The notes under the pieces were generated by a model that did no database searches, was not told where the DNA came from, and saw nothing but the letters and a program-made list of their open reading frames with translations. A DNA stretch of 63,858 bases, counting the filler, from Lenisia limosa (Eukaryota; Protista; Breviatea): the NCBI GenBank assembly GCA_001655205.1. It is 13 parts of 13 records of this genome, joined end to end, with 100 filler letters (N's around TTAATTAATTAA, not from the genome) between each part and the next. Parts side by side here need not be neighbours in the genome. Positions count along the whole stretch, not along the records: positions 4,277 to 14,978 come from LPNZ01006067.1; 12 more parts are not named here. One strand, given 5' to 3'. This document shows positions 1-63,858 of the stretch, piece after piece. Both the position numbers and the translations under genes were made by a program. The stretch's first letter is position 1. The number at the start of each line of letters is the position of its first letter.

Positions 1-45
1 GGGTAAGACGAATATAGTACATTGGATGATAGAAGCGTCCCATAC

Positions 46-2640
46 CTGAGAGGGATCTGGCTGGTGTTTCTGAGAGTGAGCGTCGTGGTATTGAGGAATC
101 CGAACGAAACGATGCCGAAATCCACGTCCGTAGTGCGTCCGAAGTCGAAAGTAGGTCCCACAACAGTGCCCTTGAATTTGACTGTCGCTTGTTCCTCCGT
201 ACCCTGGGGTGGTGAGGGCTCCTTTACAGCCCAGGTCATGTATTTGAAGCGTGTGATAAAAACTACAATAGAGAAGAGAGGGATCAACACAAAACAAAAC
301 AGGGGAAGGTACACTTCATTTGTCATGATATAGTAGCAAAAAGTCACCAATCCCGGACCAACCTCCAGTAATTATGTTGATATCGTATGCAAACACAATA
401 AAATTAAAAATAAAAACCACAGTCCGGGAATCGAACCGCCCACCTCAAAGGCGAAATGCGCCTCCTCCTCCAATGGGCCAAGAATCGGGCTTTGGAAGGC
501 CACAGTGAGGCTCTCCTGATCATCCACTGCCAAGACTCCCTAACATGTCAGTTCTCAATCCAAAAATATTTTTAATTTATGGGCTTAGGCAAAAAAAAAG
601 TATTCCCAAGGTTCTTTGATAATCCTACTTGTGGTATTCCAAGGTTCTTATACTTTGGACGCTGTGCAATTATCACGAAAGCGCTTCAATATTCCCTCTA
701 TCACCAAAATATCATAAACTATCGAGGATTTATCGAAGTTGAGGGTTTGTGTTTCAACAACGCTTTCATCCTGGCGTAACTCGAGGTGTATGGTATCGCT
801 TTGTATTGTATTTATATTCCTAGATTGTATTTATTTACATGTTCTTGCACTCAACCCGTAACACACCTCAGTCTTATCGAACGTGAAGCACGAAGCTGTC
901 GGCGAGTCCGAAGGCAAAAGATGCCACTTGACTGGGATATCGCCCCTATTGTCCAGGAGTAACTAGCGGGGTTAGGAGTAACTGGCTAAAATCGCTAAAG
1001 GGTTTAGTGGAATATATAGCAATGAGAAATAAAAAAAATTAAGGTTGTATCTAGCCGAAGCCGTCCGGGTGTAAATATTAGGAAGAATCAGACTAATCAG
1101 ATGTGCTATGGTAAACTTTCAATAGCCCCCACCTGGTACTGATGAAGAGAGTCCATGAACACGCGTCCCATTGATACAAAATCCTGAGTGATACGGACGT
1201 TCGGTCCTCCACCGTCTCCCTAAGGGCGGAAATAAGACAACCGTGTATTCCTGGCCTATGTACTGTTGGGAAAACCGAAAATAATCGAGAAAAAGAAACC
1301 CCCAACATTATGCAAGAAAGAAACCCCCAACATTATGCAAGAAGGGGGAAGATGTGCCCAAAGGTACCTACCTGGATGTTGAGGGGCAGACGAGTGGCAC
1401 GTCCGGTGACGTCACAGAACGCAGACGCGGCGTAGGCCAAAGCACGGGCCGGGGCGAAGGTGATCGTACATTCTACTGAGCATCCTGGCCAAACTTCACC
1501 ACGAACCGGTTCAATGGCGAATATGTCGTGGCTGAAAGCCGAACTATCAACGTTGATGGTTCGTCGCATGCCTGGGAGGATTGCAATGAATGGGCAGTGA
1601 TTGTAATGAATGGGGAGGGGGGCGGGGGGAAGTAAAATTAGTAAATTTATGAAACAAATCAACTCCGTTAGCTAACAACGCATAAGGGTAAAAAAATACT
1701 GTTTTTGAATAATAGACAAGGTTTTTTTTATTATTATTATTTTTTTGCAGTAAAGTCTCTATTGAAACTAGGATCATTGAGATCCGTTAATAGTCCCCCC
1801 CCCACCCTGGAACCGGCGGTTAATAGTCTGTAGTTCNNNNNNNNNNNNNNNNNNNNNNNNNNNNNNNNNNNNNNNNNNNNNNNNNNNNNNNNNNNNNNNN
1901 NNNNNNNNNNNNNNNNNNNNNNNNNNNNNNNNNNNNNNNNNNNNNNNNNNNNNNNNNNNNNNNNNNNNNNNNNNNNNNNNNNNNNNNNNNNNNNNNNNNN
2001 NNNNNNNNNNNNNNNNNNNNNNNNNNNNNNNNNNNNNNNNNNNNNNNNNNNNNNNNNNNNNNNNNNNNNNNNNNNNNNNNNNNNNNNNNNNNNTAAAAAT
2101 AGCCCCTACCTTCTTCTGGTGTGGAGTGAAGTTTCCATTCGAATTTGGAGACAAAGTCGGATTTGTTCTCAATCTGTTTGCGGTTAAAAAGCCAAAACAT
2201 GAGATAACATGTCATATTCTCTATTACAGATATATGTACATAGTATATGTATGTCTATATCGGCAGGGAGAACGCTGTGTGCACAGAGTTGTAAGGCAAA
2301 TGATTGGGTAAATTAATATTGTACTATAATCCAATATCTCTTANNNNNNNNNNNNNNNNNNNNNNNNNNNNNNNNNNNNNNNNNNNNNNNNNNNNNNNNN
2401 NNNNNNNNNNNNNNNNNNNNNNNNNNNNNNNNNNNNNNNNNNNNNNNNNNNNNNNNNNNNNNNNNNNNNNNNNNNNNNNNNNNNNNNNNNNNNNNNNNNN
2501 NNNNNNNNNNNNNNNNNNNNNNNNNNNNNNNNNNNNNNNNNNNNNNNNNNNNNNNNNNNNAGACGCGAGAGACTGGTTTTGGGCATTGTGATGTTAGTTT
2601 GGGACAGCCGAACATTTCCGTCTTCGGCGACAGCCTCGAT
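46..2640 (-). CDS. HYDIN: HYDIN (axonemal central-pair protein), partial, multi-exon
   Basis: GT-AG exons 2640-~2561, 2173-2110, ~1836-1807, 1571-1372, 1219-1133, 962-867, 539-444 and 203-46. Phases are consistent across the ungapped junctions (1807 to 46). Translation includes IENKSDFVSKFEWKLHSTPEE, IFAIEPVRGEVWPG...CDVTGRATRLPLNIQG, LDNRGDIPVKW and KFKGTVVGPTFDF...DFGIVSFGF...LRNTSQIP, matching remembered HYDIN ASH/Ig-like repeats. Confidence 0.85.
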
Positions 2641-3070
2641 CTACAGAGGTATGAATAGGGCTTCCCTACGGTCCGAAAAAGACCGTTTAAATATCGATAT
2701 TTATCGAGGATATATTAGTGATGCCCTAGGTATGAGGATATACGATGAAGAATATTGGCGTAAAGGTACTAACCACGAACCGAATAATCTGAAACTCCAA
2801 CCAAACAAAAAAACAAGCAAGACAAACACGAACAACCAACGCAAAAACTAGAAAAAAACCGGGTGACAAAAACAAAAAAAACAGAAACAAGGGATAGTGG
2901 GGAGGGAAAATAAGGATGACTCGATGAAGAATACTGGCGTAAAGGTATTAATCATGAACGTGAACAAAGTCAATATAAAACGTGCAATAATTGAACAATA
3001 ACAGTTGAGCCACACCCTCTCCATGATTGTATTACCAGTACACCCCCCCCCCTCTTGGTATCATGAAGCA

Positions 3071-3170
3071 NNNNNNNNNNNNNNNNNNNNNNNNNNNNNN
3101 NNNNNNNNNNNNNNTTAATTAATTAANNNNNNNNNNNNNNNNNNNNNNNNNNNNNNNNNNNNNNNNNNNN
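3071..3170. other. Artificial contig linker (six-frame stop spacer), first of 12
   Basis: Identical 44N-TTAATTAATTAA-44N blocks. The 12-mer starts at 3115, 4221, 15023, 18803, 20825, 37828, 42668, 51101, 54247, 57237, 58971 and 60359. Sequences on either side of a linker are not physically linked. Confidence 0.95.
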
Positions 3171-4176
3171 ATCACACCTGCGTCAATGCATTTAGCCAGC
3201 CCATCAGCTGCCAAAAGACTCAGTTTTGGGCATTGTTTCACTTTTGTCACTCGGGTTGCAAGGTACCTCACCATATCCCGGAACTCAGTACAACTGAAAC
3301 ATGAACTGGGTACACACACGTAGTACATGGATAAAACACATATAAATTGAACTGAACTTGACAACTGCGGCTCACCTTTCTCCCAAAACGTTGTGCGTGC
3401 AACAACATGAGAACACCCCAAAGGAGCTGTCAAACTTCAGCGCCGCGCTCACTTTGTGGACCATTGAAATCGGTATACACACCCCAGGAATATCCGCGTC
3501 CGAACCGGGAGCTAAAATGTACATATTGAGATAAAAAGCAGAATAATAAAATCTAAGGAGAAAATTGAAAATAATAAAATCTACGGATGCAAATAGGTAC
3601 ATAAATCTGAGGATTTGTTGTGTACTCCAAATTGGAACTCGTCAACTCGCGAGTGGACTTGGTTCTTAATATCAGCGAGCTTCTTGCGTTCATTCCAAAA
3701 TAAAGAACCAAGAAAGTCCCCCTTACGGTCCCTTTTGTCAAAGCAGAAAAACACAGTCCCGGATTGCACCAGGAAGCTCAACTCGGCCGTTATCCATACG
3801 TTGCTCTGAGTGAGTTAATCGCGGATAGTGTAGCATAATGGAAGTGAAGTAACATCATAGTGGGAACTTATTTTACCGTTTTAATGCAGCAAATAAAGCT
3901 AGTTGAATGTGAACTGCGTGAAATGAGAAATAACTTGCCAATGCTCCCTCACACCCGCATATCGATCCTCCAAAACACTCTCAATTTTTTTTTTTTTTTT
4001 TTACATTTTACTCCCCACCTCCAACCCAATTATATCATTGTCCACCCCACGTTTGGATCCTGTAAGATATCAACGCCATCGCCGGAGTCCTGGAGAAAGG
4101 CGGACTGGCCGAGTTTCATACACTGCCCGCGACGGAGGATTGTGAGAAGGGCCCGGGCGCTACCGGACTTCAAGGC
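3171..4176 (-). CDS. Fragment of an unidentified spliced gene
   Basis: Open, GT-AG-bounded stretches at about 4050-4176, 3597-3807 and 3178-3293 (e.g. EFRDMVRYLATRVTKVKQCPKLSLLAADGLAKCIDA). No family recognised. Confidence 0.4.
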
Positions 4177-4469
4177 NNNNNNNNNNNNNNNNNNNNNNNN
4201 NNNNNNNNNNNNNNNNNNNNTTAATTAATTAANNNNNNNNNNNNNNNNNNNNNNNNNNNNNNNNNNNNNNNNNNNNGCTGAAAGGAAGCATATGGGGATT
4301 GTTTATGACTAAAGTGGTCGTTTTCAAACCTCGGGTGGTGCTTTGGAAATACACAATAATCCTTCTCTGATTCGCTAGACTGATTTTAATCTTGTACTGA
4401 ATTTGTCGATAAATCCTCAAAAACTATCGGTATTTTCCCGGGGTTTTTTCGAAACAAGTGAAGTCATAG

Positions 4470-5597
4470 TCTTTACTATCCATGGGATAAAGAAGGGGGC
4501 GATATCGGTTAGACTTTGGATTGACACCGCAGTTGTGTATCTCTTTTGGCCTCGTCCGATCTACGGCGGCCCCTCCAACGTCCATTATCTCACCAAGGGC
4601 ATTTTTGAGACTTCGGTGGGAGCAGCGGATCCTCATATGTTTTTTTATCTATTTTTTTTATTGATTATCTCTCCACACCTAACAGGCGGAATCGACATTT
4701 TTTGTTAATATTACTGATCATTCTGCAAATTCTGTTCTGACAGCAAAGGTCACTAAGGATGATGGTCAATCTCACGTTATCATGGCCTACTCACCTTACT
4801 CCGCCGAATCTGCCATGATGCACGCACGTTTTGCGAAACTGTCAATTGAGTATGGGGCTTGGGTTGTCAATAGATTCATCCGGCGTTCATCTCTGAAGCT
4901 AACACGGCAGATACGGCTCGGACAAGCTGACCTTCTTCAAGGCCGATATTGACACTCAGGAGCCGCTGCAAGACCTGTATGGGTCCTTCACTTTGGAAGA
5001 ATACCAGAAGAAATATCGATTTTATTATAAAAATAATATAATATAAGCCGTCATTGTTTTGAACGTAGATATAGTCATCATCGTTCACCCGCACAGTTTG
5101 TCCCTGAATTGTGGATATTTCGAGACCGATCTTCCTGCACTTGTTCTCTACCAAAAAGGAAAGGTTAGCCACACATATCATATCATAACTATTCCGTTTA
5201 GACTCATTTCATTCCTTGGATGTACATGTATATCATCGATTTTAACTTTTTTTATGTTTTTTTTTTATTTTTTGGAGTAAATGATTATAGTACCGTTATG
5301 TAGTTACTCACCATCATTCCTATTTCAGCATACCCCCCTCCCAGGAATGCAGAAGCGAGGCCTGGGCTTTGTTTGTTTTGTTGTCATCAACCCTCGTGTG
5401 TTGTTAGCCAACAGAGTTGATTTGGGGTTTTTTGTTTCATAAATTTTCTAATTTTACCCCCCCTCCCCCAGGAAGTCGGGCGTATCTCACAGTGTCAAAA
5501 GAGGTCGGACAAGAAAATCATTTCTTCAATGAAGTTCGATGAAGTCATGAAGGGAAAGATCCATCCCCAGCTTAAGAAGAACAAGAAGAAGGACTAA
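4470..5597 (+). CDS. TMX2: Thioredoxin-related transmembrane protein 2-like (redox-inactive), partial
   Basis: Exons starting at 4470, 4749, ~4910, ~5093 and 5472 join in phase. They give YLFWPRPIYGGPSNVHYL...AYSPYSAES...FAKLSIEYGSDKLTFFKADID...DLPALVLYQKGKEVGR...KKNKKKD*. The CxxC position reads SAES, and the C-terminus is lysine-rich. Confidence 0.7.
5348..5454 (+). mobile_element. Repeat family A copy (C-tailed, acceptor-associated) with flanking direct repeat
   Basis: Consensus GGATGCGGTGCTGCAGAAGCGACTGGCCTGGGCTTTG...TTCAACCCTCGTGTG..GTTAGCCAACAGAGTTGATTTTGG..GTTTCATAAATTTTCCAATTTTACTCC. About 17 loci: 1625, 5348, 9177, 11143, 14485, 17971, 19383, 20681, 37884, 39020, 39937, 40213, 42490, 50600, 56590, 61840, 62030. 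Confidence 0.85.
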
Positions 5598-5636
5598 TTT
5601 TCAATTCATGGTACAAATACATCTATGGTACAATAT

Positions 5637-8380
5637 TTACTTCCTTTTACTGGGACGCTTTTCCGTGGTTTTTGTGGTATCCGGTCCAGCTAATCGCTCC
5701 TGAAAAGTAAGGGGTGTGGGGTAGAAGATAAATACTCCACAATATATGATTTGATATGTATGATAGTATAGTATTCTCTTATGACAGGAAGCTGCAATAT
5801 TAACTGTTCAATGTATAAAACCCTGTCTAACCTGTACGGCTTCCTCTTTTGCCCTAAACTCTTCTGACATTACATCTCTCATCTCTTCAACCTGTACTAT
5901 GTGAGATCTCTGCAATACAATTGACACAATTGGAACAGTTGAGGAGGTAAACCAGGCATTAACAAACGATACACCTTCCATTCTTTCCATACCTGCACAT
6001 TGATAGCAGCCTGGACAATTTCTTGCAACTCCACTGGCAGCCTTGCCATGACCGCCTGGGCATGGGGACTTGGAACGTAAGGTCCGGCTATATGGTCAAA
6101 TCGGTTAGATATTTTTATAATATGGTCAAATCGAAAATGACATTTTATCTTGGTCTTTTTGATTACGATGTACCCTCAGGCGGAATCAATTAAATAAATG
6201 TTGATATTTTACAGTCTATAAAGGACTATGACGGAATCTAGGGGGTACAAAGAGAGGGGCGTGTGTATTTAAACAGATCTCCTGAAGTGACATCCATAAA
6301 GGATCATATCATTCTTTTTCTCTGTTCAGAAGGTGCATTATTTGTATTTTTCTCCCTTAATTTATGTTACATTTGCATTCTTGTTCTTCATATCATTGTA
6401 ACATCACATCACTGTTGTTGATTTTCACTTGCTCCTCCAAACCGTTAAAGACATCCGGCTGAGATTCAAGTTCGCTCAGATGCACAGAAGAGGCGTTTGA
6501 GGCAGCTAAGGGGTGAATGAGAAGTACTGGTATGTGTTACAAAATATAGAATGAAGATTATTTGTCAAAGCTCATATTGGACAAAAAGCGGAATATACGA
6601 GAGTTATCAACATATTACGATTCCATATGGCCTTTGCCCACCATCATTGATCTCGGACAGCTCAGGTTCGGATTCGATCTTCGGAGGCTGAGGGGGGCCC
6701 GCAGCCGTGAGGACGGAGAGAGGTGGCAACTCGCCGGCAGTCTCAAGGGTAACCTCGGGGGCCACCACCGTGAGTTGGATTCCGGATGTGAACAGCATTT
6801 TGTAGAGCTTGTAGTGTTGGAAGTACCTGGGGGCATCAGGAACTATCATAAAATAGCATTTCAATGAAACAGTAGAATATTATACTTGAGCCATGATGAG
6901 CTTAACAAGAATGAATATTTGATGAGGTCCTAATAAATGTCACTTTTTGTTCAGGAATTTTCGAACCAGAGAAAAGCGTTGATGTGAAAAGGCTCTTGAG
7001 AGCAAATACGATCACCGTCTTTTTATATTGTTTTGTTCATCATAATCAATAACGGCCGCATTTGACACATTGGTCTAATTGTGAAAGTAAGATCCAATTA
7101 CGATGATTGGGCAAATTTCGAGATCTTTTCAATTTGGGGCAATGCAAAGACTTCCAACTAAAGAGTAATAGAGTGTTAACAACTCATAAACACTGAAATA
7201 CTCAAATAATATCGAATTTGAGATTAACAAAAGGGCTTAATATTGAGGGTCCTACACTATAAGGCGGGCGTTGGATTGAGTGTGCCAAAATAAGCTTCTT
7301 GAAAACGGCCTGAGTTTCGTCCAGTCGATAGAGGGGGCTTTCTGCTGGGTCAACACGTTACAGCAGCTCAAATATGGACATGTAATATTTGAATGAGGTA
7401 AAACGGATATGCCAGGAGTAGCTTTGAACCCATGATGACAAAATTCCTCGAAAGGCACTTGATAAATACCAGTATTAGAATGGTCCTTTCGGGCCAGACC
7501 ACAGACCAATGTTCTTTTGATGAACTTGTTTCATAATAGAGAAGCACGCTGAGAGTTGAGGCTCAGTGAAACCCTCCGTCATGCAGAGCCTGTTAAGGTG
7601 ACGTTGGAAACGGGAATATCCCATTATTTGGGGTTTATGCTATTGTAAGATATATACATGTATTTACACGCAACAGATGAGAAAGTTTAATTTGAGTAAG
7701 TACCATAACGGTTGTAATCCCCCCCCCCCNNNNNNNNNNNNNNNNNNNNNNNNNNNNNNNNNNNNNNNNNNNNNNNNNNNNNNNNNNNNNNNNNNNNNGG
7801 AGAGGAGATATGGTAAACATATTCTAACTCCCTTTAACCACGCTCAATTGAAGAGGGGTTTTTTTTTTAAAAAAATTAATAGCATCTTCTATTGGTGCCC
7901 AACTCCCAGTGTCACATTTTGAAACCGGAATGGGTCGTAAAATGAAGGAAAATGAAGCCCCCAACAACAACATATAAAAAGGGAAGATGGCCGAGCTCTC
8001 TTTTCTCAAAGATAGAGCAGGTGTCCATAGCGAGGCCATCCACTCACTTGACGACATTGAAGTAGAACTCCAAAAGAACCTGGTTTTTGCCGGTGCACGT
8101 CTTCTCATCCCCAAGGTCAAAGAGCTGGGCAAGAAGTCTGAGGGGTAAAACACGCAACTACAGTTATATCATGTACTGTCAGATTATCACACAAATAAGT
8201 AAGGGACTCTTTGATGTATCTGTGATACAATCAGTGTTATTTTGTGGGGGAGTCAAAGGGCCTACGCTTTTTGCCCCTGAGGATCCAAGCCCATGAGGGC
8301 CTTGGTTTGTGTGAGCGACAGGTCCTTCCAGACAACAGACGATGCCTAAAGATAAGAAGCACATTATTGTCACCAACCAT
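5637..8380 (-). CDS. CFAP119: CFAP119/CCDC189-like (CLAMP domain) flagellar protein
   Basis: Spliced reading MASSVVWKDLSL...LLAQLFDL...VLLEFYFNVVKLCMTEGFTEPQLSACFSIMKQVH...YFQHYKLYKMLFT..., followed by a coiled-coil C-terminus. The last exon is ERLAG...SKRK* with the stop at 5637-5639. Confidence 0.7.
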
Positions 8381-9896
8381 CGTGCCTTCCTCTGATTATC
8401 CTTCCTTGAGCCCTACTTATAGTTGGTGGTGAGGCAAAGGGCCTCCTGATCTGATTTGCGAGACCCCCTGGAGTGGATGGCAAGCGTGATTCAATTTTCT
8501 TGGTTTTATAGGGGTATATTAATTGAGATAGGTGAGCAAGAGGGACAGGAAAGAAGGAAGGGGGGAAGAAAGTGAGTAATCGCGTGTCGCGCCAGCGCTA
8601 TATCCTCTTTGACCTCTTGCAGACCTCAGAACACCCTTTAGAAATCACCCCACATTCTTGCCGATACACAAACATTCAGTGAAGAAGTGTTGGCGGGGAC
8701 GCAGGAAGCGGGAGATGAGCACAAGTAAACACCCCTCATCATCTCTGCGAAGGCGACGACAGTCTCTGCCCTCTAGTCACTCTTATGCGCGGCCAACATC
8801 TGCATCAAGCAGCCGAGCGCTCAGGAACTCATCCATGCTGTCACTGTCGCTTGTTGAAGAGGGGGCCATCGTGGAGAATGTTGAAGTTGGCATAATCCGT
8901 TATTTTCTCTCTTTGCAGCGGTTTCCTTTTTCGTTCTCATGCCCACCTTCTTTTTGTTGGTTTAATACTGTAGGTGAATAAGCTCGCCCAATCGCTATCA
9001 ACACGCGGGCTCTGTCATTCGATTAAGGAGTCCAAATCACACAGCATGTTTGCAGGGTGTCTGTGTATCATTGAAGCAAGTTCGGATTGGCATAGAGAGC
9101 AACCGGTTTAAACACAAAAGTAAGCGTATTATGACACATGTTTTAGTTTCGAGTTAAAAATCTCTGAAAAATCGACCTGGGCTTTGTTTTGTTTTGTTTT
9201 AATCCGTGTACTACAATGTGTTGCCATTACATTTCCCACTTCGATGGTACAAAAGCGATTGGCCCGGTCCTTGTATGTTTAGTTTTTTATAAGCCTTGTG
9301 TGTTTCTCAAATGTTTAAGCAACGGGATTGATTTGTTGTTTTGTTTTATTCCAGAAATTTTCCAATGTTACCTGGGTTGTTTTCAACCCTTTTGTGTAGC
9401 TAACAGAGTTGATTTTTGGCTTTTTGTGTTTTATATTTTTTTCAATTTTACCCCCCCCCCCCCTNNNNNNNNNNNNNNNNNNNNNNNNNNNNNNNNNNNN
9501 NNNNNNNNNNNNNNNNNNNNNNNNNNNNNNNNNNNNNNNNNNNNNNNNNNNNNNNNNNNNNNNNNNNNNNNNNNNNNNNNNNNNNNNNNNNNNNNNNNNN
9601 NNNNNNNNNNNNNNNNNNNNNNNNNNNNNNNNNNNNNNNNNNNNNNNNNNNNNNNNNNNNNNATCACGACCGAATAATCAGAAACTACAAACAAACAAAG
9701 AAAAAAAAAGCAAGCAATAAAAAACACTTGCAACGAACGCTAGATCTAGATAAAACCAGATTACAAATGGTGGTGGTGGGGGGGTATTAATGGAGAAGAG
9801 ATACGGATGGGGATGATCAAAAATTACAACGAGTTGCTCATTTTGATTCACAACCTCTTGACTCTACATGAAAGCATGAACCAGCTCATTGTTCAG

Positions 9897-12800
9897 GAAT
9901 GAAACAGCCGTGACACTACCCGACAGCAAAGGCCGATCGTCTATCCACATCGCCGCCGGCCTCGAAGACCCGCGCCCCCTTATCATGTGTCTGCGCGTCT
10001 TAGACCCCGAGGCTCGGATGGCGGCGGCCACGGCGGCGGATCTTCAAGGCATCACACCAATCCATTTGGCGGCTCGATGGGGCAGAGCATATTCCATCCA
10101 GGTTCGCTGAACTTCATTCTTCACCGACTGTCCATTGCTCCTTGTGAAGTGGAGTTAGTTGCTGCTTTTTGTGATAGTAAATTCTTATTTTTAATAATCT
10201 ATTCCTGACTGATTTGGCCACTGACAGTCCTAGATTCTTTGTAAGGCCTTATCATTCGACCTCCTTCATTTGCAATGGCCTGACGTTAATCAAAGAGGAG
10301 GTAATGTAGGGGTAACTTTCTATTATCCGAAAAGACCGATTTAGGAGGGCCTACCCTGAGTTATAGACAGGGGCTATTGTCCTTATTCATGAATCTAATC
10401 CTTGTAGGTATGGTGAATTAATATTATACTATAGCAATATATCTTATAAGCGTGATGGTGTGGACGGCTTTATTTTTATTTCTCATTGTATATTATCCGA
10501 AAAGATCGGCAAGAATCGATATTTACTGCTTTTTAGTTCAAGAGTTAGGTACTTCAGTAGAACGCGTTTCTTTAGATGCCAAAGCAATCGCACACTAACA
10601 TCACAGATATGAACGAGGAATGGTTCATAGACCCTTCAGACGAAGAACTTCATGAGATCCATGTATGCCTGGAGCTGATGCTCATGTTATATTTGGATAT
10701 CATGTAACAAGTGAGAGTTATTATGGTTGTTATTGGTACTCTTTACTCTGGGATATTAGTATTAGCCTAAGAACTTATCTTGAAAATAGAGTCTTTCATT
10801 GCTTTGCTTGATGCAAATAAAGCTGTTTATTAGAACTGTGGTTGTTCTTATAGCTCACATTTTAGCCCTTACTTATTGCGGAATGTGAACATGGGGGTAC
10901 GACCATGCACCATGCGGCGGACGGGAACCATCTGCAGGCCATCAACACCCTCATGAAATGGGTTCGGGGTGCACTATCCACTATCAAGGCTGATTTAATG
11001 ATATTCGATGTCAAACACAGAACAGGGGTATAATAATAAGTGAACAGAACAGGGGTTTTAGTGATACGATTCTTGAAGTGCCAATACTCTCTGACCCCCC
11101 CCCTCTTACACACCCTCTCCCTTTTATTGTCATCATCAGGGATGCGGTGCTGNNNNNNNNNNNNNNNNNNNNNNNNNNNNNNNNNNNNNNNNNNNNNNNN
11201 NNNNNNNNNNNNNNNNNNNNNNNNNNNNNNNNNNNNTCCCCATTAATTTTCCAATTTTACTCCGCCCAGGGAGGCGAGGTGTTCTGGCGCTCACCAGTGG
11301 ATGACAGTCAGCCGCTGCATTGCGCCGCCGCAGGCTGCCATATCGACACCATTGAGGCTCTCCTGGAGCAAGAGGCTGACCCCATGGCCCAAGCTAGTGG
11401 GTATTTCAGGCAATTATGATGCGAATTAACGTACTCTGTAGACCTTTTAACACCAGCAGGAGATGGCACGACACCCCTTCATTGGCTGCTGAGTGAGCGG
11501 CAGTCTGAATGGGCAGTCCATCGCTCGCAAACAGGAAACAACCGGGTCAGTCTGCAGGTGCCTGGGTCACTTGGTTTTGGTTGTTCTCTTTCATATCCTA
11601 TTGCTAGGGCTTCACTTCGGTTCGGAAAATACCGGTAAAATATTGATAATTTTTTGGAGGATTTATCTAGAAATTCAGTCTTTTTTCGAACGCCACCTAA
11701 CCTATTGCGTTACAAACCATATCATATCGTTAGGAATGGTATTTATAATAGAGTACCGTATCTGATAAAACACTGAATGCGTAATCGAAAACGGTGTATT
11801 ATGAAATTCTCATTTTGCCGCATATTCCAACCGTCACTCCGCAGCCCTCACACATATCAACACCCTCTGGTGCCAGCACCCCCGTGCCGTCTGAAAAACT
11901 GAACTCTTCCGGACCGTGGGGGGGGGGCAGAGTTTTTTTATCACGGGTAGGGCTTCACTTTGGTTCGAAAAATACAGGAAAAATATCGATAATTTTCGAA
12001 GATTTATCGAGAAATTCATTCGAACCGAAGTGAAGCCCTAATCAAGGGCCTCACTTCGGTCTAACAAGGATGGGCTATTGAGAACTTTGAGAACCCCTGT
12101 CTTTATTTGGACTGAAATGGAGCCCCGAGTTTCAATAGGTTGTCATTTTCAGACCAGAAGGGCTCTTCTCATTTTCCAGTTTCCCAATGTCCAAAGTCCT
12201 TGCACTCAGTTCCGTGTCAGTCCAAAGGTTTGCGTAGTCTCTTTTTGAAGGCTAATGGCGATATGAGATAGTGTGTTAAAAATAGTATGATATTGTATAA
12301 CATCATATCCACAATGACTGTCTACACGGCTGATACTTTCACGATTATTTTTGGACAAGGAAAGCCCCCACTCACCACACAGCCATGCAACTAATGCAAG
12401 TGAGGGACGCGGCATCTCGCGAGGCAGCACCGAGGTCAGTGAAGTTGCTCAGGTTCTGGTGCGGGCCGGGGCGGATTCGGCTTGTGGCGACAATGATGGC
12501 GTGACACCCCTGCACCTTGCAACAGACAAGAGTGACGTCCTCGCCGTTTTACTGCGTGGAGCCTCGAGCAACCAGCCTTGTGATTCGAATAACATGACAC
12601 CGCTGCACGTCGCCGCCCAGAATGGTCATCATAAGTCCGTGTCTCTACTGTGCACTGCGGTGGGTGGTGAGAATTGTGCAACGTTTGCCTTGAGTTCTTA
12701 TCCAAATCACCAAGTCGATATTGTTGTTGATTTCTATCCTTACGCACACAGGGTGTGGATGTGAACGCAGTTGATAACATCGGTGCCACCGCCATGTTCT

Positions 12801-14880
12801 ACGCTTCCGAGGTATCTGGCTCGCCCTCGTGGCTATCCTTTTTCTTGTCTCTTCATTACACTTTAGAACGGATTTGAGAAAATTGTGTCAACCCTTTTAC
12901 GCGTTTGCTGGGATTTACTTCTGTATTTCTTTTTCTTTGGGTTACTAGGCAGTTTCTTTTATTACAGTTCACACAAGCATGTACTATTATTACTTGTCAT
13001 GCTGAAAGTCAGTTGAAAATCATGTGGATTACATGTCAGCTAACAAGTAACCCAATTTGATGCGTTGTGAAGTCATTGATACGTCTGCAAGGCGGTGAGC
13101 GCCGACGAGAAAGATGCTTCAGGTGCTTTGTCACTATTTTTGAAGCCAGGTTAACAGAAACAAGGTTACACACATAATCGTAAGAAATGCCGACGTGAGG
13201 GCAATTTTCTCTCCGGTCACATCGTCCACACCGGCAATATTAAAGTTAGCAGAGCCTAGAATAGTCAGAGTAGGGAAATAGAAAAATGAGTAATGCCAAA
13301 ACAAACTGTAATTTAGCGGCTGGCTTCCTCCAACAATTGATGCGACGCGAAAGTCCGTTACCTTGACCTCCATGTTACCTAATAGCATATAAGTTGCTAT
13401 TCTAAAATCAGCAAATACGTCAAAAAGAAAACATAGTTTGATGAGTTAAGGACATATGAGCAGTACTGTGATTGAAATCCGAAATGCACATTTGCCAATA
13501 GAATCCTCTATTACAATCTCCATCCCAAATATCACTTTCTAGGCTGGAGGAGACCCCAATATTGCTGATGACCAGGGCAGGTAAGCTCAGTTTAACAGGA
13601 CTTTATTTGCCGCTGGTTGGGTTACCAGGAAGTTGGAATGGATGTTGCCTGGGGTTCTATCATGTTTTTAAGATACACTTAACCATATACTATGTTACAC
13701 TTACTAAACATAACTAATAAAATGTAAACACTTAACATATCATATGATATCTTATAACTGACTGATCTGAGGGATTCAATCCTTTTGTTTATTATCATAA
13801 TATCCCTCTTTTTCCCAAGTGAAGCCTCCCTAATGCCCAGAACGGCTCTCCTTGTTGCAGCCCGAAGCAAACACGAGGACTGTGCTCGTATTCTGTTTGA
13901 AGCGGTAAGCCTTTTCACACATTTCTAAAGGACAGATGAACTATGGGTTCGTCTCAGCCTTCTACTCCTTCACATCAACTTCCCTGATATTTGTCGCTAT
14001 GTGGATAACATTTTCATTCTCCCTTTTGATCTCATGACGGAAATGTAATAGTGTTAAAAGAGTAGGTCACAAGTTTGATTAAAATGAGGGTTTCACTTCG
14101 CTTCAAAAAAGACTGATTTTCTCGATAAATCCTCGGAAACTATCGATAGTTTACCGGTCTTTTTTGAATCGAAGTGAAGCCCTAATCTCACGTTACCAGG
14201 GGGGCTCCGGGGATCCGTCGAAGAACCAGGTGCCACCCCTCACAGCGGCGGCCAGTCTTGGCCTCTCCAATGTCACTGAAATGCTCTTGAGTGGTGGCGA
14301 TGACCCCGAGCGACTGGACCTGGAGGTGTGGGAGATTTGGTGTTTTATGTCGTTTCGAGAAGAATATATGATATAGTGTATTATGTCGTGTAAATGACCC
14401 TGTTTTTTGGGGTCAGAAATCTGGTGGGCTTTATTGAATGAATAAATATGGTCTTTCGCCTTTCCCAAAACAACTCCAGGGGATAACGGCAGAGTTGATT
14501 TTGAGTTTATTTTTGTTTTATTTGATTTTTCATTTTCACTCTCCAGGGGATGTCAGCCCTACACGCTGCCGCCATAGTGGGACATGTCAGTGTGATCAAG
14601 CAGCTCATGGAGGCAGGTCCGTGCCGGGGAGGTCTTTCTTCTCATTTGCATGGCTAAAAATGACAGTGTCACGTAATTGGACTGTTACGCTACTATTTTT
14701 CCTGTGGATGATATCTAATAACATGACATTGTATCTAGGCTTAAACAAGCCATTGTATCTAGGCTTTATTGGCTTTTCTATGTTCTAATATCCCTCCATT
14801 GTATCTTATCACTCCAGGTGCCTCACTGCTCTCACGAACGAGGGATGGTGACACACCGCTTCATCTTGCCGCTCGAGAAG
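9897..14880 (+). CDS. Multi-ankyrin-repeat protein, partial
   Basis: Many exons with TPLH-type motifs: GITPIHLAARWG, GTTMHHAADGN, SQPLHCAAAGC, GVTPLHLA, MTPLHVAAQNGH, GMSALHAAAIVGH, GDTPLHLAAREG. Confidence 0.85.
11950..12038. mobile_element. MITE family C (TA-flanked, TIR GGGCTTCACTTCGGTTCGAA)
   Basis: TA|GGGCTTCACTTTGGTTCGAA...TTCGAACCGAAGTGAAGCCC|TA. Other copies at ~4380-4466, 11607-11698, 14088-14182, 16481-16575, 39183-39275, 39670-39761 and 40867-40939. Confidence 0.85.
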
Positions 14881-15561
14881 GTACGTCTCTTAGAGAATCA
14901 ACATTCCTTCTGAACATGTGTGGACAGCTCAGGCCTGACTATTAATTGTTATTCACCCCCCCCCCCTGAGTGATGCAGNNNNNNNNNNNNNNNNNNNNNN
15001 NNNNNNNNNNNNNNNNNNNNNNTTAATTAATTAANNNNNNNNNNNNNNNNNNNNNNNNNNNNNNNNNNNNNNNNNNNNCCCCCCCCCCCCCCGTTTCGGG
15101 TGATCAAGTGGTGGCAGGTGGTAGAATAAGTAATATAACTAGGGCTTCACTTCAATATATGATATAACCATTCTACTACCCCATGGGGCTGAGGCTCTTC
15201 GGAGGCTGTCTTGGGCTGCATTTGAGTCATTTTGTTTTTATCACGTACTCACGTTTGTTACTCGGGTTTGTGATTGCTTATTTTTTGCTTGTTTTTGGGA
15301 TTGCATGCTATTTGTTTTTTTTTTTTTTNNNNNNNNNNNNNNNNNNNNNNNNNNNNNNNNNNNNNNNNNNNNNNNNNNNNNNNNNNNNNNNNNNNNNNNN
15401 NNNNNNNNNNNNNNNNNNNNNNNNNNNNNNNNNNNNNNNNNNNNNNNNNNNNNNNNNNNNNNNNNNNNNNNNNNNNNNNNNNNNNNNNNNNNNNNNNNNN
15501 NNNNNNNNNNNNNNNNNNNNNNNNNNNNNNNNNNNNNNNNNNNNNNNNNNNNNNNNNNNNN

Positions 15562-18500
15562 GGGCAGCTTCGGCAGAATGGTTGTGGATCTTGCAGGGTT
15601 CTCTACTCACCCTGAGGTCTCTTCCGTTCTGAAGGTCCGGGGGTATAAGAAAGCTGTGTGCACAGAGTTGTAAGGCAAATGATTGGGTGAATTAGTAAAA
15701 TAATAGAATCCAATATCTCTTAAAAGTGTGGTGGTGTGGACGGCTTCGGCCATATACCCTATTTTTCATTTCTTATTGCTATACAATTATAATATACGTA
15801 AGGGATATTTGTTTCGTGAAATAAGCTATACGAAATATAGTACACTATTATATATCGATATTATAATGCAATAATGTCCGTCTTTTTTATCCTTTATAGT
15901 ACAAAGATGTGGGGGAGTGGACAATCGTAGACCTCAATCCGCATATTCCTTCCAGAGGCCTCAACATCACTCTTTCGAGTGGTGCTTATCATGTGAAGGT
16001 TTGGGGGTGGAATGTCAGTGTAGACATTTTAATATTTTCCCAGTTTTTTTTTTTAGATTTTAGTCTTCTGTGTACTGTTAGATATCAGATAATTATCATT
16101 ATATTATGCATGTATATTTTTTCCCTTCACAAATCAAATGTGAATATCGAAGAACTATAATACAGTTTTGAAAGGGAATAGCTGATTTCGTAAATAATTA
16201 ACGACATTAATTCGAATTAACGACAAAATTTTGGACACTGGTGAATAAAAGGATTTGTTCTTATTTGTGTCTTTTCACCTAAATTTGTCAACATTTTCAC
16301 ATAGTTTTGTGAATACTTTCCGGTTTGTTCTTTTGTTAACATGAGGTTTTTTAAAACTTATTGTCTGAACCTTTTTATGGCTTGTCTCATTTTGACTATT
16401 TACAGACCTGTCACATCTACCAAGGAATCAGCCACTGTTGTGGAACTTCGGAGGTATGGGGCGTCGGGATTGGAGAGTAAGGCTTCACTTCGGTTCAAAA
16501 AAAGACTGAAATTTTCGATAAATCCTCGAAAACTATCGTTATTTCACCAGTATTGTTCGCGCCGAAGTGGAGCCCTTGGATTCACTAAAGGACCAAAAAA
16601 CCCTACCATCCCCCCGGCCCGGGGTAAGGTCTAACTAAGTCTCTAGGTTGTGGTTCAATCAGCGTCCTTCCCTGTTTTCGAGTGTAATGGCCCGTCAAAA
16701 TGCAGAGCCACATCATCAGCCTCGTTAACTATGGCTGATACTAATACGATTGAGGTGGGGGGGGGGGGGTTAAANNNNNNNNNNNNNNNNNNNNNNNNNN
16801 NNNNNNNNNNNNNNNNNNNNNNNNNNTAAATATACTATATGAAATATCATCATATAGGGACTGGGATAATTCTTGACCAATTTGCTCTATGATTTTCCGA
16901 GGAAAATCGGTCAAGACTTTCACTGTGATATACAGACCAAGATGACCGATTTTCCTTGGGAAATCACATATCAAATCGGTCAAGACTTATCCCGGTCACT
17001 GTACCTGTTCTTCACCACCCACCCACCCTCCATAGAAGCACCTCACCTTTTAGACTTGGATATTCGTTCCGGATTCGACCGATTATAGTTGTAAGCTAGG
17101 CGTAAATTGTGAAGAAATTAACATTATAATAAAAAATTGTGTCAATACTTCTCCAAGTGACTTCTCAATATCTGTGACAGCTGATGCTCAATATGGGTTT
17201 TTTAAAAACAAGACAAAACAGTATCATTACATGTAGTGTATAGTGTATACAGATTTAGTGCTATTTGAAACAACTGTTCTAATGAGATAGTGCAATTTTT
17301 AACGTATTTTTTTTAGTAGTTTCACTATTTAGTGCTGTTTGATATGACGTATAGCGGCGTTCATGAAAAGCTCTATTTGAAACTGGTGGGGGGGGGGGCG
17401 AAGAGGTGGGGACCGAAAGGCTAGGTTTTGACCAAGATTTTGGGTTCTTCAATTGGCATAAAAAAGTGCTTAAGCGAAGAAAGAGGGAAGAGGAGGCCTT
17501 AGGATGAGGAAGTTAGATTTTGGCTCGGATAATTTNNNNNNNNNNNNNNNNNNNNNNNNNNNNNNNNNNNNNNNNNNNNNNNNNNNNNNNNNNNNNNNNN
17601 NNNNNNNNNNNNNNNNNNNNNNNNNNNNNNNNNNNNNNNNNNNNNNNNNNNNNNNNNNNNNNNNNNNNNNNNNNNNNNNNNNNNNNNNNNNNNNNNNNNN
17701 NNNNNNTGAAGGTTGTAGCCATTTTACAAGTTAAATGGCCCTGTATGTATTCCCTCACCCTGTTTTTTTAAAAACTCTCTCCTCACATTCCAATACTCCC
17801 CCCCTTCTCATTCCTCCCAACTATGCTGAAGCACGAGAAAGCCCTTCTTATTCCTCCCCAACTATGCTGGGGAAGCACGAGAAAGCCCTTCTTATTCCTC
17901 CCCAACTATGCTGGGGAAGCACGAGAAAGCCGTGTACACAGAGACTTCCTTTGTTTTACTCCTACCGCTTCCATGCGGTGCTCTAGAAGTGACTGGCCTG
18001 GACTTTGTTTGTTTTGTTATCAACCCTTGTGTTTTGTTAGCCAACCGAGTTGATTTGGGTTTTTTTGTTTCATAAATTTTCCAATTTTACTCCCTCCCGC
18101 CTGAGGTTGCACTATTGCTTGTTTTTTTTTGTTTTTTTGTTTGTTTGGAGTTTCAGATTATTCGGTTCGTGATTAGTACATTTACGCCAAGCAAATATTC
18201 TTCATCGAATTTTTTCTCGTTTTACTCCCCCTCCCTATTAGGCTGCCCATGCCGGCGAGCTGGCTCTTTGGTCTATCCCCGTAACTAACAGGATTATTGA
18301 CGCCTCAGAAGTGAAATGTTTTGGGGTGAAATATCGATATTTATCGAGGATATTATGATATTTATCGAAGTCGAGGGTTTATCGAGGATTTATCGAGGAT
18401 TTATCGAGGATATATCGATAAATAGTGTGTACTTTTTTCTAAAGGATGGAAGATCGAATTTAGAATTATTATTCATTACTATTTTATTTAATTTCTTTTT

Positions 18501-18744
18501 TTTTTGGGGGGGGGGTATCTTCCATGAAGACTATTCAAATTATATGTTCCTTACTATACACATTTTCAGGAGGGCTGGATTATCGAGGGTTTATCGAGCA
18601 TTCATCGATATGTATTGAGTTATCGCACGCAACTATAAATTGAAATCCCTTTCATTTCCGCCTCACAATATAGTGGACCAATGGAACCATTTTGCGTCCG
18701 TGGATACGGGGTCGACCCTGATCACCTATATAAATGGAGTGCAA
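15562..18744 (+). CDS. Extracellular beta-rich protein with a LamG/concanavalin-like jelly-roll motif, partial
   Basis: GT-AG exons include YKDVGEWTIVDLNPH... and DQWNHFASVDTGSTLITYINGVQ, which fits the W-x-H-x-A...Y-I-N-G signature of Laminin_G_3. Confidence 0.55.
15650..15785 (+). repeat. Repeat family B copy
   Basis: Consensus CTGTGTGCACAGAGTTGTAAGGCAAATGATTGGG...CAATATCTCTTATAAGCGTGATGGTGTGGACGGCTTCGGCCAGATACAACCTT..TTTATTTCTCATTGCTATA. Copies near 1010, 2270, 10430, 15650, 19110, 37750, 38270, 40015, 49310, 54685, 56895, 61365 and 63565. Confidence 0.85.
17807..17931. repeat. Tandem repeat, ~44 bp x ~3
   Basis: Unit CTTCTTATTCCTCCCCAACTATGCTGGGGAAGCACGAGAAAGCC. Confidence 0.85.
18106..18236 (+). 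repeat. Repeat family D copy (shares the TTTTACTCCCC end with family A)
   Basis: Core GTTTCAGATTATTCGGTTCGTGAT..TAC.TTTACGCCA..TATTCTTCATCG also occurs at 57112-57192 (+), 2735-2860 (-), 2895-2960 (-) and 9663-9735 (-). Confidence 0.75.
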
Positions 18745-19010
18745 GTGGGGGGGGGGGGNNNNNNNNNNNNNNNNNNNNNNNNNNNNNNNNNNNNNNNNNN
18801 NNTTAATTAATTAANNNNNNNNNNNNNNNNNNNNNNNNNNNNNNNNNNNNNNNNNNNNTGGGAGATGAACGAATGAAGAATGGGAGGGGAGGGGGGTGGG
18901 CTAATATGGGGATTGAATAGAGGGGATAGTGGGAACATGTTCTGTTATTTCCCTAGATATATTAAGGCCTCATGAAGTCCTTGGCAATACGTTTCAGTAC
19001 TTACCTTGAC

Positions 19011-20678
19011 TTTGGATTTCGACTTCGGGCTGAATAGTGAGTAAGGAAGAGAAAATTTATTACTAGAAGGGAATTAATGACCCCACAAGAAAAGACCAAT
19101 ATCATATAATTTAGATATCAGAAATAAAACCAGGTTATATCTGGCCGAAGCCGTCCGCACACGCTTATAAGAGATATTGAACTATAGCATAATATTAATA
19201 GCAATACTCTACCATATAATACCGCAAAACACCCCCCCCCCCCACGGAAAANNNNNNNNNNNNNNNNNNNNNNNNNNNNNNNNNNNNNNNNNNNNNNNNN
19301 NNNNNNNNNNNNNAGCAGCAAAGAAGCCGCATTTGAGGGTGATATGGATCTGTCCGGCCGCGGGCTCCTTGCGTCGGATCCTGCGGGAGTTAAATTGGAA
19401 ATTTTATGAAACAAACAAAAAGCCCAAAATAAAATCAACTCATAATAATGGGGGGAGGGGGGGAGGTACCCCCAACACATAGACTGTAAATTGTATAACT
19501 CCCTCCAACACATATATTGGGGACTTCATAACTCGGCCGCTACGACTGCGCTCGATTTCAGATGCCTAAAGGGAGCTTAACCAAGGACTTTGATGAATAT
19601 CGAAGTAATGGGGAGGGGGGGGGGTTAAGATTTAAAAAGAAATCATAATATCATATACTAATAGTATATTGCATAATTACATCTGATCGATATACTATCA
19701 AATGATATGATATGATATGTTGAAGTAACCAAGGATATGCCTACAATTTGGTTTTTAGCGATGTCGTAGATGGTGAACGCGTCGTCTTTGATGTTCAAGT
19801 GCTGTACAATGTTGTAGCGAAGATCCTGCAATGTGAGGTGTCGAAATTGCGTGCTGCAATTTTGGTGAGGAGCAAAAAGACTAGAATTCTCGATATTAAG
19901 CATTGAGAAATGGTCGAAAACTTCTTGTTATTGTATGAAGATGGAGATGAAGAGCTCGTAGGCATTATATAATATGTATATATCAGATATACGTGGAGAG
20001 CATCTGGAATTATACCATATGATATATATCCTAATGCATAGTATTTGGAATATGATCATCATGTATAGTTATATTATGTGATAGTAAAAGGGGGAGCGTT
20101 CATGAAAGATATTTACCTGGGCAAAGTCGAACATTCGGTACATTACTTCGCGTGCAATAATAGGCATTCTGGGGGAGAAGGTTGGATACGAAACAAAAAA
20201 GAAGCATTCCGGGAGTTGAAACAAGTTACTTTACCCACTTTACACAGAATATTAAGCCCCAAAAGCAAGTTCAAAGACCCCCCCCCCCACGGATTAGCTG
20301 GCGAGCACGACGGTTGGTANNNNNNNNNNNNNNNNNNNNNNNNNNNNNNNNNNNNNNNNNNNNNNNNNNNNNNNNNNNNNNNNNNNNNNNNNNNNNNNNN
20401 NNNNNNNNNNAGCACGACGGTTGGTAGAGAATGGTCAGTTTGCGGACATTCATCATTGACAATGACAAGTAAGGCATTCGCTCAAATACGCGACTGTGCT
20501 CTTGGGGCTAGAGGGTGAAGGAGGGAATTTATGATAGTATATGATACATAGTATAATATATATAGTATATTATATATATTATATCATATACGATGAGTAT
20601 TACCCATCCCTACGGTTGAGCAATTGCAATTGTGCTTCACAGTTGTACGGACTAGCCCAAAGAAGTTTCGCACAATTT
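19011..20678 (-). CDS. Fragment of an unidentified spliced gene (possible C2-like end)
   Basis: Exons EIVRNFFGLVRTTVKHNC, TQFRHLTLQDLRYNIVQHLNIKDDAFTIYD and IRRKEPAAGQIHITLKCGFF, each with a canonical acceptor. Confidence 0.4.
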
Positions 20679-21154
20679 CTGGGGGGGTAAAGAAAATGTA
20701 TGAAACAAAAAAAAAAGAATAATAAAAAAGAAGCCCATAATCAACTCTGTTAGCTAGCGAGAGGGGGGGGGGGAGTTAAANNNNNNNNNNNNNNNNNNNN
20801 NNNNNNNNNNNNNNNNNNNNNNNNTTAATTAATTAANNNNNNNNNNNNNNNNNNNNNNNNNNNNNNNNNNNNNNNNNNNNAAAAAGGACATTTCAATTTC
20901 ATAGTATCAAAGCTGACCGTGCTTTAGGTGATTATATCTACAGGAGACAGAAAAGCGGAAACAAATCGAGGAAAATGAAAAAGATTGAGGTTAAAATCCA
21001 GAGTTTACAAACCGTATCTAAAGATGACAAGATCAAGTGATCACTTGTGTTGATTATTTCTTGAAGTCTATCGCCTCTGGGCTCTTTGATCTTAAAATGT
21101 TTATCAGGGATTAAATGAACGAAACTTGGATCGAAATATTATTGCAATAGTTGG

Positions 21155-24100
21155 ATGAGTTCACTCTCTCCTCCTCTCTGCTTCTCTGTTTCTCTTCTTG
21201 GGTTCAACAACAGCGTTGACTGTTTCTTACAGTGATCTGATGAGGTTTGAAGAGAATTTCCTAACAATCACCATTAAGCAGACTCCCGCTTTAAACCAAC
21301 TTAATTGTTTAGGACTTCACTTTCTCATTCAAACATTTTCATATTTCCTCACANNNNNNNNNNNNNNNNNNNNNNNNNNNNNNNNNNNNNNNNNNNNNNN
21401 NNNNNNNNCTTTTCAGTTTTTTTTAATGAAATACCAAGAAAACAAAGAAGTCGATTTTCCCTTAAAATCCTATTTTTGCACACAAAACCAATTTTGTGTC
21501 ATAATATGTTTTTGAGTTTGGTAAAATCAATTTTATTCAATAAAGTGGCATTTCTAACAACATTAGATGGAATCCCCATTATGGTCAAGCTTGATAAAGA
21601 TATCCAAATTACCACATCAACCCAGGTGTGAATTTGTTCTTTTGTGACTTAATTTGATTTAGTAAATATATATTTTGTTTTTATTTTGACTATACTTGTT
21701 GGCTCTATTAATATTTACATATAATACATACATATGAGATAATACTATATGAGATAGTATGTACATATCGATATGTATATCATATGAAATACTATATGTA
21801 TATAATATGTATGTATATAGTAACTATATCAATAAATGATTTATATTATCATATATCTCCTTAATCATTTAGACCACGTCACCTGGTTCAAATCGACTGA
21901 AGTTATTCACACAAACTGATGTCTTTGTAACCTACAACAGCGAACATGGTGGGACTTGGACACACAGGGGAAGTACCTCGAATGTCCACTTTGATGAGAA
22001 CAGCTTCGACTTTGGCCAAGGCTCTTCTGCTCGTTTTGACTTTTTTTCTACAACTTCAATCGATATATCAGGTGCTCTTCCATTGGATTGGAAGAGCAAA
22101 ATTTCGCAATTTGGATCCTCTGATGCAACTCCTATTACTTATGTTAACGGATACATTGCGACACAGTTCAAGGAGAGGGGTTTTAGATATGGACTTCAAA
22201 TGGAAGAAGACAATCTCTATCCTATTCTTGTATCTTCAACACACGCAAAATCCCAAGGTATTTTTGGAAACATTGCTCTTCAAAAATTCTTCTATATACC
22301 TTTGCTTACTCTTTATAGTACGTGAGCTTGAACTCGAATCCAACCATGAGATTTGTCAGCATTTGAACCGTTATCCTGCATCTTATGAAGTGCGCCGTGA
22401 ACCTGACGCCCCGCTCTGTGGTGAATGTGTCCTTGGTGCTGATCATGCTGGTGATACTGATGCAAGTGATACAATGTGCACTGGAAGCCCCCATCATTGG
22501 GGTCCTTTTAGCTTAATTAACGTTCAACTTGTTAACGAGTGCGTTGCCTTTGATTCTCCAAATTTCAAGAATGATGAACACACTGGTATGGAAGATGATT
22601 TTATTTATTTTCCTATTATTAACCATTATGATTTTTAATCACCTCTTCAGCACAAATTGTTCTCGGAACAGCCCAACTGGCAATTGAAATGTCACCAATC
22701 TATTCTTTAAGCGTGAGTTGGACAAATGATACCGTTCATTAACAGTGTTTTGGCTGTTATTTTATTGCAAAAAATTACTTTATTTTTATTCTTTTAGAAT
22801 ACGTTCACTCAGCTCAAAGTACCAATTAACATTGAATATGTCTGTAATGCTGTCCCCGACCAAGTACAGTGGAAATTTAGCTACGATGGTCCTGTTGTTA
22901 ACGTTTCGCAAGTCAATATTCCTGGTTTTGCTTCCCTTCAATACGCTGGAATAGATGGAAATGGTAAGATTTGTTACGATTTCTTACACCCATTCCTTTT
23001 TTAATAATTTTGATAGGAACTTTTTCCGGCAATCTTGTGGGCGAGCGTCTCAGCAACCATGTTATTGTCAACATATCGCTTCAAGCCCATTTAGAAGCTC
23101 TGAACCTCAACGTACCTATTAAGGTAGGGGAGTTGTATTTTTTTTTAGAATATTCTTTTATTGATATTTACTTCTAATTTTCTCCCTTCAAATATATTCA
23201 AACCATTGCCTATGATATACATATTTCTTATTATAACATCTGTATATATCTGAACTACTACAACCATACACCGTGCAATTAATTGACAGCTGCAATTAAT
23301 TTCAACTATTTTTCCATCTCGGCAATTAATTGGCAATTAATTACTAATTACTTTATAAATAAATCCATATTTTTCACTGGGTACAATATTTGTTATAAAC
23401 TTGATTCTTGAAGCCCTGTTTTATTTTGTTTTTTGCTGATTATACTCTGTTGTCAAACAACCCAAAGTCGGTATTGTCAATCATACTGTTGTTATTTTCC
23501 ATTTTAACCTGTTTAAAATCCCAATGGATTGGTTTGGAGAAAGATTATGCAATTAAATTGGCAAATAATTTTTCCAAAATAAAAATAATTGCAATTAATT
23601 GCAAAAGAATACATAGTAATGGCAAATACCTCACAATATGTGACATTATAAGAAGAATAACTGATCTTATTGATTACTTTTGATTCACGATTTCCAAGAC
23701 TCATTTTGATAAGGGAGTTTTTTATATCCGCATTATATGATTACGTCTCAATACCTAGGTCCAACTTTCTGGTGGTGGGTGTCCTGCGAGTTCTGGAGTT
23801 CATTTTGACTCCTTCCATCTTGAGCTCAAGCAAATGATTTCTGAGTTTGCTTCTGGCTTCAAGTTTTCTGCACTTGGAATATCAGAGCCAACAAAGGAGA
23901 TTGCATCTCGTGGTATAATTGAAAATGTTGAGAGCATGATCCAAACGGATTTGGCTCCTCTGTTGAAGCTTGGTAGGACAAATACGTGGATTGACTTTGA
24001 TTCTGCTGTTGATCTTGTTCTTCCTGGCCTTCCCACTGATTCTGAATTTATGGAAGTTACTTCTAAGATTTGTATTTCACCCCCTTGTTCCATTGATTCT

Positions 24101-27100
24101 GATGACCCAATTGCGTCCCATATTATGCTTCAAAAAATACCAAAAGCTTCATTTCTTGTCGAGCTAACAGCTAGCGGAAACTACACTTTTTATGACCTGG
24201 AGTTTGGAGACAAGAGTGCTGTAACAATTTTATTAGCAGCGTTTAATGATATCAATGGGATTACATGGCGTGGCGAACTACATTCCAAACTCTACTTTGA
24301 CAATATTCTGTTTTCAGCGGAGGTACTGGTATCAAGTGAAGAAAATGATCCAACAAGCATCATTCTGAAAACAGATGGAGTTGAAAGCTTCGGTAATGTA
24401 ATTTTCCGCCACAATTTTGCAGTAAACATTGTGGTTGACCATGGTAACATTCATGGATGTGGCGAAGGATTGTGTAACTTCCATCTTCTTGATCCTCAGA
24501 ATCCAAGTTATTTCCTTTTAGAGGGAGAAGGTTTATTGAATGCATGCTGGAGTGCAGGAGTTGGAATGAATTACTCATTTGTTGGCGACTTCCCTGAGCT
24601 ATATATGGGCTCTGTAAAAGTAGAAAACTTAACGGCTGAAATGAGTGGTTTTCGGTCATTTAAAAACGAATCAAACTCTTTTTGGATGGGAGATATTACT
24701 GGAACTGCCGAGAGCTCGGGCTTCCTTCTCTCAGGAAAAGCTGCTTTTGACTCAACAAAGTCTGATAAAGATGCATTAGAGTATTCTCTTGCGTTTGTTG
24801 GTGAGAACACATGGGGACCTTTGTCAGTTGAAGCAGACCTTTTGTATGACCCTCTCTGTTCTGAGAGTATTTGTCAAGGTGGATCTGTCGGGATTCATCT
24901 GAATTTTGGATCGGGGACAGCATTCTCGCTGGATGGCAACTTACAATTTTTCTGTGGACTTAACGAGATAAGAAACCTCCCCCAGTATGTCATCACTGCT
25001 CATTCTACCTCAACCTGGGACTTTACAGATGCCTACAGCGATGTAGGTTTGGGAAATTTCGAAGCTTGTTTTGTACTTTGTGTCATTATCACTGTTTTTT
25101 GTGAATTTTTAACAGTTTTTTGATGTTGCTTATAACCAATATGCTGATATACATATATGCATATATATTCCCCGTAAGATGCAGAATTAGTATTTCTGAA
25201 GTAGTGTAATGTCTTTGATTTAAAATAATTATTCAGGCCGTTCCTATTCTATCTGCAGCGGCCATCCAAGTATTAGGCTACCCAATGGAAGATTCTAGTG
25301 TGCTGTGGATTGGTGAGATTACAGGCGATGGACATTGGCTTGGTGCATTTGCAGAGGCTACGATGTTTTTCAGGTTTAATGAGTATCCGACCAAAGGAAT
25401 CGCTGATAATTCAACCGGTTTCAACATTGATTATTGGATGGTTTCCTTTGAATTCCATGAGCAATGGGGTAGCATGAGTCACTTTTACTTGGATGTTGAC
25501 GCCAAGTTTAAAGTTGCGCAACCTTGTCAGCCTGACCTTAGCATTAATTCTGGAAACATGGCGATTTCAATGTCATATGGCTTTCGCACTCTTAAACTTG
25601 ATTCTTCGGTCGTATATAACTGCAGGTAAGGTTTTCGTCCCATTACCATTTTTGGTCTCTTTTTCATAGTGTATTTCACTGATTATTTGTAGCGCCGGCG
25701 CCACTGATATTTTCGTCATTGACAGTGTTTTGGATACACAAGTTATTGCTGATGGACTCGTCGCAAACGGTGATATTATTCTGTCTCTTGTGGGGTCCCG
25801 AGTCAACTCATCAACTCCTGCAATCCAAGGTAAGAAGTAAAACTTTTTTTCTGACAATTTTAGCTATAGATAGTCTTGCTTGGTCTGGTAGTATCACCGC
25901 AGAAGTCAACTGGAGGACCTTTTCTAATGTTGCTGTTCTTGTTGAGTTTGCTGTTGGCCAAAGAGAGGAATTTCTTTCAACTCGCATCCATGTTGTTGTT
26001 CATGAGACAGCAGGCCCTGTGTCTCTTGCTTCTCAGCTCTTTATTGAATACCCTTGTCACCCTACACATCCATCTGTGGGAGATATTGAAGTAAGTCTTG
26101 ACGTTGAAGATGAGAAAATGTTTTTTATTGGTAGCATGCTGTATAACTGTGATCTGACGAATGAGAAAGCATTCATTGCAAATGTTAATGCTTCTAACAT
26201 TGTACTTGGAGATATAGTTATTCCTAAAGTTTCAGCAGACCTGATTGTGTCACGTCGTTGGCTTCCAGGTCCAGGAAAACGGACTGACAGCCAGCTTTCT
26301 GGGAACCGTGATGGAAACACACACGAAGAGTTCGGTTATCTTTTTGTTGCAAATGGATATGCTGATTTTGATGGAACAAATGTTACCATTCAAGCTAATA
26401 TTACGAGAGAGCCAAACCAAAATGTGAAGTGGAACGCTTTGGTTGAAGTTGATACAGAATGGAACTGGGGTCCAGTCCAGTTCTTTGGCTCAATGTCTAT
26501 CCCCCTTCCTTGCACTGTCCTTTCTCAAACAGCAGAGGGCAATTTGATTATTACTCTTCCTTCTCAAATGAATGCCACCTTTGAAGCTGTAGCAGAGCAT
26601 CGCTGCGCTACCAATTCTTGGAAGTTTACCGCAAAGGCCAGTGCACCTTATGTTATTGATGTTAATCTTCCGGAGGTTTATAATCTCACTGCTGAGATCC
26701 TTGGAGAACCAATGGAAGGAGAAATGGTTTGGCAAGTATCACTCTTTGGTGATGTGTACTGGGAAGTAATAGGGATGCATGTTGAAGTTCAGACAACGTT
26801 TAAGTATAATAAGCCGCTGGGATTCAACAACTTTGCTTCCAAAATTATTGCTCATGAAGACCAACAGTGGGTTACAAATGGTCTTGAGTTTGGTCTAAGG
26901 GGAGACTTCTATACCACAGTTCCATGTGTCGATAGGCTGGATGTCAATTTAGATTTTTATGCCATATATGGAACACAATTATCCGTTGTTGGTGATAATA
27001 TAGTCATCCTACACCCCTGTAACGTAACAGAAACCAACCCTGAAACTTGGTTTGTTAACGGTCATTTGGCTGTAGACCTCGATCTCTTCCAGGGAACACC

Positions 27101-30100
27101 TTATCATATTGACTCTTCATCAAATATATTCGTTTCTGCCATCGGTTCTCAAGACTTTACAAGAAATGATACTTTGATTTGGACAGGCAAGGCGAATTTC
27201 ACGGAAAATATTGAGTTTCCCAAAGGCATCACTTCCTCAGCTGATGTCTCATTGACCTTTACAACAGACCCAATTGCACCGCACCCAGTATCTGTTGATG
27301 CCTATGTTTCTGCCCATGGTGGCGATGGCATTGTTTCATTTGATACCGATTTTGAACTGTATCTTCCCTGTGATGGTGCTCATTCAATACAGTCAGGTAA
27401 GATGACGCTTAACCTCGATGTGAGTGTTGCAACACCGCCCACCCTCGGAGCTATGGTAGAAGTTCTGTATCATTGTAATACCTCTGACCCCATTGAGTGG
27501 GAGGTACAATCAAAAGTCCTTGGCAACAACATTGAAATGTATGGTTTGACTCTTGAGACCGTTCTTCTTGAGACAACACGTTATCGTCTTCCAGAAGCCC
27601 ACTGGGCTGGTCACTTTGAGTCTGCACTCAACTTCGCTGGTTTTGACGTTGATTCCACAATAAATTTCAATACTTCAAGTTCATCACATCCTTTTGATCT
27701 TGTAATCAATGCTACTGGAAGTCACTTTTGGCCAAGTATTCAACTCGATCTTGACTTACACTTCGTTTACCCATACCCCCCAGGTATGAGTTGGAACCTA
27801 GTGGGTACTGCTGATTTAGGCTTTGCAATCCCTGTGATTGATAAAACACTGGCTGTGACCGTTTCTGTAGAAAACAACCAAATTGGTGACTGGAGATTAA
27901 ACGGTACTATTGAACAATTCCAACCCCTTCAATTCCTTGACCCTATTGAAGCTGGATTTTCTTTGACAGGGGAACATGATGACTCTGGTAAAATGGGGTG
28001 GAACACCACCATTCACTTTAACACTTTCTGGAAGGCAGTTGGTTTGAATCCCCATGTTCAGCACGCAATTTCACTTTTTAAATCGAAAGGAACCCAAAAC
28101 CCTGATGACTTTACCCCAAATGACCCAGATGATCGTCGCCGCATCCCAGATTTTGGTTTATCAAGTATTCTTGGAGACTTGAAACTTAAACGTAAATTTG
28201 GAGATCCATCTACATGTGAAATTGACGTGGATCTTTCCACAACAACAGACCTACCCTGTAAAATAATTCCAATCCAAGGAGATATTATTATCAGCTTCGC
28301 TGGAGCCTCTCCTCTAAATATTACAACGGATGTTACTTTTTACTGTGAAACTCAACCCGCAAACATGATTGGGTCATCAACAAAGTATATGAAAGTCTGG
28401 GACATAGACATTTCGCTTTCTAAAGACTGGGCTATCTTCAGCGATCTGACTTTAGAAACGGATCTTCACATCAATGCAACTGGCTTAAGAGAAAAGGGTG
28501 TCAATGACACTTCACTTGATTGGATTGGCGATGTTCATGGAAAAGGAGCTCTTCCATACTTCGGTGAAATTGATGCATATATCGGTTTCAATACAATTTC
28601 AAACAAATCGGCTACACTTTATGTTTCATGGAATAGCTATGTTGATCTTGGTGACATTGGTCATGCTCAAGCAAACCTTGAATTTTACTATCCGTGTAGC
28701 AATAACACAATGTTAAAGGGAGAAGGAGAGGTTTCACTTGATCTTCATGGTCAATCGGCTGTTGTCACGGTTGACATTCAAAAATCTTGCGGAAAACAAC
28801 TTGTTACTTTTGATGGAAAAATCGATGGAACCATGACTTTCTTCGGAATTACTTTACAAGATGTCAATATTGGTCTGATCTTGGAAGGCGAGGGTTACAA
28901 GATATGGAATGGCTCTCTCAGCGGCTCTTTAAGTGTATGTTTGGGAGCTTGTTTTATTTCCTTCAATAAGTTAGGTACAATTTATATAGTATACTAATTT
29001 GTTTTAGGTTGGAGGGGTTTCTGCAGCCGGGCTCATCAAGTTGGATAATCATGGAATTCATGAATTTGGTATCACTCTTACTGTCGAAACCAAACATGTT
29101 GATCTAGAAGTAAGCTCTTGGTCCCCCAGTTTCCTTTAACACTGTAGATATCATTTAGCCGTGAACAATACACTGCAACTGATATTGGCGTTGCTAGTAT
29201 CAGCGTCATAGACCTTGGTCCGATCAAAAACTTCAGAGGGGACTTCCGTTTTGAAGGGACAAGAGATTTGAGTTCTTGGACGGTTGACGGGGTTGTTTCT
29301 GACATGGAAATCTTCCTTGGAAGCCACGCCAGAATCAACCTCTCTGCAATTGTAAAGATTCAACGCGATACGACTGGGAAGTTGACTATCACAGTTACTG
29401 GAACTGTTGGTGAGATTATTTTACATGATGTCCATAATATATTTATTTTTTTTTGACAATTTTAGGTTAAGGACACTAATCTTCGAGTTCTAGTTGCCGC
29501 CGAAATTACTCAAAATGGATTCGAAGGATTGACGATTGAGGCCTTTTACGACTCGGAAAGTGGACTTTTTGACTGCATCAGCAGTGTTTCTACTGGTATC
29601 ACACCGGGTTCTGGCGAGATAAGTGCAACTGGTGAAGGAAGTTCAATGGCATCAGGCTTAAGTTCTGTCAGGGTAAAGCATGTTGTTCTCCGTATCTATA
29701 TTGGATACACTTCGTCTGGATCCAGTGTGACCTCAAAGAGGGTGTTCAACCCATTGATTGAAGCAGATATTGCCGTCACAGTTGGTGGATTTTAAAATCT
29801 TAACAGCATGGTATAACATATGTATATATGTGCTTCAATCCATTTATGATCTTCACCATAAGCTACACTATATTATATCCATTTCTAATGGACATAATAA
29901 GCTACAACATGCAACCTAGATAGAAATATGTGATCATTTTGTCTCACACAATTAGGCATTCAACCTTGATGCAGCACTTGGCCTTCAGTTCAAAAAAGGA
30001 GCTGAAAGCAAGTGGCTTTTCACAATAGCACTTGCCCTTGAAGGTGATCTCTCAAAAACGTTGGTTGTGTGATTTTTGTTTTTGACTTTTAAAAGTTGTA

Positions 30101-33100
30101 TATTAACACTAACTTAAAAATAGCGGTATGGGTGCGATCAGTCTTATCGAGAGAGTTGGCGAAATGGCGCAGTTTTATGTTGCCTTCTCCACCCAAGATA
30201 CAACAATCAAGTTTAATATGAAAGACCTATTCGTTGGAAAGGTATGTTTTGCTGATATCATTGGGATTGTTTATTATTTTAGGGACTTTCTCTTGTTGCC
30301 CGACTCAGTGATAATAATAGCAAAGTTCAAGAGGGCACCGAAAACCTGAGTGCTGGTAACACAAACTCTAGTGGTTCTGATGAAGATAATGCTATGAAAG
30401 GTTTGCTTTTGTATATCTGAAGGGAATGGCGGTTTTAATCATAATTTATAGTTTCTCTTTGTAGCAAGGTCATCACACTGTTTAGAGAATCTTCTCGCTA
30501 CTAAAAATAGTGAAACAGGCCTCTACGCCGTGGCGCGAATAGAGAGCTTGACCAAAATGTATGTTCGCTGCGAGCTTGCCATGGCCAAAACTACTTCGAA
30601 CTCGCCAGGCCTTTCTTTCCGTTCCATGACGTTTTTGTTAAACATTGATGGCGCCAGTGTTGAACTTGGTTAGTGGTAATCATTTGAATTATGTTAACGC
30701 CTTTCCAGGAATGGCTGTTAGCATGGACCTGACCGTTAGCCAACCCCAAGGAAATAAAAATTTCTTACTTACAACAACTGTTACGTTTACCCTTGGCGTT
30801 TCTGGTCCTGTTCTCAATATGGGTGTTGACTTAACAGCCTTACGTAAGCATGAATATTGCAATTGCTGTAATACAAATACTTTGACCTTCTAAGTCTCCT
30901 GAAATAACATAATTTTTGGTTGGATGTTATTAGTCTAACCCCTTTAGCTGGTGACTCACGCCTTTGGGAGAACCCTGGAGGCATTTCCAAGCACGTAGCT
31001 ATCAAGGTCCCAATGAGTTTCTTTATTGGCTTCAACTTAGCAGGTGAGAAGGCATAATTTGGCTCAAAGGAATTAATATTTCTCTAACAACTGCAGCAAG
31101 CGGAACACCGAGCCGATTCGGATTTATTGCCGACCTTGTTATCTTAACGGGTAACTGTGAGATACCGTCTCTCCCCTCAGGCTCTTCCGACCTTGATTTT
31201 GATGGAAACCTTGAAGCAGGAGCTGCACTTCTCATTGACGCTACCAAACAACAATACGCATTCTGGGGTGTAATACGCAACTTTGACTTGAACAATTTAT
31301 TGCGACTCTTTGGCCTTGGTGACACCTTCGGTGACTTTGGTGCTATCCTATTCAATATTCAGCTTGGTCGCCTTGAATTGAACGTCAATCTTGGTGTTTC
31401 CGAAGTAACCATCCCAACAATGGACAACAGTGGTGTTGCTCACAGATTCCCTCCCGGTATTCAGTTTGAGATTGAGAACTTAAATCTTTGGGACATTTTC
31501 AAGGTTCAATATGTAACTATCAAAGCACTTCCCACCAAGGGGGAAGTATCTGGTAAAGGTGAACTCGCTCCTCTCAAAATTGGAAGTGCATTCAAACTTG
31601 GAATGTTGGAAGAAAATTACCATTGTAACTTTGAAAGAGGCCTCTCTTTTGACTTGTACCTTTCCAAAAATGTTGGTGATATTCATTTCAAAGTAAATGG
31701 ATGCATCCAATTCCTGGGCACAAAAATTGGTGCAAATTTAAGTATTGCACCATCAACTATTGATGTTGACTTTACTTTCACTATTTCGAGCTTCTATCTC
31801 ACTGCCTCAATTAAATTCCCGAACCCTGCAACCGGAGCCATTAGTGGTAATCTTGAAGGTGAACTCATGCTTGCCCTCGGGCGTGACATTGAAAATGCTG
31901 CCATTGAGGACTCCAAAAATACTGTAAAACAGCCCGCTGAAGAGATACACCGACAGTATGAAGACGCAGAAAGAGACGTGATTGAAGCAAAGAAGAAGGC
32001 TTCTGAAGCTGAGCAAGAAATGAATAATCATAATAACAAAAGGAGCCACGTATCTAGTCTTCGGGATGACCATTCACTTGTTCTATATAGAAGGTGGGGC
32101 TTCTTTAAAAAGATTGGAAAGGCATGTTCTAAAGTAGTATCTGGAGCAGCTAAGTTTGTTGTGGACAGCTTCAAAGAACTTGCCAATAAGCTCAAATCTG
32201 CTTGGAACTATGCAGTGGCAGCGATTGAAAAAGCAGTCAACAAATTCGGCCCTCTTAAATTTATTGTTGACAAACTCGCTGGATTGGTAAAGGGAATCTT
32301 GAACTTCTTGTCGAGTCTTATCTCCATCAACCGACTGGAGATCCGTGATACCTTCTCTGACTCCAAAAATGAATTCCACATATTTTTTGATGGGAAAATA
32401 CTGTCTAAACCAGTAAAATTTGATTTCACAATTGCCATCGATTTTAAGAACATCGTTGGTTCAATTGTTGATTTTGTGAAGAGTACCTTGAAGTCGATTG
32501 CCTCTTCCTTCTTTAGAAGACGACGAGATGGGCTCCCATCAATTGACGAGAATTACGTTATTCGTGCTGAAGATCTTGTTGAAGATGGTGAGCTAAATCA
32601 AGAACGTGTCTGCGAAACCTTCTCCCGGTGTGCATATCCCTCTGCTGAAGTCTTCGACCTTGGATCAACTTCGGAGGATCATTCAGAAGATGACTACCTT
32701 TTCAATAACACGATGACCCCACCTGAGAAGCGACTTCATGGTCACCTTTGTCCAATGCTGTTTAATGTTGCTAGCAGTCATTTCTTTTTCGAAAACAACA
32801 ATTTCAATGGTAGTTTCCCTGACAACATTGGGGAAAATGGACTTGGTGACATTGTTAAAACTCTTCATTTTGGTGGTAATGACTTTTCGGGTCCAATCCC
32901 TGTTGCTTGGGGTGAGAGACTCACAAACCTCGAATGGTTAAGTCTTGAAGGTAATAGTGGAGTTGATGGCTCATTGTCGGTCTTAAAGAATATGAAGAAA
33001 TTACAGTATCTTAACATTGCCTCTACCTCTGTTGCCAGCAATGAAACAGAGCATATTTCGGAGGTATTTGCTGAAATGAAGGATCTCAGATTTATCAACC

Positions 33101-36100
33101 TGCAAAACACCGGTTTGCATTTGGAAAATACTCTAATGGTTGATAAGGCTGTTCATTCAGAATCCGTTCAAGGAGGTATTGCCATTAAGAAGAATATGAA
33201 GTTCTTCATGGGTGCTTGCGAGATGGATATGAGCGCTGTCAGTAGTTTTATCGAAAAGAAATGTGCCAATTCTGATGCTCTTGAAGCACTTAAGCTGTCT
33301 CTCCAGAAGGTAGCCCTTTCAGTTGTTTCTGAAGAGCTTCAAAAAGTGGTAAATATGACCGCAAGTCTATTGCGTTTTGCTCCTTATGACAATGATGTGA
33401 CACTTGTTACTTTCCGTGTTGACGTTTCATCAAGATCAAAGGATGTTGATTTCCGTGGAATTGCTGTCAAGCTTCGAAATCTCGACTCCCTAACTGTGAG
33501 TAAAGTGGAAGAAAAGAGTCCCGTCAGTAAAAATATTGATCAACTTCTTGATGAACTAACAAAATCAAACACTGAGTACTTCGAAGAAGATGCTGATATT
33601 GATGAAATTCTTGAGAGACATCACAATATTGCACATGCAGACACCTCACTTGATCTTGGTGATGAGGAGTTTGACGTTGTGTCAACAACTGCCATTAGTG
33701 TCCCATCCCCGGGACGCGTCGGTTATAAAGGACAAATTTTCTGTCCTCATGGTTGGATTCGTTATCAAAATCGTCAGCCTACTCCACAGCAACTTACTGC
33801 AAGTTTCTCAGCTGAAATTGACGACTTGTCAGCTGGAGAGTTAACTTCCTCTTCAATGTTTGACACTGTACCTTCATGTTTGCTATCAGAATCGTGTAAT
33901 AGCGACTGTGGTGTGCTTGTTGGTCTTGCTCAAGAAGTATGTGAAGGCTGGATAAATGATCTCCTTTCAGCACTTGATTGTGATATGGTTGTCCATGAAG
34001 TCAGAAGTATATGCACTGAGGATGCGTACAGAGAGTGTGGTCACGAAACCCTCGAACCATTCCTTCGCTATATTGACCAGTACCTTCCCAATCTACTTCC
34101 TACAATCAACCATGGAACAAAATCGGAAACTGTGTCAAGATCAGATCCGCTCAAGACAATATACGACACATCTATAGATCCTGTTGATAGATCCTCTCCT
34201 CCTGCCAATGCAACCTCTTATGAATGGACTTGTTTAACTCCAAATGGAATACCATGTCACAGCGATGCCCTTGTATCACTTGGCAACACTGCCACCCTTG
34301 ATCCACACATGCTTTATGAAACCAATGCTGGTGTCCCTTTCACAATCACAATGACTGTCTACGTTGCATCTCGCTCTGCCAAATCTGTGTTAAATATCTT
34401 TGTCAAACCTGCAGGTGAAATGGTTGGAAATGGAATTTGGTGGATTGAAGCTCCCAACGCAATTAACCCTGCTCAAACAGCTATAAGCTTCCAAGTTGGT
34501 GGAGCAACGGAAAAGGTCATTTGGTCAAATCCTATGGTTCAACCTTTCATGTGTAGCCATTTACGCTTTGAAGAAAATAAGCCCGAACTTGGAACTTCAA
34601 TTTTCGGAGAAAACCATGAGTTTGCTGGAGTGTCCTCAGACATGGTAATCTATGGCTGCACTTACACTGTTCAAGCGGAATGTGGTGGAAGATCTATCGA
34701 GATTACTTTCAAAACTTCTTCCCGTCCGATTGTCGGCGAATATCCAATTGACTTGATTGAAGCGACCGATGATGATGCGGGTATTGCGGCGTGGGCATAC
34801 ATCAACCCATCTAACTGGATTGGGGACAACACTGCAACATGGTCTTTGAGTCTTAATCTAGTTTTCCGATTTGCTATTAAAACTGGTGATGACCTGACAA
34901 CTGTTGCTGTGAGAAAGTCTGCTACACCTGACATCACTCTTCCTCTTCCATTTGACCGTAATTCTACAACACTGGTCATCACCGCAGCTGACAGTGTTGG
35001 TACAGAAACGTCAGTTGAAGTGACAATCACCCATCCACAAATATCAGCGCCAGTTGGTCGCCTAACAACTCCAGACGCTTTCATAAAAACCATGATTCGT
35101 AAAGCACCAGTTATTGACCGTGCAACCGTAATGAAGTCAATCAACTTCTTTTCAGCTGTTGGTCTTCTTGACCAAGATTCAATTGACTGTGAACGAGATG
35201 GTGAGGCTATAGAAATGCTTGTTAACTACGTTGTTGAACTTCTTCCCCTCTTTGACGACTCGTCTCTGTTTTCTCCTTTCTCTGAAAAATTACTATCTTC
35301 GATCACTCAAAAAGCTGTTATTTGTCCTTCTGGTACTAACTCAGACATTATACAAACCATGATACTTCACTCGGCTAAAATAAATACACATACCCCTTCT
35401 TCAATATTGTCAGCTAAAGGGGCTGCTCTTGATTCTCTTCAGATCTTAGCTTCTCTTGGTGATACCAAGAAGCATCCTTTTGCAAACGCTGCACGTGAAG
35501 CAGTGAGACACACTGTTTTGACTGAGCTGAGCTTTTTGCCTCTTGGATTTGATGAAATCTCCCAAAGTGCCAATGGCATTGCCTACCACGCTGCCCGCGG
35601 GATTGGGGAAGCCACAACTTCAGTTGCTTCAATCAACCTCGGAAGTGGAAGTGCCCTCAAGAATTTCCCCGACTGCATTGCCGTCTTTGCGCTTGATTCA
35701 CCTACTGATTTCCCTGAGGGTGTCATTGGAACTTCATCAATCACTGCCACTGTGCATTCTTCTTTGTAGGAGGGAGAAACAATACTGTTCATCTTATCAA
35801 ACCTCACAAAAAGAAGTCGTACAATTTTTAAGATTTTCTACCACGTTTATTCATTGCTCTTACCCCTTTTCTAAACTTTCCTAGGTGCGTTGGCCAAGTT
35901 GACTTTGACGAGACTCCAATTCATGAATCTACTGAAGATGGCTCTCCCGAAATCACAATCGTTATTGGCGGTGGTGAAGGTGACTGTGTGTTCCTGAACA
36001 TCAGCAGCAATTCCTGGTCTTCTGAAGGTCTCATTAACCGAACTTCTTCGAATGATAAAACCACCTGTATCTGGTCCCATCTCACCGAATTTAACATTAA

Positions 36101-37038
36101 AAAGGTTTGTGCGGAAATGTAATGGTTTTCTTTATTTCCCAGCGTGAAGTAAATGATTTGGTTGAAGACAGTTCTGATGATGCTTTGATATCAACACAAA
36201 CAATCGCGTTTGGAGTGGCCGCTCTGGTAAGTCTAAAAAGTAAAACATTCCTCTTTTTTCAGAATTCTTCTTTCGCTATGAAAAAAACAACTAAGACAAT
36301 AAAAAAAGCCCTCTTGGAGAAGCTGTCCTCTCAAAACAATCCCCCCTATATTGCTCAGAAATTGGAAGTTTTCCCTTTATATTCCTAGGGCATAATGGCT
36401 GTTGCAGTTTCATTCGTTCTTCTGAAGAGTACTCCCAAAAAGGACAAAATAAAGTCCATAAAGGTTTGGGTCTCCTTCTTATGTTTATTAACTGTTTCAG
36501 GAACCGTCTTCATCTCCACAGAATTATGAAGCTGAGGTACTGAAGGGGGTAGAGATACCAAGTAAATATTCTTACACTTACGTCAACCAACCTTCTTAAT
36601 TCTGTCTCCTTCTTACGAAGACAGATGAACGAGAACAACAATGACACCAGCAATGAAGATCCTTCTATCAGGAATTATTCAGTTGGCTTTGGTTTTGACA
36701 TCAAAATCTTCAACAAAGTCTCACTTCCTCAGCCATCCCCTGTTGCGTCTTTATGTTCGGACTCGCCTCCATCCCCATCGACGCCTATTCCCGACTTTGA
36801 AGAAAATAGTGATGTTCAAGAACCATTGGCAGAAGTCCAGCCTGAGCTCATTCAAGCTGAAAGCTTGGAGATATACCAGGCCTCTGACGATGACAACAAC
36901 TCTGATGAATTGGTTGAAGTGATTGACGATTATTACCCGGAGGAAAAGTTGGAGGAACCAGATGTTGACGTTAATGTTGACGAGAAGGGAAGCAACAAAC
37001 ACATTAACGAAGATCTCTCCGACGATGAGAACAAATGA
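21155..37038 (+). CDS. Giant type-I membrane protein (~4,300 aa by my exon estimate): beta-repeats, amphipathic helices, LRR, REJ, GAIN/GPS, one TM, acidic tail
   Basis: Long ORFs 23834-25123, 25719-28997 and 31288-35769 are linked by short GT-AG introns; the junctions I checked are in phase. A signal-peptide-like stretch (HSLLLSASLFLFLGSTTA) lies near 21160, but the start is uncertain. The GPS motif is CVFLNISSNSWSSEG...TTCIWSHLTEF and the TM is IAFGVAAL|GIMAVAVSFVLL. Confidence 0.8.
32779..33110 (+). other. Plant-type LRR block within the giant protein
   Basis: FFENNNFNGSFP, LHFGGNDFSGPIP, LEWLSLEGNSGVDGSL and LQYLNIAST fit the LxxLxLxxNxLsGxIP consensus. Confidence 0.8.
34120..35040 (+). 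other. REJ (polycystin-1/receptor-for-egg-jelly) module
   Basis: SIDP...YEWTC...PC...TATLDP...FTITMTV...RSAKSVLNIFV and TLPLP...TLVITAADSVG resemble remembered REJ motifs. Confidence 0.65.
35980..36100 (+). other. GPS autoproteolysis motif (HL|T)
   Basis: DCVFLNISSNSWSSEGL...TTCIWSHLTEFNI lies just upstream of the TM-encoding exons. The second and fourth canonical cysteines are replaced (by L and W). Confidence 0.75.
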
Positions 37039-37999
37039 ATTTAGCAAAATGAATTATATTGTATATTATTAAGGTTGTCTCTATGTTTTGTGTGTGTCTG
37101 ATGGTGGTTACTGTACATATATGTAATATACTCTCTACAGTGAAAATGACTGTTCTGGGGAATACAAAAAGGAAAAGAGTTGTAGATACTTTTCGAAACA
37201 CCAATAATATTCATAAAGAAAAGAAAAAAACAGGAATTATGGTGGATTGCCAGGAAAATTCAAAATAATTATATCATCCCATACCATAATAATACCATCA
37301 AGAAAGTAGAAAGTGACTACAATGAACAGTGGAGCTTTAATCCTGAATCATCAGGTTTTAAAGGTTGGGGAATTGAACCCTTTTTGTGACAGAGAACAAG
37401 AGTTGTAGGTAAATAATAATTTTTTTTTTTTTTTTTTTATAGATTGTATGATTGACTAGTATATAAAATATATCACACCGGAGCATATGTGGAAGGACTC
37501 AGTGCCCTACCGGTATTGCCTCTTTTTTGCCTTGTTTGCTCGATCGCCAAATAAAGAGGGAAATGAAAATACCAAAGGTGGCGATAATTGCTGCGGGAGT
37601 GAGTATGATGAAGTTTAGAAATGGTGGGGAGGAATAACGGACCTAACAAACAAATCTACTCTAATGAATAAATTGTATTGCGGTGTGGGGATAGTATTAC
37701 AAATGGACCGAAAATATTGATAGTAATGAATGTGTAGAAGTATACATGTATATAGCAATGAATAATTTAAATAAGGTTGTATCNNNNNNNNNNNNNNNNN
37801 NNNNNNNNNNNNNNNNNNNNNNNNNNNTTAATTAATTAANNNNNNNNNNNNNNNNNNNNNNNNNNNNNNNNNNNNNNNNNNNNACAAAGCCCAGGCCAGT
37901 TGCTTCTGCAGCATCGAGGGTATTTATCAATAAAATCGAAGCCATCCACATGTGACAAATTATTTATCACATTAGGCTTAAAATACCCCCCTCCCCCAC

Positions 38000-40900
38000 A
38001 GGTAGTAGAACTGCACGCAGTTGTCGGTGTCTTTGTTCTCAAGCCCCAGGGCGATACGATGGAAGTTCTTGCCATATTGACAGACCTAAAGAGTCATTTA
38101 TCAGAAGGGTGTCGCCTTTATTACCTCTTATATAATATCCCAGAGTTACACTCTAATATCCCAGAGTTACAAATATCCCATAGTTACACTCTAATATCCC
38201 AGAGTTACACTCTAATATCCCATAGCTACACTCTAATATCCCATAGCTACACTCTCATATTTAATATCATAGAGCAATGAGTAAAAAAACAAGGATGTCT
38301 GGCCGAAGCCGTCCACACCATCACACCTACATGTATAAGAGATATTGAATTATTGTATAATAGTAATTCACCCAATCATTTGCCTTACAACTCCGTGCAC
38401 ACAGTTTTCTGCGTGCCTCCGGCACGCAGCATACATATGAAATCCCCACCCCCTCCCCCACCTTATGTATAAAATACCGCTGCTCGGAAGGCCTCCAAGG
38501 GTTTCGTTGGCAGTACTCCAGGTGATCTCTAACCTGAGACGTATGAGAGCTGTATGAGAGACGTATGAGAGACGTATGAGAGACGTATGAGAGCCTAATA
38601 TATTATTTATTATACCTATGAATTCCCTCCGGTCCCAAAAAAGACGGAATGTTTCGATAAATCCTCGATAAATATCGATATTAACCGGTCTATTTCGGAC
38701 CGTAGAGAAGCCTTAATTATATCACATAGTAGATCACTTTTTGGATCATTTTAACATGTGCGAAGAATCATTTTCCCGCAGTGATTAATAATTCATATCC
38801 ACTCGCATGATAATTGACCGACACGTCTCAATGATAAGATGTATAAACACCACATATCATATAAGATGTCCAAATGCCCCCGCCCCCCCTCACTGGGTCA
38901 GTCACCAGGCTATTATCATCGTAGTAACAGGTCTCAAAATCTGGCTGGAAACATGTCTGCGGGAGGAATAAATGGGGGGGAAAATAATACATTCACATAG
39001 TATACACAATGGATTAAATAAGCCCAAAATCAACTATGTTGGCTTGGGGAGGAGCGAGTGAAAAAATGAAAAATATATGAAACTAAAAAAAAAAGCGGGA
39101 GGTTTGAAATCAAATAAAAAAACAAAGTCCATGCAGCACCGCATCCTATCAATTCAGCGTGAGTAAGATTGGAATGCATTGTGGCTCACTTCGGTTCGAA
39201 AAAAGACGGAATTCTCGATACATTATTGAAAACTATCGATATTTTATGGGGTTTTTTATGAACCGAAGTGGAACCCGTGGGTGAAATAGACAATTTATCA
39301 AAAAATTGATGCGCTATTTACCCCCCCCCCCCCACCATTTGGGGGATAGTAGCAGCCCCCTTGAAGTAACGTTGGTGGTAAAACTCCTCTTCCAAGGCCT
39401 GTCGAAATTTCAACAAACAAACGGAGAACAGTAAAGGATATTAAAATCATATATCTACAGTGACCGGAATAAGTCTTTACCTATTTCCCTGGGAAATAGC
39501 ATATAGCAAATCGGTCAAGGCCTATCCCGGGTCACTGAATACTGTACAGTTTGGAATATGTCCCCAATACCTTGAGCTTCTTCCTGTACGCTCGCACCGT
39601 TTTGCGAGCAATATTCTTGCTCTCACTCTTGGCTCGTTCAACTCCCTGAATATATTAGTTGCAATTTGCAGGCTTCACTTAAGTTAAAAAAAAGACAGAA
39701 TTCTCGATAAATCTTGATATATCGATAATTTATCAGCTTTTTTCGAACCTAAGTGAAGCCCCACTGTCACCCTTAGTAGAGATATTGAATTATATTATAT
39801 GATATTATGCCAGACAACTCTGAATAAATATTAGTTGTAATACTACTTTTGATGAATACCGCCACCCACCTCAGCCTCATATTCTTTGATGCATTTGTCG
39901 TAATGCCTCGATGCCAAAATGAACTCCTGAGAGGCTGCGGGGGGGGGGGGAGTAAAATCGGAATTTTTTTGAATAATTGGAGTTATGAAAATAAAAAAAA
40001 GCCAAAAATCTGAGGACATATAATCTGGCCGAAGCCATCCACACCATCACGCTTTTTAGAGATATTGAATTGTAGTATAGTATTAACTCATCCATCATAG
40101 TATAGTTGTAATTCAGTAGCAATAGAACCCCCTAAAGCACTCTCTTACATACTTGGAGGATGTCTGCGTGAAATCTGGTCGAATACAACTTGGGACCGAT
40201 TCAATTGTTGCTGCAGTGTAAGAAAGGGGAAGATAATGAAACAAAAAATGATCCAAAAATCAACTCTGCTGGCTGATAAGACATGAGGGTTGAGAACACA
40301 ACTCTGCTGGCTGATAAAACATGAGGGTTGAGAACACAACTCTGCTGGCTGATAAAACATGAGGGTTGAGAACAAGGGGGAACGTGAAATATTTTGTAAC
40401 AATAAAAGCAAAAAAGCTGTCGGAGAAAAAGTGAAGAGAAACACTGTGATAGTAGGTTTGTTCCCTAATTATACAAGTAAACTCACAAACTTGCCGTATT
40501 ACGCAAGTAACACCTGAACACCACCCTCTCCCCCTCACTCCCAGAACATCGTAATAGAAGTCGAAGATGTGCTTAGCCTCCCATTGTTGGTGTTTGAGTC
40601 GGAACTGCAAGGGTGAAATAATGTTGTTGAATAAGGAAACAAAAACAAAGGAAAACCCTGAGATGAAACAAAGTAACAAACTCATATGAACTAATGAGGG
40701 GAAAATACTGTTGTTCAAGGGGGGAAATACTGGTTTTGGGTGAAATACTTAAACTGAAAGGGAAAAGACAAGAAAGAAACAAAACTCCAAGATGACACAA
40801 CGTATCAAACTGTTAAGAACTAATTAGGGGGCGGGCGGCGGGGTGTGGCTTCATTTCATTTCGAAAAAAAGAATTTTCCAACAAGTCCACGAAAACTATC

Positions 40901-42456
40901 GATATTTCGCCGGTATTTTTCGAACCGAAAGTGAAGCCCTAGCCACAAGAGAGAAACAAAACCCTGAGATAAATAGATACGTCAGAAAGATGGATTAACT
41001 CTGCCCTCCCTTGTACCTCTTTCTTTGTTTTCTTGAGGGTTTCTGCATAATATTGACGGACGTTTTTGACCTTTTCAGCGATATGGCCATGAACGTTGCG
41101 GAACTGGGAGGGAGGGGTGAAAATAGAAAATTTGATGAAATGGAAAATGTAATGAAATGTAAAATAAAAAGAGGGGGGTTGGATGAAAATGCTGTGAAGG
41201 TAAAACGATACCCCTTTGCAAACGAAAGTTGTATGTCAGTTTATCATGTCTGTCCTGTTTTCTTGTGACAATGTACAAAAAAAAACAGTTTATTTATTAG
41301 AAACAGGATCCCCCCNNNNNNNNNNNNNNNNNNNNNNNNNNNNNNNNNNNNNNNNNNNNNNNNNNNNNNNNNNNNNNNNNNNNNNNNNNNNNNNNNNNNN
41401 NNNNNNNNNNNNNNNNNNNNNNNNNNNNNNNNNNNNNNNNNNNNNNNNNNNNNNNNNNNNNGTAGAGGTGAAGAAACTAGAGGAATATGGGAATTTGTTT
41501 ATGGTATCCCTATATGTAATTATTTGTTTCCACCAAGGCTGACAAAAGAACCCCCAGCTCCCAACACACACCGAATTATCTCACCACCCGTTAAAACAAA
41601 TTATCACCCTTTCTCTTTATCCACCAAACATTTCCCCATTGATGACAATACTGATGCTCATGAGGCCCTATAAACCCACCTTGGCCGGTCAAAGAACTCG
41701 GGACGTATCTTGCCGCTATACACCACTTCCGCGACCAAATGAGCTACAGAGTTAGTATAAAGGCGACTAACGGATTGGTGTATAATATGATTTGTTGTTT
41801 TTTATTTCTCATTGCAATATTATACTATGTTGCTTGAACCAAGATTGTGAATGATGATGTACGAAAGTCTGGAGAGTTAGAAACAAAGCAAGACGACACA
41901 CAGTATAGTAAGCCTACCCCCCCCCCCCCNNNNNNNNNNNNNNNNNNNNNNNNNNNNNNNNNNNNNNNNNNNNNNNNNNNNNNNNNNNNNNNNNNNNNNN
42001 NNNNNNNNNNNNNNNNNNNNNNNNNNNNNNNNNATCAAAATTTGCTCTTGAGACAATTTAATATCCAAATAGATACGAGCCATACTCTTTTTGATAGATT
42101 TCTCTGTAATCCTGGGGCACCACCAACCTGCATAGAACTGGTCAATGTCAATTCTCGGGGCCCGGCGTCTGGACCTGACTTTGGCCTTGGTACTTTCATC
42201 CTGATGGTTAGATCAGTTAGATCAGGTATATTAGGGAGATCGGCTTCCCTACGGTCCCGAAAAAGACGGAATTTCTCGATAAATCCTCGATAAATATCGA
42301 TATTTTACCGGTCTTTTTCGGATGTAGGGAAGCGGTTATAGACCCCCACCCACAGTGGTTTTAGTTTCCATTTCGAGGGCTTTGCGTCTCATTTCAAGCT
42401 TGGTGATGCTGATATCCAAATCCTCCATTCTCTTCAAGATTCGCTCTTGCTCAATT
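38000..42456 (-). CDS. N-CoR/SMRT/Snt1-like SANT-domain corepressor, partial
   Basis: Spliced reading ERILKRMEDLDISITKLE...FRLKHQQWEAK...ATIPQM...YDDNSLVRD...NPWRPSEQRYFIHKVCQYGKNFHRIALGLENKDTDNCVQFYYL parallels the N-CoR coiled-coil, AVIPPM and SANT1 region. Confidence 0.75.
38133..38262. repeat. Tandem repeat, ~21 bp x ~6 (intronic)
   Basis: Unit AATATCCCA(G/T)AG(T/C)TACACTCT. Confidence 0.85.
40261..40374 (-). repeat. 38-bp triplication inside a family A copy
   Basis: CAACTCTGCTGGCTGATAA(G/A)ACATGAGGGTTGAGAACA starts at 40261, 40299 and 40337. Confidence 0.9.
42243..42333. mobile_element. MITE family C, subfamily b (TIR GCTTCCCTACGGTCCG)
   Basis: GCTTCCCTAC...GTAGGGAAGC inverted ends with the same internal TTTATCGAGGA core. 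Also at 2658-2727, 38624-38712 and 46408-46492. Confidence 0.75.
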
Positions 42457-42956
42457 CTGGAATATAAGGAGAAGGGTGAGAGGAGGAATGGAACGTTTAT
42501 GAACAAAACAATACCCAGAATCGACTCTGTTGGATACGCAGTAGGGATACATACGAGGGTTGAAAACAAAACAGGAAAAGTGCGGACCAGTCGCTGAAAT
42601 AGACGAGGAAACTCCAGCCTTCANNNNNNNNNNNNNNNNNNNNNNNNNNNNNNNNNNNNNNNNNNNNTTAATTAATTAANNNNNNNNNNNNNNNNNNNNN
42701 NNNNNNNNNNNNNNNNNNNNNNNCCGAACTTTGACTCGGATGAACAGCTGCGATGGCGTGCTTTAAAGGTTATGTTGTCCCGAGGGTTCCAATCCCCCTC
42801 CTAGGGTTTTTTTTTTGTTATCTCGGGTCTTTTTTAGGTTCTTGTTTAAGTTATTTTAATGTTCAAGTCCCCTGTCCTTTGTTTTTTTTAAGTTAGTTTG
42901 TGTGTCCAAGGTTATTATTTAAGTTTATTCCAGTCCCCCCCCCCCCNNNNNNNNNN

Positions 42957-45900
42957 TTGGCGTAAACCGCCTCTTTTGGGCAGTACGGGCATTTGAACAT
43001 GGTTGCAGCGTTGTGAGAGAGTTTCTCCACAGACGCTTTGCTGATGACGTGGCCGCAGGGCAGCATTGTGGGCGGATTACAAATTGTGGTTTCCTCTCCT
43101 GGGGGGGGGGGGGGNNNNNNNNNNNNNNNNNNNNNNNNNNNNNNNNNNNNNNNNNNNNNNNNNNNNNNNNNNNNNNNNNNNNNNNNNNNNNNNNNNNNNN
43201 NNNNNNAAGTAACATGCTTAACAATCCTTGGTGGAGCGTTTTATACAGGTGGGTATCAACATGAGATTTGTCAGTTAATAATTACCCAAGTGGATAAGCA
43301 CTGTTACATCACTGTGAAATACCAGTTAAGGAGCGAAAGTGAATCACAATGCTACATAAATATAAGACCAAAATATGATAATCTTGATAAGATGGAAACA
43401 TCTAGTTGGACCCTAATGCTCCAAAGGAAATCCGCGAATGTGTCGATTAAAGCTAAGAGACTTATAATATTCTGATGATTACTTTAGAATAACATACGAT
43501 GATATACATCTTAGATTAAAGACCCCCAAAACGAGTGACAGGACAGGAGAAGAGCGAGTGATAGTGAAGGCCTGAGGGGAGGGGCACTTCGACAGGCAGA
43601 ACTTCCTATTATGGCAAGTTAAAGAAGAGTTTCATAAAGGAGGAAATTTGAAGCAAGTTATTGTCTCGCATGTCATTTTGTACATTATTTTGGCCACTTT
43701 TTGCTACTTTCTCAACAAAGAAATCATAATCTAAGATGTATAATTCCGATTTACGCATATCAATATCTCATAATTCAACATTTTGACACAATCACTCACT
43801 TGACACGACCAGTGATCTGGACTAGCGGTTGTACCGTATATCCGGGGGCACAGAATAGCCTGGGCTGAAGATACAAAGGCTTGGTTCTAGAGAGAGGGTC
43901 AGGTTTAAAAATAAAGGGGGTTAATCTCTAGGTATTCATAGAGTAAGCGTTCCCACTGGTTATATATGTATAGTGACCAGGATAATTCTTGACCGATTTA
44001 CAATGGATATCCCTCATGAAATTCGGTCAATTCTTATCCCAGTCACTGTAGATAGAATACAATGACCATGATGTTTGTCATATCCAATATTGAAGTGAAA
44101 ATGATTCTGTTATACAAGACTTACCACGGGCATGATCTCGTGTTACATATATCATTCATTTATATCATATGTTGATAACAATATTACCTCATAAAACAGC
44201 AACTTATGCCACTTTCCTCATCTCACCTGAGCAGCTTTGTACAATAAGGGAAGGGCAATTCTTCCAGCCTTTACTCTGATTTTGTTACAAATGCCATAAA
44301 TAGTTGCAAATAGGGTATTTGTAGTCTGAGATAGTTATAATATTTTAAATCTTAGAAATTGCTACAATTTGGAGTAACTCTTACAGATGGATCAAAAATA
44401 GCGCTTGTAAAATCAACAACGCTCAAAATGGAAATCAAACTATCCCATACCTGTTTGGTCCACCACTATTCCCTCCAAGACCATTATCTTGCCCAAATCC
44501 CTTTACTTCTTCCCTCCCCCCCACGCTACAGCCAGGGAACTTTGATGCGGAAGACCTATTGCACTGCATGCTTCCGTACGGAAATACTCCCTTAATGGCA
44601 TGAAATTAACGAAATACACCAAATATCATAAAATTTATAAAATAACCCTAAATGTCACTACATATGAAATGACCGCAAATGTTACAACATTTGTGTTGCA
44701 ATATATTTGTTCAAGAAACTAATTGCATAGATTCTAAACATATTTCCCAAGGTTACACTTGTGACCAATTCCCCCATAGATCTCAATCGCTGCTCTTTTT
44801 TTGAGAGAAAGATCTTTGGGATCCCATTAATATTTAGATTAAATCCGCTCGCGAGTTGACTTACTTAAGCCTCAGTAAGCTGTCACCGGAGTAGAGGTCC
44901 TGGTAACCGCCGATCCCAATAAACTCGCGTCTCTTGGACTCCTTCGAAAGTAAGAAGGCAAACGGTATAAAAGGAGATGACTGTTACAGTTATACAGTTT
45001 ATATTTTACGTGAGATAATTAAATTTCAAAAGGGGTGTGGAATTAAAATTTGGAAGAATTTATGTTTCAAAGTTAAGGGGGAAACGAGTACATTTAAAAG
45101 ATGTGGCAGATTAGAGTCACTTACAAATAGGTTGAGAAAAGGATAATTCAAATGGAACTGTTGTAATTATTGAAACAAATAATACATTTTATTAAATCTA
45201 TCACCGTCTCATACATCATTCCCCAAACCTCCATACTGCCCATCACCGCGATCAGGCCCATGAGCCGTTGTAGGTCTAAATGAATCAAATGCGTTGAATA
45301 ATCATCATATTTGAGTAAACGCACTATTTTATTTCAAAACATGATGAGAAACACTTTTATCCTTTAAGGACTCAGCCAAAACACAAAAAAGATATTGGGG
45401 TGAACTTCCCACCATGTTGGTGATGATCACGGGCAAAAGGAGCAACATTGCTTTGAATAAATAGCAGGGCATCTTTGATATCCTAGGGGAATTTAGGGAA
45501 GCTGAAATTATGTGAACTCTTATTTCCTTATTTGGAAATGATTAAGCAGGAATCCAAACCAAACTCATGACATATTATAACAGAACCCAATCCACAACTC
45601 TGGTCACTCATTTCAAAATCCTTGTACACTCTAATGCTTGGAAAAACACCCGCTCGTAGGTTTAATTTTGTTTTTACGGCTTGCTTTAACACGTCGTAGA
45701 CTTGGTGGATAATATTTGGAAATAAGAAATATGACAAACTACACTCACCAAACACACAAAGAAAATCTGTAATTTTTTTAACCCACTTGATGGATAATGA
45801 TACTTCTGGGGGTCTAAAACAGTTATTGGAATGTCACGTACAAGATCGAGGTAGTAACATTAAAATGGTAAATGGAATCTGGCAGAAGCGATTGCTGTGT

Positions 45901-48900
45901 GAGTACTTATGGTACAATTTGCCAAGTTACAGTATGTGTGATAACAAAAGAGCAAAACGCAAAATTGTCAATAAACAATCCCCTTACCAGTTCAGCACAG
46001 CTCTCAGCCTTTCCATCACCATTGTCTTCATCTTTAGCTTCCTCAAATGTGCAATATTCTGGAAACGTGTAGGGTTCGGGACCAATCCCCATAAAACCCG
46101 GATTGAGTCCATTGCAGAACTGGTGGCATGATATGTCGCGAACCAGGCTTGGCATGCTCTGGTATATGTCTTCTGTCATCCATTTGTCTGGGGTGTAGTA
46201 AGAATGGCCTCATTTGGGAGTGAAATGATTGTGGATTATTTGAGGTATATTTGATCATATGCATATAGTGTTTAGCATTTCTTCTTCCCTCCATTTCGGG
46301 AGCTTTGTTGCTTAGTCGATCATATTACCTGTTTTCTGTCATCTACTTATCTTTATGCCTTTCCTACCCTGTTGCCATCATCTTTACACACTATAAGTAG
46401 CACTTACATACGGACCAAAAAAGACCGTACAAATATTGGTTTCTATCGAGGTATTCCATCATTTTTGGGATCGTAGGGAAGCACCCATAAGGCCTGTCAC
46501 CTTCCTTACCCACCATAAGGCCTGTCACATTCTTCTTTGGCTGCTTCACTGCTGCGTTTCAAGCTGCCTGACGGGAGCGACTTGGCCCAAAGTGGCTGGC
46601 AATCCATTTCCCTTCTCAGTGAAAATCAGACAAAGAGAAGCGTGTAAATAATCATTTGTGTCAATTTGACTCAGTGAATCATATTATCTACAATATCAAA
46701 TATGATGGCACACGGACACACAAGCCACCCCACAGATCAAGCCCATCGGAATCTGGCTCTGGAATCGGAGGGGTGTAATTGGGGCAAATCATCTCTAACA
46801 CTTTGGTTCGGTTCAGAGCGTAGAGCAAATTACTGGTCTGTGTTGTCAGTAGTCTCAATAGAAACACTTAAACTTATTCCTTACTGTTACACTTGGCAAT
46901 ATTCAGTTAAACCTGTCAACTCATACTTGCTTTGTTGATAAATGAAGCATATAATACGGCGCATGACTTAGAATTCCTTTGAAAAAGTTGAGATTCCCAC
47001 TATGTATACATGGGAATTCCATGTAATATTCGAGTTCCCTAACTCATAGTGTATTATTAGGTGACATTCTCTCTTCCACGTCCCACCTGTGTTCCTAAAA
47101 GGGCAGTATTTGCTTTAATCCACCTGAATGATTATAACTAGTATTCCTTACAATTCATTTAAAATGGAAGAACAATTAAATTGCAAAAACAATGTTTTTG
47201 AAAATTTCGCCCGCTTTTCCGTGGAATACTGTAAGAAATATGCACTTTTCTGAGTCAACTCCAAGAGAATTGGAATTTTGTCGTTTTCTAGGTATTAACT
47301 TTTCCTGAAATATTGGTCAAATCGTATAGTTTTTCTAAAATCACCCATAGAAAGTGCAGAATTCTATTAATTTATATAACTGTACCTTATAAAGGAATTC
47401 AGCTAAAAATCTCACGGAAAGGATTAAACTCAAAATTATACATTTGTCCACCTCAGGCCCCAAATCGTATAACCTAGGTTTCAAACATTTAATTGGACTC
47501 CCGCTTTAATGCAGTAATTATTTGATAAAATTTAAAATTAAAGTGTCAGAAAAGGGGTTCTACCATATGGTATTCAATTTCTTAGGTAGTTACACATAGT
47601 ACTGATTTAAGTAAAAAAAATTATTAAGATGATTCAATTACATGAAGTAAAATCTGATTTCGTCAGTCAAGACTTATTACTGCCTGGTGGGTACAGTTTC
47701 GACTCAAAAGTCGATCATATAATACTCTTGGATAGAGGACAATTACATGATCTAATCACAGGAGAACATTTACAACCTTGTATTTCTCATTTCCATTATT
47801 TATTTCACTGTACCATTTACTATCTTGTTTTTTTTCGTCATTTTAACATTTACTACCCCTTGGCATACTCCCTTGCACTCTCAAAGGAGGCTTTTTCAAT
47901 GTCCTTAAGAACAAAGTGCAAAGCTCGGAACGGGATTCGGATGCTAGACGGGAGGGAGTATCCACTTTCCTATTTGAAATAAAGAAAATTCATAATATAA
48001 ATGACAGAGAGTAACATTAACAGTCGCATCAAGACTGTTTTCATGTCACATACAGGCCCTCCTCATACATCTTCCAGAGTATCAGCAACACTAAATTGGC
48101 CTTTCCAGAGGAGGTGGCCTGAAATAGCGTTACCGATCACCTGATCAGTGACCTCCACCATTCCCTCGTGACTTGGCTCTTCCGGCTCGGCCTGCAGCTG
48201 TAAGAGGCTATTGAGGATATCATATGATAAGACATTGGGGGGAATATTGAGGATATATAGGAAAGGTGTCGGGGGATGGGGGATCAAAATACGAAGGATG
48301 ATAAAGCCGGTGAGCTGGGAAAAGAGGAACACTGACTGGATAAGTCCTGATAAGATTGGCTTCAGATAAAGCTCAATATCCGAGTGTCTGTATACCTATG
48401 GCCCTCAGAATTGGTTTTGTACTATTCAGAATTTCATTTTTCAATGGTGGTCAGACCTTATCAATTGCCTTTCCAAGTTTGTTCAGCGCAAGATGATAGT
48501 CTTTTTGCTCTTTATGAAACACCGCCTAGAGAGTCAGTATTCGATTTGCTGTAATGGATTACATAAATAAAAGTGATGGTTGCATTTTGGAGTTCGAAAT
48601 GAATTTTCAAATTCGTGCCCCATTATAGAACGGATCAGTTTCCTTCCCCCACGCAGTGATCAGTGTTCTTCACGGCCCTTGCAAGTGGTATAAATAGATC
48701 ATGGTTGACTTCATCTGTTGGCTGCTCTGGGAGGGTAAATAATCTGTCATATGATGAGTAATCTGATGAGGGTACAAAATGATTGTTAAGATGGTTCCTT
48801 GGTGAAAATGAATTCAGGTCTAGGCGCTCACTGTTTTTGCACTTTTTAAAAAAATAATCGTCCAGTTTTTTTTTTTGTTAATGAGATTTTCAATACTCTG

Positions 48901-49538
48901 AAAGCAAGGAAGGGTAATCAAAGTTGAATGACTGAAATTGACTTTGAAGATTAATTGAATTTGATTCCCTCCAGCATTACCTTCAGTCTCCTTGATGAGC
49001 GCGTTCAAAGAGTCCAAAAGACTCTTCACAGCCTGCTTGTCAGTAGTGTATGCCTTTTTTTGTACCTTTTCAACCTGCGGGATAAAATGAAAAACAAAAC
49101 ACTAAAAAACAGAATTAACTCTGTTCGCTAGCATTGTGAATGGAAATATGGTGAAATGACAGAAGAAAGAAATAGAATTTTGGGGCTTCTCTGATAGTCT
49201 CCCAATTTCCAAGCTTGATGGTAAAACAAACAAAAACATAAAAATAGTGACCTCTTGTTAACCATTAATATGAAGATAAGAAAATCGGTAGTATCAAGCC
49301 AAAGCAATATATCCCTCACACTTATAAGAGATATTGGATTATAGTCATTAACCAATCTGTTTTCGATGTCAATACAAAATGCACCCTGGGGGGAAAATAA
49401 AAACAAGTTTATCCAAGCTTTGATAACTGGTTATTTACTACATACATACATCTAGGACCGTGAAATAATATTATCAAACACATGTTAAACACTTTGTTGT
49501 TCTCGTACCTTGCTCAGAGTGGTTGCCACAACCTCCAT
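42957..49538 (-). CDS. RMND5: RMND5/GID2 RING subunit of the CTLH/GID E3 ligase
   Basis: ATG at 49538. LisH VIGNAISGHLLWKGQFSVA; CTLH start PFRALHFVLKDIEK; CRA DALLFIQSNVAPFA...LQRLMGLI...ACSAIGLPHQSSL; RING LPVEVPLPSGLHYHSLFSCPVTREE...NPPTMLPCGHVISK...FKCPYCP. Confidence 0.85.
43971..44048. mobile_element. Tc1/mariner-type MITE family E (CAGTG...CACTG, TA target)
   Basis: TA|TAGTGACCAGGATAATTCTTGACCGA...TCGGTCAATTCTTATCCCAGTCACTG|TA. Copies at 39458-39537 and 16855-17001, the latter with an internal duplication. Confidence 0.8.
47203..47357. repeat. Dispersed repeat shared with 58023-58190 (inverted)
   Basis: TTCTGAGTCAACTCCAAGAGAATTGGA...TTTTGTCGTTTTCTAGGTATTAACTTTTC.TGAAATATTGGTCAAATCGTATAG...AATCACCCATAGAAAGTGC is present on two different contigs. 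Confidence 0.85.
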
Positions 49539-50049
49539 CGAATCTCTAAACGAAAGGAAAGCTGCGTTTCACTTCAGATTATCACGCTGAAATTGCTGTT
49601 TCTCATCTTCTTCCAATCATCTTTTGAAATATTATTTAATCATCTATCATCTCTCATTTTCAACTCCAATTCAAATGGAGGAGAGGAGTCTAAGTCGACA
49701 AATAAGGAAAGTTGAGATTGAAATGGGAAAGGTGGAATGGTGGTCCTTGATTAAGCCTAGATTAATGCGAATATATCGATGAGAGAACAACACAATAACG
49801 TATTAAGGAACTGTAGGGGTATGAAGGCGGCAGAGCAGGTATGAATTTGCGCAAGGTTTGCGTATCCGCGCAAGCTCATCGCTCACTGGCTGCTCTCGGC
49901 TGNNNNNNNNNNNNNNNNNNNNNNNNNNNNNNNNNNNNNNNNNNNNNNNNNNNNNNNNNNNNNNNNNNNNNNNNNNNNNNNNNNNNNNNNNNNNNNNNCG
50001 ACGACAATCCACAACAAATCCACAAATCGTCTCACTCAACAAACAGAAG

Positions 50050-51002
50050 ATGTCAGCCTCACCCCTTCTTCTGTTCCTCGCGATTGTCTTCTCCTTCGCT
50101 CTGAGCAATGAGCAGCTCGTCTCCCACTTCATCGATAGGCCTTTCAACGCCCCTTCTGACAAAATTGCTGTCCTGGAAGCCGCAAGATCCTTCTTACACG
50201 TACGTCGGGGGGTGGCATCTCCACTCACACTGCGGCGCATTGACTTGGGGATGTATTTGGGAGTCAAAGCTCTTCAGATTTCCAGATAATTAATTACATG
50301 AGATTCCCATGTAAAATGAAAATCCCAACTTTTTCATAAGAATCCCAAATCAATGTGCTCCGAAGTGCTTATGACATTCCTCACATTCCTGGATTCCATA
50401 TTGCCCTTTTTATCCACAAATCCTTCTTCACACAGTATCTACATGAATATGGTGAGTGGTGATGACATTATAATGGTGGTTATTTGCACCATACCATTCC
50501 AACGGATTCATTTGTCATGGATATCAAATATGAGACTTGTTTGGGAGGTCCATTTCACCGGACCACCCGACAACTCTTTCCAAACCCATGTGTTTGCTTC
50601 TTCTCTTTTTTCAAGTGTGTTTCTCAAATGTTGGGCTAACAGAGTTGATTTTTGGTTTTGTTTGGTTGTTTAGTCCCCCCCCCCCCCCNNNNNNNNNNNN
50701 NNNNNNNNNNNNNNNNNNNNNNNNNNNNNNNNNNNNNNNNNNNNNNNNNNNNNNNNNNNNNNNNNNNNNNNNNNNNNNNNNNNNNNNNNNNNNNNNNNNN
50801 NNNNNGCTTTGTTGTTTTTAACCCTTGTGTGTTTCTAACCAACAAAGTTAACTTTGGAATTTTTCTCTCTATAGTATATTACCACTAAACAACCCCAGGA
50901 TCAACCCGGACGCGGCCTTATGGCGGAGGATCTCTTTGCAAGCGGCGAGATTGACAAGTTCTTTGTGATCGATATTCGCAACCATGCTGATTTCTGTGCC
51001 GG
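50050..51002 (+). CDS. Secreted protein with a possible rhodanese-like domain, partial
   Basis: Signal-peptide-like MSASPLLLFLAIVFSFALS. A later exon, DKFFVIDIRNHADFCAG, resembles the rhodanese IDVR...F..GHI start; it is truncated by the contig end. Confidence 0.45.
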
Positions 51003-51280
51003 GTGGGGGAGGGGTATGCGTCTATGTGTGTGCGTCTATATTGTGTGTGTGTGTGTNNNNNNNNNNNNNNNNNNNNNNNNNNNNNNNNNNNNNNNNNNNN
51101 TTAATTAATTAANNNNNNNNNNNNNNNNNNNNNNNNNNNNNNNNNNNNNNNNNNNNTCCCAGCTAAGTCCTCCTTAACTAACCCATGCCAGCTAAAATAA
51201 AGAAAGGGAAGGAAGACAAGAAGAAAGCTGGGAGACAGTACTAAATGACTACTGGAAGAGAACAGAATAGACATTGACAG

Positions 51281-52840
51281 ATCATTCATTTGCAGGTTAT
51301 GATCATGCAGTTTCATCAGAACGTCCACTGCCTTCTCTTCTTGTTACTGTGGGCCCTGATTGGTATTATTTATGATGTCCGTAAAGAAGCCTTCTCGCTA
51401 CACTTTTCTCTTTCTAGCGGACCAACCTTTGTTTTTGCAATCATCCCATAACAAAGTCCTGATGACAGGGCGAATCCGAGGAGTTTGTTCGAGTGTCACT
51501 TACCCTTATCCCTCATCCCTCTTATCTCTCCCCTCTTGATGAGAATAAATAGATGTCAGGTTTTTTTATTATTATCTCAGGTTGTTTCAGTTTTCTGCGC
51601 AGCAACTCACAGTGTCTTCAACAAACGTAATTAATATTAAGGTGATAATCAAAGATTTGTGTTGTTTGACTCTTCAGAGCCTTCGTATCACCCCTATCAA
51701 TGAGGAACAGCTACCCATCTGTCAAGTTGAAACCCTTGGTGAAATAAGGTAAAGTGGTTTGTTTTTATTTTAATTTTGTTGTTTTAAACTTGCGTTGTTC
51801 TAGAAGGTATTATACCTAGTAACGTTCCTTCATTTCAAAATAAAAGTGGTTCTAAATAATATATCATAGTATATACATTTTAAACATATTTGGAGTTATC
51901 TCACATCACTGTAGAAACGTTGCTGGCTATTTAAAGATTTGCCACAATGGAATTTGGAAATCTGTAACCGAACCACCACCAATTATAAACTGTTGGTGTT
52001 TAGTGAAGGATTTTATATATCTTGAGTACATTTTGACGGAATATCTTTCATGGAGCTTTGGTAGTTATATTGTCTTCATCCAGAGCAACTGCATACCTTT
52101 ATTTTCCTTTTCCAACAACTGGATTGACCCATTTAGCCCTTCGTTCAGTCTTTTACGCTCAGGCATCAACCAAGCTGGCTTTAGATGGCAGGCATTATTA
52201 TTCCGGCTTTTTGCGAAGCAGGTTGGTTTAATTTATTTGGATAAGTATTGACCCTTTCTTAATGGGATAATTTTCAAATGCAAACAGTTGTAGTAATATT
52301 AAAGAAGTATGCAGGGGTTGGAAAAGCTAACTTCCTATTGTTGAAGGTAGTGGTTATTTGTTTAATTTGACAAATGGTTTTAATTTCAGCAGACCCGGAA
52401 ATTACATTGCCCAAAATGTGGAAGTTGATAACCAAAGTATCACTGTTCCAAAAGAAGGAATGTACTACGTTGCGGCAACAATGATAGAGTAGGTGGTTTT
52501 GTAGCTGAGAAACGTAGTATTATTGCGTTTTGATTTTGTGAAGGTAATATAATATTGTTGGTGTTGATTGATTTTTAATTGTCTTAACAATGGCCCTAGT
52601 ACATCTGGTACAAAGTCAGTGTATCTCACTGTTGGCTCAAAACGATCGGAGCTGATGCGCGGAAGTTTTGCCTCTGATCACACCACCCTTTTTGCTGCGG
52701 AGGTTGGTGGTTTTTTTGATGACTATGTTTTATCTCATTTTTGATAATTACATTAGATTATTGAGATTGCAGCGAATGCGACTGAATTGGAACGTTCATT
52801 GTCTTTTGATAGTGAAATTGAATATGATACATTCAGTGTA
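51281..52840 (+). CDS. Short-intron gene fragment with a possible C1q/TNF-like jelly-roll motif
   Basis: Exon 52390-52488 reads NVEVDNQSITVPKEGMYYVAATM, a +VP..G.YY+ pattern. Neighbouring short exons are bounded by GT-AG. Confidence 0.35.
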
Positions 52841-54302
52841 AGGAGGGAGTATCATTGAGTTAATGAATGTGTTATCGAAACAGGATCAAACTGACTCTTT
52901 AGTTGGAAGTAATGGTGGTTTATCTGAGGCCCTCCCCTGGAGCTGTTGGAGGTTTGATTGACTTTGAGTTAAGTGTTATAACCAATGTAGCACCTTCTCC
53001 CGACTTTGCTTTAGTTGGTGCAATAAACCCACCTAATGTTGGGGTTTCTGCTCCTGTTATTGAAGCAGTTTCCGCTACAACGTTTGTTTTTATTGTATCA
53101 TTGAGTATTTTCTGTAATTTGCGCCTAGATTTGATATTCTTGGTACTATTGTCACTCTTATTACCTTTAGTTTTGATGTATATCAAACGGTGGGGGCTGA
53201 TACATCAACTGGTTTGAGGTGTTGATGGTAAAATGGGGTTGTCATTTTTGTTTTACTGTATCTATTTTCTTTTATGATGATATACTGAGAAATTTTTAAC
53301 ATTTTTTTATTATCTTCTGGAATTCAGTATTAATATTTTCAGGGAATCACATCATGCCACAAACAGGGGTGTACATCTATGGCTCATCCGGGCAGTGAGT
53401 TGGGGTTCAGGGTTTTGGCTTTTTGAAGTCTGTCTTGAACTTTCTCCCCATTTTTTTTTTTAAAAATTTGAGGTGAAGGTTTTCTTACTTGTCAAGACGA
53501 ACCACTGGGAACCGGCTCCTGCACTATGTTACGCTCCATGATATTGTGGGTTGGATTTCAAATTTTGTTTTGCAATAATTATTAATTAGAGTATTGTTCC
53601 CTTCAGGAATTCTGGAGACAACATTTTTTCCCTCAATATATCGCGTCAGTTCAAAATTCGGTTTTTTTGCTAATTCGGGGTTTTTTTTTTGNNNNNNNNN
53701 NNNNNNNNNNNNNNNNNNNNNNNNNNNNNNNNNNNNNNNNNNNNNNNNNNNNNNNNNNNNNNNNNNNNNNNNNNNNNNNNNNNNNNNNNNNNNNNNNNNN
53801 NNNNNNNNNNNNNNNNNNNNNNNNNNNNNNNNNNNNNNNNNNNNNNNNNNNNNNNNNNNNNNNNNNNNNNNNNNNNNNNNNNNNNNNNNNNNNNNNNNNN
53901 NNNNNNNNNNNNNNNNNNNNNNNNNNNNNNNNNNNNNNNNNNNNNTCTTCAATATTGCTATCACTGGCTTCAATGCGCTTTTCTTTTTCAACAGTCTCAT
54001 TTGTATCTTCTTGTTCATCATCAGATAAAATCAACTCTATATTGTGAGCAAAAAGGGTAAGTCTTAAACAAACGAAGAATATTAATGTGTTCATCAGGGG
54101 ATACTCGTGTTGGTTTGCCTCTTCCTCTGCCTCTACCTCGAAATGCAGTGACATAAAATGAAATGATGGTTTCAATTGTGAAGAAATCGTCGAACACCTC
54201 AANNNNNNNNNNNNNNNNNNNNNNNNNNNNNNNNNNNNNNNNNNNNTTAATTAATTAANNNNNNNNNNNNNNNNNNNNNNNNNNNNNNNNNNNNNNNNNN
54301 NN

Positions 54303-57000
54303 CTCCATGACCATCATTTCAGCTGCGGACCTCCCACAGAAACTGAAGGTCATTGGGGGGGGGTGTGTCTGGCTTTGGGGATCGGTAAATATGGACGTTA
54401 TTACTGTGATCTGTCTGGTTTTATTTTATTTCCAGTTCTTTATACCTGGCCAAAATGGGTAACCAATTCAGGGGCGCACCGCATCCCTTCATTGGAAACG
54501 AGGATCTGGCTCCAAGAAGAAGGCTATGCTTGGTATGTCGCAATTTCTGTTCTGCACCTAATTGTATAGTGATATACCGTATACTGTAATATAATATGTC
54601 CTTATGAATGGATCAGCAATACCCACAGCGGTTTAAGCCAAATGCCAGGGTTAATTTGCAAATCATTTTAACTTCGAACCCTGTTGGTGTGGACGGCTTC
54701 GGATAGACACTCCCAATCCCTTTTCTGCTTATTTTCTTGAGGGTATTCAAAGGCATGATTATCTAGGAAAGCATATTGCACAGGGTTCCACACGCAAGGC
54801 CTTTGTTGGTGAAGATTCCTTGGCAGTCTGGGAAGAAAGGTATGGGGATGAAGATATTCTGGGGTTTTTTTTGTGTTTCAAAAATATTCCATTTTTACCA
54901 CTCACCCAACACCCCTCCCCCTCCCTCATTTCCCCCAAAATTACGCATATCGCTTTGCATTTAGAAACGAACAGAATGTTCCTATTCGGTTGACTTGTTT
55001 AGATTTGAATTCATGTGTACCCTATTCAAGAAGTCTAAAGGAAATGGATACGAGGAAAAGTCTTTAAGTTTCAAACTCATTGTGGTATGCTGGCTGTACT
55101 CAAAAGACATGTTTATAGTGTTACTGGATTTGACTTTCTTTATGTTTTCCATTGCTGCAAATCCACAATCACATTCACTCCACCGTAGGATTTGATGAGC
55201 AAAAGAGGGGAGGAAAAGCTGGCGACAACATCCGTGAATCTAAGTGATTACGTGACAATGGCCATGCCCCACAACGCCGTCATCAAACTCGGATCCACGT
55301 GTAGACTATTTGTGAGGGGCTGGGTTTTGGCTTATGTTTTCAGTACCGGATACTACCTCCATGAAGCCTTCTACATTTTTACGATTTTAGGTTTCCTTCA
55401 CAATCAAGCTTGTTGGAGAAACAGAGTTGGGGGATTCAACCTACATGTATATTACATACCTTAGTCTATCCTTGGGCTAAATTTAATTGAATTTCTCCAA
55501 AAATTATTGAGATGATATACATGTAGCTATGTGTTTTTTTTTTGTTTGTTTTGGTACCATATTGAGGCCGTGCCAAACTACCTTGGGAGAAATGTATGAA
55601 TGTATGAAAAGTGTTCTCTGTGAGCAGTATTTCCATCTCAAACAACTTATAATGGTGATATTGCCCCTTGAATATCCTTTTTTTTCAAAAGTACAAACTG
55701 AAGTCTCAATATTTGCATCATCTTTAGTACTATAGTACATAGGGAAGCCTTTATAAAAGAATCGGGAACTCTTTGTTCCAATGTGAATATAATTTCTAGC
55801 ATGCTGACATTTCAATTGACACCACAGGGCAAGAACTATTAGAGACGCGGACCTTTCAGCCCTGGACTCTGTGTAAGCTATTGGGTTATGATGAGTGTTT
55901 ATATGGAAGGTTCTCCCACAGGCTATAGGGTTTAATATCGATATTTTTCAAGGATTATTCGGCAACAGTGTTTTTGGGGCTTAGTGAAGCATTAAATGTG
56001 ATTTTTCCAAGGACTTTGAATTTATTGAGGAGGGTTGTTGGTTGTGATTGTATGAAACATATCATACATATATAGCTATAGCTACGATATCATTGTATTA
56101 ATATACTCATAAAGAGATACAGAATTTTTGTTTTGGTAAGGTTTGATTGTTTATCATTGTGATTTGACTATTTCTGATATCGTAATTTCCATTTTTCACC
56201 GCCCCACCGCCCCCGCCCCGTATGCTGGAGTGATGGGANNNNNNNNNNNNNNNNNNNNNNNNNNNNNNNNNNNNNNNNNNNNNNNNNNNNNNNNNNNNNN
56301 NNNNNNNNNNNNNNNNNNNNNNNNNNNNNNNNNNNNNNNNNNNNNNNNNNNNNNNNNNNNNNNNNNNNNNNNNNNNNNNNNNNNNNNNNNNNNNNNNNNN
56401 NNNNNNNNNNGATGAACCGCAGTCGGATAACACGAGTAGTGTGGCTTCTGGTGGGGGGAGGGGGTGATGATGTTTTATTTAGTGCATTTTTTGCTTGTTA
56501 AGATATGATATGGAGCTATTTCCGCATATTAAGCTATCTAAGTCTCTTTTTATTTTTGTTGTTGTTTTTTTTATTTATTATTTCCTTCGTCCCATTCAAC
56601 CCTCGTGTGTTTCAACATAGTTGATTGGATTATTTATTTCATACTACTTTCGGTTTCACTCCCTCCCCCTCAGCCGGCCCATCTGTACGATCGCGAAGGT
56701 TGCAGCCCCCTACCAGCACCCCCACCGTAAGCGCATGTCATCATGTGTTATTTTTAAAGCAGGGGTTCAAATGGATAAGTTGTCTATTCTTTACTGCGCG
56801 TCATATTGAACGTGAATCACGCCACTTTTGCCTCTTTTACTCCTTTCTCAAAATCGACTTAAGCGTCATTATCAATATACACTTTTATAAGCTAGATGGT
56901 GTGGGCTTCCGCCAGATACAACCTTGTTTTTTATTTCCCATTGCTATATATAATTCCACCCCAGTGCCTCGCCGACGAGTCCGAGGACGACGACGAAGGT
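54303..57000 (+). CDS. NT-C2 (EEIG1/EHBP1-type) domain protein, partial
   Basis: Exons give AVWEE..FEFMCTLFKKSKGNGYEEK...EKLATTSVNLSDYV, followed by low-complexity acidic exons. Confidence 0.65.
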
Positions 57001-57778
57001 GGCATTGACGACTTCAGTGTGGTGGTAGGGGGGTAATGTTGTGAGGGGTGGCGAAGTTGATTATTTTTTCCACATTATTTACAATCCCACTTTCCCCAGG
57101 CCAATTTGACCGTTTCAGATTATTCGGTTCGTGATTTGTACCTCACACCAATTTTTTTCATCGAAATTTCCTTCGTTTTACCCCCCCCCCCCNNNNNNNN
57201 NNNNNNNNNNNNNNNNNNNNNNNNNNNNNNNNNNNNTTAATTAATTAANNNNNNNNNNNNNNNNNNNNNNNNNNNNNNNNNNNNNNNNNNNNGAATTTAA
57301 AGCGTTGGGTAGTTTCACGAGGGTAAAGCTCAATGGGGTGCCTGGAGGGGTGGCAGAAGCTCATTTCCCTCTGATTGCCCAGAGATGTGTCTCTTTCTGC
57401 CTGTCATTACGATTGAAGAAGTGAATTGTGTCTTTTTCTTTGCCGGTTTAGGCAATTAGTCTCATGTGTGATGAGCAGAACTGATTTTATATGATATCTC
57501 AATTCGCTTTTCACCAACGTTGTATCAGTATGTAAAAATGAGATTATATATTACTAAATAAAACAAAGCATCACCGCCATTAAACTTATCAAATATTAAT
57601 TCACCCAGTTAGTTACAGGGACAATATGTAGACCAAATTCTTCCAACCATTCATCAACCTTACCAAAATAATCCTAATACGCTCCAGAAGTCTCACCCTG
57701 TTTCGTTATGTGAGAAAAAAATCAATTTAAAACAAAAACAAAGTCAAAATGAAAAGAAGGAGATAATCACTGCAGGTA

Positions 57779-58879
57779 TACCAACTTCATCATCTGACTC
57801 GAAACCCTCGTTGAACGTAGCGTTATCCATTGGACTACTCATTGGGGACCTGAGCATGATTAAAGCCCGAGTCCACTTAATTTTGGATACAAAATTATTG
57901 TTCTGGGGTGGATAAGTGTATAATTTTGAGTTTAATCATTTCCGTAAGATTATTAGCTGAATTCCTGATAGGGTAGAGTAATGTCTTCGTTTTGCAATAA
58001 TCATCTAAATTAATGGAATTTAGCACTTTCTATGGGTGATTTTTGACTTGAAAACTATACGATTTGACCAATATTTCATGAAAAGTTAATACCTAGAAAA
58101 CGACAAAATATTAATATTTTCCAATTCTCTTGGAGTTGACTCAGAAAAATGCATATAAAATGCAATGCTCCACGAAAAAGCAGCCGAAATTCAATATTGT
58201 TTTCGCAGTTTAAGTAAACTCCCCGTGTGTATTTCTCAAGTTCTTTTTAAAAATGGAATTCGGAACCGTCACGACCGTCAATATTCATAAATATTGACAC
58301 TGATGGTGTTTGTGAAGAGCAATTGTTAATTCGACCATCAAAAAATTTGAGAAGCGCCAGCCAGCTTCCTTTTCATTTCCTATTTGCAAATGTCGGGACA
58401 TACCTGACTGTTTGCGTTCCAAGAGTCAGGGGAGAGCTGCGATATGGGGCAAAATTCTGTTTCCTAGTTGATTATTTGTCTCACAAATATAGATTGAACC
58501 CATAAAAAAAAAACTACAAATAGAGGAAGTTGGGTTTGTGATGTCCGATTCAATATTATATCATACATATTGGATAATATTCGTAGTAGTATATGATATG
58601 AAGTATCAGTCTTACAAGCCTGGGAGGATGCTTATATTTCTTACTTTCTTCCTGGGGAGTTTTGCATTGGTGAACTCTGAAACCGTCAAGGACATATGAA
58701 GAGGGAAAATAATTCAAAAGTGCATGAAGAGATCTTTGTTATAAACGCAGACCTCGGCCCTTTGTGGGATCGGAGCTTGAACAATCACCCGGGGAGGAGA
58801 GACTTCTGCAACAGGCGGCGAGTTGTCACTTTCAACATCCATTTGTGGTGGTGAGCTGAGCGGTAACCAAACGTGAATA
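57779..58879 (-). CDS. Fragment of a Ser/Pro-rich unidentified gene
   Basis: GT-AG exons read IHVWLPLSSPPQMDVESDNSPPVAE..., SSPMQNSPGR and SPMSSPMDNATFNEGFESDDEV. Confidence 0.4.
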
Positions 58880-59049
58880 TCTAGGAGGTGTATAGATATA
58901 TAGATTATACATACTACTATATCTAANNNNNNNNNNNNNNNNNNNNNNNNNNNNNNNNNNNNNNNNNNNNTTAATTAATTAANNNNNNNNNNNNNNNNNN
59001 NNNNNNNNNNNNNNNNNNNNNNNNNNTGTTAGGCAAAGTTATTTTTAAT

Positions 59050-59919
59050 TTATTCTTTATTCGATTCGTATAATGCAACAAAATCAGATTCTTTCAATAT
59101 TCTGATGTTCTGTCCATTATTTTTCAGTTCTTCTGCTTTTCTGTGTTTCGAGCTTTTTTCCTTTCCCGAAAGTTTACTTATGTCTTGGTCTCCAACCACT
59201 AAAAGAGTTGTTTTTTTTGTTACTCCATTTACTACTTTACAACCTATTTCAGATGCAAGTACTGAAGCTTCTCTTCTTGGAATTTGTAATGAACCTGTAA
59301 AAACTAAAATTTCTCCATATAGATTTCCATCTGGATTTCCCTCTTTAGAAACGGAATCACTATAATTTCTCGCATTCGCTAAAATTGGATTATTTACTCT
59401 TATAAGCCAATCATCAATGGTATTATCTTTCTCTTTAATTGCGGAAATTAAAATATGTGCGCAAGCTTTAGCATCTTCTAAAGCATCGTGGTGGTTAAAA
59501 GAGAAATTCAATTTTTTACAAACATTCGCAAGACCGTATCCTTTGTATGCAAATTCTTCCCAACATCTTCGTGAAACTTTTGCTGTGTCAATCCAATTGT
59601 TTTGAATTGTAGGAAGTCCATATTTTTCGCAAGTCCGATTTATTGAAACTCGGTCAAAATGAGTGTGGCAAACGCAAATGTAATTTTCCAAATGTTGTTT
59701 AAGAAACTCGTAAACTTCTGGGAATTTTGGACTGTCAACAACATCTTCTTCTGTAATATTATGTATTGATTCGTTCCAAAAATCAAAGTAATCTTCTGGG
59801 TTTAGTAGACTTGACCATTCTTTTTTGATTTGACCATTTTCATAAATAACAAATCCAATTTGGCAAATTGATGCCATATCAGAATTAGCTGTCTCAACGT
59901 CAATTGCCAAAAAGTTCAT
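59050..59919 (-). CDS. Bacterial DEDDh 3'-5' exonuclease (DNA Pol III epsilon-like) with C-terminal BRCT domain
   Basis: Intronless 289 aa. ExoI AIDVETAN, ExoII CHTHFD, ExoIII HHDALEDA. BRCT LYGEILVFTGSL..RREA..LASEIG...VTKKTTLLVVG...KAEEL...IRILKESDF. Confidence 0.95.
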   Translation of the reverse strand: MNFLAIDVETANSDMASICQIGFVIYENGQIKKEWSSLLNPEDYFDFWNESIHNITEEDVVDSPKFPEVYEFLKQHLENYICVCHTHFDRVSINRTCEKYGLPTIQNNWIDTAKVSRRCWEEFAYKGYGLANVCKKLNFSFNHHDALEDAKACAHILISAIKEKDNTIDDWLIRVNNPILANARNYSDSVSKEGNPDGNLYGEILVFTGSLQIPRREASVLASEIGCKVVNGVTKKTTLLVVGDQDISKLSGKEKSSKHRKAEELKNNGQNIRILKESDFVALYESNKE

Positions 59920-60290
59920 TAGAAAGGATTTTTAAGTTTTTCCAAGTCCATTGTAAATGTTACGGTTACTCCTGTTCTTGTACAAGTCAAAACCATTTCT
60001 TCGTCCATATCTATATTCAAGTCTTCTCCACGTAACGCTTGCCATTCGGCAATGTAATTTAATGCTCCGATTTTTTCCTTTTTCTTCAAGACTTTTTCAA
60101 CTCCGCCTTTATATCCAAGAACAGGCAATTCACCTCTTTTTGCTTTTTCAGCTAATTCAGGTTCTTTTATTGCTAAAGCTCTACCAACTTCATAATTTTT
60201 TATCAATCCTTTATCTTCTCGTCTCCAAGTTTCTTCCCAAGTTAGATTCTTTCTATCAGGTTCTGAAAAACTTCTGTAAATTCTTGTCAT
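59919..60290 (-). CDS. Bacterial hypothetical protein (123 aa), translationally coupled to the exonuclease
   Basis: Its TAA overlaps the next ATG (TAATG at 59921-59917). The leader AAAATTAAAACCAACGACAATG is A-rich and lacks a Shine-Dalgarno sequence. Confidence 0.85.
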   Translation of the reverse strand: MTRIYRSFSEPDRKNLTWEETWRREDKGLIKNYEVGRALAIKEPELAEKAKRGELPVLGYKGGVEKVLKKKEKIGALNYIAEWQALRGEDLNIDMDEEMVLTCTRTGVTVTFTMDLEKLKNPF

Positions 60291-60949
60291 TGTCGTTGGT
60301 TTTAATTTTGCCTANNNNNNNNNNNNNNNNNNNNNNNNNNNNNNNNNNNNNNNNNNNNTTAATTAATTAANNNNNNNNNNNNNNNNNNNNNNNNNNNNNN
60401 NNNNNNNNNNNNNNCCACGGTTTCCAACACCAACTATATGATATTTAATATATTAACTAGAACCCTATTCCAGAATTTCTAATTTTGTCAATTAATTTTC
60501 TCAAAAAAAATAAATTGCAAGGATCCCTAATGACTACCCCACTCTACACTCTGCTGACCCCTCCTCCAACCTGTTTCACACTTTGAGACGCAACAACCAC
60601 AACTTGGAATCCGACAAGGCGAGACTTTTTGGACAGGTAAGTCTCCCCTGTCTGTGGGGGGGGGGGGNNNNNNNNNNNNNNNNNNNNNNNNNNNNNNNNN
60701 NNNNNNNNNNNNNNNNNNNNNNNNNNNNNNNNNNNNNNNNNNNNNNNNNNNNNNNNNNNNNNNNNNNNNNNNNNNNNNNNNNNNNNNNNNNNNNNNNNNN
60801 NNNNNNNNNNNNNNNNNNNNNNNNGTTCATAATACTAACAAAAAAGACCCCCAATAGGTCCCTATAAACGGTTACAAAGTCAAAAAAATACTGTTAATTT
60901 AAACAGTTTTCGAGCCACACGTGGGGCAGCAATCCCATCTTACCATTCC

Positions 60950-63450
60950 TGAAGATGATGGGAGAAATACGGCTGCGGAAATTGACTCCAAAAGCGGGGA
61001 GTTGCCAGCCGAAGCCGCCGTAATCCCCAGAGTGCTTGGTATGAACCGGAAGTGGAAACTCAAAGGCTCGGCCTGGACCAGTGGATTATAAAATAGGTCT
61101 TCGCCTTCCCGGCGAAATTTCTTTGTTTGGAAGCCATAAATATGACAATTCACATGAAAATTAAATTACCGAATTAAAGGGTATAACATGCATTTATCAA
61201 AAGAATTTAATCAAAGAAATGCGTAGGATCAGTCCAAGACACCTCCCCCCCTCCCCCCACAAGTTCCACCTGGACACGAAATATGACAGCCTCGGACTTG
61301 ACTCCCCCTGCAAAGAGCCACTTTTCGTCCGAAGAGACCTGAAGTTATTGAGTGTTAATAAATATATAGCAATGAGAAATAAAAAATAAGGATGTATCTG
61401 ACCGAAGCCGTCCACACCGTTACGTATATTGGATATCTCCTACCTTGTGAAATCGCCAAAAACATGTAATTGTAAGTGTCCTATCACCAACACTACCACC
61501 ACCACCATCATCATCATCACCACCACCACTATCATCATTACCATCATCCTCACCAGAGCTCCATTCTTCGGTCATAAAATTGACAATTTTTTTCAATAAA
61601 TCTTCGAAATATATCAATATTTTATTGGTCTTTTTTTACTCGTCTTTTTGAACCCAAAACTCAGCACATACCTCCACTACGCGGACCCCGGACATAGCTC
61701 CACTACGCGGACCCCGGACATAACTCCACTATGCGGACCCCGGACATACCTCCATGACACGGACCCCAGAAAGAGTCTCATCAACCTTCAGCCGCTGTAC
61801 CAACGTCCACGACTTTCCATCAACTGACCTCCTCCTATGGGAAAGGCGGAGTAAAATTGGAAAAATTTATGAAACAAAAAACCCCAAAATCAACTCTGTT
61901 GGCTAATAACATACGAGGGTTGAAAACAACAAAACAAAGCCCCAGGCCAGTCGTTTCTGCAGCCCGCATCCCATCACTCCAGTAAAAATTGAATATTTAA
62001 GACACAAAAATCCCAGAATCCTCTATAATAGGGGGGGGGGGGAGAAAACTGAAAATGTTAAGAAACAACNNNNNNNNNNNNNNNNNNNNNNNNNNNNNNN
62101 NNNNNNNNNNNNNNNNNNNNNNNNNNNNNNNNNNNNNNNNNNNNNNNNNNNTAGGCATTTGAGAAAAACACAAAAAAAATACATGTACAACAAACAAAAA
62201 CCCATTGAAGTCGCTTCTGAAGCACCGCATCCATGAATCCAGGGGTGGGGAAATTAGTAGAATGAGAAATAAATATGTACAAGAAATGTGATGTATTCAA
62301 TTATGGCTGCTATTGGCTGTTTCCCCTACTGCTTTCTGTATATTGGAACGGGTTTGTGGGTTCTCTATACTGGTCCCTTCTACCTCTTTCAGACCTGGTG
62401 CATTTTGAAACTATGATTTTTTAAATGCTACTATTCTCTTACATTTATATACCGTCTACACCATTATCAATATAAAATTGGTCATATAGAATAATGGCAG
62501 GGGATATTTTCCAACAGAAATAAAAAAAAAGAGGAGGTAAAGAGGCTATGTTGACGAGGGAGGGAGGTGAACGTAGTAAAATGCCATTATTTATAGACTA
62601 AAAAAAACAAAAAAAACACTTCTATTGAGGGGTGAATTAGGCATGATATGATGCGCTGACAATGTGTATTGACTGACCAGGAATATCGCACTCAATACTT
62701 GTCTTGGTATCCATAAACGTGATAGACATCTTTCTTATGTTCATTAAAGTGATTTGTCGACATTGTTGTGATGTACATAAAGGTGAAAGGTATTTGTGAT
62801 GTCACAAAAAAATAAAAACAGTTTATGCAAACGTATTATTGTATATTATACATGCATATATAGCCCCACCTGAACACCCGAATATAGCCGTCATGAGCAG
62901 CAGAGACTAAATAGCGTCCTTCGTCAAGGAACGCCAGTCCTGACACCTTGCCACCATGTCCTCCGATCGTTTGTCGAAGCTCAAGGCTTGCCTAGGGATT
63001 AAAAACGGCTTCCAATACTATCACCAACCTCGTTTGAAGCAAATGAGAATACTAATGATGGGAACAGGGCGAGAAGAAGGAAGAGAAGAGCAGGGATAAA
63101 AGCCAATTTCATAACTGTTTTGTCTTCTCGTGAGTAGACCATACCACTAAGCGGCAGATCCCCTCTTCTACCAACAATACAACTACTTTCCTCCTATTTT
63201 GGTGCTAAAAGAACGAGATTTTGGACAAAAAAATCAAAAGACCTTTCCCGGCGGCACTGTTGCCGTTCTGTGTTTGCGTTTACTTTTGCACTTTCCGACC
63301 TTCTACTGACACATTTCACACAGATATCACTAATTAAAACTAATAAACTGACCCTCACTCTCTTCACTGGACTAAGAACGCAACACATAGGACCACCTCG
63401 AATACTGGCTCTGTGAGTTAAGGTTGGCTTCTGGTGACTCATGATATCTT
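60950..63450 (-). CDS. WD40-repeat protein, partial
   Basis: Exons read QTIGGHGGKVSGLAFLDEGRYLVSAAHDGYIRVF and SWTLVQRLKVDETLSGVRVME|VSSDEKWLFAGG. Confidence 0.6.
61666..61768 (-). repeat. 26-bp tandem repeat spanning a splice donor
   Basis: Unit ACATA(C/G/A)CTCCACTACGCGGACCCCGG starts at 61666, 61692, 61718 and 61744. Confidence 0.9.
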
Positions 63451-63858
63451 TTCAGCTTGATGATGAATGGGAAATGCTTTAACACGGTCGATCTTATCAT
63501 ATTACGAAATTCTGTTTCCAAAATAACCAAAGCCCAGATTGATGAATTTATATTATACTATAACAAGAGTGTGGATGGCTTCGGCCAGATGCAAACTTAT
63601 TTTTTATTTCTCAATGCTGTATTATAAGATAAGTGTATTGTTCTGTTTCCCCAAGGTAGATTTTCTTCTTTTCCAGAGTTTGTACACTAACCTCACCCGA
63701 GAGGCTCTGATACTAGTTTCAATAGAGACTTTGCAAAACAAAAACAGAAGAAAAAAAAAACAATGTTCTTCACAATTTCAGACTAAAATGGTACGCATCA
63801 GAGAATTCCCAATGTAGTGGCCTGGGAAAATGAGCGACCGAATGAGCGACAAGATGAA

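Follow-up and report, generated by a model that had tools for sequence, protein, structure and literature searches.

A C-tailed, retroposon-like repeat family at the 3' ends of introns in Lenisia limosa

The 49 Mb genome of Lenisia limosa contains a repeat family of about 140 nt, here termed family A, whose few thousand copies are preferentially located, in sense orientation, immediately upstream of splice acceptors. In our best reading, family A and its sister family B probably constitute a non-autonomous, reverse-transcribed and C-tailed retroposon of this length, which would target the C/T-rich ends of introns and in most cases insert upstream of an AG that is already present. This reading builds on direct observations of the abundance of family A, its anatomy, the position and orientation of its copies, one acceptor that is used in RNA and a tail whose length depends on age. 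The family was recognised in a stretch of 63,858 nucleotides of this genome including filler, hereafter called the window, to which all coordinates refer unless a locus is named.

The eukaryotic assembly is fragmented, with its 49 Mb distributed over 11,727 contigs. A 24-nt motif from the 3' end of family A, with up to two mismatches permitted, finds 2011 matches genome-wide compared to none for the reversed control pattern, and a first look with the window copy as query provided 2661 candidates. This window copy, located between positions 5348 and 5457, is itself a 5'-truncated member of the family, and the 40 genomic copies that were scored share 87–92% identity with it. The existence of a dispersed family, as proposed in the earlier note, is thus well supported. 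The summed depth of DNA contigs over the window element exceeds that of its flanks by about four orders of magnitude, which provides no copy number yet agrees with thousands of copies. For a detailed description, we have sampled 100 loci (227 kb), consisting of the 60 best-scoring matches and of 40 loci with the exact tail motif that were picked in the order of the contigs, the latter serving as less biased subsample. A consensus of 136 nt and a hidden Markov model (HMM) were built from these loci and used to locate 153 distinct copies, which underlie the figures on anatomy and position given below and are taken from an assembly whose contigs are often terminated by runs of C. The median identity of the copies to the consensus is 89%, suggesting that the family is not very young. 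Family B shares the head of family A, has a tail of the same type and behaves alike. Searches of metagenome and viral contigs, of a library of papers in full text and of the supplements of a paper on introners retrieved no sequence of family A.

Family A starts with GTACGC and ends with TTTTAC, which is followed by a C-run. Inspection of the 45 nt upstream of 100 element heads together with the full-length copies placed the real 5' end four bases upstream of the consensus, since heads are preceded by GTAC with unrelated sequence beyond, which extends the length of full-length copies (such as the one at L017:478-613) to about 140 nt. The 3' end is retained in 126 of the 153 copies, whereas the 5' starts are scattered across the entire model. 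Among the 42 copies with intact 3' end in the 40 less biased loci, only eight are of full length, leaving about 80% without a 5' end. The same gradient is found in exact 16-mers counted genome-wide, with counts that rise from 438 for the head, a number that is inflated by the sister family with its common head, through 786 for the central part to 863 for the tail. The earlier suggestion that copies are truncated to variable extent at their 5' end while sharing their 3' end is therefore borne out on a genomic scale. The length of the C-run following TTTTAC ranges from zero to 14 or more bases, with 10 runs ending in assembly gaps, and it increases with identity to the consensus (rho 0.30, p = 0.002), from a mean of 2.3 C in copies below 80% identity to 7.1 C in those of at least 90%. 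This is the behaviour expected of a tail that is gained at insertion and subsequently decays. The scatter of the truncation points, the constancy of the 3' end and the longer C-run in copies that are closer to the consensus together define an anatomy that is retroposon-like, as had been anticipated, with the variable 5' truncation and the simple-sequence tail decaying with age both being features of non-LTR elements that integrate by target-primed reverse transcription (TPRT).

Other classes of mobile elements provide a poorer description. Neither the copies of family A nor its consensus contain terminal inverted repeats (TIRs), and tests of flank pairs did not detect a target-site duplication (TSD) of fixed length, both of which would be found in a MITE or another TIR-containing DNA transposon. 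A full-length copy shows no stable RNA fold or terminal hairpin (z = +1.0) and full-length copies obtained no matches to Rfam or tRNA models. Matches to a MIR319-like Rfam entry belong to an unrelated MITE hairpin and were thus discarded. The family also differs from a SINE in the strict sense, as it lacks a head derived from tRNA, 7SL or 5S RNA and an internal promoter, and as it carries several runs of four or more T within its consensus, which, as internal terminators, argue against transcription by Pol III.

The copies in the window were examined on the contig covering positions 4277 to 14978, where all members of family A are found on the + strand, the strand of all features described here, and where the three that reside in recognisable genes are in sense orientation. 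One of these is contained in a host intron of 308 nt (5164–5471), in which the first 184 nt are unrelated to the family and the last 124 nt are composed of a family A copy and its C-tract. The 5'-truncated copy at 5348–5457 (nhmmer E = 1.3e-30) spans residues 24–136 of the consensus and terminates with TTTTAC at 5452–5457. It is succeeded by a segment at 5458–5471, comprising a C-rich tract of 12 nt (CCCCCCTCCCCC) and an AG at 5470–5471, after which the exon starts at 5472. Together with the GAA at 5472–5474, this segment forms the downstream copy of a direct repeat. Its upstream counterpart at 5333–5347 consists of a C-run, T, CCC, AG and GAA and is preceded by ATAC, and its AG at 5343–5344 with the three ensuing exon bases is presumed to be the former acceptor. 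Further downstream, a head-to-tail array of three pieces, assigned by sequence and HMM to residues 34–74, 18–136 and 58–136 of the consensus, occupies positions 9171–9464; its TTTTAC at 9446–9451 leads into a run of 12 C and an assembly break, with N from position 9465. Another copy, at 11140–11269, starts inside the head (GGGATGCGGTGCTG...) and contains an N gap. In this case, TTTTAC at 11255–11260 is followed by TCCGCC and CAG, with the exon starting at 11270. The last copy, at 14485–14540, is short and 5'-truncated (consensus approximately 87–136, nhmmer E = 0.024) and it terminates in TTTTCAC without a C-run. It is flanked by an exact repeat of 11 nt (CTCCAGGGGAT), whose upstream copy at 14474–14484 holds the former acceptor AG (14478–14479) and five exon bases, and whose downstream copy at 14541–14551 contains the acceptor AG at 14545–14546, with the exon starting at 14547.

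The use of an acceptor located directly behind a family A copy is documented by an RNA contig of 1673 nt, obtained from a poly(A) RNA run of the same study, which matches the window without mismatch and shows joints at 4614/4748, 4849/4911, 4976/5097 and 5163/5472, all with GT..AG ends. Since the last of these connects 5163 to 5472 and skips the 308 nt of the host intron, the AG at 5470–5471 following the copy at 5348–5457 is used, as the earlier note had predicted, and the upstream AG at 5343–5344, whose possible use had been raised in the same place, is not used in this RNA contig. The acceptors proposed upstream of 11270 and 14547 have found support in protein homology, as both exons match the ankyrin repeat profile, with the match spanning the exon 11270–11401 in the first case and the first residue corresponding to profile position 2 in the second. 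For the small exons, among which the earlier note had recognised TMX2, the profile search yielded no Pfam match. The introns seen here range from 61 to 355 nt, which does not agree with the median of 57 bp published for an orthonectid (PMC6543705), and the donors validated by RNA in the window are mostly GTATGG, GTGGGN and GTTAGN. TNAC, a C-rich tract and AG are likewise found at the end of short native introns in the window, as exemplified at 5083–5096. Outside the window, acceptors were judged from open reading frames and GC content. Removal by splicing is observed in RNA for one copy, namely that at 5348–5457 in the window.

On a genomic scale, a tract of at least 80% pyrimidine with an AG within 30 nt of the copy is found after 71 of 108 assessable copies (66%; 56% in the less biased subset), compared to 6% at random positions of the same loci. 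The distance between element and AG has a median of 12 nt and a range of 3 to 25 nt. In the 150 nt following this AG, at least 30 open codons are found on the element strand in 89% of the cases, compared to 59% after random AGs (p = 2e-9) and to 62% on the antisense strand (paired p = 4e-5), and the GC content increases from 0.40 upstream of the element to 0.51 after the AG. Moreover, 46 of the 49 loci with two or more copies carry all of them on the same strand. These numbers extend the proposed sense-strand association with acceptors, which is strong, beyond the window. Family A is represented in the introns of a wide range of unrelated genes by numerous copies that are almost identical, of which one is seen to be removed by splicing.

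The site of integration is also biased. In 32% of the copies compared to 6% at random, the 14 nt that precede the 5' junction contain a C-run of at least four bases or a tail-like motif. The end of a TNAC motif lies no more than a few bases away from the junction in 22% compared to 10% (p = 3e-5), and G accounts for only about 12% of the upstream flank, which is rich in pyrimidines. Many copies directly follow the TTTTAC of an older family A element, of family B or of other tails. Insertion into pyrimidine-rich sites, frequently the C-run or tail of an older copy, is therefore supported. In nested copies, a C-run is found only after the downstream copy, and the head-to-tail joints are mostly of the type TTTTAC/GTACGC without an intervening C-run, with TTTT/GTAC, TTTTA/GTAC, C-run/GTAC and AG/GTAC as variants that sometimes contain one to three extra bases.

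The role that the earlier note had attributed to target duplications could be sustained only in part. All three direct repeats that it described in the window are present at the stated coordinates, but they differ in their weight. The 11-mer CTCCAGGGGAT occurs exactly twice in the window compared to an expectation of 0.01 and it brackets the short copy at 14485–14540 precisely, which makes it a convincing target duplication that includes the old AG and five exon bases. In contrast, the 8-mer CCCAGGAA shared by the repeats at 5333–5347 and 5458–5474 is also found twice but with 0.47 occurrences expected, and is thus on its own not significant, although the similarity extends on both sides to TAC, C-run, T, C-run and AGGAA with only the lengths of the C-runs differing. 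CAGGGA (11137–11142 and 11267–11272) is too short for a test and overlaps with the GGGA of the element itself. In the sample of family A, none of five forms of the test has revealed a general TSD signal. Exact anchored repeats and mismatch-tolerant repeats at the junctions, in the latter case with C down-weighted, were observed in three to four cases compared to one to two in permuted flank pairs, and in gapped local alignments scored against all mismatched flank pairs the mean z amounted to 0.18 (p = 0.10), the few outliers being L018:1072-1136, L039 and the window copy. Clear TSDs are thus confined to few copies, namely the short copy at 14485–14540 with its repeats at 14474 and 14541, L018:1072-1136 (12 nt with one mismatch) and L039, and a duplication is recognisable in about 5% of the copies, in tests to which TSDs made solely of C are invisible. 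Variable-length TSDs consequently do not serve as hallmark of the family, since real flank pairs barely exceed permuted ones, and repeats spanning the intron–exon junction, which the earlier note had emphasised, are not a general property of the family. Among 56 copies adjacent to an acceptor, a single one, the window copy itself, carries at its 5' junction a duplicate of the AG together with the bases that begin the exon. A repeat of the AG with at least six exon bases (thus at least 8 nt) within 450 nt upstream is found in three cases with 0.34 expected, and one of these, in L093, encloses a composite in which a piece of family B is combined with one of family A.

The scarcity of such duplications bears on the proposal that the acceptor would be rebuilt from a duplicated AG. 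The bases between the C-run and the AG vary between loci (GC, TC, T, AT, AC, TGC and TCC), which suggests that in most copies the element has landed upstream of a resident AG. Together with the duplication found in only one of 56 copies, these sequences indicate that the acceptor would in general be kept and not regenerated, with regeneration as the exception.

These properties can be reconciled in a mechanism whose starting point would be an RNA copy of the element, most likely contained in host transcripts made by Pol II, which would be reverse-transcribed at the target by a reverse transcriptase (RT) supplied in trans. In this process, the C-rich 3' end of the RNA may anneal to a C/T-rich tract via the bottom strand of the latter, which is rich in G. 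As such tracts would in this genome mostly be polypyrimidine tracts of introns and tails of older copies, the pairing could determine both the position just upstream of the acceptor AG and the sense orientation. Of the earlier proposal of a C-rich tail priming on the G-rich bottom strand, the orientation, position and pyrimidine-rich sites agree with our data, and it is the pairing itself that we infer from them. Reverse transcription would often stop early, giving rise to 5' truncations, and the 5' end would usually be joined without detectable duplication of the target, often immediately after a TNAC motif resembling a branch site. Occasionally, a duplication of 7–17 nt may arise, which can include the AG. 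With the TTTAC of the element, which resembles the branch consensus yUnAy and may act as branch site, and its C-tract placed beside the resident AG, the intron could still be spliced, and it is for this reason that copies would be tolerated and accumulate at the 3' ends of introns. The same targeting would also account for nesting and head-to-tail arrays.

The source of the RT was sought in the assembly, where only five matches to the RVT_1 profile were obtained. Two of them are decayed fragments of LINE type, and the sequence visible downstream of these shows no resemblance to family A. Two others are an open reading frame resembling a group II intron on a contig of 1.1 kb and a Ty3-like element. 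The LINE-type endonuclease domain Exo_endo_phos_2 has no match in the assembly. The RT-encoding element with a common 3' tail that the earlier note had envisaged was thus not found, as neither of the two LINE-like fragments is accompanied by a similar tail. An autonomous LINE with the 3' end of family A was likewise not detected in this fragmented assembly, which does not imply its absence from the genome. The missing partner and the lack of an overall enrichment of TSDs, a classic mark of TPRT, weigh against a retroposon, as does the fact that neither an empty site nor an RNA intermediate or a polymorphism was seen.

Part of the evidence could also be accommodated by a mobile spliceosomal intron, an explanation that we consider doubtful. 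Here, the template would be an excised intron RNA, reaching from the donor GTACGC to a trimmed TTTTAC or to the C-tract and AG, either linear or as lariat with a trimmed tail, which is copied into the pyrimidine tracts of other introns, with head-to-tail arrays resulting from an RT that, on reaching the 5' end of such an RNA, jumps to the 3' end of a second one. Full-length copies start exactly at GTAYRC with differing sequences upstream, they lack a promoter-like head and contain many internal T-runs, their commonest joint is TTTTAC/GTACGC without C-run (with TTTT/GTAC, TTTTA/GTAC, AG/GTAC and one to three extra bases as variants), and copies with clean TSDs (14485–14540 and L018:1072-1136) end at a TTTTAC-type motif without a C tail, all of which is in line with such an origin. 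However, none of 23 full-length copies in the sampled loci adjoins an exon on its 5' side, an AG/GTAYRC joint with a following head is found at only 16 genomic sites, and GTACGC fits the donors validated by RNA in the window only loosely. The commonest joint also retains a C after the presumed branch A, which is not expected from read-through of a lariat, and a start with GT has a chance of 1 in 16. Termini that recall a donor on one side and a yUnAy branch motif with a pyrimidine tract on the other, together with the thousands of sense copies in genes, may further evoke a classical introner, a transposable element that creates new introns by inserting into exons and whose products would be the copies found at intron ends, and introner families of non-LTR origin or without TSDs and TIRs are on record (PMC12130899, PMC9860276). 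We regard this as very improbable, since about 80% of the copies have lost the 5' end and with it a donor, since the window copy accounts for no more than the final 124 nt of an intron of 308 nt, and since full-length copies reside inside larger, older introns, with the described 0 of 23 adjoining an exon at their 5' side, and contain no TIRs. Family A is thus not an introner in the defined sense.

A spread on the level of DNA, either by a HUH or rolling-circle-type transposon that inserts beside a TNAC-like motif without TSDs or by repeated gene conversion or break repair involving intron ends of similar sequence, would be compatible with the lack of TSDs in most copies, the enrichment of TNAC at 5' junctions and the near-absence of RT genes in the assembly. 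We nevertheless deem it improbable in light of the graded 5' truncation with a constant 3' end, the homopolymer tail that decays with age, the lack of TIRs and of a terminal hairpin, and the length of the few clear TSDs, which varies between 11 and 15 nt, as truncation, a decaying tail and variable TSDs are marks of reverse transcription and not of known DNA transposons. Finally, the family might not be mobile at all but instead reflect a convergent block of splicing signals or an artefact of assembling poly-C, for which one could invoke that native introns of the window share an end of TNAC, C-rich tract and AG (5083–5096) and that C-runs often border N gaps. Such a reading is hardly conceivable and is in fact refuted, since 110–136 nt that are 87–93% identical among hundreds of copies do not arise by convergence, the reversed control pattern has no matches, independent DNA contigs span the copies and the intron is removed in RNA. 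We thus retain a C-tailed retroposon as the probable explanation.

Among known systems, the closest parallel to such a retroposon is found in the TPRT of LINE-1 and Alu, which is characterized by variable 5' truncation, a fixed 3' end, a poly(A) tail that shortens with age and a target complementary to the tail. Family A is similarly short, non-autonomous and 5'-truncated, its homopolymer tail shortens with age, its sites would be complementary to this tail and its occasional TSDs are variable. It differs in the C-rich instead of poly(A) nature of the tail, in the absence of a Pol III head (tRNA, 7SL, 5S) and of a detected partner LINE, in TSDs that are undetectable in most copies and in its near-confinement to the 3' ends of introns in sense orientation. 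R2 and simple-repeat-targeting elements of the R1 clade are autonomous, encode their own endonuclease and insert into a defined multicopy target. With these elements family A shares the preference for a defined short target, the small extent or absence of a TSD and head-to-tail arrays generated by insertion into copies of the same target, whereas it has no known coding partner and its target is a loose class consisting of TNAC and a C/T-rich tract. Poly(U) tracts of antisense Alu elements can act as polypyrimidine tracts in exonisation and thereby accidentally create new exons. There, as in family A, the tail of a retroposon serves as pyrimidine tract of an acceptor, but in family A it is a sense tail at the resident acceptor of constitutive introns, which constitutes the normal state of the family. 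In introners of algae, fungi and dinoflagellates, some families lack TSDs and TIRs and a minority is of non-LTR origin, and like family A they are abundant in introns of many unrelated genes, in sense orientation and with ends that carry splice signals; in contrast to introners, which make whole introns, family A mostly consists of pieces that have lost their 5' end and lengthen an existing intron at its 3' side (PMC9860276, PMC12130899, bioRxiv 10.1101/2020.10.14.339549). A description of a C-tailed element directed to acceptors was not found in the literature searched.

Collectively, family A appears to have rewritten the region of branch site and pyrimidine tract in many introns of one small genome, with more than half of at least 2000 copies located at acceptors. 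This bears on a long-standing problem, namely the growth and turnover of introns and the origin of their signals, for which our results suggest a simple physical rule, where the pairing between tail and target would aim a retroposon at splice acceptors in an orientation that is harmless to the host. The C-runs also explain many of the breaks in the assembly of this genome and could mislead the prediction of genes. If the elements should turn out to be mobile introns, they would provide direct genomic evidence for the spread of introns by reverse transcription of their spliced-out RNA and a test of excised introns as templates of retrotransposition. If instead the retroposon is confirmed, it would add a C-rich-tailed, acceptor-directed element to the known range of TPRT and offer a tractable system to investigate how much of a splice acceptor can be supplied by a mobile element.

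The C-tailed family A, a retroposon-like repeat found at the 3' ends of introns, has a sister, family B, with which it has its head in common and from which it differs in the 3' half (...TTCTTCATCGAAATTTCCTTCGTTTTAC followed by a C-run). Within the fetched loci of the assembly, 27 copies of family B were found (L015:1-2075 and others in L097, L078, L016 and elsewhere), and the window contains an antisense piece at 9664-9740. As in family A, 5' truncation is also observed in family B, whose copies are often directly followed by AG and exon-like sequence, and arrays mixing pieces of both families into A/B chimeras are present as well.

In several copies (on contigs G000:C359, C596, C703, C1226 and C4854) the first ~30 nt of the head are duplicated in tandem (...GCAGAA/GCTGGAGTGATGGG...), which suggests either a subfamily or repeated slippage. 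A short intron at a contig end (window 14940-14978) has the 3' end ...TTATTCAC, 11 C and then TGAGTGATGCAG, and its last bases resemble a family A head (GGAGTGATG...GCAG) joined to a tail. This may be a heavily deleted copy that supplies the acceptor.

With respect to a partner that would mobilise family A in trans, the locus L101 (G000:C6086, a contig of 1148 bp) carries an intact reverse transcriptase ORF of 322-359 aa of the group-II-intron type (RVT_1, E = 3e-38). This ORF is alone on its short contig and may be organellar or originate from a bacterial contaminant, and it is an unlikely partner of family A.

Unrelated to family A is a MITE-like family of ~95-105 nt with terminal inverted repeats of 20-30 nt (TAGGGCTTCACTTCGGTTCG...), with copies at window 11948-12040 and 14084-14186, partial copies at 11605-11690 and 4396-4472 and a further copy outside the window (L088:862-976). 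Its copies are intronic and use both strands. In Rfam the family matches plant miRNA hairpin models weakly and below threshold, and these matches are surely spurious.

At window 5472-5698, a single RNA contig passes from a plus-strand gene with GT..AG joints directly into a convergent minus-strand gene, where the stretch from 5698 to 7256 contains six CT..AC joints, and the 3' ends of both genes therefore overlap or abut.

C-runs generally fall at assembly gaps (window 7730 and 9465). One run of 11 C on the plus strand, followed by an N gap (window 7712-7729), resides in an intron of a minus-strand gene, to which it is antisense, and no recognisable family A body is attached to it. Runs of 7-12 G directly follow or are close to apparent 5' splice sites, as in GAG/GTGGGGGGGGG (L010 ~1060-1075, L097 ~1331-1350, L033, L034, window 11909-11925 and 9770-9790), and some introns therefore combine a G-run by the donor with a C-run by the acceptor.
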